A stretch of 62,777 nucleotides of DNA, counting the filler, from Choristocarpus tenellus KU-1152 (lineage: Eukaryota; Protista; Phaeophyceae), in the NCBI GenBank assembly GCA_964200185.2. It is 8 parts of 8 records of this genome, joined end to end, with 100 filler letters (N's around TTAATTAATTAA, not from the genome) between each part and the next. Parts side by side here need not be neighbours in the genome. Positions count along the whole stretch, not along the records: positions 17,463 to 28,060 come from CAXNAD020002842.1; 7 more parts are not named here. The stretch is one strand, 5' to 3'. How positions within the stretch are numbered: the first letter of the stretch is position 1; the number at the start of each line of letters is the position of its first letter. This document shows, piece by piece, positions 1 to 62,777 of this stretch. The notes beneath the pieces were generated by a model. It was given only the letters and a program-made list of their open reading frames with translations. It did not search any database and was not told the DNA's origin. The translations under genes were made by a program, and so were the position numbers.

Positions 1-25
1 GGAGGGGGAAGAGGGGGGAGGGAGG

Positions 26-73
<48 letters not shown>

Positions 74-78
74 GGGGG
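1..78. repeat. poly-G / G-rich run at contig start
   Basis: Near-pure G tract; either real low-complexity DNA or a sequencing artefact at a contig end. Confidence 0.8.
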
Positions 79-345
79 CAGAATCAGGTAGGTAGGGTAC
101 ACACAATACAATTAATAGTAGTTCAATTACTTGGCCATTTGATTTATACATCCTGTGTACATTGCTCAGTCAAATGAAATGTATAGAATGGTAAAATGAC
201 AGGAAGTGGTGGGAGGCAAACTCTACACTTAGCCGTACCAGACCTTAGCCACCACCACATCCATCCTGCACATGACCCAATTCCCATATACCACCCCCCT
301 TACACTCGCAAACTTGCAACAGACCGCAGTGAGTCAATGCCACAC

Positions 346-3300
346 CTTTTTCAAAGTGTCCATGAGACGCATGAGATCGTTGTCCGCTAGATATATACTG
401 CAGGCTCCCATAACACTGTCACTCGAAACCAGAATCAGGTAGTTCAACAACGTCAGCTCCTCCTTCTCCAACTTGAATAGAGCAATGGATGTCCGAACAT
501 GCAAGGTATAGGGTTGGTCATCCATTGACCCATAGAAACTTGTAACTCCAACCATTCACGTGTGGGTGAAAGGAGTCTGACAAACTTCAACAGTCTACAA
601 CTTTCAGAAGGCAGTACCATTGTCATTGCCAATACAAAACTAGACATATGATGGATACACATTAATAGGATGTTTGAAGTAAAGGTTAAGCAATTCATAC
701 ATACTATGAAACTGTGCAAGAATATCTGGGTAGCCAAACAGGGATCTCCACAAGTGGTCTTTGCTGATGACATGTACACCAGAATACCTACCACATACAG
801 GACTTACTCTACGATCTCCTCTTACATTCAATCAGAGCATGAGCCAACTGGTCACAAAGTTGCATTCCGGTGGGAAGAGCAGTTTCCACAAGGCTTGATG
901 GGAAGCACCAGTTACAATTGTGCCAAGTGCAGGGATTGACACAACTGTGGTGACACCCACTCGAAGATCATAATGTACTCTGGAGTAGTAGTTGTACGCA
1001 TTGAAACCAAAGTTGATACCAAAAAAAGCAAATGTATCATTATCATCAGGTGTTGTGTATGGTTGCAAAATGTGTGGGTCTACCTCATCTGATCCGTGAA
1101 GAACACGTGCAAAGTCCAGCATCATTTCCTTAGTCTCAAGTGCACCTGTTCCCTTGAGTGCATTATTTGGTGACAGGGAAGTAGATAGCATATGCCACAC
1201 ACACACACAGCATGAAAAAAGTTAGACAAAAAAAAAGTGACACAGGCAACAAAGACAAAACAAAAAAAATGCAGACAATGTGCACCAGAACAGGAGACAA
1301 AAAATGTATATTCCAGAGTATCACCGAGTATGACAGGAGAGTACTGGACATGCAAATCACACATACACTACAACAGCAGCAACAAGGACATCCCACGAGA
1401 CTCAGGGTCATGAGGTCAATACTGCAAATTACCACCCAAAACCATGGAGACTCAAAGCCATAGAGCATGCACATACATCAATTACAAAGTGCTTCAAAGG
1501 TTACTTATGCCAACTTCCAAGTGACCAGTTACCATACTGCACATCTCCAGACAACATGCCATTCATCCCACATGTCCTCCACACAAAAAAAGTTAATGAA
1601 GTAGCACAATTGATGGACCCATATCCCTCACCGCAATCCTTACCCCCTCCTTTAGAGCAACAAAGCTTCATCGCAGCATATCAAAACCAGTCCACCAATA
1701 CCCCCTCCTTGACTCAATTGTCCTGAGACTGCAATTCACAGCATCACTCTTAAGCACAGTTGCAAAGATGCATTTCAGCTACCCCTCCTTAGCAACTACA
1801 TCAGTGATCTACACCATTTTCAACCCCCTCCAAAGTGATAAGAAAATTTTACTAGATCCTGTGCCTTGCTTTGTAACTTTGCTTCCAACCAAGCTCACTG
1901 GACAATCCAAACTATGCCTTGAACACGGTAAGGGGATTTGTCGCATCCTCCTCTGACAAAGACAAGAGCACCATGCCTGTAGAATAAACAGCACAACATT
2001 AACTTCTGCAATGTACTGAACTCTTTCATCACACTACCAAACTGAATGGACACACACACTCATCATTATTTCAAAATTAAAATCTGAAGTGTAGGAGGAT
2101 CGTGGTGTCACCTGGAAATAAAAAAATTAATTGCAAAGCTGGAGTTGAGAGGGGAAATGGAACCGCCAACTACATCACTACATCAGTCAGAAACGAAATG
2201 TTAGCATGCTCACCAACCTAGGCAGTCTGGCAGACAACAGGCAGTAGACATCCACACAGGTAAACAGTAAGAATTTGAGCCTTTTACATCTAACCACCCA
2301 CACTAACTGATGGCTGATCCTGGTCCATATTCAGACATTGATGTCATACCTCTGGAGGACTGAGCTTATTTTTAGCCACATCCTTCAACACAGCCGCCAA
2401 GAAGTGCATGTCCTGCTTGAACACGGCCACAGAAAGGGCTGAATAAACCAGTCCCTCCCCCCCCTGAACCATTTCTTCAAGCACATTCCGCTCTTGTTCA
2501 GAGAGTAGGCCACCCTGAGTGGTATAAATAGGAGTCAGGGTTGTATATGTAGTACATGTGAGGGTAAGGGATTCAACCAATATAACTTGAGGTGTAGAGA
2601 CAAGAAAGAAAAAAAAAACGATTCTTGATATTGTGAGATTTTTCTGCCTCCTCTCCGGAATTGAAGACATAGAACAAAACACATTAGGGCTGTTGTTGCA
2701 GAGGATATGACACTACAAGTTCACCATTTAGTACTACGTGGTGCATTACAAAGCCATGTAAACCAAAAAGCTGCAAAAGTGCACAATCATGCTATTACTT
2801 TACATCAAAATAGCACAAAAGAAACACGAACAATTTTGTGCCTTGTGAGAAAACATCAGTCAATAAAGTGATTCTTCAGCCTGGTGAGATTTTTTTTTTA
2901 TCACCCAGCTCTCTCTACAAGGTGCTCACCTTGTCTGCCATGTCTGAAATGAAGGTCATCAGCAATGCCACATCACCCTCCCCCTCCCCACCCTCCTCTA
3001 CTTTCTCTTCCTCTGCAGCTTTTTCACCCTCCCCCCCTTCCATCTCATCTCCCTGTTCCTTGCTCACTATTCCATTGGGTCCCCACCTGGTCCTAGCATG
3101 TACACTCTGGTCAACATCAGGAGCACCAGGAGGTCCGCCATAAAGTCTGTTGTTCCATCCTCCAGGGGTGTGATTTGCAGGATCTCCAGGGAAGCATCCT
3201 CGGCTGTCCAACATGTCGTTGTTTTTCCACCCCAAACCTGGATCCTCACTCTTACCAAATTGGGGTAATTGTCCTATGCTGCCTGCTCGCTCGCAAGTCG

Positions 3301-4290
3301 GTGTAAAATAGCGTGTGCAAAGTAGGAATTTGTAAGGTTCCTCCTTCATTTAGATCGCCACTCCATTTTGATGAGCAAATAAATGTACGCCGAGGAACAA
3401 TGCAACTCAAATATATTAGTGCATACGAATTATTGAGGCAAGCGGAGTCAGAGGATGAGAGCGGTGGGGATAGAATTATTTCATGGACGATTCTACGCAC
3501 AACCATACCTTCTTTCTTCACGTGCTCGCCCGCGAAGCTACCCATCGACCTGTCCCAGTCCACTTCCTTCTCACTGAGGAGCAGCGAGTACGTGTGCTCT
3601 CCAAGCATCTAAGTACCAAGGTGTGCCAATCGGTCCGCAGGAAAGAAATTGAGGATTAGTCGTAATATGGAATATTGATTTGATACTCGAGAACCCAACG
3701 TAGCGAAAGAGGTTTTGAAGATCAAAATCACAGTTGGAACGCATTGTGGATCCAACAGTGGTCGAAATAATACGAAAATGAAAACAGCACCCAAGCAGGC
3801 ATTTCCACCGCTAATTTTTCGTTGATGTACAATAATTTGATCTCGACTGCTATGTAGTCTGCTTTCATCCTTACACACATTAGTATATCCATTCAAAATC
3901 ATGATCCAGTCACCTCAGGTGTGCGGCATGCAAGAGAAATAGGCACCACCATACCATGTCCAGGTCCAGAATCTTCATCCATAAGGCCCACCACATGGTG
4001 CGGGAGACTGTAGGCAGCTCGCAGCAACCTTCGTCAAGATGTTGACCATGGTTGAGGTGGATTTGGGGGTTCAACTTCTCGTGTTGCTGAAGCTGAAGGA
4101 AAGCACTTTGGACGAAAGTGTTTTGCTCTTGAGCAATGATTGGACATGGGAAATATTATTGCCTGATCTGCTCAATAAAATGAGGAAAGCTAGCTCACCG
4201 CGATAGCTCCTCTGGGTTTAGCCCAGTGTAGAGGGCAATGAAGTGAGACTTCTCATTGTGGATAACCCTAACGAATTTTGTCTCCGCCAT
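346..4290 (-). CDS. Conserved unknown protein, multi-exon, 3'-incomplete, with repeated helical motif
   Basis: Phase-consistent GT-AG exons 4199-4290, 3914-4028, 3509-3608, 2930-3282, 2350-2514, 1084-1152, 346-471. They give MAETKFVRVIHNEKSHFIALYTGLNPEELSRLLRAAYSLPHHVVGLMDED...VVPISLACRTPEMLGEHTYSLLL..., then two related helical blocks (LLSEQERNVLEEMV..LVYSALSVAVFKQDMHFLAAVLKD; LEKEELTLLNYLI..VMGACSIYLADNDLMRLMDTLKK). Last visible exon ends in a donor site. Confidence 0.75.
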
Positions 4291-5689
4291 ATTGTTGCGG
4301 ATATTCTTGATACACTGAGGCTTATCAGGTTGTGAGTACCTAACCACTATTGCGTGGCCCCTGAGGGTCCTGTGATATGCATCCCACAGGCTGCTTAACT
4401 TGGATGTTCTTGATTGAAGAGATGGGTTGGGGTCTTTCCCAATCTACAATCTGTACGTAAATCTTTTGCACGAATCAACAAACTGGTCACTCCACTACAA
4501 TCATCCACGTGTCGAGCCTGTTTCCCTCCTCTCCGCGCGCCCCTCGCCCTGCAACCTTAATATGGTTTAGGATGGTACCTTTTTACAAGATTATTCCCCA
4601 CTACATATTTCGGGGGTTCAAACCCCATCGAAATCAAACTTCCACATATATATATCTAATCCATTGAAGGTCAAGAATGTGGAATTATTATGCTAAATGA
4701 TAACTTCGTGGCAAATGTGAATAATGGTAAAAGACAAAAGGAAACCTCCTACACAACAGATAAGGGTTGTAGAAAAAAATCGCTTCAAAACAACTGGGCT
4801 TAGTCGACCCGGCCATTCTGGGGCCTGACCTATCCCATCCTTCACACAGAGATCGCCCTCTCTTGAACAACATGGGGAGGAGGAATTTATTCCTAATTGA
4901 AGAGTTTAAACATCTGCATCACCAAACTTCATTGGCACTGCAGTGTCTCTACCTGCCTATCTACCTCGTTCAACCTGTATCTCTGCAGCTCCAACTCCTT
5001 CCTATTAAACAAACTGCACTACCCATGACTTCCTACCCCATGACGAACCCATATTTTTCTAGTTATTGTTCATCTTCTTTTTCAATAGTCACTGCAGCTC
5101 TCAAACAATTTTTTTTCATTCATAAAAATACCCCTTTCGAATACACAAATTCCATTTGGCAAGGGAAAAAAGGATTGTACACTTACACTATATCCTATCT
5201 GTCCCTGTACCTCAAAAAAAAAATGGACCAAGGTTGAGGTGGCAATGTCAAGATAGGTTCAGGACAAGAAGATTTGAAGGAGGAGGTGGAACGACGATAA
5301 GTGGGAGATACGTGATTCGAAAGCACGAGAAACACAGCATGAACAGAGGCTGTGCCAAGAAGTCACAATGCAACTTTATAGTATATGTAGCATCGATAGT
5401 GTGAGAACAAGTAGTGCAGTATACATTAAAAGTGCCTCTGACCAAGGTCGGCATAGTCGCAAGGAAAATATAGATAAGAAGAAACAGGACAAAGGACCGA
5501 AGAAGACAATCATGGAAGGATCGTGGAACAAAGTATTATATACCTTAATATATTAATTACTCTGGTGTTGAGGGTTCAGAAGTTACACTGCATGAGGGAA
5601 AGGAACCAATAAATCGTAAGCAGGACATACCCTGTTACAGGCGCCCCTCAATGCTCACCTTCCAGGATGTACAACTCAAATCCAACGAC

Positions 5690-5789
5690 NNNNNNNNNNN
5701 NNNNNNNNNNNNNNNNNNNNNNNNNNNNNNNNNTTAATTAATTAANNNNNNNNNNNNNNNNNNNNNNNNNNNNNNNNNNNNNNNNNNNN
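5690..5789. other. Artificial contig linker N44-TTAATTAATTAA-N44
   Basis: Identical 100-nt spacer with a six-frame stop core. Confidence 0.97.
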
Positions 5790-8700
5790 ATGCCTATGAG
5801 GTATACTTTACTAACACGAATATCTGCCACATGCTTGCTGATCCGACATCTCTACATTTCCCTGGCGCCAGAATTGGGCCGAAAGTGACTGGCGGTAAAC
5901 CTAACCCGCGTGTTTGTCTGCAACGTTTGCGTAGGAGCCAAAGGTCTCTTCCGTGCCGCCGTACCGCTCCGTCCTGTAGACGCTTGAAGGATACGTCCTT
6001 GGACGGACGTATGCAAGGGCACCCCAGTACATGCACCTGCACTGGCAGAGGCCCCTCTATCCTACCCCGTACCGATGTTCTCCTTATCACAATCGTCCTC
6101 GTCGTCCTTGTCTTCCTTCTGCTGCTCCTCGTCCTCCTCCTCCTCTTCATCTTCCTCCTCGTCCTCGTCCTTGTCGTCGCCGGTGTTGTCTTCCCTTTCG
6201 TCCCCATTCTCCCCCCCCCTCTCCTCTCCTCGTCCCTTCAATGTAGTGTTCCGTCCTTCTCTCGCAAAACCCCCCCTTTCCCTCGCCTCGATGGAAGACC
6301 ATAGAACTGTCAAGACCATGGTAGCAATCGTTTTGCCGTTCCCAACAAGTTTCTCTAAAGTCCAAACAATACCTGCCACAGATTCCCAGCTTATGTCTTT
6401 AACTCGCTTCTGTTTCCCAGTTCGCCCGGATCTATCACCAGTGTGAATGTAGCCTTCTACAAAACTACTTTTGCCATACTTCTCAAGGGTCATTAGCGCA
6501 GCATTGTCACGTGTGTGGTCACTGGTCGGCCGAAGGCAGTGAATATCCACCCCACGCTCCCCGTCCTCGCCTACGCGCTCCGCTAGGATCTTGCCGACCA
6601 AGAGCGACGCCTCCATTGCCACAAAAAAGGCAAACCGGCCTTCCTGCACTGAGACTAGGTTTCTATGGTTCCCCGATGTCAAGGTAGCACGAGGCCAACC
6701 CTGTCGACGGGAGCCAGGTTCTTCCTTGTCTCTGTCTGATGAGGAAGAGTGTGTTTCCTCGAGCCCGCCGAGATCATTGTAACTGCTGTCGAGATTATCT
6801 CCCCCACCCGAACGTTCGCCCTGGTCGTTATCTTCGATGTCGCTGGTGCTAGTTCCAGCGCCATCGTCATCGGCGGGAAGCCAATGGACTGGGAGATCGA
6901 AATCTCGTTCCCCTGTCTTTTTGAGAAGTCGCACAGATTCGCTTTGCTCGTGTTTCGCTCTCTGAACGGCTTCATCGTCTGCGAAGGTGGAATCCATGAG
7001 CACGAGAACATCAATGGTTCGGATGCATGAATGTTACTTTGTTACCAGGCGTGAGGTTTCACGAATGCACTCGAGGAGCATGCGGTGAGAGGGAGGGTGT
7101 ATATTTCGTCGGAATCGTCTCTGTTGAGTACAAGACCGGTACCCTCCAAACATTTATGGGGAGTAATCCATGGTACTTTTTATTGTAACATGCGACGATC
7201 ACTACACATGAGAATGCAATATTTTTCAAGATATTTTTCTAAAGGCTATAAAGGCTGCCTCGTACAAAAGTTGCACCTGATTTTTTTGGCTGCCACCGGA
7301 TACCAAAATTAGCTATCAACTCCCCTCACGAAAAAATCGAATTACCCAGTGGGTACACAGCAGGGAGGTGTTCGTGCGACACCTGGTACCGCTGCTCCAC
7401 GTTCAGGATGACGTCTTAGGGAACGCTCTTGAGCTGGTAGGGCGGTGCATCTTGGATACAAGGTGGGTGGCCGATGAAGTAGTCGTGCGGAAGGGTGTTG
7501 GGGTCCATAACAAGATCTCTGCCTATCCCACTCCATTCGGTGCTGTGCATGTATTGCCTTACGCTAACTTTAACCCGCCCATCACCGCCTTTTTCAACGC
7601 GAAAAGCCCTGTAGCTCGTGATGTTGGGGACACGGTTGACGAAGGAGTCCCTTGAAGTTGCCCTCGTTCCGCAGGGTCTTGTAGTATACTGGAACCTCCG
7701 TGTAAGAGGCCTGCAGCTCTTCACCCAGCTGTGTTCTTGTGAATATGTTCTTGCCTTTTATACCACGTGAGAACCTGAAGGTGAAATGCAAAGAAGTTAA
7801 TTTCGAATCGGGGACGAAAGAAGCGAAGTGGAGAAGCAAGATATATATGCAGGCACATGCTCTGGCGCATGTATATGGAAGTATAGATATAAAAATGGGT
7901 GATGCGTACAATTTTTATTTTGTTTTGAGAGTATGTTACGAAACAGGTTTGGCAGCTGCTCTTATCGTTCAATTTTGTTGTGGGGAAATCAAAAGCCAAT
8001 CGATCAATTATAGCTTACGACCATAAACTTTCCAGGAATGCAATAAGCGTGAGCTGCAAGCCTCGAGGCAGTATCTGTCTGTATAAAACCACTATGTGGC
8101 TATCGAACTTGCATATCTTGCCTAATTGCCTGGAGAAGATCTGATCGATTTTGATGTGCGTGTGCCCCACCATCATAAAATGTATCTCGACCGCACGAAT
8201 GAAACTCGCCGCAACCAACAGCCCCACGTATCCGAGAAATAATTGTTCTTGTTCTCTGAGACGCAATTGTCGACCTGGCCAGTTTGGGGAGTTGGGAGCG
8301 AGGGAGGGGTAGGCGTGAGGCCGATATGTCAGCCCATTTCGCCGCGTTTCGTGGAGGAACAGGGTAGGTTTCCAGTATTGCTAGAGGGCAATCTCTACAT
8401 CACCGCCATAATACATGCAGGTTGTAACCCACAAACCAAAACTAAAGTCCGTTCAGTTAGTTACTTGGTGACTGGTATTCAGCGAGTATGTGTTGAGTAG
8501 GTCGTGTCAAGATGAAACCTTATTACTTGCCAATGCGCATGCTGTATGATGCAATTCCCCGCGTCATCGAGGCTGTTGTGGTACTTGTCAATAAGCCTTG
8601 TGAGGGCAAGGTGGGTGGCTGTACAGACAAGGTTACAACCTGCGCGAACAACGATGTTCAACAACTGTTGGCAAAAAGTACTCTGCTCACTTACGCATTG

Positions 8701-10650
8701 TTTATTTGGAGCTAAAAAGAGGGGTAATGTAATTTGTTTATACAATGTAGAGGACATACACCCATACGGCTGATGTACATTTCTGCGATCTCCACCACCC
8801 GTTGATTAGCTCTTACGCTCCTCTCGCCCTAACCCTAACGTGAGGCGTTGGAGGGCATGGGAACACAGCTCATCATCAGTTAATCGACTGTTCACTAGGC
8901 CTGCGGTATCTGTAGGCACATCGTGTAAGGATGTACTCGTCCTTACGGATTTACCCTACAGCAGGTCCACTCGCCGCAACGGTAAATCAAGTGGTGCGTG
9001 CGCAACCAGCATCTATTCGGTCATGTGATTGTTCGCCAGGACCCACAATACGTACCTCCTCCAAGATTAATAGGAGTGAAGAACACCTCCGCGAACTGGC
9101 CTTCGACCTGTGCGACCATGATCTTCTGGCGCTCGGAGTAGCCCCTGATAAGGGGGACATGAATGAAAGGAACTTGTAAAGAAAGGTCATCATGATGAAC
9201 GGAAGAGGTAGTGGAATTATGTGCGTTTGTTTTGGCGATTATTTGTTGGGACTTTGCACTCATTCGTAGAATAAAACATGGTCTTCTATTCTGTTCCGCG
9301 TGCGGCTGCAAAGTTCTTGTCGGATGGACTATGCGTGTGTATGGTTACCTGTCACTGCCGTGGGTAGGTGGGTAAATTGCTGGGAGGGCGTGTGCAGTCT
9401 GGTTCGCGGCGTCTACGGACATGAACACGAAGCTGAGAGGTTTGCCGTCGGCTTTGGCCCGCATGGCGCTGCTGGTACTGTTGGCAATGACCAGCCGATC
9501 CACTTGGATAATCTTGCCTATGGGGGACAGCAACATCACGTGAATTAATGAAATACATCTGCTCAGAGTTAAAAAAATAATGCCACTTGTTAACACGTAT
9601 CAGGTTAGTTAGTAACAAAAATGTAGTCTGGGTAACAATAGATGTTTGTATTGGGATATGTTTTTTATTTCTGCGTTCAACAAAAACACAGGGTTATCGG
9701 GATGGTAGGAAGTACGCACGTACCGGGCTGGAAGACCGCTACATGACCTGTCCCTCCCACAGCCCGTTGTACACTACCAGGAAGCAGTCTATCGTACAAG
9801 GTGTTTGGGCAGCTAATAATAGCAAGTTTTGCGGTGAGTGAGGCTACTGCTGCTGCCATAAACACCTACGTGGGAGTCTTCATTCGCAAAAGGACACAAA
9901 TTTACTTCAAAACGGAGGGCAATGACGGCGACATGTTGCCACTGTACCCTTGTTGCAAAATAAACGCTGGACACCTACCTGTCGATGGTCTGACAGCTCC
10001 TTATCGATGGACTCAAGAACGGTGGAGTCGTTCGTGGGTTTTACACCAGGCGAACCGTGCCGCTTCTCCTTTAACGTGACACATATGTCACATTTCATAA
10101 ACTCGCCTCCTACCCTCACCTGGATGTTGGGTCTGTCCTCTCAGAGCAACTGGAGGAAGTACGCCTTGCTTACCCGCTTGGAAGGGTCGTCAGGATACAC
10201 CCGTATTGCCTCTTTGCAAAAATCCTTGTATAGCTCCTAATTAAAAATGTTGGTTTTGTGGGCAAGTGAAGAGTTATTGAGAAGGAACACTCAAAGAACA
10301 CCCCTGCAACATCTCTCGAAGGCGGGCTGATCAATAACTTTACTGTGAACGCGGAAGACAGGATCAAGCAAGCTTACATCGTGCGTTACGAAAGAGCAAA
10401 TACAACGATCTGATTAAATCTGCCATGAGCGTCATTCTGTTCGGGCCTCGCTGCCGTTTGCAGAGGCGACAAAGGAGGCGAATCTATCATCATCATCATC
10501 ATCATTGCGAAGCGCTTTAGACATACGAAGTACACACTTTTCCTACCAATGTCAGACCGGGCCCGGGGCCGCAGAGTATGTGTGCTCGGCGTTGAAATAA
10601 CAGTTATTGCGTCTTCCTCGTAAAATCGACAAAGAGTATCATCATGAATA
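5790..10650 (-). mobile_element. Intron-containing DUF7869/Sola1-like DDE transposase pseudogene
   Basis: Exon translations in order: GGEFMKCDICVTLK (~10100), FMSVDAANQTAHALP (~9400), PINLGG|GCNLVCTATHLAL, QVDNCVSENKNNY-fs-FLGYVGLLVAASFIRAVEIHFMMVGHTHIKIDQIFSR (8130-8280), NITSYRAFRVEK, then an acidic tail (6062-7003). Matches the recalled DNCxxENKN...GHTHxxIDQxFS motif. In-frame stops (~10142, ~7417) and frameshifts (~8238, ~7650). A second copy lies at 52170-52411. Confidence 0.7.
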
Positions 10651-10932
10651 TTGAAATATCGATATAGCAAACGAAAAAGATAGCACTTTGTATGAATCTT
10701 GACATGTTCTTTTAACCATAATATCAGAGCAGTCAAGGTAATGAACATCCACCACTCAAAATACTACTTAGATCCACCTTTTCTACGTACTGCCCGGTCA
10801 CACGGTTTGCATCTAACTCCAACGCAGGGTGCAGCCAACCTCTCCACAACCAAGGGCAAAACCGACCTGTTTGTTCGCGGCGTAGATCACAATTGTTGAC
10901 TTGTGAGGCATGAACTGCCCGTAAGTATCAGC

Positions 10933-11032
10933 NNNNNNNNNNNNNNNNNNNNNNNNNNNNNNNNNNNNNNNNNNNNTTAATTAATTAANNNNNNNNNNNN
11001 NNNNNNNNNNNNNNNNNNNNNNNNNNNNNNNN
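10933..11032. other. Artificial contig linker
   Basis: N44-TTAATTAATTAA-N44. Confidence 0.97.
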
Positions 11033-11533
11033 TTCTTACACCAGCATCGAAAATAATAATAACAAGTACTCCAATTTGGACAGTCTTTTGGCATCATTCT
11101 CCATTGACATATATGCACGGTAAGCATTAAGCATTAACATATTGAGAGTAAGCGTCTTGTCGCACGGTTTGCTCCATACAAACAGGGTAGAATACCTGAT
11201 ACCAGGTAAAGCGCAAAACAGAGGTAACAGTATAGAGTACAGGACAGAACCAGGAAAGATGGATCAATGTTGTGAAGGAGGAGAGTCAAATTGATACTTG
11301 TCTGATTGGCTAATATTACTTCCTCATTGCCTGTATTACATACTTCAAATATGTGTATACAGCTACGAGAACATACTCACAACAACAATGATATCATAGC
11401 ACATTACGTCTCTACTCTACCCTCAACTCTCTCCGCCTTCACTAATGTAAAAACCGCTCTAGGTAGGCTCCTGCCCCCAAGTCATACTAAGCATTTCCCC
11501 TAGCACCACTTATCCCTCGAGAAGTTGACTCAC

Positions 11534-13990
11534 CTTGGTTGAAACAAAGGTAGTGAAGGCCTTCCTCTTCTCCTCTACCTTTTCAACACGACCATTGGTA
11601 TGCCTACCACTGATATGTCTGCCCAGCTCCCCTTGTACCCCATGCCACTGCCCCTGCCCCTCAAGCACTTGTCCCCCTCGACCCCAGTTGGCCTTGCCAT
11701 CCTTTACAGGTAGCTGCGACATCCGTGTCTTCAATGCCCATGCACGAACTCTACCGATCAAGTGTCCTGGTATTCTGTAGGAGTAAGATAGTGGAACTTG
11801 CCGAGTACACCCATGAGCCTGTGCTTGAGGTAATTTTAGTGGAGGGGTTGATGAGGGAGGTTGAGACTGTTCATAGTCGAAACTTGGCTGCTAGTAGAGG
11901 AAATGGGAGGAAGGATATAAGAGGGGGGTATGTATGTACGAGGACCGTTGATTTTTTTTCCCATCTACCAGTTCCAATGAAGTGCGGTTGAAACGTCAAA
12001 CTAGTGTTCAGCCCGAGCAACTGTGATCCTATGTTCTACACAGTAACCCTCAGCAACATGTTGACAATCTCAACCACGTAATCTCCAGGACCTCGATACC
12101 CTGTAGTCAAGGTGTATACAGTTGGGAAGATACCTTGGTTACACTTGATATAGCATACTAAGATCTTTACACACTATGTAGTTGAGATATATATATATAT
12201 ATATATATTGATTTTATGGGCAGAATGGAGAGGAAAGATAGGCAGGATAACCTTGTGTGGGGGAGGGCCTGTCATTGTTTACATTGTGGGATGCCAAAAT
12301 TGAGTAGTAAATAATAGGGCATTCTTAAACTGGAATACTACTGCACTGTATATCACGTGTAGGTACAATCTTGCTGCCCCTTCGACATTGGGTGACCAGT
12401 GGGGATAATGGGATAAGGAAAGGACTAGACTAGGTAGTCGAAAGATAAATCGATTTGCGTAACCTCAAGTAAAATGTTCAACATCAGCTTGGGATTTAAA
12501 AAAATGTGTGGGTCAAGAAGAAGGCATCTTATTATTCATGTTATCTGTTTGCACTTTTTGAGTGAGTGGTTGCCTAATCTAAGTCTTGCATTGTGTCATA
12601 TTGAGACACAAATCGTCACATCTTTTACCTACATAGTATACAAAATAGAAATAGGACTATAGGTGTTTGGAAGTGGATCCTATAAGTTTAAGACGCCTTG
12701 GACAATTGAACCAATTGTCAAATTTTGAATTCATTTCCAAAAATATAAAATATTGGTGGATCTATAAATGGTTACAGGAGATGGATTATATCAATACGAC
12801 CGTTGCACCTCATCTCCAACCGAAGACGGAAGGAAGGGAAGATCGTATGAATGGTTAGAATGGTGACAAGTAAAAAAAGGGCGAATTGCCGACGACCGTT
12901 GGCTGGTAGGAGAGGTTTAGAGACAAGTTGAACCAAGAGTATAAAATTCATTAACAAATGGGGGTGGTGACTTCCCCACCAAGCTACAACTATAAACTTT
13001 GGAGCTTGAGCTCTTCTAAATGGTAATGCATAGGAAGATTAGTAGTGTGTTACAAAGCTCCATTTTGCAGCCAGGGCAGCAGCATCAACATAGACGCACA
13101 CACACACATTCACATTCATGCAACACACACAAGGCGCATAATATATCCTGAAGGTAATCGTTCTACTTCTTCTCACCTGAAAGCACATCCAATGCGATAA
13201 TGGCCATGCCTTTGCCACCTGGAGTTGTTTCCCGTGAACTGTGTCGTGATTCTTTCTGGCGTGATTTAGTATCGCATTGGCTGGATCCCGCAGCATCCTG
13301 CCCAGCTGGTTCTTGTATGATTCATCCTTCGTATTGCGTGTGTGTTCACTGCCCTCAAGACCCCCATCTTGAGCGCTGGAGACTCTGCTTTTTGCGGGCA
13401 TTTTTGCCTCGAATGAGGCAAGGCGAGCGCGTTGCAGGTACACTCCATAGACCCTCACCCCTAGAGGTGCTGTTTCATTTCCAGAACGTTAAGGGTTGTC
13501 AGGATCTGTTAAATATATAGGGATGCGATACAAAGTTTCACTCAGGGGGAAAGTTGATCACGAGGAAAAGATGGGACTTCGCCCTTACCACGACTGAGGA
13601 TCAGATCATTGTTGTGACTGCCCTTGTAATCTACACTGGTATCCTCGGCGGCAGACTGAGCCTGCTCACCTTTACGACCGCTGAGGACTAGATCATTCTC
13701 GTGATTCCTCTTGTAGTCTACACTGGTATCCACGGCGGCAGACTGAGTCTGCTCAAACTTGCCAGTTGGGAGATGACCCACGAAATCTGGCACTACATCA
13801 TCGTTTGTCACTGGTTCTGAATAGAAAGGATCGCTCTTCGACTGATGGAGTAATTCCTGAGACACTTTGGATTTTGTGGCATCGAGGAAGACCTCATCAG
13901 GCAGAGGACATCGACTGACAAGGCTTTCTCGTGAAGTCCTCGATAATGCCTGTTCACGATCGTCGCAGGTATCTTCAACGTCTGCTTCCC
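11534..13990 (-). CDS. Probable multi-exon gene of unknown function (structure unresolved)
   Basis: Exon-like ORFs with good donors: ~13577-13990 (contains a 29-aa repeat), ~13177-13440 (..SHWMCFQ|GTGAGA) and 11534-11774 (..FVSTK|GTGAGT). Intermediate exons not resolved. Confidence 0.4.
13581..13754. repeat. 87-bp tandem duplication (29-aa coding repeat)
   Basis: QTQSAAVDTSVDYKRNHENDLVLSGRKGE / QAQSAAEDTSVDYKGSHNNDLILSRGKGE on the minus strand. Confidence 0.9.
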
Positions 13991-15954
13991 TGTTCACCCC
14001 AGTAAATCAATGAACAGTGACCATGACACATAGTGAGTACTCGGCAGCATGACCAGGGAGCGACGATAGCATCGGAGGTTGATGGTGACGGAATACATCT
14101 AATATCACTATTTCGAGCCTTTTGATTGAGCAACAACAGCCACGGCACAGCGCAAAGCCTGCTACAACAATTCCACGTTCCCTCACCAGTCACTTTCATA
14201 AGAAGCTATAGTCTTTATCGATGTATTTTGCAGGGAACCCGACAAACAATTACTTGAGCTTTCCATTATTGGAGTGGGACAGGAGTTTCGCAGTAGAAGA
14301 TACATAGGTATCTACTATTTCAATATTATACTTCGAAGTACTCGCGGTCAGGAGTACGTACACATCTACTCTCTATCTGGAAATATATCAGGCATTTGAG
14401 AAATACTTCTAATACACACATTAAAGTACCACTCTGTTGTTCTAGAGATATCCGGATTGAGGATATGGCGTATGGAGTACTTAGTACCTTGGTGTACTTT
14501 AGTGTACTTTATACCCCATTATCAAGGTAAATTGTGAGGAAGGAGTAGTTGGTGACGGTGGCCTTTGGGGGATGTAGGGCCCGTTTTTGCTGCCTTCAAG
14601 AAAGTCCGTGATTGCTAACCTTCTTTCACTAACCTTCAGACTATTCTTTTGGTAATCCCGGGTACCCAAAGTAAACGAGAGGTACCCAGGGTTGCATTTG
14701 AAGGATGCTGGCAAATGTGCAAAATTTGGATTTTGCACAACCACGTATAATAGGGACTTTTTCTGAATACTGTCGAAAATTCTTTTAGGAGAAATCCATG
14801 CTCTCAAGTCAATCCTACCATTTCATCCACACAAGGCGCGAATAGCAAAATATGAAAAATTGATTTTAAATGCAAAACGCCCCAAAACTGGGGACCTCTC
14901 GTTCACTTTTGGCCCAGGCATCTTTTGATCGATGGGCAAGATAACTGACGACATGGAAGGTCTCTGACGAGGAATTTCAAGGTTTGTGTATTGTTTTGAA
15001 CCTCCTTTGTTTTCCTCTGCTCTCACCAAACTACACAATAACTTTTTAATATGGTATTCCAACTGACCATTGAGAGTGTGCTCTGCACAACAATGAAATC
15101 GGTTTGATTCAATTCGTTGTTGGGAACGAATTATACTTGAATGTCCAAAATGTCTCCTATATTTCAGAACTTGAATATTATTTATGATAATAATAGGACA
15201 AGTTGAAACAGGACCTAAGTGCAATGGATATTATTACCAGACTCCCATATATATACGTAGCAATATAACACCCAACCCTGAACCTAACCCCAACCCTTTC
15301 CCCAGTTAACAGTAAAAAATAGTGTAAGCAAAATATGTACGTTTATTACTATGGGGGTCTTGTTATTACCATGTATGTTGGGTCCTCTTATGACTTCGTT
15401 AATATCATACCCACTGGCATACTGCTGAGAAGAAAACAAGAAACATAAAAAACAATAACCACAATGCCGGAAATAGAGTGTTGATAAAAGGAGAAATATC
15501 ATCGCGTAAGGAACACAACACGAGAACCAAACACTGTCCAGTTGTCTGACTTAAGTGTATTAATAGTATATTTAATACTGAAGTGCCAACTGACGCTTTG
15601 CAGGTGTTGTTGAGATCGAGCCAGTGACAGAAGAAGGGTGGGAAAATAAACAGAGTGTATTACTTCAAAGTGCATTTTTATGCCTTGCTGAGATTTTGTA
15701 GTAGATAGTTGTTATGGAGAGGGAAAAACAACTACTTAACATGTAAGGCAAATATACAAAAAACAAGCACGATGAAAGTAACCTACCGTGTATTGCCTAC
15801 AGTAAAGGCCTTCTGATGCACCACCAAAGAGAGTTGTAGTAGTGTATTTGAAACAAGCTTCTCAGAAACAAGAAATCTTCTATTAATGATAGAGACGAGA
15901 TGCAGTACAGCCACCTAAAATTAGTCCTGAACTGGCACCACTATGACTGAATGT

Positions 15955-16299
15955 GAAGGCGGTCTAGAAGGAACGGAAGAGTCCCACAAGTTTATCAAGC
16001 CCCGCCTTTCCCATCACCCCACAGTGTCTCTCGCTTATAATGCAACAATGGATGACTTCACACACATCTTCCTTCGTATCGCCTATTATTACTGTGCTGA
16101 TACTGGTAGCGAGATACTGAAAAACGAGAGGAGCAGCGATGGTACGTCTGCAGCTAATTGTGTTCGTATCAGCTCAAGGAAGTCGTAGTGGCGATTTCAA
16201 GGCGTGTTGTATTTCAACCTGGAGACATCGGACCGGGGGGCTAGACAGGGCTTGACAGACTACTTGTAGGACCCTTCCCTTGTTTCTAGACGGCCCTCA
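15955..16299. repeat. Imperfect inverted repeat (~50-80 bp arms)
   Basis: 15955-16004 TGAAGGCGGTCTAGAAGGAACGGAAGAGTCCCACAAGTTTATCAAGCCCC is an imperfect reverse complement of 16247-16299 AGGGCTTGACAGACTACTTGTAGGACCCTTCCCTTGTTTCTAGACGGCCCTCA. Confidence 0.6.
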
Positions 16300-16575
16300 A
16301 TAGTTCCAGTTTACGAAGGGATTATTTCGACTGCGTCTTGTTAGGATGTATTTTTGTTCTTGATTTAAAATGCACCATACCCCTAGGTGTATCTCAAGGC
16401 ATGTTAATACTATTATAAGCAATAGTACAAATTTCTTTTTGATCAACAAAAAAAAATGGGATGGTCGGCCCGCATGGAAGAGGGTACACCATCTCTGCCT
16501 TACTTAGTCACAAAATCATCTGTTGTTCTTGTTGTCGTCTTGTATTATATACCATGTTTTGTATTTTTCCTTTTT

Positions 16576-16728
16576 AACAGCCGATTTCAAAAATTGAGGA
16601 TGGAGCTTTTCATTGAGGATGGACTTGACCTAAAATTGACTGGGATAAAGTGTCGATATATATATTTTTTAATGTATTGTACCATCCTCAATGAAAAGCT
16701 CCATCCTCAATTTTTGAAATCGGCTGTT
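16576..16728. repeat. Perfect 47-bp inverted repeat with 59-bp spacer (MITE or foldback RNA)
   Basis: AACAGCCGATTTCAAAAATTGAGGATGGAGCTTTTCATTGAGGATGG (16576-16622) and its exact reverse complement (16682-16728). Confidence 0.9.
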
Positions 16729-17362
16729 TTTTGCTCCTCCACGATAAAATCTATCTTTATCTTCGTCACTGCAATATATCTTCACTCCACTAAATCTTCT
16801 ATAATCATAATTCATCCTGATTTCACAGACATCCAATCCTGTAAACCCCATGAACTACTTCGAAGAACTACACAATGCCGATACTACATGGAGATACGTT
16901 CCTTACTTAGCCTAAACTATGTACATCTCAACACCCATACCCAATTTTTAAAACTGCAACACTACAACTTCCACCTTCAAACTCTCCACCCTACCTACTG
17001 GTTTATTAGCCGGCTTAAGAGATGGCGTACCCACTTCCATGTGGGCCAACCACTTTTCTTTTTTGTTTTCATCTTAGACATTTGGAAAATATGTAGTGGT
17101 CAAAAAAATACGTAATATTTCAACGCTATATATTTAATGATGATATATTAATTTGCCCACTGACATTTTACTGAGGTTATGTAGGGAAAAAAGGAACGAA
17201 AATAAAGTAAAGAAAACTACAAGCACAACACCAAAAGAGTATATAACGTGAGAAACATGGATAATACATGGAGTCACCAGGGTGATGGGCAAGGAGGGGT
17301 CTATTCGATTCTTGGGATGCTTCCTTAGCTCCCCCCCCGGGGGCACAGGAGTAGGTAGATGG

Positions 17363-17462
17363 NNNNNNNNNNNNNNNNNNNNNNNNNNNNNNNNNNNNNN
17401 NNNNNNTTAATTAATTAANNNNNNNNNNNNNNNNNNNNNNNNNNNNNNNNNNNNNNNNNNNN
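17363..17462. other. Artificial contig linker
   Basis: N44-TTAATTAATTAA-N44. Confidence 0.97.
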
Positions 17463-17866
17463 CCGGGGTCGAGCGATGTAGATGTGTCCTGCACCTCCGT
17501 GGAGCCCATCCCGGCCATGGCGATGTTCTCTGACTGTAGATGAGGCGCAGTAGCTGCTGGGACCATAAACTCGTGAAAAAGAAGACAGAAGGTTAGCGGA
17601 GGAGGCAGCCATGGTACGACTGATCAACATACAGACCATAGTACATATGGATTATGTTTCGAGTTTAGTATTACAATTAAAATTCTCTAACAGTTGGCTT
17701 ACCTGTAAGACTAAAAATAATGAATAAGCAACAGAAGAAACCCCATAAAGGTTACTCTTCTAATTTCAACCATGTAATCATGTTCAGCAATAGAGAACCG
17801 TGTAAGGCTTCACCTTCCTGTTTTCACCACTGATAAATAGCATTACCTCCCAAGATAAATTATACA
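17463..17866. mobile_element. Copia fragments: family A RT piece (17463-17533, minus), family B pol piece and partial family B LTR (~17640-17866, plus)
   Basis: 17463-17533 is the reverse complement of ~22045-22113. RRLAEEAAMVRLINIQT resembles RRSVEEAAKVQLVNVRT at ~27310. 17640-17866 is the reverse complement of LTR B at 20136 and 25836. Confidence 0.8.
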
Positions 17867-17869
17867 GGA

Positions 17870-19115
17870 TCACCTGTTTAGTTGACTACTCAACAATCCC
17901 ATTGCTCTGTGGCGTACGTGGGGGGTTCTTGCGTCATTTTACGCCCCGCTCCCAAACACCTGTTTCCCTATCGGTATCCCTGCACCTATGTGTGTGGAGC
18001 TCCATAGCCCTCTAGCTCCTAGTTGTTTGCCCCGTGACCTCCGTGGTCAGGTACAAAGAGGACGAGATGATGACTGTCTTGAGGTGATAGTATGTGAGGT
18101 CCGGTGCTGTGGACAGCTACGTGAACATCTGTCGCATGCTGTCCCTCATGCCTATGATCGGAGTCCTTTTCGTGGCGCGTTTCTTCTAGCCGCCTCCAGC
18201 TGCTCGTACTCTGTCCAGACGTGATCGAGACGGATAACGAAGTCGGCAGCGTCCTCCACCGACGAGCAGTACATGTCACGCAGCTTCATACCTATGAGCT
18301 GCATGAGCCGCTGCACTGCAGCGCACTGCGCCTATAACAAACCCATGAATATTACTCTTGCTTCTGCTGGTATTAGAATTAGCACCACTACCAACATTTG
18401 CCTTATCTGTTTCTTTGCCAATAAAGCCTTTTATCCATGTTCCATAATTCATATCATCATCACCAGAAGCAACACCGCCATAAAAACTATTTGCTCTATT
18501 TAGACTCTAGATACATTCAGGATATTTCTGATTAATTGCCTGTTTTGGCTTTTAAACTTTTCTGCTGTCGTCTCTACTCTTGGCTTTAATGCATTTACAT
18601 CAATTAAATCTTCTCCCTCATACCGCAGATAAAAGTGAGAACTGCGTATAGCTCCAGCATCACCCCCGCAAGTCTGCTCCAACTCAAGCCAGGCTGCCCT
18701 CCTGTCGGGGCTGCCGTTATTTTCGTGGGTGCTGACCACCATCGCTGTGGCCCCCTCGTGCGTGGCCTGACCCAGCAGGAACCACAAGGCCTCGCGATGG
18801 TTGATGTACTCCTCGTACATGCTGCGTTCCCCAAAGGATGTATCAGCCGTAGGAGGTGCCGGGATGTGGTATGCAGGTTGGAGGATGCGGTACAGTCCCT
18901 TACCGCCCGCATAGCTCACCAGCACCATCTGCCATTCATTCTCCCCACTTCTCTCTTGTACGCCCAAGCGCGCCAGTCCATAGTGGCAGCTTACGTGGGT
19001 CCACTTCCATACCTGTAAGGCGCATAACAAGAGCTTTTCGAATATAGAGTTTTTTTATTTATGTGGTATGAATGAATTTATTGGTGGAGTGAGCACCATC
19101 CCTCGAGGTGAGGGG
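17870..19115 (-). mobile_element. Ty1/copia family A: partial LTR, PBS and degenerate gag interrupted by foreign DNA
   Basis: LTR 3' part 19029-19115, PBS GTTATGCGCC, ATG at 19010, gag WQMVLVSYAGGKGLYRIL...SPDRRAAWLELEQ. Homologous to 19601-20135 and 23763-24399. Confidence 0.85.
18326..18506 (-). pseudogene. Bacterial (Rickettsiaceae-like) Sca/OmpA-family autotransporter fragment
   Basis: Minus-strand frame not in the ORF track: LNRANSFYGGVASGDDDMNYGTWIKGFIGKETDKANVGSGANSNTSRSKSNIHGFVIGA. Fits the recalled rickettsial autotransporter linker/beta-domain start (NR...GV[AS][AS]GD....G.W...F.G......K....G..IG.D). AT-rich with A/T-ending codons; absent from the other two gag copies. Confidence 0.75.
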
Positions 19116-20135
19116 TGTGCAATATAGGCTGGGTAGTCTATAGGTTCTTAGGTATTTGGTAACCAGTATTATGTAACAAATTGTTGACTGAGTGGATCAA
19201 TTGTCAATCACTTTCCATACGCTTAGAGTAGTAGGTTCGAATCTTGATGGCTTGATTTCTTATTGCTGCTTAAGGTAAATGGCTGACACAGGACGACTGA
19301 CAGAGAACGACTGACGTATTGCGACTGACATAGACATATTGCGACTGATACAGATACGTTCAGACGTGTCTGCTGACGTGCGCAATAGATAACGAGGTAG
19401 AGCACTCCCTACCTCGAGGGATGGTGCTCTCTCCGCTAATTAATTCATCCATACCACCACATCAAGCAAAAATTATATTCGAACTCTCTTTGCACAGATT
19501 ATGAGCCTCACAGGTATTAATTCATCCATACATACATCATAAAGCAAAAACTATATTCGAACAGCTCTTGTTGCACAGATTACGAGCATCACTCACAGGT
19601 ATGGAAGTGGACCTACGTAAGCTGCCACTATAAAACGGCGCGTGTGGCATACAAGGGAGAAGTGAGGAGATTGGTAGATGGTGCTGGTGAGCTATGCGGG
19701 CGGTAAGGGACTGTGCTGCAACCTCCGACCAGCATACCACATCGCGGCACCCCCTACGGCTGATGCATCCTTTGGGGAACGCAGCGCGTACGAGGAGTAC
19801 ATGAAGCATCGCTTGTGGTTCCTGCTGGGCCAGGCTACGAGGGGGGCTGCAACGATGGTGGTCAGCACCCACGAAAATAACGGCAGCCCCGACGGGATGG
19901 CAGCCTGGCTCTTGTTGGAGCATATCTATGAGGGGCGCGCTGCACTGCAGCGACCCATGCAGCTCATAGGTCTCGAGATGAAGCTGCACGACATGTACTG
20001 CTTGTGGGTGGAGGATGCTGCTGACTTCGTCATCCGTCTCGATCACGTCTGGACAGAGTACGAGCAGCTGGAGGCGGTCAAGGAGGACCACGCCAAGAAG
20101 GGGGGCTCTGATCATCGACATTAGGGACAGCATGC

Positions 20136-21295
20136 TGTGCAATTTACCTTGGGAGGTAATGCTATTTATCAGTAGAGAAGACAAGAAGATGTGGAGCCTT
20201 ACACGGTTCCCCATTGCTGAACGTGATTACATGATTGAAATTAGAAGAGTGACCTTTGTGGGGTGTCTTCTCATTGTTTATTATTATTTATGCTTCCTAC
20301 CTAAGTCAACGGCTATGTCAAAGTAGTTGAATACGGAATAAATACCCGTACATAATCCCATACATAATCCGGATGTAATATCTCATTAGTTACATCACAT
20401 GCACTCAATTCAACACAATAATCTCATATACACAAAATGAGGTACACCTCACTATTGTCCTATTTTGCACACTTCCCCATGAGAGCGCAGGCAAGAAAGA
20501 TATTTGCTGGAACTCTCAAACCTAGAACATCTTATTGTGCACAGTCCCCATTCTGCACACTCCCCCATGAGAGTTGAAGTAAAAGATGTCAGATTGATTC
20601 AACTCTCACACTCATCACATTTATCTTATCAACGCAGTAAAAGAACACTGATGGCTTGAACTCGAACATACGTCATTCATCTAGTCAACACATTGTCTAC
20701 GAAGTCTTGTACCTGCTTATTTAGATGCACCAACATAGTGATGTACAATCGTGTCCAATGATTATCCCTAACTTAGTGTATGAGTAAAATCTGAACCAGT
20801 CCCCTTTTGCTGTTTCTCTGGCGTATCACTCAGTCCCACAGGCTTGATTGAAGCCTATCATAATTGAATGTTTCGTACATCCTCTCGTTGAGTGAAGTCC
20901 TTTGCCACCAATCTGGTCTTGAACTCTTCAATGGTCCCCTCAGCTGTTGGTTTTGTCTTAAAATCAGACTTGGATTTGTTCCCCATGTCAAAACCTCTCT
21001 CTACGGATGTTCCTTTCATCCATTGTTGTTCCATCTTCTCCATTGCCGCTTGCCATTATCGTGTATCAGGCCCCGTGAGTGCCTCTGATATAGAAGCTGG
21101 TTCTTGATGGTCTGGAGTAGATATTATTTACTTCCCAGACGTGTAAGTCTTGTGCAGGTAGCCCTTTACTGACAACCTTCCTCGCCAGTGTGCCTCTGAT
21201 ATAGAAGATGATTCTTGATTATCTGGAGTAGATATTTTTTACTCCTCAGACTTAAAACCTCTTGTGCAGGCAGCCCTTTGCTGACAACCTTCCTC
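20136..21295 (-). mobile_element. Ty1/copia family B internally deleted copy nested in family A
   Basis: LTR 20136-20471 (TGTGCA..TGCACA) with adjacent PPT (reverse complement of CTTCCCCATG), RNaseH end, and RT start KTRLVAKDFTQRED. Homologous to 25836-26770. Confidence 0.85.
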
Positions 21296-22017
21296 ACTTG
21301 TGTGCCGTCCACAACAAAGGAGGCCCTGAGGGGGCCCAGATGCCGAGCAGTGGCAGGAGGAGGCCATCGAGAAGGAAATGGCAGGGCTATGGCAGAAGGA
21401 GACGTTTGACAACGAGGCCCTGCCCATAGGGAGGAAGGCGATCAAGATGCGATTCGTCTTCAAATCAAGCGCTCCGGGGGCAGGACGGTGGAACGCTGTA
21501 AGACACAACTCATATCCCGCTACTTCACCCAAAAAGCAGGGGTGGATTTCTTCAAAACATTTATCCCAGTGGTTGGCTACGACACAATACGGAGCGCCAT
21601 GTCCGTCGCAACGTACAAAGGCTGGAACATTGACGCCCTGGACTTCACACAGGCCAACCTCAATGCAGATCTATAGGAGGACGTCTGGCTGGACCTTCCA
21701 GACGGCCAAACCTTCAAGGCAGAGGAGATCATCTATGGACTGAAGCAGTTAGCCATGGAGTGGTATCACAAGCTACACGGCACCATCCTAGCAGAAGGGT
21801 GGACGAGCAGCCAACATAATGAATGCACCTACTTCAGGAAGAGTGAAGACGGACGCATCGCCATCCTCACCACCAACGTGGAAGACACTGCCACCACCAG
21901 GGACTTCACGGAGAAGATCCAGAGGATGAGGGCATCGCTACTGGAGAAGTAGGAGGGGAGGGACCTAGGCACGCTGGACAAGTTGATTGGGATGGGCATC
22001 ACTGTGGGTGTTAACGG

Positions 22018-23200
22018 CATCACCCTGCGACCAACCTCTACTCTCAGAGAACATCGCCATGGCCGGGATGGGCTCCACGGAGGTGCAGGACACATCTACA
22101 TCGCTCGACCCCGGCATGGACCTCTCTGCCAGGCACGACAACGAGAAGGAACTGAATCCCACCATCTATCTACCCCTATGCCAGCATCATTGGCCAACTC
22201 ATGTTTCTAGCAGGCATGACTCGCCCGGACCTGGCCAACAGCGTTCGCGGACTGGGGAGCAGGGCGGCGTCTCCATGCATGCGGCACTGACGTGGACTGC
22301 AACATGTTCTGCGCTACATAGCAGGGACACTGGACGTCTGCATTTACTATGGTGGGGGGACTGGTGATATTGAAAGAGGGGACGAAGAGCTCTTGGTGGG
22401 GAATGGGGATTCCGACTGGGGCATCGACTCCTAAACACGCAGGAGTGTCACGGGTTATCTATTATTGTTGAACGGATTGCCTGGCGCTCCAAGCTTCAAG
22501 GCGCCGACACCCTCTCCAGCTCCGAGGCAGAGTGGACGGCAATGGCATACGGCATGCGCTACAGCATTTTCCTTCGAGGCATTCTGGGGGAGATCGGCAC
22601 ACTACATCACCCTGGACCAACATCTACTCTCAGAGAACATCGTCATGGCCGGGATGGGCTCCATGGAGGTGCAGGACACATCTATATGACTCGACCCCGG
22701 CATGGACCTCTCTGCCAGGCACGACAACGAGAAGGAACTGAATCCCACCATCTACCCCTACGCCAGCATCATTGGCCAACTCATGTTTCTAGCAGGCATA
22801 ACTCGCCCGGACCTGGCCAACAGCGTTCGCGAACTGGGGAGCAGGGCGGCGTCTCCATGCATGCGGCACTGACGTGGACTGCAACGCGTTCTACGCTACA
22901 TAGCAGGGACACTGGACGTCTGCATTTACTATGCCATAGTCGGGGAACTGGCGATATGGACAGAGGGAATAGGGAGCTCTTGGTGGGGAATGGGGATTCC
23001 GACTGGGGCACCGAAAGTCAAATGTGCAGGAGGCGTCACGGGCTACCTGCTTCTTTTCAACGGATCGCTGATCACCTGGCGCTCCAAGCTTCAAGGTGCC
23101 GTAACCCTCTCCAGCTCCGAGGCAGAGTAGACGGCAATCGCATACGGCATGCGCCATTGCATCTTCCTTTGAGTCATTCTGGGGGAGATCAGCGCACTGC
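22018..23200 (+). repeat. ~585-bp tandem duplication of the copia RT-end/RNaseH segment
   Basis: CATCACCCTG..CTACTCTCAGAGAACATCG.. starts at ~22018 and again at ~22605 and runs through ATTCTGGGGGAGATC. Confidence 0.9.
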
Positions 23201-23762
23201 AGGAACAGACTCCCTGTTTGTGTGGCAAACGTGGTGCTATCGAGGCGGGCGGTCAGCATCACAAGCTTAAATGGGAGAACGAAGCACGTGGACATGAATG
23301 AAGCTGAAGTGCATCAGAGAATACATGGATCAGGGTCTGTTCCACGTACGGTATGTTCCTACATTAAAACCGCTGGCCGACATTTTGACCAAGTCTTTGC
23401 TCAAGAACTTCTGATTTTGTGCATTCTGTGCTTTTTCATCGGGGGTGAGCTTTGTCAGCAACTTTGCCACACGCTCATGGGGGAGTGTGCCATATAGGCT
23501 GTTAGTATGTAGGTAGGAGTCGAGAGATGGGTTCGAGTCTCTTTGGGCTCGTTCGTTTCTTTTTGGTTTGCTACAAGTGGTTAATGCAACTACTACGACT
23601 GACGCAGAACCTCTGACACAGACATGTTCTGACATGTCTGCTGACGTGCGCAGTAGATAATGAGGCTGGGCGCACCCCCTTCGAGGTATGGTGGTCACTC
23701 CGCTAATTTATTCATTCATACCACATAAAGCAAAACTACAGTTTGAACAGCTCTTTAAAACA

Positions 23763-24749
23763 TGACCTCCATGATCATGTACGAAGGGTAAGACATGATG
23801 ACTGTCTTGAGGTGATCGTAGGTGAGGTCCGGTGCTGTGGATAACTGGGTGAACACCTGTAGCATGCTGTCCCTGATTCTTATGATCAGAGCCCCCTCTT
23901 GGCATGGTCGTCCTTAGCCACCTCCAGCTGCTCGTACTCCGTCCAGACATGATGACGGATGACGAAGTCGGCAGCGTACTCCAACGATGAGCAGTACATG
24001 TCCCGCAGCTTCACCTCGAGAGCTATGAGCAGCATGCGCCGCTGCACTGTAGCGTGCCCCCCGTAGATTTGTTCCAACTCGAGCCAGGCTGCCCTCCCGT
24101 CGGGGTTCCCATTGTTCTCGTGGGTGCTTACCACCATTCCTGCGGCCCCCCCTTGTGGCCTGGCCCAGCAGGAACCACAAGGCCTTACAATGCTCGATGT
24201 ACTCATCGTACGCGCTGCGTTCCCCAAACGATGTATCAGCCATAGGAGATGAGTGGATGTGGTACGCCGATTGGAGGATGCGGTACAGTTCCTTCCCGCC
24301 CGCATAAGTCAGAATCGCCATCTTCCATTTTGCCCACTTCTTCCCTGTACGCCCTCGCGCGACAGTACATAGTGGCAACTTACGTGGGTTCACTTCCATA
24401 CCTGTGAGGCTCGTAACCTGTGCAAAAGAGCCTTTTCGAACTAGAGTTTTTGCTTGATATGGTATAGATGAATGAATTAGCGGAGTGACCACCATCCCTC
24501 GAGGTGAGGGGGTGCCCTGCCTCGTTACCTACTACGCACGTCAACAGAACATATCAGAACATGTCTGCGTCAGTCGCACGGCGCCAGTCATTCTGTGTCA
24601 GTGGTTCTGCATCAGTGGTTTTGTGTCAGTTGTTACGCACCAGTTGTAGTTGCGTCAGCTACTTGTAGCAATCCAAGAAGAAACTAATAAGTCCATCGAG
24701 ACTCGAGTCCATGACTCCTAACTTACTCACTACCACCTTATATTGCACA
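23763..24749 (-). mobile_element. Ty1/copia family A: LTR (24419-24749), PBS and gag
   Basis: Minus strand TGTGCA...TGCACA LTR, then GGTTACGAGCC, then ATG at 24399: MEVNPRKLPL...WAKWKMAILTYAGGKELYRIL. Confidence 0.88.
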
Positions 24750-25305
24750 TATATATACCACCCAATATCTCTTTTTAACTCGAACTATGTCTAGAGCATT
24801 TGGTCTCTTGCCCATATTCTTTATGAACATGCGTTCCCCCATCATCTACTTGGCAAAGTCCGTGAAGGGCACTGAACTGTGTTAATTTGAGACCTTAAGG
24901 TTTCGTACACAATTCCCATCATCCACTGTTGCTTCTTGATTCTTCAAGCAGAGATTATTCAGAACCCAAATGGTCAATCCTCAAACCGAGCTCTCAACTA
25001 CTGGGCACCAATGTGCAGCCACTACAACTACCCTAGAGATGAAGAGATAACCATAGAATGCCAGGATTCTGGTCCGTCCAACGCACCAATGAGCGTGAAT
25101 AAGATGTATGGTTGAGCTTACACTTCGCTACCATCCACCCTGTTGTGAACTCCTAAATTCCCAGATATGATACCTCTCTGTACAGGATCTATCATATATC
25201 TGGCGAACGACTGATCAACGACAAAATCCTACGCAGTCCTGATTTGAATTTCCACATACCCAAGGAAGAATCTGTTGTTTCGTTAGTTAGAAGTGATCTC
25301 TGTGC

Positions 25306-25565
25306 AACGAATGGCTTTATCTAATTTACTTGCAAGTAATATATGGTCTTCCTCATTACAAGAGATCGCGCTGACCAACTTATCGTCATTGTCCATTCTG
25401 ATATCAATTTTTCCATTTAATTGAATTTTATTTCAAATCAGATAAATCATTTCGACGAATATTTCCTTTTGCCGTAGCAAAAATAATATGCATATTATCC
25501 CATTCATCATGATTCTCAGGCATAGGCATTACATTTGTCATAGTCTTCCGATCATGCAATGGAAG
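25306..25565 (-). pseudogene. gyrA: Bacterial (Rickettsiaceae-like) DNA gyrase subunit A C-terminal fragment, frameshifted
   Basis: Minus strand: LPLHDRKTMTNVMPMPENHDEWDNMHIIFATAKGNIRRNDLSDLK-(+1 nt at ~25430)-KIQLNGKIDIRMDNDDKLVSAISCNEEDHILLASKLDKAIR. Collinear with the recalled Rickettsia GyrA beta-pinwheel region (PENQDEWD..FATAKGNIRRSDLLDFKKIQSNGKIAIRLDEDDKL..HILLATKAGKALRF). No introns, AT-rich. Confidence 0.88.
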
Positions 25566-25835
25566 ACAAAAAGAGCTGTTTGAATAGAGTTAATTAGTGG
25601 AGTGAGCACCATTCTTCGAGGTAAGGGGGGTGCTTTGCCTCGTTATCTATTGCGTACGTCAGCAGACACGTCAGAACGTGTCTGCATCAGTCGCACCTAC
25701 GTCACTCGTTCTGCATCAGTCGTACCACGTCACTCGTTCTGCGTGACTAGTACTGCGTTACTCGTCCGAAGTCAGTCATCAAGTAAAAAAAAAAAACTGT
25801 AGAGATTCGATCATATGAATTTGGGCGTACCTAAG
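25566..25835 (-). mobile_element. Copia family A LTR (degenerate, solo-like)
   Basis: AAAGAGCTGTTTGAATAGAGT..AGTGGAGTGAGCACCATTCTTCGAGGT.. matches the LTR at 24419-24749 in the same orientation. Confidence 0.8.
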
Positions 25836-28060
25836 TGTGCAATTTAACTTGGGAGGTAATGCTATTTATCAGTAGTGAAGATAAGAATGTGTGAAGCCTC
25901 ACACGGTTCCCCATTGCTGAAAGTGATTAAATGGTTGAAATTAAAAGAGTAACCTTTGTGGGGTGTTCTCTCACTGTTTTATTAATATTTGTGCTTCCTA
26001 CCGAAGTCAACGGTTGTGTCAAAGTAGTTGAATGCAGAATAATAACCTATCCGTAATCCCATTCATAATAATCCAGATGTACTATCTTATTAGCTACATC
26101 TCTCATACACAGAGTAAGGTACACCTCAATATTGTCCTATTTTGCACACTCCCCCATGAGAGCGCAGGCAATGAAGGGTTGCTGGAACTCTCAAACCTAA
26201 AGAGTGGTAAGAAACAAAAAAATGGTTCAACTCTAACACACATCACAATTATCCTGTCAATGCAGTAAAAGAACACTGATTGCTTGAACTCGAACATACG
26301 AAGTCTTTTACCTGCTTGTTTAGATGCACCAATACAGTGGTATACAATCGTGTCCAATGATGATCCCTCACTTAAGAGTATGGGTAAAATTTTGAACAAG
26401 CCCCCTTTTTCTGCTTCTCTTGTTGGATATCATAATGAATGTTTTGTACATCCTCTCATTAAATGAAGTCCTGTGCCACTAATCTGGTCTTGAACTCCTT
26501 AATGGTTCCCTCAGTGTGTTGGCTTTGTCTTAAATTCAGAATTGGATTTCTTCCCCATATCAAAGCCTCTCCTCCCTCTATGAATGTTCCTTTCATCCAT
26601 TGATACTCCATCTTCTCCATTGCCGCTTGCCATTCTCGCGTGTCAGGCCCTGTCAGTGCCTCTGATATAGAAGACGGTTCTTGATGGTCTGAAGTAGATA
26701 CATATTATTTACTTCCCAGACTTACAAGTCTTGTGCAGGCAGCCCTTTGCTGACAACCTTCCTCGCCAGGGTGCCTGTGATATATTGCATGCTTCATTTC
26801 ATGTACCATTGCTGTCCATTTCGCTTCTGATGAAGATGTGGTTATAGCTCCTTGCATCTTGGATTTCCATGCAATTGGTGCCTCATTTAATAGGATTAGG
26901 TATCCCGTCATGCTTCGTCTTGAAACAGTGTCATTGCCCCAGTCATAGTCTCCATACCCGACCAGGCCCCCCCATTGTTCATTTCACCACGAGCAGGATA
27001 GTGCATCCCTACTTTCATGGTGCCTAATAGGTATCGTAGAACATGTTGCAGCCCTTTGCTGACAACCTTCCACTGTTTTTCTTTTCTGGCTCCAACCCTA
27101 GTCCAGCTAATTCCTCCGCCTATTTAGACGGTGTCGCTCTCCTCTGGCGACAAACGATCTGAAGTTCTCCTTTACCTCCAGAATTGGAGCATATTCCTTT
27201 GAAAGAACAAGGACCAATATGCTTGATCAGTCCAGAGTTTAAAGATCTTCTGTTGGCCCTGATCTCGTCTCTGGTAGGGGATCCTGTTGTAATATGGTCC
27301 GTACGTTGACCAGTTGTACCTTGGCCGCCTCCTCCACTGACCTTCTGTGTTCTCTTTCATGATATATGGTCCCAGCGGCTAGAGTGCTCCCAGGCTCCCC
27401 GTGGTTAGCTCCTCCTTTCCCTTCTGATGGAGGCTTAGTTACTGCTCCTGCTAATGTCCTGCTCCCAGCAATTGCTTTTCTCATTCCATAAGCAAGAAAG
27501 AATCTTGGGGTGTCCACTCCAATCCATGGGCATGCCCCCTCAGGGACAAGTGTTGTGACGACTGCTCCAGGTCCATAGGCAGATTATTGAGCCTCAGGCT
27601 CAGGCTCAGGGTTGCAGCTCCGGCTGCTGTATTGCCTCGATAATCTCCCCCATCTATTCACAGGGTCCCCGTGCTCAATATTCGGCATTGCGTACCAGGT
27701 ACCCAAACTAACCCCCAACCTCCAGTTCTTGCTTGTTATCGATCGTATCGTATTCCATGTCTCCTTAGCCTCCAGCTTCCCATAACCCCCTCGTCATTTT
27801 AGAAGAAGGAACCATAACACCTTGTTCTTCTTTGTGTGTGGGCATGTGCCGTACGCACTTCCTCTCCCTAGATGAGATGGTGGTGGTGGGTGTTTCAGGA
27901 ATCTCTTAGTCCCTCGTTGTAATCTCGTACAAACCCTTTCTACCAGCGTAGGCGATCAATGACAGTCTCTAGGTTGACCAGGTCTCCAATGACCTCCCTG
28001 TGGCCCCCCCCCCGCCCCGACACAGATCGGCAGACCACACGGCCGAACTCCCGTCACCCC
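25836..28060 (-). mobile_element. Ty1/copia family B, deleted/rearranged (gag, pol linker, RNaseH, RT start, PPT, 3' LTR)
   Basis: LTR 25836-26148, PPT, RNaseH SMTGYLILLNEAPIAWKSKMQGAITTSSSEAKW (26705-26911), gag WSTxRLSLIAYAGRKGLYEI (~27920-27985). Confidence 0.85.
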
Positions 28061-28160
28061 NNNNNNNNNNNNNNNNNNNNNNNNNNNNNNNNNNNNNNNN
28101 NNNNTTAATTAATTAANNNNNNNNNNNNNNNNNNNNNNNNNNNNNNNNNNNNNNNNNNNN
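28061..28160. other. Artificial contig linker
   Basis: N44-TTAATTAATTAA-N44. Confidence 0.97.
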
Positions 28161-31057
28161 GGTGACGGCGGCAGTTACGTTGGAGGAGAGGATGAAGGGG
28201 TGAGGATGAGAGGGGCTGCGTGGAGGGCGGGGAGGGGGAAGAGGGATCCCTTGACGGGGGACTTTTCGATGAAGTGGTTGTCAAAGGAGGAGGGAGAGGT
28301 GAGGCAAGGGTGGTACCTAGCTTCTTTTTCTTGTGGGAGTGTTGTAGATGTAGACAAGAAAAAAACATAGAGTGGGAATGTTGGGTTGGGGCTTTTAGGA
28401 TTTGTGGAGTTTCAATGCCAAGTGAGTGTATCGTTTTTGTTCTCTCAGCCCACGTCACCCCCATCCCCATCGCATGCACCCCCTGCCTGCCTGATGACTC
28501 TGCAAATGTAAATCCCGGGTCTTTAAACACACATATTTGTTGTACGTATTGCTGCCGCCATTTATTAAAAATCTGTTCTCAGATGGTGGAGACAAGGACG
28601 ATCTGCTTCCCCAAGGGTGGTCACACCATCCCTCAAAAAGAGGCAGCTACGATCAGGAGGAGAGGCGTCTTTCTTGTGCGGAACACGAAACACTCTTGTG
28701 AGAGGAATTGTTTTTCTGGGGAGGGGCCTGCAGGGGCCATGTTATTGGCTGACGGGCCAGGCGTAAAGGGCACTGTTAGCTCCTCAGCAAGATCAGTAGT
28801 CTCTAGAGCTAGGAGGAAGAGGAGGGTGGGGAGATGGAGGGAAGTGTGGGGCAAGATGCAGGAGAAGTGGCCCGATGCTAATGTGATGATGCTGGATGAT
28901 GGGGATGTGGCGAAAGACAGGTGGGTTGGTAGTGAAGAAGGAAGAGGGGCGGAGCCCAGCACAGCAAGTATATGTGCAAGTATCAGTCCCAACTTTCAGA
29001 TGTGGGGGTATGGGGTTGATCGATATCCAGAACTTGACTGGCATTGTGTTTGGTTGTCTGTTGGGGGTGAGTGTGGATGGTGTGATCGATATCCTTCAAC
29101 TTCCTTCAGCAGTACAACATACCTTTGCTCAATCAAAACATTCAACCAAAACTTCACCCGATTTCCCAAACACCCATCCCCTTACACCCGATGCCATTAC
29201 TTCTCAATGCAGATACAACATGGAGGTAAGTCCCTTAGCCTTTGTAGAACTCAACACCCTTGTCTTATCCACAACCATTTCGCCGATCCTTCAGGCCCCC
29301 CCACACTACTCTGTTCACTGGTTTTATGTTCTTGTCTGACTTTATGACCCCTTTACAGGCACTGTATCCACTTTCATCTGGGCAAACCATCTCAAGTTTT
29401 GTTTTCATCTTGTATGGGTTGGGTGGACTTGGTTCAGGTGGTTGTGCTGCTGTTGCCTGCTACTACCACACACCCCCCACCCCCCCTCCATTCTCTTTGT
29501 TTATTTTTATTTTTCTCATTTATCTGACATGTTGGCACCCTAATCCCTACTACCTGCACCAATACGGGTCAAAATCCACCGTGGTGAGTTCTTGTTGACC
29601 ACCTCCTCCCCCACCCCTCTCCTTTCAATCCCATTATCCTTCCACCCTCGCTCCTCACTCACAGGTGCGACACTCCTGGGCGGCATGTTTTGGGTAGTGA
29701 GTCAGAATCGATATTTGAGGGTCTCAGCACTGTATCAATCGCTCCTGCCGTCACTCTCACTGCTACCTCTACAAACGAATCTGAGAGGTTATCCACTGGG
29801 GAGTATGCTGGTGAGTCTGACACGGGTGCCAGGGTGGATGAGTCACGAGGGGAGGTGGATTTCAAAACAAAGACGTCAGTGACTCAGAAGCGCAAGCGCA
29901 AACATAGTGCTACTGCAGTCAAGGGGGTTAGGAAAGGGAAGGGAAAGCGTGGTCCCAGGCGTGGTAAGTGCAGGGTTGGTGCCAAGAAACGACCTGATAA
30001 AGTTTCCCGGAGGGATGTGTCTTCGTCACCATCTGCTGGGTGGGTAGGTGATGCAGAGACGGAAGCTGAGGACTTGACAATCAAGGAGAGTGCAATGATG
30101 GTGGTGGCAACAACCTCCTCAGAGGATGGAGAGGGTAAGGAGGCAGTGCCAACTGCTTCTGGGGAAGTAGGAGATGCATCGGAGGCAATGGAGGAGGCAG
30201 TTGTTGTGGCAATGGCCAAGGAAGAAGAGGCAACAGAAGTGTCAGTGATGGATTTGGAGCTACAGTCTCTTACACCTGGAGGAACCAATACTTCGAACGG
30301 CCTACACGGGGCCATCACCTATGCAACAGGGCAGGAAGGGCCAGTTGCAGCCGTGGTGGAAGAGGTGGAAGTTTCGAAGGTGGGTTTGGAGGTCCTGCGG
30401 CCTGGGCTAGTTTCAGTCAGGAGTTCGGGTGGGAAAGAGGCTGCTGCTGTGATTGATGATTTGTCGGTTGCAGCGGTGGTGAGAAAGGGAGAGGTGGTGG
30501 ATGTGCCGCCGGTTGATTCAAAGCTGCAGGCTGAGCCCGAGTCAGTCAAGGCTTTGGACGAGGAGCAGGTGAGGGCCGCGATGAAGGAACGTCTGTATGA
30601 GATGTTAATATCAGACAGCCAACGCCAAGTGTCAACCCCCAGCGGTGACAGTGGAAACCATGAGATTTCCTTGTCTAGCAGCTGTGGGGGCAGCAGCAGC
30701 AGGGAACGTGGTGAAGAGTGTGGGAGCGGCGAAGTTGGTTGCAATGGAGGTGATAGGGGTGGGAGTGGCCGAGTTGGGCGTGATGACGTCGAAGGCAGTG
30801 AGGGTGAGGGGAAGGAGGGAGAGGGGGGCAACCAACAGATGCGCTGCTGGTCGAGGGAATTGTCACTGGAAGGGGACTGTTACGGCAGGCATAGCAATGA
30901 TCGTTGTTGCACCTTCAGTCAAATCCGCAGCCACAGCCGCTGCCATCGGCAAAGCCAGAGTCAAGGTCGAAGTCGCAGCCAAAGTCGCAGCTGGTGCAAG
31001 TCCAACGCCCTGAGGGGCCGGAGGCACCGCCAACATGGTGTTGAGGATAGGGGTGGT
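28161..31057 (+). CDS. Internal fragment of an unknown gene (short globular segment, basic NLS-like patch, acidic and RS-like low-complexity regions)
   Basis: Phase-consistent exons 28161-28298, 28583-28920 and 29665-31057: AAWRAGRGKRDPLTGDFSMKWLSKEEGE|MVETRTICFPKG...DR|CDTPGRHVLGSES...QKRKRKH... Open at both contig ends. Confidence 0.6.
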
Positions 31058-31157
31058 NNNNNNNNNNNNNNNNNNNNNNNNNNNNNNNNNNNNNNNNNNN
31101 NTTAATTAATTAANNNNNNNNNNNNNNNNNNNNNNNNNNNNNNNNNNNNNNNNNNNN
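31058..31157. other. Artificial contig linker
   Basis: N44-TTAATTAATTAA-N44. Confidence 0.97.
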
Positions 31158-33583
31158 CTGACCATCACAACTTCAGCCCCCTTTCCCCCACCCCCTCTCC
31201 TCGCCCTCGGCCCCACACCACCCTTAGAGTCTGATTTGCTCTCCCACCGAACAACGTCAAGAAAGAAAGAAAAAAAAAGAGATGCTGGTACATTTTTACG
31301 CTTGAGTGTACACGATGACATGCTCCTTGCAGGCAAACACAACCCAAGGCAATCAGTGGAGGGTACTGTTACCTATGTACAGGGCAAAATATACAATCTC
31401 CCCCCTCATACGCACACACACACACACACACACAGCAAACTCTCTCACTTCCTTTGTTTGTGAATCCAACGCATGCCTGATCTTGTGTAACTCCTCTCTG
31501 CTGTCGAAGGTCATGGTAACTATCCCCACTGTGTTGTTTGCCCCATGGAGCAGGGCCACAAAAAAAAAAAAGCATGAACACATTCGGCATTAAGCCGAGG
31601 GGGGTAAGGTAGGGGACGAATTGATGAGCAACTGGATCAAATCTTACTTCACAAAGGGAGTCTTTCTCAAACAGAGGGGTACTTTTCGCACTGAAGAAAG
31701 CAATTGAGTCCCAAACAGGCCACATAAACTGCCTTTTGGACACATTCGAAAGAGTCCACTTCAAACACACAAACACAAGTACACCAAAAAGTAGGATACC
31801 TCAAGTGGTGCTCGAACAGAAAGAAATGGAACAGAACAACAACAACAACAACAACAACAACAATAAAAGCAAGGCTTCATGTGTGCTGAAAATCATTTGT
31901 TCATCTCTCTGCAAAGCCTAGTATCGGTACTACGTAGTAGTGCTTAGTGGTGCTGGTGATTGTAATGTGTCAATGTTGTTGCATGCGGCACAATCACAAA
32001 AGCAAAAAAAAAGGTCTTACGCAACAGTCTCGTGTGCAAAGACACAACAAAAAAATGGATGTGAGTCACAGGCTTTATTCGATCAAACCTGAGAGGGCAA
32101 AGTTGAGGGCATCCACTGCTTTGCACGGGTTTGCATATATCACCCTTGACGGATCCACACCACATGATAACACCTGATTGATCTCGGCAGGGCTGGCACA
32201 GTCAAAACCACACCCAGGAAATGAAGAAAGAGCCCGTACTACAGCTTGGTTGGAATTGCACTTCACCGCTGTTATCAAGGGAGATTCACACATTCGGTTT
32301 CATTTAAGGGTACTGCAGGTTCAAAGAGGGTGGCAGGATAAAACGTGATGGGGTGAGGGGTGGGGCTATTGACTCAATGACTTGTTGGATCTGACTGCGG
32401 AAGACACCATATCCATCGAGAGTGTTCACACTTGTGATAGGAGGACGAAGGAGTAGTGAAAAAAGATGTTGGGTCTTGTGAATACCTTGACCTGCTATTT
32501 TGGTAGTGTGCGAAGCAATAACAGAGGAATGGGAAAGGTTTCGAGAACAGGAAGGCATATCAGATGACAAGTGATAACCCTTCATAGCACAGACAGTAGC
32601 ACAGAGTTGATAGTCACTATCCCTTGAACTGTTGATTTCGGTTCTGACATTCCCGCACAATTTACCATTCCCGCGCAATGCGCCACTCCTATGTCGTTGT
32701 CACTCCAAACCCGTTGTACCTTCTTGTACATACAGTATAGTGTCACCATCGGTTTCCTCCCAGGTCCACTGCTCTCACTCATTGGAGGGTCATGGGGACT
32801 CTGGAATAGCATACCCAAATTATGGCACATTGCCTAACTGACTCTGGCACTGAACTTCTGTCCTTGCCGGACGATACACACATGATACATACACACCGAT
32901 GCATATGTTGAGGATCATTGATGGGGCTCAGTAGATTACATCCATTCGTGGCCACACAGGAATCTACTGTAGCTATCAATACACACATGTCCTCTCCAGT
33001 CATTTCCATCCTACGGGATCTTGTTCCTGTCCCCCAACAACATAGATCCCAAGTCATATCTCACCATAAAAGGGTTTCACCCTTGGAAAGCACTCATGCC
33101 ACCTCCGAAACTTGTGCACGATGCACTGAATGTCCACAATGAAAAAAGCACCCACAATCTCATGTCCCACCCCACCAGTATCATCATAATTGTTCGTTCT
33201 TGTCAGCGCCTGCTCAAGTCACAAAAGGATACGACCACATAGTTCCCTGCTGAGTCAACTTTACCCAACTCCCTCCCTCGGAGGAAATTTCAATTTTAGC
33301 GAGGCCTGAGTTGTACTGCAAAGGAAGCCTCAAAGGACAGAATAGCCATGATACCAACGCTAAACCACGATATTCCCCTTGGCGCCACCTCTTCTCTCCC
33401 AATGGCGACCAAATGCGGAAGCCATTCCCTAGAGCCAGCCACAGGCAAGGCTAGACAGTTAGTTCTTGTAGACGTGGAGGGCAGCACAACATCATTGAGC
33501 AGAGAATTATCTACTGTCACATCTACCACCGGATTGACTGCAGAGTCGAGGAGGAGCGGACGCCCCATGTGTGTTGCAACCAT
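31158..33583 (-). CDS. ODC: Ornithine decarboxylase (fold-III PLP enzyme), 5' part; 3' part lost at the gap
   Basis: Exons 33065-33209 (GAFFIVDIQCIVHKFRRWHECFPRVKPFY), 32089-32268 (AVKCNSNQAVVRAL..GFDCASPAEI..IYANPCKA) and 31449-31528 (GIVTMTFDSREELHKI). PFYAVKCN PLP-lysine motif intact across an intron. First exon probably starts at ATG 33583; its donor is uncertain. Confidence 0.9.
31412..31433. repeat. (CA)n microsatellite in ODC intron
   Basis: cacacacacacacacacacaca. Confidence 0.9.
31835..31863. repeat. (AAC)n microsatellite in ODC intron
   Basis: aacaacaac... about 9 units. Confidence 0.9.
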
Positions 33584-33713
33584 CACCACTCCACTTGCAA
33601 ATTGTTGGAAGGAGATGTTAAAATTGTTGAATTTGACTGAACATTATAGAGCCAGTGCGGAACACAATCACAACTCACAACTCCGACAAAGATCCCAAGA
33701 TTTCAAGAACATA

Positions 33714-35782
33714 ATGAACACCCATCGAAACAGCAATGCCGCTCGGGAGCACAGGGGTGTCCCAGACAAGTCTAGTTCATCGATCAACTTATCCACACGC
33801 CATAGCAGTGGGTCAGACCACCGCGAGGAATTACCCCCGACAAGCGTAGCCTGCCCTTCTTCACGACGAAGCTGTGCAGCAAAATCTCACGAGGAAAATG
33901 CCGCCTACATGGACGACTTTCGAATGGCCGTTAAAGATATGTACCTCGAATTGGAGGAGCCGGAGCCGGAAACAAGGAGAGGGGATGTGAGCATTGACCA
34001 CGGACGGAGAAGGTACGATAATGTGGGGGGGATGCAAAGGGGAATCAGTTTGGCAGAGCAGCTGGTGACTCAGCATCAAGAAGCAGCAGCAGCAGGATGG
34101 TATAGCGGGCCTATAGACCCATCAGGGCAGGTGAGCTATTGTGAGACAGCCGTGATTATGTTGGCACTGGAGATCCACCATTAGGTGGCTCGTTGTTAGA
34201 ACCGACCATCTCTTTGGCGTCGTTTTCCCTACAAACACCCTGCCCAACATGTCAGTCGATACAGAAAGCGTGCTTTCGCCGGGACTCTAGCTGCACCGAT
34301 GAAGCAAAGTGTTGATTTTCCCTTGCAATCATTCATCCACCCTATATAGTCACCTTCATATCTTCGAATTTTGCTCCATACTGCGAATCCATCCTTGCCC
34401 CTCATCACCCTGGTATCAAGCTGCTGGATCTCAGCGATCGTAATGTCCTCTGCCTGAGCGTATGGGAGGATGAAGCGGTCTTCGGATCTGCCGACCATGC
34501 CCTTTACTGCATTAACCAGAGAACAGGACGTATGATAAGAATGTTGCACTCGCGGGCAGCTGGACATTGTGAGTGGGTCACCGCAGTAGTCCACACCTCC
34601 CTCGGAGACATTGTATCTGCAGGAATGGATGGGAAACTGTGTTTGTGGGCCGCCGATGGCAGGGAACAAAATGAAAGTGAAGAGATGGGGGCAAGCATGA
34701 CCGAAGTACGGCGAGGGCACCCCGCAAGTAGTAAAGGTAAGGGTACCAATAGAGGTAACGGCAGGCAGAGAAGTGGGGGCCGGGGGAGTATCGTTTCCTG
34801 TCACGAAACTATTGCACACAATGGATCAGTGGCCACACTCCAAGCAGATTTAGAAGGGCGGATTGTCTCTTGTGGGTACAGCAGCGATGCTATTCGCGTA
34901 TGGGACTGCTCTGAGTCTAATGGACCACCACGTGCTGCCGGTGAACTGAGTGCTCCTACAATTACTGCTCCTTGCTTGGACTTTGCCTGGGAGGATAATA
35001 CCCTCCTTAGCGGGCACCGAGATGGCTGCCTTGGACTTTGGGACCTGGGAACCGGTCAACTGGCAGTTGGAGGGGGGGGAGATGTAGTAACAGTCAGGCA
35101 CAATCCCTATACCATTGATAATGGGGCAGGAAGTGCACCAAGATCCCTGAAGGGGTTCTTGGCTCACAAAGGGCATGTCACTGTGGTACAATGCCTTTCA
35201 AACCCCCCTGGTGGGGGGCATCCAGGCCCACTATTTGTGACAGGAGGACAGGATGGCTGGGTGCGTGTCTGGGATGCCCGGATGGGTTTCAGGGAGGGCA
35301 ATGCTGCACTTGCAGCACCTGCACACCGAAGCCCAATTGGGGTGGGTGCTGTGGGAGGTGTGTTGGAGGCTGGTAATCTGGGTCAGCTTGCCTCTTTTGG
35401 AGCAGACAGGCGGGTTTGTGTCTTAGAGATGCGTGGAGGGGCGGGAACATTTGAGGTAGAGGAGCAGGGGATACCAGGGGGGCTGACAGTGAGGCATTGT
35501 TTCTGTGATCACAGAGACTTCATATACTGCATGGATTATGTTCCTGCGAGGAACGATGATGGGCATAGAGGTGGTGATGGTTGTGCGGGTGGGATTGTGG
35601 TTACAGGTGGTGGGGACGGCATGCTTCTGGTCCATGACCTTGGAGAAATGCGACTTTTGTATGGCCTTGGGTGCTGTAGCAAGGGGGCGGTGAGGTGTGT
35701 ATCAGCAGGTGGAGGAGATGGAACAAGGCTGGCTGTTGGAGGTGATGATGGCAATGCTCTTCTGTACAGATTCTCTCGCTGA
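33714..35782 (+). CDS. WD40-repeat protein
   Basis: join(33714..34130,34421..35782): GWYSGPIDPSGQ|LLDLSDRNVLCLSV..GSADHALY.., GHCEWVT..SAGMDGKLCLW, SGHRDGCLGLWD, AHKGHVT..TGGQDGWVRVWD, GGDDG. Start codon is inferred; the ORF is open back to 33348. Confidence 0.88.
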
Positions 35783-38266
35783 GCAGGGGGATGAATAAAA
35801 GGGAATTCAATTAATAAAAAGGCATGCCCACAATAAGAATGTCTGAGTATGAAGGAGTGAGTAACCAGTGGTGGAGAAAGCACCGTGTGAGGGAATGTTA
35901 TCACCACCTGTGTTTCTGAAGGCAGGATGCCGTGGTCGTTGTATACCAGCCTTTTTTTTGTTGGCATGGTGCTATTGATAGTCTGTAGACTCAACATTTA
36001 TTTTTACTGCAGTTAAACTAGTCAACAAGAGGAATAAATACGTAATGTTCTCTGCTGTTCACCGGTTCACACCATTGGTATCATATCAACATGTGATCCA
36101 CATGTGCCATACCTGGAACGTTATGTACTCTCAAGGTTCTCAAAATGCAACAAGGGATGCAACACGGTCAACACCATACCAGTTTTAGCCACACTCAGAT
36201 ATCTGAAATCTCTTTCTCTTCCTGTACTATTATCGAAGGTGATACTTGTGACATTGGAGCTTTGGATGTCATGTTGGATACCACTATCATCAACTACTTA
36301 CTACTACAAATTCTTTCAAATCCAATGTAACCTATAGAGCTATCTCTTGCAGTGAAAAAAAAATAGGGACACTATTATTATTTCCGTGTTAGGGAACCCC
36401 AGGCTGATAAAGAAAGTCTGACCAAGACCTCATCAAAGAAGAGGTCCCCACAACTTAGACTTTGATCCTTGTTACATAACATCATGGACTCCGTCTCTCC
36501 CCTTCAAAAGTAAGCCTCGAATTATCACCAAGGCCTCAACACCCTGAACAAAAGCACCAAAAAAGAACTACATCATCAGCAATAACTGACATGTGTCACT
36601 GAAAGGAATTCAGATCCAGTCAGAATGTTTCAGCTAACTCCCTTAATTTACTTGATTCTCCAGTCAGATGTAAATCCTGTACTTAAATGTACCTGAAAGT
36701 GTAGTCCTCATCCCACAAAATTCCGGTAACATGTACCTATGTTGCAACAGGAAGCTGCCATCCATTGTGAATATGTTTACAACTATCAATGAGTTGCTAC
36801 TTAATTTCAACAAAATCAGGCAGTTGTGTTGTGCTCAAGTGGTAAATGTGGTACATGCACACAAACTCTCACCCACACAATGTAGAGCTTTTGGATTTAT
36901 AGAATTCGTAGAATGCTGCATTCCACTTATCAATAGACGAATGACTGAACAACGACAACTACAACCAGCAATAGTGCATCTCAGACGATGGCCATCAAAG
37001 AATAACAATTTGATCTTGCTTTGATGCAGCTGAAACAGTGATGTTTTCATACTTCTCAGTAATACCAAAGGAAGAGCGGTGTTGCTTGCATGTGCGATAA
37101 AGAATTTCCCCTGCTCGAGTCCTGTGAGAATCACAACTTACCTTACCCTTACGATCAACCAGCAATGCACATATCCAGACGGAAATTTTTTTATTGAATC
37201 ATTTAATGGTAACACCCTATTGGGATCTTTTGGGGACTTCTGGTTAAATTTTATCTTCATTTTTCTCGACCTCGAATCATTAGTACCTTGCTTCCTGCTT
37301 CAATTTTTTGGCAAAAGAGGATCATTTCATGTAAGCATTAGGTAGACAATTGGTTTTGGGTGAACAGAACCTTCAATGGTTCTTCCAATCCACCCAGCTC
37401 TTGCACTAACAGATGCAATATGTTCACATCCCTTAGCAGCCAAACCACAAAGAAACACACTTTAAAAAGTAACTCTGTTCTGTGTATGAACAAATGCAGA
37501 AGTACTCAACATAATCCTGAGTCTGTATGAGCAAAGGCACTGGTCAATTAAGTTGATAGCCACAATATCACAAAGTGTATATTTGCAACCCTGATTTAAC
37601 AGACTGTACAGAAGGATTGCAGGTGTATGACAGTTTTGGTTACTTTTTATCCTTCTTACATTAGATTGGGCACAAGCAGGAAGGCTCACAAAACTTGTGT
37701 CTTAAGTGTCAGACCTCCACGCCTCTTCACAATACAATTTATGTATGTAGAGGCCTCATAAGGATGCATCCAATACCCCTAATCACAAACACTGCAACTG
37801 CTGCCGTAGACATCTCCACAAGAATGCTATAGCCCCCGTGCCAGGGTCATGAATGGGGTTATCTCCTATAATGAAGGTCGACAGGGTTGAGAGAGGACTA
37901 AATAGTAACTACTATGGAGTTACAGTCACATGCTTTGAAGGACAGCTTTCTTACCCTGTTCGCTTACAGTTGGCTGTTGACCTTAATGCAGGAACAGGGC
38001 AGCGTAGACGACCACAAGTCTATTTTTCCTATAAAGTATCAGCAGCTACAGTGGGCCTTCCCCCACACTTTGTCCTGCCACATGTCTACACACAACACCG
38101 GAACGGCTCAGACAGTGAACATATGCTTCACCATTCCACAGGAGAGGGTGTGGGCGAAGTATTTCCCTCACATCCGATCCTCCTCTCCTTCTGCCACAGA
38201 GGTCCCCTCTCTGCAGCAACCACCCCCGCATTAGGCCACTTTTGTCTATTTGCAAACAAAATTGCT

Positions 38267-39394
38267 TTAAGCCCTCCTCTCATCGTACTCCCCGAAGACA
38301 TCGCCCTTTGGCTGTGAAGAGAAATGTGAGGAATGCAGGAAGAGAAGGGGAAAGTAACTACTCAAATGAGACATCACAAGGGCATGTAACACGCAGAACG
38401 AGCTTTGAACAATTAAAATGTAGTTGACAATAGGTACGTCTATGGCATCTATTTGATCAGTACAACAAAAGAGGATTTCTCATGATACAAAGGTATGATT
38501 AACGTCCCTTGATCTGCAGACACCCTGATGTCTGAGTGACAAAACCATGGTCATCCCACTCTGTAAGAGGATCAGCCAGGATTATGCCACATGAAGGAAC
38601 TGTTGACAGTATAAACCAAGCGATATTTGCATGCCTCTGAAAGGATATCGAATGCTATTCAAATTAAGCAAATGTTCTCCAGTAAATATTTAAATGCAAG
38701 AGGAATGATGCCTAAACTGCAAATTCTAGCGCACCTGCTTCTTCGCCCACTGGAAGTAGATGATGTTGATGCCGACAAGAACAGTAAGAGGCACAAACAG
38801 AAGGGTAGAGTTCTCGATACCAAGAGCCTGAGTGAGGCGCATCAAAAAAGTTAGGGGAAGTATAAATGAGAGGGATATGGTTTGAAGTCGAGGGAAGAAG
38901 ACTTGGCATTGAAATAGGATTGCGTTTTGGTACATAACGCAACCACGCATCCTACTGTCATACTTCAACGTAGACGAGTCAGACACGAAACTTGTACAGT
39001 ACCAGGGTTAATTTAGCCACCAAAAGGAACTGATCCTCGACCCATCTCCTGAAACTTTCTTAGAAACCAGTGCAATCCTTGAGGTCAACACCCCAGATCT
39101 TACTCCAAATGCATGCGCGAAATTTGCAAGACGACATTTAACACTGACACCAAAAATAGGAGAATACCGGAAAAGGACCCTCACCTCGCCAGTTCCCTCG
39201 GTCGCCAGAGCTGGAGAAGCGCTGAGGAGTGCAACGGAGGCTACATTAGCGGCCTTGGTGAAGTCCTCTGCAAGTCCCATCTGAAGGGGGGTGGCACGAG
39301 TAACAGTGGCCAACTTCGGCGCTGGGGCAACGAAGCCAAGGGCACCCGTGAGGGCGACGATAAGGCAGAGGCAGCGTACGATGTTCTTGAACAT
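38267..39394 (-). CDS. psbW: Photosystem II PsbW, nucleus-encoded
   Basis: complement(join(38267..38311,38735..38827,39185..39394)), 115 aa. Signal peptide ending ALG|FVAP (ASAFAP-like), transit peptide, lumen signal SPALA|TEGTGEALGIENSTLL, one TM helix, acidic tail GDVFGEYDERRA*. Confidence 0.88.
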
Positions 39395-39810
39395 TTTTCT
39401 TAGTAAGTTGGAGGTCTAGTAAGGTTTGTAGAAGGTAGATACAAGTTTAACTGGGGTATGGTTGGTCTGAGTTGATGCTCAGGTGACACACACACAACAT
39501 GAACCTAAATTAACCTTTCGATGTTTTTCCAAGGCTGAAATGGATGTTGAACAGGCATAGCATGGTTAAATACCTTGAGGAATATCTTCACATAACCTAC
39601 ATTCTAGCGTGTTTTTCATCTTCGAGGGGGTATTTTGGGATATTTATCAAATATATATTAGTTATTAGGAAAAACCCCTGAGGACAGAATGAAATACTAC
39701 AATTACATGGACCCGAACTTCCATATAACCCTCGCAAGTTAGTAGAAACCCTTCTCTACTTCCTTTTTTTGAATAGGGTTTAGATTCTGTGTAAAATAGT
39801 CTCAAAGATC

Positions 39811-42800
39811 ATGGTACCTATACTCGCGTCTTGTCGGGGAATGAGGACAAAAGCTGGTCAACGTTCTCAGGAGACAAAAAACTGGGTTCGATCGCTGCAT
39901 CGTCTTTTTCTCATGGAGGTAGAATAGTCACACCCTGCTTGCTGTTCATATTCAAGTATTACGGATGTGACCAACCTGGTCTAATTTTGGACTGAACCCG
40001 TATGTCACGTCACTAGGTGCACCCCGACTTCTTTGTCGACCAGCCAAGGTATCGAAAGATCAATTCGACCAATGTTAAGGCCCTATCTATGTATCTCGAC
40101 AAGCGAGACGGGGAAGCTCGCCAATCAGCGTACAATTCTCGTCTAGTCTTCTACCTTAAAGGTCGGGTATCGAACGAGTCTCAAAAGGTAATGTTGCCGC
40201 TTCAATTTCGAAAGGAAGACACCATGATGATAATTCGTGATTTACTGGAGAGCCGAGGGTGCAATGTGCCCAGTCGCAACCCACCGAACACAACGGTTCT
40301 TCAGACGGATCTGTCTTCTAGAGCAGGTCAATCCGTGTCAGATGACCAGGAAAGAGAGCAAGGCAACTGGGATAGTGATTTTTTTGTCGATCCCAACACG
40401 AATGAAGCATGGGATTGGAGAAGAACGACTGGCCGAGGAGATGACCAAACGGCTTGGACTGGAACAGAGGGAGGTGCGACCCCTCGAAACCTGGGACAAA
40501 TCATGGCGACTAAACAAGGCAGGGAGATTGTGGAGGAAAGGAAGGCGAGTGCGAGGGAGCTGAAGCAGCTCGTAGATAATCTGCAGGAGCTCTACGGTTT
40601 CGGGAGATTCCTGTTCAGGTTAGAAGATGAAGTGGAATGTTGCCTGACTGATACACCTTCTGTGGCACTCGTTTTCCCTGTTTTCAGTGTTTTGCATTTA
40701 ATATCTGAGGGTGCCAAATTTGCTTGAGATCCACCTTGGAATGATCCACATGATCCCGTGCTCTTTCTGTTGTTGATGGCTTCAAGGAGGCAGCACTATT
40801 TGCCATCCACTAAACCCCATGCCCTAACATGAAAATACAGTGTGTAAACCATTACATAACTTGCCATGACTACTTCCGGATTTGGGGTGTATTGGGCCTC
40901 TGCTTGGGTGGGTGAGGAGGGTGTAGGTGTGGATGGAGTCAGTCGAACCTATGCATGGCATTATCAACCCTTCTCGACGCTTGTGCAGCACACAGCAGCA
41001 CCTTCCATGTACAGCGGTTTGAGGGCCTAGACGTTGTATTCATGCTGGGAACACCGGAAATGTCTGCAGATTTTCAAGAAGGTGTGTAGAACAAAACCCC
41101 TGAGGGGGTACAATCATTGCAACTTTTTTTTGTTATTTAGTGTTGTAATGCAGATCTGAGATAGCTCAGGAGAATGACCTCGTGCATTATAAACTCAGGA
41201 GCATGTGCAGCAAGGTCCGGATAAGGTTACCTGCTGGTATAGTCCCCTGTTTTTCAAACTCTTCTAGACTTCTTTTCATTGCCACATATAGTCCTACACC
41301 TTAATGTGTCTTTATCTGCCTCCCCCTTCACCCACCTGGTACCCAGCGGAAATTCGCCTCAGTCCATCAGATGTGCCCCTTGTGTGGGTCTCCACGCTTG
41401 CAGATGTTACTCCAGAGCTACTATGTCAGGCAGAGGGTCGTACACATGAGCTGCAACAACTGGAAGTTAAGGCTTCTGCAATCCTGCGAGGTATGCAACT
41501 GGCACGGGGCCTTTCATGCTCCCGGACCAGGTGAGGAGAACTTTGTGCATTGGGAAACAATATTTCCCACACTCATCATGAAAAACGACTGTAGAATATT
41601 CAATACCTATGGAGTGAAGCTCTGTAGCACCTAACAATGCTGCAGATCAGTATGGTACTGTACTGTAGTGCAACAGTTTTCATGAGGTAGAGGTATGATA
41701 TACTGGTCTCACAGGACAATAGCTGTATGGAATCATCCGTGAAAATATTCAACATGATGGAGCAACATTAAGCTTCTTTCACATATTATCAACTCACACC
41801 TCAAGAGCATCCATGTGTATTTAGTAGTTGAGACCTGAGAGGCTGCATTGTTAGGCCACTCAATGTAGCAGAGGCTACCTCACCTGTGGTTGTTGGATCT
41901 TGACCAATTTTTTCACAAAGTTTTGTGGTGTGCCTGGAAATATTCTGCCTTTCACTGTATTGCAAGGGAGGCTAAAATATTGTATATGGGACAGAAATGC
42001 CATTGGTACACACCATCAGGCATGGGAGCAATCTTGCAAGAAATCATACTCCTGCAGGGCCAATACATAAGAAATGAAATTTGACTATATACACCCTCAC
42101 AAAAATATGATACACACAAATTATATTTACCTCAATGAAAAAATCACCCTGCACAGTAGCTTGTGCAAGCAGTGGGAAGGATCTGCACAGTCTCCTCCAC
42201 CCTATCAATATCAATCTTGGCATATACCCCACATTCACACTTGTTGCAGCAAAATTTATGGTGGGATTACGCTCAACAACCCCTTCTTCGGCCGCCTCGT
42301 GGACATTGCATTGCCAGGGTGTGTAGTTCTCATTTACCATTTTATGTTCTGTCTTTCATAGTGACGGCAAAAGGTCTCCTTTTTTGAGGTCAAGACTATC
42401 GTCAGGGCAATTGTTTTAGTTGGGCCTGCCGAGTCTTTCCAACCAGCCCACCTACCCATCCCAGGTTTGAATTTGGATTTTCTTGCATCTATACTTTTCT
42501 AAATAGCTCTAACCTCTTGGCTTCCCAATTCCCACCTTTCCTATCCCTTGTCTCACCGCTTTTGTAGTTATTTTAGGTTCCTGGAAAATATTTGCAGTGG
42601 TATGTCCGTGGAAGGAATTGGTGCTATTGGCCAAAAAGGAGGAAACTGTGACTCCACAGACCTGTCTCAGAGGGACTGGTCTGATTTTCAATGCAAGGTG
42701 GAAGGGCAGCAAGGCCGAACCTCTACCGTGCTGGAGGATGGCACTATCCAGGTATGACTAGACCCTCTAACAACAGATAAAACATATTAAGGACTAGGGC

Positions 42801-44365
42801 ACACCGGCAGTGATGGTTCAGCCATCAGGTGCACCTAACTGACTGCTTTCCAGGAAAAACCAGGACCAGTGACAAGGTCCAATTCCAAGTAGAAAGAAGA
42901 ACAGTCGTAAGGTCCATCAATGGGACCCTGACTGCTACCCCAAAATATGTTGGGAGTGTGACAGGAAGTGGAAAACTTAAGATCGTTGCTAAGGAACAAG
43001 TCGTAGAAAGGAAGATTCCTACCTATATTATAGGACATGTTAGCACCAATATCACTATCCAGGAGGTTGGGCCATAACCAGTTTTTTGTGGTGCCAATCA
43101 GCGATAGAAGTTGGCGGCAAGGGTTGTGTAAGGGTGGGTAGAGAGAGGTTGTGAGGGGAGCAACAGAAATGTTTGTGTAATGGGAGGGAGGGTCTAAGTA
43201 GGTTTATGATCTTACAAAGGTTGTCAAGAGGCACCAGATGGGATGAGTGGTCTTGGGTCTGCACTGTACCTCCTTCTATGTGTAGTGAAAGAGGATGTCT
43301 CCATATGTGTAGCGGCATGATGAGAAGTGAAGCTATCGACTTTCCAGTGACAGGTTTTAATGGATGAACATCAAGCCAGTAGTGACATATTGTTCGCATA
43401 GCTTTATTTGGTGATTCAAGGATACCACAAGTAGACTTGTTGGAAAACAATTGGCTATTTAGTTTTTACTCACTTTGAGTGCAGCATCATTAATTTTGTG
43501 TGGTCTTTCTAGATCGATCACAATGATATGATATTTTCTATGGGGGCTCATTGATCATGTGGCCTTTTCGCTCAATAATTCGCTACAAGCACTACATGAA
43601 AAAGAAGTGCGTTAATTTGTTGGATTGTGCACTTCTTTTGCCTGAAAGGGTCATCCTGTTCAAGGTTTGTGCTCCTAGGAGCATTCTTGTTGAAGAAATG
43701 GGGAGTAGGAACCATCTTCTTTGAACTTGACAGCCACCTTCTATACCTGAGAAATGTCTTGTAGTGTGTCTCAGGCTGACACGGGACCCACTAATCCCTA
43801 ACATGACCCCCATTTCCCACTGTCTCCATCTCATACCCTTCCCCCTTCCTCTTTCATCATCCCCTCCTCATATTTCAGTTTCCCGCAGTCACCTTGTATC
43901 TCTCCTGACCCCTCTTTCTCACCCCTGCGCTGCCCCACGCAGCAGATTGGTGCTGATATGCCCATGGCCGCTGTGTTGCGCTGCTTGGCCAAGGATGTAC
44001 CAGGTGCCTCAATTGCTGCAGCGGAGGCAACCATTCTAAAGGAAGAGATTGCTGCCCTAGTGCTACGCTGCCAAAGTGTGCTGGGGCTTAAAAGCATCGA
44101 ATGTGGGTTGGGGGTTAGCCTTGCTCAGATGCATGCTGCCTGCATGTCCATCCTAAATGGGGGGTTGAGGGAGGGGATGGAAAGGGCTGGGACTGGTGGG
44201 GCCGAAGAGGCCTCCTTCCAGTGGGAGACTGCTCAACGATGGCTCAAGGAGCAGAGCATCATGGTTGTTGGAGCACATGCAGCTGTGGATGGAGTTACTG
44301 AGATGGGGCAAATTGCGGTCCCATGGAATTGGGGAGAATCTTCGGAGCAGAATTATGGTGGCTAG
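39811..44365 (+). CDS. TCAIM: TCAIM-like mitochondrial protein (DUF4460/DUF4461)
   Basis: join(39811..39918,40017..40618,40927..41081,41347..41530,42577..42751,43946..44365), phase-consistent, 547 aa. LHRLFLME|VHPDFF..RKINSTNVKAL, FR|CGWS, C-terminal GQIAVPWNW. Confidence 0.8.
42830..43450 (-). mobile_element. Highly degraded Ty3/gypsy integrase remnant in TCAIM intron
   Basis: HYWLDVHPLKPVTGKSIASLLI..IWRHPLSL..GG resembles the integrase core; multiple stops. Confidence 0.35.
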
Positions 44366-47300
44366 GGTGGCAGCAAGGGGTGCCGTTCTCCATTCCAGTG
44401 GTAGTCCTTGGAGTGTATTTGTTTTCCGCCTTGGGTCACTGTATAGAAGATTGGTGTGTGCTTTGTGATACAGTTGTTTAGAGCTTTACTTGTTTTTCAC
44501 TTATTACACCTTTCTGCATGTTTTAGAGGTGGATGGAATTGTGACTGTTGCAGTGCTCGTTCCTTTTGATCACCCCCTTGCATGCTAAGGTTGAGCACTG
44601 TAATATGTCAATTTCACTGGCTGTAAGATGATGGATACAATTGCCCACCTATAAAGCCGCTTTCCAGCAATGTTCATAGCAGTGTTTAAGTACATTTTTT
44701 TGGTGGGGTGGTTTGAAGTGTAAAACATACATGTATTTAATGGAATTTTGAACACATTGAAAGAATTAGTTTGGCATTCCCGGTCAAAGATGCTAGATCC
44801 CTGTTGTTGAGATCTGCAACTACCCACTCATAGAGCTTGTGCTGTTAACGTCTGCGGTGCACACTATATTGGAGCACCGCAGACTGCTAGTGTTTTAATA
44901 AAGCGACACTAGCACAAGATTGATGATACCCCATTTTGTCTTAAAAGAAACTGAGCTTTGCAGTGTACTACTGTGAGAATGCAATTTATTGTACTTGAGA
45001 CTGTAATTTGTATCTTTTGACTCTTGGAATTTGTTTGTGCCATTATTGACAGCCAACTGAATTCTACGGTTCACAATCCATACTCTGGTGCAGAGATGAT
45101 GTAATCATATACGGGTTCCACATTGTGAAGGTGCTTTTAGCAGGAAAGATCCTCTGGCATACGCTGTGCCACTCTCCAGCATGTGGTCCCAGTTACCTGA
45201 CATTAAACAAGACAATGGTGGATTGTGATTGACTGTTGTGCCACCTTCACTGTCCAGAACAATCATATACACCCTCGAGCTCGGCTTCACACATCCCACC
45301 AGGTCACTGTTAGCCTATATTTTGTACAAGTCCCTTTGAAGTTTTGGAAAGAACCTGGTCCAGACACAACCTTTTGTTTCTTAGGTGTACATGTGAATTT
45401 TTCTTTTTCTTTTTCCTTGGCTTCACTACTGTCTCTTTACCTTCTCTTTTTCTGTAATTTTCTTGTCCCTGTTCACCATCAAGAGTCCACGACATTAGGC
45501 TCTCCCCTGCAAGATAATAAGGAGAACCCTGCAGGAAAGAGTGCAGCGTGTTCCAATGGCTCACATTTTTTGGAAAGATCAATGTTGGGTTTGGGTTAGG
45601 TTGCACACGAGACAACTTTGTCTTTTCCCGTCTCATGCTCTTGTTGTGTGCTGCTATGGATGCATGTGAGGCATGAGTGAGTCGAGTAAGGAGGAGTGCT
45701 ATTCTTATTGTGATGATCCTAATCCGCGGCATGCGGTTGAATTGAGGAGCACCATGTCGGAATGTTTCCTGATCATGTCAAGATGCCACGCACCGCTTGA
45801 GACACATGCATGCTCTTCTGTGGTTTACCAGAATTGGAAATGCGAGTCTATAGTAACTGTTGGACTGTTCCTCAGGGTATTCGGAATTGAAGGCACACAA
45901 TCTTCAACTCCCAGATGCACATGCTCACTAATCATTCACCGGCATCAATAATCACAACAACAAGCCTTCCTATTTATTAATACTTCCATCATTTTCGTGC
46001 ACGGATCATATCTACGTGAGGTATTGTTCCACAGGATATTTAAATGACCACCATTGCCATATCTCCTGAAACAACTACCCCGTGATCAATACATGAGCTG
46101 ATTATGTTCCTTTCCTTGCGTGTTCAATCCAGGGTGCCGTGCACTGTTCAATCACATGCTTCTTCCTATTTCTTTCTGGGCACTCAAAGACACACTCAAC
46201 GAACCCTGACACAATAACACGCACAGACACATCACACAGAAAAGTATATCGATATGTTTCATTTTGTCCCGAAACACGACACACTGTACTCTGGCAGAGT
46301 GATATATGTATGTCTTGCCTTCGCAATATACATGCAACAGGCCAGACTATATTTTTTGGTGTTGAGAACAAGCACTTCTTTGCAGAAAGAACCCCAATTT
46401 TTCTATAACAGATAGCTGGTGGTGCTATGCTGAATATTAGACCAACGTAATACTAGATCAAGCTCTGAGATCGTGGTCTCTTGTCTCAGTACACAGCAGT
46501 GGTGCTACCGTGTCAGGGTTGGGTCTACAAAATACTCTGCATGTGCTATAGTGTCGGGTTCAATTGAAAGGTCACAGCGATGTCAGTCCCTGAGTGCAGG
46601 TCATTGGTCCTAGGTCTAAGCCTTGAACAGATCCAATCAAGCAAGGAAACAAGTCGTGGTGTCAAGACTTGAACACATCCAGAAGCTCCACAAGACCATC
46701 CCAACAACTTATGCTGCAAAAGACCTGATTGCATAAGATCAATTAATATCTCAACGTTAGTGGTTCCCGGAAAAATATAGAATTCTATGTGTGGATGACG
46801 TAAGTGTTTACAATTGCTAATCTTAGACGGGGTTTGGGTTCAGCTCAAACCAAAGGGCTGTGCATGGCTGGTGTAGCTGCATCTACAGAGTGAAAATCTA
46901 GGATAGTTGTGCATCATGCCAAAAAGGTACGTGTATTATATGTATCGTTTGATGACTTAATTGGTTTCAATCTCGAAAACAGACGGATCGATGAGAATAT
47001 ATTCACACATTCAAGCTCTATACCTCATCCTAAGAATGAACCCACAGAGAAATATGGCGCGGGAAGAAATCTACGAAGAGATTCTCCTCCCACCAAAGAG
47101 ATGATGTGATGCCAGAAATGAGCAGCCATACAAGAGTTCGTATTGAAGGAGGGTAAAAAATCTATGGAGGGACAGCTGAACTCGTTGTACAGAGTAGTGG
47201 GATATCAGGAACTGTCAACAAACGAGCCAAAACTACCATGGTTGTCACTAACAAATAATAAATTGCGTGAAATCTAAGTGTGCATTTTCGCATCACTGTA

Positions 47301-48199
47301 TCACAACCTTAACCGTTGTTGCAGATACATCATACTTCTGACTTTCTTTACCTATGGGGGTCACAATGAACGGCACTCATCTATCTCATCATAGGTGCAA
47401 GGTGTACATACAAGACAGGTATAAAGGAAGACAAAAATACGTACACCAGAGTATGTACGTTGAAGACACTGGCTGTCTTCCGTTTCATTCGCTTCTTCGT
47501 ATATACTTGTCGAGTGTTCCCATGACAAGAGATAGTAGGTTCTGTAGCCATATTTTCCATGTCAGTCTTGCATTCTCCCATCATATTTATTCTACACAAC
47601 TTATATGCGAAAAAAAATCGGCACATCATACAGTATTATTACAGAGGTTGATGTATGGATGATTCTTTATGTCATTATGACAAAAACCATTCTTCGCAAA
47701 ATGTTCATGTGTGGGGTCGTACTAAGATTATCAAATGAGAAGACAAGATGAACCCATGTTTTCCAACCCGAGGCTCAATTGGACATTGATAGGGGGAGTT
47801 TGGCACTTATATATACTGCATTCACAAAAATACGAAGCTTAACCCATGATATATTCTTGAAGGAATGACATTATTGCAACATTCTTGCAGCTTCTGATAC
47901 AAAATCCAGGCAACTTCTACTGCTGGAGGGTAGCAAAATATTGGAGTTCACCCAGCCTCTGTGCACACATGCACAGCCAGCCATACCCTCCATAAGATAA
48001 ATATAGGCATATATCAGGATTAGAAACTCTTCACCCCTAGACCCCATGACAACAACTAACTAGGCTCATCATCGTCCCCTCCTTACTATGTCCAAACCAT
48101 TGTATCTCCATCTCCTGTCCAACTCATGATTAAAGCAAGGGCCAAAGCATGTCCTGGGTGCTCACAGCAGTCCATAGTCACATTCACCACATCATCCAG

Positions 48200-48730
48200 C
48201 AGTTGGCCAAGTATGTAGAGGACATACGACCTTGCTCCTAGTCACCTCATGACTAATGGTAGGCTTGTGGAGGCATCCTAAGGGGGAATCTTCAACAATT
48301 ACTCTACCATCCAGGTTATTTCCAGAACAATACCCCGCCTTCCCCTCCACCTCATGATAATATCTTACTGAGTCAAGTTGACGTGAGAAAGTTGGCCATG
48401 ACGCGGACGGGAAGGTGTTACTTGGTTCTGGATATAACAGTGTGGCATAGTGAATGTGAAGAATGCCTGCTGCAAGCACCCAGGACATCCATGGGCACAA
48501 TCCTAGCTTTGGTCATGAGGTGGATGAGAAGGAGAGGTATTGCTCCGAGCACAAACTTGATGGTATGGTCAATGTGAACAATGCCCTCTGCGAGCACATT
48601 TTTTTTAGAAGTCCTTAGTAAACATTGTATGGTGGTACCAGTAGCTTCGCCCTCAGGGGTTGTCCCGTCATAACTTTTGATGTAGACATCGGATTTTAAA
48701 AAAAGAAGCATATTCGTGATACCTGTCACA
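48200..48730 (-). mobile_element. Degraded Ty3/gypsy RNaseH-like remnant
   Basis: IDHTIKFVLGAIPLLLIHLMTKARIVPM resembles the A..+..YV.G.PF.L.TDH.AL motif; degenerate. Confidence 0.3.
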
Positions 48731-50709
48731 ATGCCCTCCAGAGCACGCGATTCGTTTTTTCTCTATTTTTTATTTTTTGAAGAATGAGCAGCCATATTGG
48801 GGTTCGAACCCTGGATTGTAGGTCACCAAGAGTGGGAACAGATGGACTATTACTTGATTAAAGTATGGGGCTTAGAGAGGAAAAAAGTCTCCCCGCTCTT
48901 TCTTCCTATGTATTCGCGCACCCACTCTTTTGACCACGGGAAGGATGTCGCCGTCGAGGTCCAGAACGAAACGCCCCTCGTCGTGCCCTTGCTCTGGCAC
49001 CTTGATGTGGCCCTTAGTTAGGAAGTCTCTCTCTCATTTACTCACAGTTTCCGACCTGACCATCGCATATCCTGCTGCCATCTCGAGCGCTGTTTGACAG
49101 TCTTTCTCATCGTTCATACACAGGTGTACAGGATTCGCAGTGTTAGAGTCCTTACTATCACATTTCTTCGTTGAGCACCGAAAATGGGTTACCTTCTTTC
49201 GGGATTCAGAGCCCCTGTAGCCCAACCCTAACACCTTTTTTCTCGTTTCCTAAGCCACTCTGGCTCAGATAGCTTCCAAACAGCTAGGGCCTGTTGCAAC
49301 TGTCGATATTCTACACCCGGGTTTCGCTTAGGCGTTTCCTGAGCGCAATGGCACATAGTCGCACTGCTCTCCTCCCCAACCTTCCCTTCGGCCGGCCACC
49401 CTGGTTCTCCCTTCGCCTGCCGTGACCAGGCTTCCACACAGACTTCATCACTGGACCACACCTGGTGATGGACTCGCTGTTCTCTTCCTGCTTTACCGAG
49501 GCGGCAGAGAATGCAGAGCAGTGCTCCGACGTGGTTGAAGATCCAACCACGTTTGTGTGGTAATGCTTTCAATGCATCTTCTCTCAGCGTCAGTGTCGCG
49601 ACTTCGTGGTCCATTTCGCGATTCGATCATGCTGCTGCGCCGCACTACTCGCACTTTCTCGTCACCTAACATCGCACTGAGTTTCACACGGTAATTATTT
49701 TTCCAGTCCCTCTCGACAGAGAAGGTGCCGAGGGTAGATCCAGAGGGCAGAGTGGCCTCGGCGACTCTCCTTGTCTCACCGTCATGGTTCATGTTGTTGT
49801 GTAAGTCACGTGTGTGTGTACTCACAAAAAGCCTCCAAAATGCGTTAAAAAGAGGAAAATCTTGGGGGGGTTTCTGCTTTTTTTTCGGTGAGGGCTGCAG
49901 CAGTCAAACTTGGGCAGCTACGTATCACAGACCAGTTTTCTCCAAGGAGTTCAGTCAACCACTTCATCTTTACAAGTTTTGAAGTCGTGACCTTCAAAAT
50001 TGCTACGGAGATATTCCTCAGCGTTTTTTCGATTATTTTATCGGGACATAGTTCCCGTTCACTTAAGTTTCTATATCCCTCCATACAGACCTTCAAAAGG
50101 TCTTGTCATAAGCTTTCATTTGATATATATATATATATTGTTGTATATCTGTTGCGGCGTTCCGATGAAAAAAAGCAGAACTGCCACAGAGAGAGGGCGA
50201 AGCTACTGTATGGGTCCACCCTTCGCCTTTCAATGCAATTGCTGTGAATTAATACAGGACTAGTACTTCAGTGACTCCAGAGAGAGGGAGAGGTACTCTG
50301 GAATTACATGCCCAAATAAATGATCTATCCTCCTCCTGTGCTCCTTGGTTTTCTCCCTGACTCTCCAAGTAGAATGTGGTAGGTAGACATTCCATATACA
50401 AAAATCTACTGCATTGATCGGCTTTGATGTTTGTAGGCCACACTGTTGTCGCAAAAGTGTCGTTTGGATATTGGAAGGATCCAAAATTAGAGCTATGTTA
50501 TAGACCTTATGCCCCAAAGAAAAAAAAGTACGCACACTGTTCAAGTCTATAAAACCAAAACTGTCAGCGATTCTTCCACCTTGATATTTCTTGGGAAACT
50601 GAAACGGTAGATCCTTGTTGACTTTTTTTCTTACATATCGAAGCCCGACCAAAGCGAGATTCTCTCCCTCCATATTCATTGAGTCTCTGGGCTGGCATTC
50701 GATGACATT

Positions 50710-51379
50710 ATGTCGGGCAAGGACAAGGGATCCACAGAAGACGGTCTCCACGAAGTGCTGGACACGGTTGAGCAGTATGAGACATATGAAGACTATTTGG
50801 ATTCTCAGGTATCACTTGTCGATCATCCTTCTCTTCAAGAGAATGGCATTCTAGCATATAGGAGATTGGTCATGCCCAAGAAGGGCCTTTCGGGTACAAT
50901 TGTAGAGATAGAAAGACTGGCGGGCGGCTGGGGTGTCTTACTCCATATTTGCCGTTCCACCTCCGCTCAGTTGAATTACGCTTCCACGATTGTGATTCAA
51001 ATTGAAAAGGTGTGTAAGGCGCACAATTCATTTCGTGGTCCATAGGGACTTCTGCCGTTGGAAAACAGTGTTCGATTATATACCTTTTGGCATTGCTAGC
51101 TCTCAAAGAGGGTGCCAAAATATACCTCAATATCAACAAGTACGATATCACTGGGTCACTCTTCGATCGGCAAATAACGCAGCGCAAACCTAGCAGGTGA
51201 CAGAGACGGATATGTACTACCTCCAAGACGAAGGCCTCGCCCGTCAATTGGTTGAGCTTGGCTACCGTGGGTCTGGAGATACGCTACAGCGAGATGAGTT
51301 TGAGGCACGAAAAAAGGCACTGCGAGAACGCAGCACTCAGAAGACCAACGTACCAAAACAGCTTTCAAGTACTGGCAAG
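50710..51379 (+). CDS. CFAP299: Cilia- and flagella-associated protein 299 (DUF4464), first two exons
   Basis: join(50710..50808,51197..51379): QYETYEDYLDSQ|VTETDMYYLQDEGLARQLVELGYRGSGDTLQRDEFEARK..LSSTGK, followed by a GT donor. Remaining exons not seen before the gap. Confidence 0.9.
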
Positions 51380-52169
51380 GTGACGAGACCTATTGCTTCC
51401 TCGGTCGATAAGGAAGAGTGAACCAAGATCAAAGCCTGTGTTGAAAGAACGTGGTAGTCTGCCTGACGAATTTAGCATTAATGCCTACTACACCCCTCAA
51501 CCCTACTTCCCTTCCACGAGCCTGCTAATGTTCTTTTTGAGATGAAAAGTTAGATCCAGGATTATTGGGGAATCTGACGGTTACGTGGACTCTAATACAA
51601 AGGTAGTGAAAGCTACCACCTGTGTCTAGAAATTATGCATCGTGTTCTTACACACGTAGTGCACTGACTCTGCACATACCATATGACCAGTATGACCTAC
51701 CAATAGAGCTTTCTCCTATACAGATAGTGTCCGCCTTAATAGTTCCCTTCCCATAAATGTCAACCGGAGTATTACTTGGGCGTACATTCAGCATGAGCCA
51801 AAGTATCTTAGAGGATAGGGCCGCGTCCATTTGGGGGCCAAAATCAAATGCTGCAATTTCGATGTATTTTCGGTTATTGTGTTTGCTAGGAAGTGTCAAT
51901 ACCCTTGTTCCGAACACACCTTTTCATAACGTATACATCTTACCTACTCTGAAACATTTCGGAGTAGGAAAATGTCGTAAAAAAAAACATGGGAAGCCAA
52001 GCCCCAAATGGACAATAAGGGCAAAACTCGTACCCTCTAAGATACTTTCACTCCGTACTTACATAGTTGCTCCCGTGCCGATAATACTGTCTTTGCCTTG
52101 AATGCAGCAGCAAAAAATAGGAGCAAAGACAAGCATTTATTGTTACCTACACTCGATTTTTGTCACGTA

Positions 52170-52411
52170 CCTGGTACGTGTTAACAAGTGGCCATTTTTT
52201 TACACTTCCAAGCAGATTTATTTCATTGACAGACGTGATGTTGCCCTCCCCCATTCGCCAGATTATCCAAGCGGATCGGCTGGTCATCGCCAACAACACC
52301 AGCAGCGCCATGCGGGCCAAAGCCGACGGCAAACCTCTCGGCTTCTGTGTTCATGTCTGTAGACGCGGCGAACCAGACACCCCACGCCCTCCCGGCACTT
52401 TGCCCACCTAC
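52170..52411 (+). mobile_element. Fragment of the DUF7869/Sola-like element (intron plus exon) in a CFAP299 intron
   Basis: Reverse-complement homologue of ~9363-9605 (IIQADRLVIANNTSSAMRAKADGKPL). Confidence 0.85.
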
Positions 52412-52511
52412 NNNNNNNNNNNNNNNNNNNNNNNNNNNNNNNNNNNNNNNNNNNNTTAATTAATTAANNNNNNNNNNNNNNNNNNNNNNNNNNNNNNNNN
52501 NNNNNNNNNNN
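52412..52511. other. Artificial contig linker
   Basis: N44-TTAATTAATTAA-N44. Confidence 0.97.
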
Positions 52512-53261
52512 GTCAGGACCTGAATGGACACCCTGGTGTAGACCCCCCCCCCCCCAGATACTTCGAGCCCATGGTCTTCAGGAGTGTCGACACTTCCACC
52601 TTCTCTGCAAAGCTTAAGCGTTTACGATTGTCGGTACCGCGAGGCTTGTTGTGGAATGCGTCTTTCTCCATAGATTTACTTAGCAACACCTTGCCCTTGT
52701 TCTTGTTACCATGGCACTTCGACGCCATGTTGTCACTGGCTGGAGGACTCAAAGCCTTGTGCTTGGTGGGGCCCACACACAATGTGCGCACGCATTTCAT
52801 TTCGCTGGCACCAAAAAAGGATCCCCAACACCGCAAATGCCTTGAAAATAGCCACTACAAACGCAACACTTATGGCATGTATAGTGTGGCAGACCAAGAG
52901 TATTATCTTCTCTGAGTGCAGCTAGATCCCACTGCGCAAAACATTGTTACAACTGTACTATGCAGTCGTCTAAATTTGATGTGATCTACTGTACTGTGCA
53001 GTACTGATAGACAAAAGACTGCTATGCTGTGTACTGCAGGTCTCGAGCAACTTTGTGGGCTTACTTTGTTATATTTTGCTTAACGTTAGATATGGCTTTT
53101 TGTGAAACCCCTCACTGAAGTAGTGAAAAAAATGCGAGTTTGCTCGATATAAGAGAGAATTGACAGGAAAACGCCGAAACCTCTCTTACAACCTGAATAT
53201 CGTTACAAGGCAATTTACACTCTCTTATATCAACCTCTCTTATATATGTACGCCCACTGTA
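52512..53261 (-). mobile_element. Left end of a pogo/Tigger-like (Tc1/mariner) DNA transposon
   Basis: Minus strand starts TA|CAGTGGGCGTAC (53261 downward), with subterminal CTCTCTTA[T/C]A repeats (53181, 53220, 53235, inverted at 53148). ORF MASKCHG...NRKRLSFAEKVEV resembles a CENP-B/psq N-terminal HTH. Confidence 0.65.
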
Positions 53262-56145
53262 TATCCTAAATTATTTCTGTGATGTTTTTTACTCTATTTT
53301 TTTTGTTTTTAAGCGTATCTCACACGTGTGCTCTTTAATTATTTTTTTCTTGCTTCTGATCCTGCTATTTCTATTTTTATGTTTTTGTCGCTCTCATTAT
53401 TTACCTTTTTTTTATATATATTTGTCTTACGTATCAAAAACAGAAACGAGATACACATAATAAACTTACCATTGCCAGGTTTGACTTTGAAATCTCTTAG
53501 GCGCACTTCCCCTTTGATTCAAAGTAGCCTTCATCTGCTGATCTAACATTCACAATTTCTCGTTGAACCTATTGACTGGAGTATCCCAGGAGTCCTGTAC
53601 AGGCATGATTTTCATCTATCTATACGCTTGTGGATTATTGGAGTTATACATCCTGTGGAGATAAAGCTTCGGAGAGTGCTGTAACACTCGTTGAAGGAAT
53701 GGTGCACAACAATAAATAGACACAGACAGGTAGTGCGGATATGTGTTTGATGGAATTGAGGACTTCAAGAACAGGTTGCATGCCAAGAAGTTATGATAGC
53801 TAGTGAATGTACGGTAGTATGAACATCCTCCTTTTAAACGTATTTTCATGCGCAGTGTTTTTGTCAAACAGGTGATACTAGTAGGAGTCTTCAGAATGAA
53901 GTGAGGCAGGAGGACGCGCAAGAGGAGGGTGGAGAAAGGAGAGAAACACGAGAAGGAACGGTGGTCAATCTAGGGCAAGGTTGATCGCAAGTCAGGAAAA
54001 TGGCAAGGTCAAATTGTAGGCTGCATTGTTCCAAATTCCGTCCCTAAGTTGATGACACCGTGGGGAAATAAATTCCCGTTGCATTTAGCATTCATGACAA
54101 AAAGTGCACCCGGAGGTATACCTTCAATATCGAGGGCACCCCAAAAAGGTATACCTTGATTTAAGATTGCTATAACCTTGTTCCATACACTGCAGATGTC
54201 ATAGCCTTGCGAGCTTACCTTGAAGTAAGATGGCTATCACCTTGTTCCGTGTATTACAAGTATCCTAGCTTCAGGAGCTTCAAACCTGTTATCAACAATT
54301 CTCCTTTGAAGGTAATCTATTATCGATTATCTATGACTGAAAGGTCAAGGATTCAGTCATAGAACACTACTATGTTGTATAATGTATACTGCCTTTCAAA
54401 GATATGTTCAGGAGAGGACGTTAAAACAAAAGCACACATAAATGATACACCTCACAGCCAGCTTCAAAAAAAGTCCTTCCATAGCACATAGCGAAGATGC
54501 TCACAAAAAAAACCCCTGCTTGATTGCATCAACAAAAGCATTGCAAGTGGTGAAGCAGTGACGGAGAAGAGAAGTCCTTCCACTCGACAACTTCAGGAAG
54601 TGGACAAACAACACAATGCATATATATGCTGTGTCGACATAATCCTGTAATCACAACATTTCCTTTCTGTTTCTATGGTGTATCTTCAAGCATCCCCCAC
54701 ACCATCTATAATCAATGTTGCGCCTACAGAAGGGTCTTCTCATCAGTGACCTACTACAGCAACCTGTTGTGGTGTGAATTCACTGACACCCAGCATTCGC
54801 AGGGGCAACAACACAATGTTAACAACTCCTTACATGGCAGTTATTAAAAAGTATCGAATAGGCGCAAAATAAACTACAGAGAAACTTCTTCTCGACTACT
54901 GGAATGTTGGAGTAGATCACATAAAACACAGAAAAGTAAAGATATTATTCTCTAGTGCAGCAGAAATTACGACACTACCAAAACAGGACAGGTGCTGCAC
55001 AAAGGTGCACGATGCCATCAGATAAATATCTTGTAACATATTTTGTTTGGAGGATGATCGCAGAAGATGCGGACCTTGTATCAACGAAACCTGGTGCCTC
55101 TGGTGATGATCATCTCGGTTTGTTCCTCATGTTCTATGACAACAATATTGACCAAGTGTCCATGCAGTCAAGTGACTGCTTCCCCTACAACCTGAGATGG
55201 AGGAAGGAAATTGTCACGAATGGAGAGAATTGCCATTGCATATACGCAAGGAGTGGAATTACAGCTACTATACTCATCACGGTAATGGACAGATTTCAAC
55301 TGAACACAACTTCCAACAGAGGTGACGTAAGTGATTGTTCAGGTAAACTGCCACTTTCAGTGCACAGACATTATTAGTTATGCTCTAGAAGCACACATGC
55401 GCGCGTGTGTGTAGTAAGTGAATACATACATGTGTTTGTCAACGCAAAATATTTCACAAGACATATTACGTCAATTTCGTAACCCCGTCTGACATGAAAG
55501 TGTCAACTGTGAGGTTTGATTTATCCAAATGCAGAAGTATACATCATTTTTAGCAACAGAGCATATGTGTAAGATGCAATATAATACTCTAGACACCTTC
55601 AAATTAAGAGCTCATGAATATGATATATTGCTCAACACAGTGTGATCAATAGACGACTAGATCGGTACAGCAGCAAAAAAGAAGAGTTTGAGATGGGGGG
55701 GGTTTGGCCTACTGACTTTGTCAACACAACAGAAAATCGACCCTTTTCAGTCAAGGACAACTTGAAATGGACGGGATTTGAAAAGAAAAAATGTTCACTA
55801 CCCGAGACTGGACAATTGCCTGTGGGACAAGCTACGAACCACACCTGTATCTGCAACATTATACTGGAACAGGACGAACAAACAACGCGCAAAAGGTATT
55901 CATCTGCACAAATCTCCTGTCCAGAATTTACCAGAAAAAAATTGTTTCAGGACGAATGAGGGTGGAAGAAAGAATTAAAAACAATACTAGTAATATTTTG
56001 ATTGGTTTGTTGGGTGTCATCTGTAACTGCCAGAGAGGAAGTGGAATGATGTGGTGGTGTAACATTCAGGTACACATAAGATAAAAATATGCATTTCCAA
56101 TGGAAGCACTCTTACCTGCAGTCTCTTACCTCCTCTTTTGATTGC

Positions 56146-58007
56146 CTATATAGAATTACGAGTTGCAGAGCTCACAGATAGATCCTTCTTTGCTCTCATC
56201 ATTCCCATGCCCTTCACTGGTTCATCAACCTCCGATAAATCCACTTTTGAGACAATCTTCTCTATTTTGCCAAGATTTCGAGCTGTTCTCTTTGGAGGTG
56301 TCACTCTGACAAAGAACAACCCCCATCCTAAAACAACATACTCTGTATGTATTATTTATGGGTGCAAATGAGTAGAAGGTACGGGGTTGTAAATCAAGTT
56401 ATAATCAGGGGCGAGGTACATGGAATTCAAGAAATGATTCTCACATCAGTGTTATACGCAATGATGTGACGTTACAGGCGGTATGTCTTGATGTGGGGTT
56501 TCATAAACACCATTATGACCTTAAAGTCCTAGATTTGATATATCTGCACTACTTGACTATTGATTATCCAGCTATTACCATGCGCCCAGGTGGTACATCG
56601 TTGCCAGTTCCTTATATACAATTATATTGATATTGATATTGATACCTATGAAGAGAATAGTTCAGTGAGAGATCCAGCAAACTTGACGCCTTGTGCATCA
56701 GGAGACCTGTATGTGCATCAGTGTCATCTGTAGGCTTGTGAACTAGAGCAAAACATCCTGTTGAGGTAAACTTTGGGGCGTGCTGTTACAGTAACGTTCA
56801 TACTTTGATATTGCTTGAGAAGTAGCCATAAAATATTTATCTGTGTTTATTTCAGAGGAAACAAATCTCATACTTACATCTGACTCTGAATCACAAAGTG
56901 CTTTATCATCAGCAGTTCGGGTGGTACTACGTTGGTATCAGCGCAAATACGAATGTCACTACACTCGGAGCGATCTATGATTGTGATGTGGATGTTAGGG
57001 GTGCCATCTGATCTCCAATTGACATCCAACAAATAAATCGGAACGATATAGTGTTGAAGAATGCACAAAGTCATTTTCAAAGGAATAGTTCATGCTAATG
57101 TTTCGTACCCAATTCATCAAATAACAAGGTTCAATAAAATTCAATATTGTGTACAAGAAATCAATTTAATCATTCCTTCATTGATTATCGTACATTAGTT
57201 CAATGAACCAAGCAATAGTAACAATTATTGTCATCTAGAACAGCAAGAATATTATGCAAGATGTACTCCTGACCCATTCTCAGAAACACAAAACAAAAGT
57301 AGATACAAAAAAACTAAGGCAGTTTAACAATACTACAGAAAAAAGTGACAAAATAGATCAATGCATATTGCCACCGGTATGGAAAAGGGAAGAAACGCAA
57401 AAGAAAAATCATGGCAAAAAAAGAGGAAATTTACCCCCCTCCAAATAAATAACCACACTAATAGAATAGCCTGTATTTGATATTTAATCAATTAGGGGCT
57501 CTCACCCCACAATAGGCCCTACAAATCTACCTATTTACTCAATACATCAATTGTACCTTGCACATGATATGTGTTTCGTTATGTCTTTTGTGTGGCAATG
57601 CATGTCATTTTGACTCTGGAGCACAACGAGATTGTACCAGGTGCAATGAAGGTTCCAAGAACTTGGCACCGACCCAATAAATAGTAGTGTGAAACAACTC
57701 AATCATAACATTGAACATTGTTCGGCACTACTCATAATAGATGCAAGAGATGCCTTTGAAGTTACCTATTTATTGTAAACATGTACTATAGTGGTAAACA
57801 TAGAAGTTACACATACTTTCAATCCAAACAACCCAAAATACCAAAACAGTACTCACGCCAAAACCCTCCAACAGCGCCTAGAATGGCTGAAAACTCCACA
57901 GGATTTATTTCCTCAACGCTCAGGAATGATAGCTCATTCTCTTCAAGGCTCACATACAACGTTCCTGACAAAAAGTCGCCATTACGCACTCCACTCTTGA
58001 CCTCTGG
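56146..58007 (-). CDS. Last two exons of a membrane protein resembling DEG/ENaC/PAC-type two-TM channels
   Basis: complement(join(56146..56342,57857..58007)), phase-consistent: GTLYVSLEENELSFLSVEEINPVEFSAILGAVGGFW|QYVVLGWGLFFVRVTPPKRTARNLGK...RNSI*. Upstream exons not identified. Confidence 0.65.
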
Positions 58008-59679
58008 CTGATGCACGGGCAATTGTAGGATGCAGAATCATGGATTTGGAATAAACCAGTCAGGGGAATTGTGCATCTATGTTATCAACAAGATAAAACT
58101 GCCATTAAATGACAATGAGATTACACACAAGCACGTAAAAAGCATAGGTTATTGGCAGGAGTTTGTAGAGGTCTGGAAATTCCAGTGACAACTGCAGGAT
58201 TGGGACAGAGATAATGACAAATGGAAGTCGACAACTATTGACAACTCTTTGAGGTATTCCCTTGATACCATTAAGGGTCTCCTTCGCAGACATCATCTAA
58301 GGCTAACCAAATTGGTAAGGGTGTGGTGCACTATTGGAGACAATTTTCCTCCAGCAAGCTAAATAGATACAGTAACAATCAATCCAGCTGTCTAGTAGGG
58401 TCAGGGTTGAGAGTTTTGGACATGACAAAGAAGACAACATTCACACAAATGAACTGTGCTGCATATCACATCAAACCAACAGCATGTCTACTCAGGGCAA
58501 ACTACCCTGTGCAATTAAAATGGCAGAGTCTTTTCAAATGTGAAAGTATATTATATAACTGGATTACTTCTTGGAGTACTACAAACAATAATTCCTTACA
58601 CCCACAATCTGTTGAAAATACGATCCCAAAAGTTCATCTCGAATTCTTCTTGCCAGTCATTGTCAGCAGAGGCACTTGCTCTATTCCAGATGAGGGAAAC
58701 ATCACAGCACAACAGGATTAACACACACATGCACACACTGCAGCAAGCCTGCACTGTCCAAGCTATCAGAACACCCTCTCTCAGAAGAGTCATGTTTAAA
58801 TTACAATTGATGGTATGGTCGTTCAATCTTTTGACACAACAAATCGGTTCTACATTGCAAGGTTCTCACAGACTACCCGTGTCAACATCAAAAGATGGAA
58901 TAATACACAATCAGCAAGAAATAGTGGCAACTTAACAGAAGCTCAAATTGCATTGAATTTGTCTCACCACAAACTGGTGAGTGTTAATTGTATCTCCAGT
59001 AATTACTGCTTCTGATTCTCCCCCCAATCGTTTGTATTGGGTTTTTTTTAATGCCTGCAGCAAAGGGCAGATTTGACGGAATGAAGAATGGCACGTGGGT
59101 CAGGGATGAACCAAAAATACACTCATTCATTTTGTCAGGTCAGGTTTAGCCCAGAGTATTGAATACCACCTGAAAGTGACTTCCAAGCATGCACTAAACG
59201 AGCGGGGGCAAATAATTTCTCAACTATTTTTGAACCTAAGGCATAGAGAGCTGCAGGTATAATACCAGCTCTAACCCATGTATGGACAGCATATGCTTTG
59301 ATACTATCTCTGTGCCAGTCAGATATCATCCCCAAACATCCCAGACATAACACAGCCAGTCTAGGTGTTCTCTAGTTGGCAAAGTTTACAGTTTCACCAT
59401 CTCACCACCATCCACTCACTGCCCAGGGAGTAACAAAGCAGGACATGTTGTGATCAACCATTCTAACCTACACCACAATTCAATAATGATATCAGTTCAA
59501 GATTACTGTAGTCTATCAAGGAAAAATAGGCACACAGTTTTATCTATCTACCCAGTTTTGCAGGAACTACTTTGGGTGTGTGACTGTTTCTTCTCAGCTA
59601 CACCGAATCCCAAGTGTAAAACTTATCTAAGAAATTACTGCACTAGTGTTGTTCACGGTATGGTGGAGTACCAACATTG

Positions 59680-59779
59680 NNNNNNNNNNNNNNNNNNNNN
59701 NNNNNNNNNNNNNNNNNNNNNNNTTAATTAATTAANNNNNNNNNNNNNNNNNNNNNNNNNNNNNNNNNNNNNNNNNNNN
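59680..59779. other. Artificial contig linker
   Basis: N44-TTAATTAATTAA-N44. Confidence 0.97.
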
Positions 59780-60655
59780 CCCTCCCCCCCAAGATGCTTT
59801 GACCCGTTGAGCAACTGTTATTCCATTCCTTCAATTGGCTCACAATACGGCATACAATACCACATTACAAGATACACCCTTTTTCCTGCTTTTTGGACGC
59901 CGGCCAATTTTACCGATAGATGCCATTTTGGTCCATCTAAAACAACAGTTGCACAATCTAGTCAAGAGTTTACTCAATCAACAGCTGAGAATTTACAGTT
60001 AGCTTTTGAATTTGCTCGTCGCAATCTGGGAGAAAAGAATGCTAAAAAAATTGCTAGCAATGAAACTCTTGTTTTCCCTGTGTTTCATGTTGAAGCTCAA
60101 GTCTTGGTGCATCGTCCACATACTGACCGTGACGGACCTATTTCAAAATTGATTCATCCTTGGCTTGGACCTTTCACAGTGACTGCTAAGATTCCCCCTG
60201 CAATTTACTGTGTCCACAAACAGGGTGACATCAAAGATATATCTGTTCACTTAGCCCACTTGAAACCTTACATTCCAAACACACAACCACCTGAACCTGA
60301 TTTTATGAAACTCAGTGAATTTTTTCTTGGCCGAACTTTGCCCTTACCGGATCTTGATTATTTAGAATCCCCAATAACCATTGGTCCTTACATTATTGAA
60401 TCTATTGTGGGACACAAGTGTGGCCGTGGACCCCGTTCACCTATGAACATAGAATATAGACTACGCCTTAAAGTGACCGTGCTTCTGATGTATTCTATCG
60501 TCCACGTGATTTGCCACAATGTGTAGAAATGATTGCTGCATACAGGCAGCGACATTGTCTGGATACACCTAATTCCAACTCAAAACCTTGGGTTGATATC
60601 AACTCTGATCCATGAAAACGTTTCCATACTTGATTGGATTTTATGCTGGAGGTAA
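59780..60655 (+). mobile_element. Ty3/gypsy (chromovirus-like) integrase C-terminus plus chromodomain, frameshifted
   Basis: GPY/F module KLIHPWLGPFTV..VHLAHLKPY; chromodomain YIIESIVGHK..IEYRLRLK-fs-DLPQCVEMIAAY; purine-rich CTGGAGG before an AT-rich LTR-like region. Confidence 0.85.
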
Positions 60656-61149
60656 TATATATTGTATATATATTGGTGTTGTGAATTATATTTGTGTTTC
60701 AATGATTTGTGGTTGTGTTGTTACATATATATATATGTAACATATGTATGTATATATGTCACATGGATATTTGTTTGGCCATATCAACTTATGATAAGTT
60801 TTTTTTTTTGTATATATGCACCCATGTATGAACAGAGGAGACCCGAGTTCATTTTTTCCAAATGACTCTTACACACTTGTTTAATTTAATTTCATCTTTC
60901 TTTTACTTTATTTTTATTTTTTTTAGTAGGACAACTGTTTTATTCAACAGTTATTTCAGTGATGGTGTACGACCAACTCCATCCCCGTGTTTGTCCACAG
61001 TGTATTTTTTTTTTCATTTATTTATTTATTATTTATTTTATTATATTTTATTTTATTTTTTCCCTCTTTGTTTCTAATTGAATAGAACATACATGTGATA
61101 CGCTGTTGCATTTTATATACATGGGTGCCGCAGCTCCTTCCGTCTTACA

Positions 61150-62577
61150 AGATCGACCGTGCGGGATAACACGACCCACGTGTCCCGAACCTCGGTGGAA
61201 TCAAGTCGATGCACAGGTTCTTTACTGGTCGGCTCACCACCGAAGACTCCCGTACATTGATATACACCGAACTGTCGTGCTACTGCACGAACTGTTCCAT
61301 CGACAACCTTGCCCTATGCAGGTGGCAACTAACCCACGTGCCCCCACTTAAGGAGATAAACCTCAGATTTTCCACGGAAGTGGGAACGGGTGATACGTAT
61401 CTGAGGAGTCAGCTGTCGAGCAAGAAGCGACAGCTCGCCGAGGGGAACATATGCATTGTGCGGACGCGGCCATTGGAGTACAATGGTATAGAGTTCTTGC
61501 CGTTCACTATCCACCGCAAGGACACAATTCAACGGAACGCCAGACACCACTCCAGCTATGGAGGGATGTTCAGTGCTGGAGATGAGATCGTCTTTGTCAC
61601 TGAAGACTTCGAGGTGCTGAGTGCTAGCTTTGTTGATGGCGTGCCAACTATTCACATGTCACGGACGGACAAGGTGAGTAACGCTTCTTATTGCTTAGTA
61701 GAACAATGCCCACACGAATAAATCCACGCTGTCCATATGTAGATGTAACATACCCCCCTATATCCCCTCCGACCCACATAGATTCCTCCCATAACGTCCA
61801 ATCCTGACATCCAACCAGTGTCATTTTGTTCTCCCAATCTGCAACCGCCACTGACACACCTTTCATATTATTTTCCCTCAACTTATGCAGGGCAAACAAG
61901 CGCGTCCCATACGTTCATTTCGCTGCCAAAGTATATCCTCTTATCATACATAAAACTATCCGTTCTGCAAAAAAACAACCTCCAACTACCCAATACAGCC
62001 AAACCAGGCCATCACGCGCAAACATATTCCAATAGTCCTACACACCAACACAGCCCCCGCAACGAACATGTCTGTGGTGATGCAGGACGCATAACCGGGT
62101 CCCCACGTCGTGCCCCTTCAGGCTATCATCATCCCAGACTTCAGGGACATCGACCACAACCACCAGGACAACACATTCACGATCCTGCCTGGTCAACACC
62201 AGAGGTTCACCTCGGAATCCCACCGGCAATCTCTCGGTGGGATACCTGCTACTAGCTTCTCTAGGCAACTCAGACTTGGGGACACGTCAGACGCCAGGTT
62301 CGGTCGAGGAACCTGCTTCATCCTACGCGCGAGTGGAGGGGCAATCATACAGGGGAAGGTCAGCGATGTTCACGTAGATGGTTCAGGGGGCGTACATTTA
62401 CTCAGTGTCCTACATCCCGGACGATGGAGAAAATCTTTACCCACTCAACTGGGGTCGTATATGACAGAGGACGAGATAGAGGAGGGTGTTAACCAACTTC
62501 GAGACAAGAGCAATAGGGAAAGTTATGAGGCTGCAGCCCTGTGTGTCAGACAACGCAGTCAGTCAACTGTCGACTGA
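61150..62577 (+). pseudogene. Spliced pseudogene, possibly the C-terminal part of a Sola2-like transposase
   Basis: IDRAG*HDPRVPNLGGIKSMHRF..TELSCYCTNCSIDNLALC (H..LSCxCxxC..C cluster), donor AAG|GTGAGT at ~61673, second exon ~62053-62577 with a frameshift. Confidence 0.4.
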
Positions 62578-62777
62578 CGGCGGAAGCATAGGGACATGGA
62601 CAAGAATATATAGAAATATATACTCCTTGAACCGACACTGCGTTATATATGCCGGATTTAGATGAGGGAGCAACACTCAATGCCAGAGCCTAGGGCCGGG
62701 GACTATACCTAGATTAGACGATCAGCGGATGCCAGGGACCGTGAGAGCCAAAATATCTAAGAGGGTAGAGCCGCATC

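What the first reader, a model, noticed from the sequence alone, without database searches (positions are those of the whole stretch)
18326..18506. Rickettsial Sca/OmpA-type autotransporter fragment inserted cleanly in copia gag
Comparison with gag copies at 19601-20135 and 23763-24399 shows a ~337-bp AT-rich insert (18326-18662) between ..TGCGGGGG and TGCGCTGCAGTGCAG.., with almost no gag loss. Its distal half encodes NRANSFYGGVASGDDDMNYGTWIKGFIG..SKSNIHGFVIGA, the linker/beta-barrel start typical of Rickettsiaceae surface cell antigens. It points to the same donor lineage as the gyrA fragment 7 kb away. Sca genes encode abundant surface proteins, which is compatible with an RNA template (inference).
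Basis: partly seen in the sequence, partly recalled or inferred. Interest (0 to 1): 0.82.

Follow-up and report, generated by a model that had tools for sequence, protein, structure and literature searches.

The report
Rickettsial gene scrap in host repeat
A 336-base dead piece of a secreted-protease (autotransporter) gene from a Rickettsia-family bacterium sits cleanly inside a repeated element of a eukaryotic genome; it is a small fossil of an intracellular bacterium, of a kind already known from other hosts.

Summary
One of three copies of a GC-rich repeat carries a 336-nt AT-rich insert (window 18327-18662, minus strand). No target bases are lost, there is no target duplication, and there is no poly(A).

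The whole insert, not only the distal half, is one contiguous stretch of a bacterial gene. It aligns end to end at 88-89% nucleotide identity to genes in two Rickettsiaceae-type MAG contigs. All 18 relatives found in prokaryotic genomes are Rickettsiaceae/Rickettsiales MAGs or Candidatus Megaira.

The gene family is about 525-566 aa: a RickCE-like CE-clan protease domain plus an autotransporter barrel. It lies between the SLT and TraD genes of an F-type conjugation cluster. The insert covers the post-catalytic linker and the first ~35 residues of the barrel. A 22-nt deletion that shifts the frame disables it.

It is therefore autotransporter-derived and rickettsial, but RickCE/Sca15-like rather than rOmpA-like.

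The best explanation is bacterial DNA captured at a chromosome break by end joining. This is inferred from the junctions. The RNA-template idea has no support.

The "copia gag" label could not be confirmed, although copia RT remnants lie nearby. A gyrA fragment 7 kb away is real, but its donor was not determined.

This is a known kind of event and of modest interest.

The parts
18327..18662 (-). Whole insert: a 336-nt contiguous fragment of a Rickettsiaceae RickCE-type autotransporter gene. It corresponds to about aa 209-334 of the 566-aa L006 protein, or aa 205-320 of P0002.
   Evidence: Absent from copies B and C. Aligns over bases 1-336 to L006 6528-6906 (88.8% of ungapped columns) and over 1-335 to L012 2072-2437 (88.0%). 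Groups with L006+L012 at 97/92 support.
18503..18661 (-). Proximal half (53 codons): the region just after the CE-clan catalytic domain, i.e. the linker. By chance it is in frame with the upstream part of the repeat and ends at TAA 18500-18502.
   Evidence: BLASTP to P0002 205-257, E 4e-17. tblastn gives 87% identity to L006 and 85% to L012. No Pfam or NCBIfam hit on its own.
18327..18503 (-). Distal half (59 codons, in another frame): end of the linker plus the first strands of the autotransporter beta-barrel.
   Evidence: phmmer hits P0001 at E 5e-26 and P0002 at 1.9e-8. BLASTP to P0002 262-320, E 1e-17. In L006 the Pfam Autotransporter domain starts at aa 300 and the fragment reaches about aa 334. 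Weak NCBIfam rOmpA hit at model positions 1832-1880 of 2126, E 0.01.
18495..18512 (-). Disabling lesion. Relative to L012, L006 and L002, 22 nt are missing, which shifts the frame. A further 9 nt are missing in a short AATAG-type repeat tract.
   Evidence: DNA alignment A3 and the translations.
18019..18326 (-). Target repeat, copy A, the part downstream of the insert on the minus strand.
   Evidence: Aligns to copies B and C.
18663..19030 (-). Target repeat, copy A, the part upstream of the insert on the minus strand.
   Evidence: Aligns to copies B and C.
19601..20135 (+). Copy B of the repeat. It is the inverted partner of copy A and has the empty site.
   Evidence: (inverted pairs I2, I4, I8 at 90-93%).
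23763..24399 (-). Copy C of the repeat. It is the direct-repeat partner of copy A (spacing about 5.4 kb) and has the empty site.
   Evidence: (D2, D7, D10, D14).
25286..25559 (-). Second AT-rich bacterial-type fragment: the C-terminal beta-propeller region of GyrA, in two frames with stops.
   Evidence: TIGR01063 gyrA E 0.016 for 25431-25559. PF03989 E 2.6e-4 and PDB GyrA C-terminal domains (1suu E 1.2e-4, 1zi0 E 9.6e-4) for 25286-25432. It lies in a stretch, 24750-25577, that is unique within the piece.
21488..21673 (+). Decayed Ty1/copia-type reverse transcriptase. This is the only retroelement domain confirmed in the piece.
   Evidence: Pfam RVT_2 E 1.9e-9, 38 bits, above the 31.6-bit gathering score.

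Best explanation
A short piece of DNA from an intracellular Rickettsiaceae bacterium (Megaira-like or a close relative) was captured in the host nucleus when a double-strand break in one copy of a GC-rich repeat was sealed by end joining. The piece came from the bacterium's conjugative element, out of a gene for a RickCE-type CE-clan protease exported by its own autotransporter barrel. It lacks the signal peptide, the catalytic domain and nearly all of the barrel, and it carries a frameshifting deletion, so it does nothing now. It is a molecular fossil of the association.

Shown: the insertion, its exact borders, its gene of origin, the donor family and its broken state.

Inferred: the break-repair mechanism, and that transfer was as DNA from a bacterium living in the cell.
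For: - Empty sites: copies B and C lack the insert.
- Junctions: no target loss, no duplication, at most 1 nt shared, no poly(A), no terminal repeats.
- One source gene: end-to-end collinearity with a single bacterial gene.
- Donor: 88-89% DNA identity to L006 and L012, and a clade with them at 97/92 support. All 18 relatives in 185,579 species genomes are Rickettsiaceae/Rickettsiales MAGs or Ca. Megaira.
- Family architecture: RickCE_cat plus Autotransporter, sitting between SLT and TraD of F-type tra clusters. The CE domain matches PDB RickCE 5HAM at E 4.9e-14.
- Decay: a 22-nt frameshifting deletion and a stop.
- Company: a second AT-rich bacterial fragment (gyrA) lies 7 kb away.
- Precedent: mosaic Rickettsiaceae fragments lie among host repeats in the Volvox carteri nuclear genome (PMC4324946).
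Against: - No reads or PCR were available to confirm the junctions.
- The host is unknown, so neither a resident bacterium nor other copies of the repeat could be examined.
- End joining is inferred from junction anatomy only.
- The nearest donors are MAGs of uncertain genus, and the gene sits on a mobile element, so its tree is not a species tree.
Confidence: 0.85

Rival explanations
1. Secondary copy. The 336 nt were not taken from the bacterium directly. They were copied or cut from a larger, older integrant of rickettsial DNA elsewhere in the same nuclear genome and used as filler at the break.
For: The fragment is already degenerate. Bacterial fragments cluster here, with gyrA 7 kb away. 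Mosaic, rearranged integrants are the rule in Volvox (PMC4324946). About 8% of sites are window-specific changes relative to the L006/L012 ancestor, with codon positions 10:3:13, so the changes are not purely third-position.
Against: No larger integrant was seen in the 10.6-kb piece. Proteins from the tra-region loci match nowhere else in it. The host genome could not be searched.
Confidence: 0.15
2. RNA-templated origin. During reverse transcription of the retroelement, reverse transcriptase switched to an abundant bacterial mRNA and back, and the chimeric cDNA then integrated.
For: Copia-type RT remnants lie nearby. The target may be a gag-like sequence, although that rests on reading by eye only.
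Against: The target sequence resumes at exactly the next base, which two template switches would rarely give. There is no poly(A) and no useful microhomology at the junctions. The two nearest copies lack the insert. The bacterial mRNA would have had to meet a retroelement particle. The 'gag' identity is itself unconfirmed.
Confidence: 0.04
3. Artefact: a chimeric read or a misassembly joined symbiont or contaminant DNA to host DNA.
For: The window comes from an assembly that I cannot inspect. One related scaffold, L002, does look like a possible chimera.
Against: Two junctions 336 nt apart restore the target to the base. The fragment has a 22-nt deletion and is only 88-89% identical to any bacterial gene found, unlike a live contaminant.
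Confidence: 0.03

Closest known systems
Rickettsiaceae (Megaira-clade) gene fragments in the nuclear genome of Volvox carteri (Kawafune et al. 2015, PMC4324946)
   Same: The fragments are short and truncated (16S 412 bp, murB 768 bp, ftsQ 75 bp), come from an AT-rich Rickettsiaceae endosymbiont lineage, and are interspersed with host multicopy and transposon sequences.
   Different: The genes differ: those are chromosomal housekeeping genes, whereas this is a conjugative-element gene plus gyrA. The host here is unknown. Here one fragment sits precisely inside a repeat copy whose empty-site paralogues lie alongside.
Nuclear Wolbachia transfers in arthropods and nematodes (e.g. PMC4299567; general knowledge)
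   Same: DNA of a Rickettsiales endosymbiont is integrated into host chromosomes, often in repeat- and retrotransposon-rich regions, and is usually non-functional.
   Different: The donor family differs (Rickettsiaceae, not Anaplasmataceae). The size here is a few hundred bases rather than kilobases to whole genomes.
NUMT/NUPT-type capture of organelle DNA at double-strand breaks by non-homologous end joining (established knowledge, not tested here)
   Same: Foreign DNA is used as filler, with blunt or 0-few-nt microhomology junctions, no target-site duplication and little or no target loss.
   Different: The donor is a bacterium, not an organelle.
RickCE of Rickettsia bellii (PDB 5HAM; Pruneda et al. 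2016, PMC4961225) and CE-protease Sca15 autotransporters (Gillespie et al. 2018, PMC6133264)
   Same: The full-length relatives of the insert carry a RickCE-like CE-clan catalytic domain (PF22179; 5HAM E 4.9e-14) followed by an autotransporter barrel. The paper describes this combination for Sca15.
   Different: The window holds only the linker and barrel start and no catalytic residues. Orthology to Sca15 or RickCE proper was not tested. These relatives are ~550 aa and lie inside tra clusters.
rOmpA (Sca0) / rOmpB-type rickettsial surface antigens
   Same: They share the generic motif at the start of the autotransporter barrel, seen as a weak local NCBIfam rOmpA match, E 0.01.
   Different: The score is 12.8 bits against a 2600-bit cut-off. 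The passenger domain, size and genomic context are all different.

Membership tests
Nuclear integrant of endosymbiont DNA (bacterium-to-eukaryote DNA transfer) | Bacterial sequence flanked on both sides by host sequence in one contiguous molecule, with an empty-site allele or paralogue | tested here: met
   The insert lies inside repeat copy A, and copies B and C have the uninterrupted site. A copia-type RT is nearby.
Nuclear integrant of endosymbiont DNA (bacterium-to-eukaryote DNA transfer) | Phylogenetic nesting of the fragment inside a bacterial clade | tested here: met
   Clade with L006+L012 at 97/92 support. All 18 genome hits are Rickettsiaceae, Rickettsiales or Megaira.
Nuclear integrant of endosymbiont DNA (bacterium-to-eukaryote DNA transfer) | Junctions verified by spanning reads or PCR | not testable with these tools
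   No reads and no host genome were available.
RickCE-type CE-protease autotransporter (PF22179 + PF03797) | Homology along its length to family members | tested here: met
   Both halves match P0002 at 205-257 and 262-320, E about 1e-17 each. The DNA is collinear with L006 and L012.
RickCE-type CE-protease autotransporter (PF22179 + PF03797) | CE-clan catalytic domain (His/Asp/Cys) present | tested here: not met
   The fragment starts about 20 residues after the RickCE_cat match ends in L006 (104-189). No catalytic region lies in the window.
RickCE-type CE-protease autotransporter (PF22179 + PF03797) | Complete C-terminal beta-barrel and intact reading frame | tested here: not met
   Only about 35 of about 250 barrel residues are present. 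Pfam gives no hit on the fragment. There is a frameshift and a stop.
Rickettsia rOmpA / Sca0 | NCBIfam NF052635 equivalog score above the cut-off | tested here: not met
   12.8 bits against 2600, a local match to the barrel start only.
Rickettsia Sca15 | CE-clan passenger plus autotransporter architecture in the source gene | tested here: met
   The architecture is seen in relatives. The description of Sca15 comes from PMC6133264.
Rickettsia Sca15 | Orthology to Rickettsia Sca15 genes | not tested
   No Rickettsia Sca15 sequence was retrieved. The genome scan returned Megaira and MAG loci only.
Ty1/copia gag (target of the insertion) | Match to a gag family (e.g. the Pfam UBN2/Retrotran_gag models) or to known gag proteins | tested here: not met
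   No Pfam family even at E 10. No PDB match. No homologue of 81-259 aa. The AF2 model has pLDDT 41.6 and is unusable. The third-position excess among copy differences is only weak.
Ty1/copia gag (target of the insertion) | Position upstream of protease-integrase-RT in one element | tested here: inconclusive
   An RVT_2 fragment lies on the same strand 1.3 kb after copy B, but it is separated by another decayed element and no protease or integrase is present.
Retro-copy (RNA-templated insertion) | Poly(A) tail, target-site duplication, or template-switch microhomologies | tested here: not met
   None is present at either junction.

The most novel reading that the evidence does not exclude
The fragment comes from inside an F-type conjugation (tra) cluster. 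An unrelated pseudogenised copy of the same gene family (metagenome scaffold L002) switches to GC-rich foreign sequence within 1-2 nt of the same point. The most novel reading not excluded is that DNA of the rickettsial conjugative element reaches the host nucleus preferentially, by type IV secretion as with Agrobacterium T-DNA, and breaks or joins at preferred sites. Integrants would then be biased towards element genes, rather than being random debris of lysed bacteria.
Probability: 0.05. Interest if true: 0.7.

Novelty: new member of a known kind. Interest (0 to 1): 0.3.

Why it matters
The insert is a dated-by-decay marker that the host lineage has, or once had, a Rickettsiaceae (Megaira-like) intracellular bacterium carrying a conjugative element. 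With the gyrA fragment nearby, it flags this repeat-rich region as a sink for bacterial DNA.

The empty-site paralogues give unusually clean junctions for studying how foreign DNA is captured.

It has no functional consequence for the host that can be seen here, and events of this kind are well documented elsewhere.

Tried and rejected
- Pfam on the two insert halves and on the gyrA piece: nothing, because the pieces are too short.
- NCBIfam: only weak rOmpA and gyrA hits.
- tblastn against plasmids: only a weak Megaira plasmid autotransporter hit for the distal half, and noise for the proximal half.
- Rfam on the whole piece: nothing.
- Exact degenerate 30-mer from the insert in JGI metagenomes: no match.
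- Protein-guided metagenome scan: three AT-rich bacterial contigs, at 72-73% gapped identity, no closer than L012 or L006.
- 'Gag' identity of the target: Pfam at E 0.01 and at E 10, PDB, the word-indexed homologue search and a single-sequence AlphaFold model (pLDDT 41.6, so no fold search was run) all failed.
- Search of the piece with all ORFs of the fetched tra-region loci: no further bacterial fragment.
- Literature look-ups of the MAG names and accessions: nothing.
- Common descent of the window's insert and L002 was considered, because they share an end point. It was rejected on the tree and on identities.
- The two halves of the insert were always searched apart. In the tree script they occupy one alignment row with gap columns at the break, and no real letters were placed there.

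Full report
**The observation**

The piece (17463-28060) is a nest of diverged repeats. A GC-rich unit occurs three times:
- copy A, 18019-19030, minus strand;
- copy B, 19601-20135, plus strand;
- copy C, 23763-24399, minus strand.

Aligning them shows that copy A alone carries 336 extra bases, window 18327-18662. Read on the minus strand, the repeat stops after a run of five G, the insert follows, and the repeat resumes at the next base. Nothing is lost and nothing is duplicated. At most one G is shared between donor and target at the distal junction. The insert is about 37% GC inside 55-66% GC flanks, and it is unique within the piece. I do not take the contig for human.

**What the insert is**

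On the minus strand it reads in two frames. Codons from 18661 to 18503 end in TAA. I searched the two pieces apart and never joined them with real letters.

Pfam finds nothing in either piece, because they are too short. NCBIfam gives only a 12.8-bit local match to the barrel start of rOmpA.

The exhaustive search of the distal 59 residues against 1.84 billion representatives gave six hits. The best is P0001, 86% identical, E 5e-26. The others are proteins of 306-684 aa.

P0001 and P0002 also contain the proximal half immediately upstream. BLASTP places the two halves at P0002 205-257 and 262-320, each at about E 1e-17. At DNA level the entire insert aligns collinearly to two bacterial genes:
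- bases 1-336 to L006 6528-6906 (MAG g1_MAG_00004), 88.8% of ungapped columns;
- bases 1-335 to L012 2072-2437 (Rickettsiaceae MAG SGMAG-38), 88.0% of ungapped columns.

So the insert is one contiguous stretch of one gene. It differs from these genes by a 22-nt deletion, which causes the frame change and the stop, and by a 9-nt deletion in a short repeat tract.

**The gene family and the donor**

The full-length relatives are 525-566 aa. They combine RickCE_cat (PF22179, with weak Peptidase_C48) and Autotransporter (PF03797). Their protease domain matches the crystal structure of Rickettsia bellii RickCE (5HAM, E 4.9e-14), Orientia OtDUB and Xanthomonas XopD.

In L003, L004 and L006 the gene lies between an SLT transglycosylase gene and the TraD-type coupling-protein gene. 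TraU, TraN, TraF, TraH and TraG lie upstream in the larger loci, and a MobA/relaxase gene lies beyond in L003. This is an F-type conjugative cluster of the kind carried by rickettsial integrative elements and plasmids. That last identification rests on my knowledge of those elements. A related autotransporter sits next to traL and traB on the Megaira plasmid of Mesostigma viride.

A scan of one genome per prokaryotic species found 18 loci. All are Rickettsiaceae or Rickettsiales MAGs, or Candidatus Megaira venefica, polyxenophila or sp..

A maximum-likelihood tree of the 116 shared columns puts the window with L006 and L012 (97/92). The metagenome scaffold L002 sits just outside (92/58).

In L006 the insert corresponds to about aa 209-334. 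RickCE_cat ends at 189 and the Pfam barrel starts at 300. The fragment is therefore the linker after the protease plus roughly the first 35 barrel residues. It has no signal peptide, no catalytic residues and no functional barrel.

"Rickettsial autotransporter, linker and barrel start" is right. "OmpA-type" is not. Gillespie et al. 2018 (PMC6133264) describe CE-clan protease domains inside Rickettsia Sca15 autotransporters, so "Sca" is defensible only as Sca15-like architecture. I did not test orthology.

The proximal half is bacterial too.

**The target**

I could not confirm that the repeat is copia gag:
- no Pfam family, even at E 10;
- no PDB match;
- no homologue within the length window of the word search, which says nothing about long polyproteins;
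- a single-sequence AlphaFold model that was too poor to use (pLDDT 41.6);
- only a weak excess of third-position differences among the copies.

By eye the translation has a gag-like, all-helical look. A genuine Ty1/copia RT remnant (RVT_2, E 1.9e-9) lies at 21488-21673. The label is plausible but unproven.

Copies A and B are arms of a large inverted repeat (about 17715-20289). Copy A and copy C belong to a direct repeat with a 5.4-5.7 kb period. Both partners have the empty site, so the insertion postdates those duplications.

**Mechanism**

The junction anatomy is as follows: exact restoration of the target, no target-site duplication, at most 1 nt of shared sequence, no poly(A), no terminal repeats, and both ends internal to an ORF. 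This is what capture of filler DNA at a double-strand break by non-homologous end joining gives, as is established for organelle DNA insertions. That comparison is general knowledge and was not tested here.

It fits an RNA-templated route poorly. That route needs two template switches returning to the very next base, or a poly(A)-primed copy.

It is also not what a chimeric read would give. There are two junctions 336 nt apart, and the insert is degenerate, only 88-89% identical to any bacterial gene found.

I cannot exclude that the piece was copied from a larger, older integrant elsewhere in the host genome. The window-specific changes (26 of about 330 sites, codon positions 10:3:13) suggest a mix of change in the bacterial lineage and neutral decay.

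**The neighbouring gyrA fragment**

On the minus strand, 25559-25286 reads as the C-terminal beta-propeller of GyrA in two frames. The evidence is TIGR01063 at E 0.016, PF03989 at E 2.6e-4, and GyrA C-terminal-domain structures at E 1e-4 to 1e-3. It is AT-rich and lies in a stretch unique within the piece. It is real, but its donor lineage could not be tested with the available collections and caps. "Same donor" remains an inference.

**An unexplained coincidence**

Scaffold L002 (1124 bp) carries 915 bp of a related gene with a single in-frame stop, then switches abruptly to 52-59% GC sequence of unknown identity. Its homology to the bacterial genes ends 1-2 nt beyond the point where the window's insert ends.

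Common descent is excluded by the tree and by identities: 80% for window against L002, versus 88-89% for window against L006 and L012.

The shared end point is a GGCGC island. It is one of only two to four runs of five or more G/C in these 35-36% GC genes. Such an island may favour joining to GC-rich DNA. Alternatively, L002 may be an assembly chimera.

**Verdict**

This is a genuine, well-delimited, dead fragment of a Rickettsiaceae conjugative-element gene in a eukaryotic repeat. Events of this kind are known: Wolbachia integrants (PMC4299567) and Rickettsiaceae fragments in Volvox (PMC4324946). It is a new member of a known kind and of modest interest. It is useful mainly as a marker of a past or present symbiont and as a clean example of junction anatomy.

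Noticed in passing
window 25286-25559 (-): An AT-rich fragment of a bacterial gyrA (C-terminal beta-propeller), in two frames with stops. It lies in an 828-nt stretch that is unique within the piece, next to a repeat terminus at about 25578. Donor lineage not determined.
   Followed up: partly
L002 1-1124 (ENA ERZ23500112, scaffold_15969): A pseudogenised RickCE-autotransporter (one TAA at 408) that switches to 52-59% GC unknown sequence 1-2 nt beyond the position where the window's insert ends. The shared point is a rare GGCGC island in an AT-rich gene. Common descent is excluded; a chimera or a joining hotspot is not resolved.
   Followed up: partly
L003 8993-14775; L004 7875-12595; L006 4758-11332: In Rickettsiaceae MAG contigs the RickCE-autotransporter gene holds a conserved position between the SLT transglycosylase and TraD coupling-protein genes of an F-type tra cluster. 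It therefore looks like a fixed passenger of the conjugative element.
   Followed up: partly
L004 8885-10552 (= L010): In one Rickettsiaceae MAG the same gene is split into a 338-aa protease ORF and a 183-aa barrel ORF. The stop lies about 18 codons downstream of the position that matches the window insert's end.
   Followed up: no
window 17715-20289: A large imperfect inverted repeat. Arms A (with the insert) and B are about 82-93% alike and surround a central stretch of about 290 nt, 19117-19403. The inner ends, 19037-19117 and 19403-19483, look like terminal inverted repeats that recur at 23681-23735, 24448-24502 and 25578-25633.
   Followed up: partly
window 22018-23201: A tandem duplication of about 586-595 nt (88-97% identity) inside a decayed GC-rich copia-type pol region.
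   Followed up: no
window 20136-21203 and 25836-26784: Two copies (about 76-90% identical) of a more AT-rich decayed copia-like element. Read by eye on the minus strand, it shows RT and RNase H motifs. It differs from the GC-rich pol at 21300-23300.
   Followed up: no
window 18500-19030 (-): A 176-codon chimeric ORF (TTG start) runs from the repeat into the proximal half of the bacterial insert, because the two happen to be in frame. There is no evidence that it is expressed.
   Followed up: no

Follow-up and report, generated by a model that had tools for sequence, protein, structure and literature searches.

A decayed gyrA fragment, probably from a 'Candidatus Megaira'-like bacterium, within an LTR-like repeat of Choristocarpus tenellus KU-1152

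The window analysed here is a stretch of 62,777 nucleotides, filler included, from Choristocarpus tenellus KU-1152 (Phaeophyceae; assembly GCA_964200185.2). The locus of interest lies in the part taken from CAXNAD020002842.1 (positions 17,463 to 28,060 of the window, hereafter the piece), where a short and broken fragment of a bacterial gyrA gene sits in a nest of old repeats comprising a gag-like block X, a copia-like block Y, an LTR-like repeat termed T′ and a fragment of a Ty1/copia reverse transcriptase (Table 1). The last of these scores above the Pfam cut-off and identifies the piece as repeat DNA of a eukaryote, in support of a eukaryotic host with Ty1/copia elements. Motifs resembling copia-type reverse transcriptase and RNase H can be recognized by eye on the minus strand of block Y, which has no Pfam match. 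Block X has no Pfam match either, and protein searches found database relatives neither for block X nor for the reverse transcriptase ORF of the piece; a search for Rfam families and tRNAs found none, and two long ORFs, when looked up by exact sequence, were encoded on no known contig. The spacer at 24750–25299 matched no bacterial sequence and no family. Its reading as a continuation of block X was rejected, the local alignment score being no better than those of shuffled sequences. Two stretches of the piece, 18035–21203 and 23763–26784, are paralogous composite blocks (X + Y, 76–90% identical), the internal arrangements of which differ: in copy A an inverted X directly abuts Y, and in copy B it is the gyrA-bearing T′ repeat that adjoins this terminus of Y. 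Elsewhere, 22018–23201 is a tandem duplication with a unit of ~590 nt (88% identical, with blocks of up to 97%), which carries a 242-aa ORF without a family match.

The repeat T′ measures 270–380 nt and is present in at least four copies in the piece, in both orientations. Its termini read TGTGCAAT...TTGCACA and provide the 5′-TG...CA-3′ short inverted repeat by which LTRs are recognized; judging by these sequence features, T′ is a putative LTR of an LTR retrotransposon. The terminus of block Y, at 20136 and at 25836, bears the same TGTGCAAT. A motif, TGGTG(G/C)TCACTCC, is conserved inside T′ some 70 nt before its terminus (24480–24500 and 25600–25615, minus strand) and by eye resembles a tRNA primer-binding site. 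T′ has 14/28-nt tandem repeats in its interior, copy 4 included. The copy that begins at 19116 seems to be inserted into another, truncated T′ copy (19066–19120), and a 78-nt tandem duplication of 1.9 copies (19439–19592) spans the T′ 3′ terminus together with the start of block X.

Table 1. Features of the piece, in positions of the window
Feature	Position	Strand	Remarks
Candidate rOmpA-like fragment	18327–18659	minus	~333-nt AT-rich insertion in block X copy A; GC ~0.37
T′ copy	19116–19497	plus	from repeat comparison
Ty1/copia reverse transcriptase fragment	21488–21673	plus	Pfam RVT_2, 38 bits against a cut-off of 31.6
T′ copy	23486–23757	plus	from repeat comparison
T′ copy 3	24419–24749	minus	uninterrupted, empty-site comparator; followed by gag-like block X
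Spacer	24750–25299	.	550 nt, single-copy in the piece
T′ 3′ terminus resuming after the insertion	25300–25307	minus	reads TTGCACAG
gyrA pseudogene fragment	25307–25565	minus	86 codons of the C-terminal domain plus 1 extra base, ~260 nt
gyrA part 2	25307–25429	minus	41 codons, KIQLNGKIDIR...LDKAIR; 63–76% identical to Megaira-group GyrA
TAA stop	25428–25430	minus	made by the 1-nt insertion at 25430, in the frame of part 1
gyrA part 1	25431–25565	minus	45 codons, LPLHDRKT...LSDLK; 80–84% identical to Megaira-group GyrA
T′ copy 4, body	25567–25835	minus	whole copy 25301–25835; 5′ end truncated where copia-like block Y abuts
Block Y	25836–26784	minus	paralogous to 20136–21203; terminus ...AAATTGCACA on the minus strand

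Translation of the minus strand yields, in two frames, the peptides of the GyrA C-terminal domain from which the original prediction had started. The fragment corresponds to residues 613–698 of the 900–904-aa GyrA of the Megaira group and is collinear with one to two blades of the C-terminal β-pinwheel (PF03989; E. coli 1zi0, Borrelia 1suu). Its two parts are exactly contiguous in bacterial gyrA, as for example in locus L007 (4001–4135, then 4136–4258), and they align collinearly with the NCBIfam gyrA equivalog model TIGR01063, at positions 582–622 and 625–664 of 800. Part 2 also matches solved GyrA C-terminal domains as well as the Pfam family DNA_gyraseA_C, the latter with an E-value of 2.3e-4 and 21 bits, which is below the gathering score of 27. 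With blastn, positions 25566–25300 could be aligned to the fetched Rickettsiaceae loci with one 1-nt gap and E-values down to 2e-74, so that the match is far beyond chance. Homology of the C-terminal domain, collinear with the gene, thus assigns the fragment to gyrA. The predicted frameshift is there as well: it stems from an extra base at 25430, a T within a run of A that encodes KK in the bacterial genes. Compared with GyrA itself, the fragment retains 86 of ~900 codons, is frameshifted and lacks both the catalytic, N-terminal breakage-reunion domain and the open frame of a complete gene; it is a gene fragment that cannot make a gyrase subunit. Owing to the lack of a start codon and of a frame, and because it covers <10% of the gene, it is expected to have no function and no present-day role.

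The search for relatives was carried out with part 1 against one genome per prokaryotic species, loci being retrieved through a shared exact 8-residue word, and against metagenomes. The two scans returned 52 genome loci and 76 metagenome loci, all of them gyrA of Rickettsiaceae or, more distantly, of Pelagibacterales. Top matches in the genome scan were 'Ca. Megaira venefica' and Rickettsiaceae MAGs (80–82% on part 1); the metagenome scan agreed with this, its best match reaching 83%, and no closer donor was found there. A whole-library HMMER search with part 2, a very short query, gave 20 weak matches, the best short ones at 60–62%. Over all 86 codons, the closest lineages of the Megaira group (M. 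venefica-like bacteria and lake MAGs) share 76–79% of the amino acids with the fragment, as compared with 67% for M. polyxenophila, 55–60% for other Rickettsiaceae MAGs and ~42% for Pelagibacter. At the nucleotide level, identity to the Megaira-group genes amounts to 77–83% over the same codons; with blastn it is 81% over 237 nt for locus L009 and 83% over 259 nt for the Logan contig L129. The contigs of the nearest proteins come from samples DRR496536 and ERZ25071359. That the matched genes are true gyrA is evident from the scores of L022 (1207 bits) and L007 (1199 bits) against the equivalog cut-off of 877, and among the best 120 relatives that the databases yielded for the L007 region are proteins named for Megaira endosymbionts of Stentor and Carteria and for M. 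polyxenophila.

Four of the MAGs, RXKF01, NVVL01, JAFLDA01 and MegNdeciBESST, have been treated as Megaira genomes (PMC10132079), and L008 (RXKF01), L019 (JAFLDA01), L021 (NVVL01) and L025 belong to the Megaira genomes of that study. In a maximum-likelihood tree of 258 aligned sites, the fragment is nested within the Megaira group. The branch that leads to it is long (0.44), and UFboot values are modest, at 69–73 for the group and 70 for the sister pair with L008/L017. The comparison covers loci that share an exact 8-residue word with part 1, and none of these came from named species of Rickettsia proper, Tisiphia or Orientia. Top identity and phylogenetic nesting both point to a donor of the Megaira group, and a 'Megaira-like' donor is therefore supported by best matches rather than by exhaustive comparison. 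The Rickettsiaceae affinity originally proposed for the fragment has in this way been narrowed down to the Megaira group. Megaira, a member of the Rickettsiaceae, inhabits the cytoplasm of protists and algae.

The sequence of the fragment bears the marks of a gene that has ceased to be selected. At residues invariant among 29 Rickettsiaceae, it differs at 5 of 38 (E7K, F44L, A54D, V66A and G82D), while real genes, when left out one at a time as controls, show 0–2 such changes. The replacements of KIAIR by KIDIR and of GKA by DKA, which the original prediction had singled out, are real and fall in columns that are invariant in all compared sequences. At columns conserved to at least 90% in the Megaira group, the fragment has 10 private changes among 147 (~7%), six of which hit second codon positions, as compared with 0–2 in real genes; the total of 10 is equalled by a single divergent real gene, L025, in which no second position is affected. 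The mean non-synonymous distance (pN) of the fragment, 0.141, is the highest of all, the others ranging from 0.064 to 0.129, and its amino acid identity of 0.75 compares with an average of 0.88 for bacterial pairs at equal nucleotide identity. Saturation of synonymous sites among the Megaira-group genes (pS ~0.77) would make a formal dN/dS on the branch of the fragment weak. Relaxed selection was judged by pairwise and leave-one-out counts. Frameshift, stop codon, altered invariant residues and second-position changes taken together indicate relaxed selection after transfer, and the fragment is, as had been proposed, a decayed pseudogene relic. Its GC3 (0.28) is still bacterial-like; together with the level of change of ~7% at otherwise conserved sites, this suggests that the insertion may be of moderate rather than ancient age.

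The edges of the fragment are sharp. In an ungapped comparison, identity falls to background (10–40%) just past 25566 and past ~25300, and the blastn alignment extends over 25300–25566, leaving the junctions ambiguous by 1–3 nt. A tblastx comparison of the whole piece with all gyrA loci found nothing beyond the fragment and no bacterial similarity outside 25300–25566. The fragment also coincides with a trough in GC content (0.33–0.34, against 0.40–0.60 around it). In the assembled sequence, the bacterial sequence thus has repeat DNA on both sides on one molecule, and the repeat sequence that precedes it continues after it. Read along the minus strand, the T′ copy at 25835–25567 gives CTCTTTTTG, followed by the gyrA fragment, which has the same orientation as T′, and then by TTGCACAG (25307–25300). 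This octamer occurs five times in the piece, where 0.57 occurrences would be expected, and always at a repeat terminus. Uninterrupted T′ copies end in CTCTTT(T)GCACAG (24418–24430, 19485–19497 and 19566–19578) and represent the empty site, as paralogues and not as an orthologous allele. By this comparison, the fragment interrupts T′ 6–7 nt short of the 3′ end, and TG/TTG (2–3 nt) is duplicated at the junctions; the insertion is short and precise and has occurred without loss of target sequence. The original prediction had the fragment start right where an LTR terminates at its 3′ end, a view that has to be abandoned, since T′ is read here along the minus strand and is interrupted before its terminus. 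The TGCACA hexamer that it had noted as identical to the LTR terminus is indeed present at 25301–25306 and is the end of the same repeat resuming. The fragment had further been placed between two co-oriented LTRs. Co-oriented repeats do lie at 24419–24749 and 25567–25835, but they are only ~60% identical and were rejected as the LTR pair of one (young) element.

Another stretch of the piece, 18327–18659, may have a comparable origin. It is a clean insertion, absent from the paralogous X copies at 24054–24058 and 19937–19922. Its minus-strand translation is frameshifted, and the sole NCBIfam match is to the Rickettsia rOmpA autotransporter, at the start of the autotransporter barrel (profile positions 1832–1881 of 2126, E-value 0.008–0.011). 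Searches of this stretch against Pfam and PDB, by plasmid tblastn, against the local loci and in a scan of viral contigs gave nothing. The evidence being weak, a second rickettsial relic at this place is plausible but unproven.

Taken together, these data make it likely that a gyrA piece of ~260 nt from a 'Candidatus Megaira'-like bacterium was integrated in the chromosome of a eukaryotic host, where it is now a non-functional relic. The combination of a Megaira-type gyrA, its decay and eukaryote-type repeats on both sides implies past contact with a rickettsial endosymbiont, and the past infection assumed in the original prediction is the natural inference from such a relic in such surroundings. 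Upon lysis, an endosymbiont residing in the cytoplasm would release DNA, some of which would reach the nucleus. There, it could serve as filler when a double-strand break within repeat-rich DNA was mended by end joining, and the captured fragment would then drift neutrally. We infer break-repair capture from the anatomy of the junctions alone, since a short and precise insertion in a repeat, with minimal duplication at the junctions and no target loss, is what end joining would leave behind. End-joining capture is the accepted route by which mitochondrial, plastid and Wolbachia fragments enter the nucleus.

Alternatively, the polymerase of a retrotransposon may have switched template to a bacterial gyrA transcript in the cytoplasm, so that the fragment became part of the LTR and could then have multiplied together with the element. 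The position of the fragment inside an LTR-like repeat, near the 3′ terminus and in the same orientation, would agree with such an event, as would the fact that the candidate rOmpA-like fragment also lies within a repeat element. However, the four remaining T′ copies of the piece lack the fragment, repeat-rich DNA is the likeliest landing place for any neutral insertion, and the short TG/TTG duplication fits end joining equally well; moreover, the status of T′ as a true LTR is not proven. We consider capture by a retroelement an unlikely origin of the gyrA fragment. An extension of this scenario holds that at least two independent Megaira-derived fragments, one of gyrA and one of the start of an autotransporter barrel, in different retrotransposon-derived repeats, were captured by reverse transcription and spread with the element, which seems decidedly improbable. 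If true, capture of bacterial transcripts by reverse transcription followed by spread would constitute a new route of gene transfer from bacteria to eukaryotes.

An assembly chimera or contamination, in which reads from a living Megaira-like symbiont of the culture were stitched into a host contig, would be conceivable because sequencing projects on algae and ciliates often contain Megaira as well (PMC10132079). Yet the gene, of 2.7 kb, is represented by just 260 nt, with host repeats on both sides, and the sequence of T′ resumes exactly after the fragment. A frameshift, a stop codon and five changes at invariant residues could not be carried by a live essential gene, the extra base is a T inside an A run rather than an error in homopolymer length, and no sampled bacterium exceeds 83% identity. 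An artefact of this kind is thus very improbable. Although the organellar gyrase of plants and algae is encoded in the nucleus, it is extremely improbable that the fragment is a pseudogene of the host's own nuclear, organelle-targeted gyrA, as its identity to Megaira genes (77–83% of nucleotides) equals that among Megaira genes, within which it nests, its GC content (0.33) and GC3 match those of the bacteria and not those of the flanks, and no further gyrA sequence is found on either side.

Integration of endosymbiont DNA into the host chromosome, the reading preferred here, has well-known counterparts. Nuclear transfers from Wolbachia in insects and nematodes were reportedly described by Dunning Hotopp in 2007, and Ricchetti et al. 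are said to have described nuclear copies of mitochondrial or plastid DNA in 1999. Inserts of Wolbachia or organelle origin arise by non-homologous repair with 0–4 nt of microhomology, are overrepresented in repeat-rich DNA and undergo neutral decay. The gyrA fragment resembles them in being a short piece of a cytoplasmic genome in repeat-rich DNA; it differs in its donor, which would be a Megaira-like bacterium living in protists and algae, and in a length that lies at the lowest extreme of the range. The nuclear genome of Volvox carteri contains fragments of rickettsial 16S, murB, ddlB and ftsQ (Kawafune et al. 2015, PMC4324946). As in the present case, Megaira-related Rickettsiaceae DNA is found there in truncated form in a eukaryotic chromosome, and the insert, which is interrupted by multicopy elements of the host, has been read as the trace of a since-lost endosymbiont (PMC4324946). 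The Volvox region spans ~9 kb, with 16S rRNA, murB, ddlB and ftsQ, and some of its frames are intact (PMC4324946), whereas the piece studied here contains one 260-nt piece of gyrA and perhaps one of 333 nt, each of them broken and inside repeat copies.

The gyrA fragment is accordingly a further example of an established phenomenon, already represented by Volvox, insects and nematodes, and it contributes a single additional observation on the hosts of Megaira and their history with it. It shows the entry of foreign DNA cleanly, with a precise insertion point within a repeat and paralogous empty sites for comparison, and it cautions against discarding such sequences as contamination. As a footprint, dated by its decay, that a Megaira-like endosymbiont has left in a lineage of eukaryotes, it illustrates how relics of this kind reveal hosts that were once infected, even after the symbiont has been lost.
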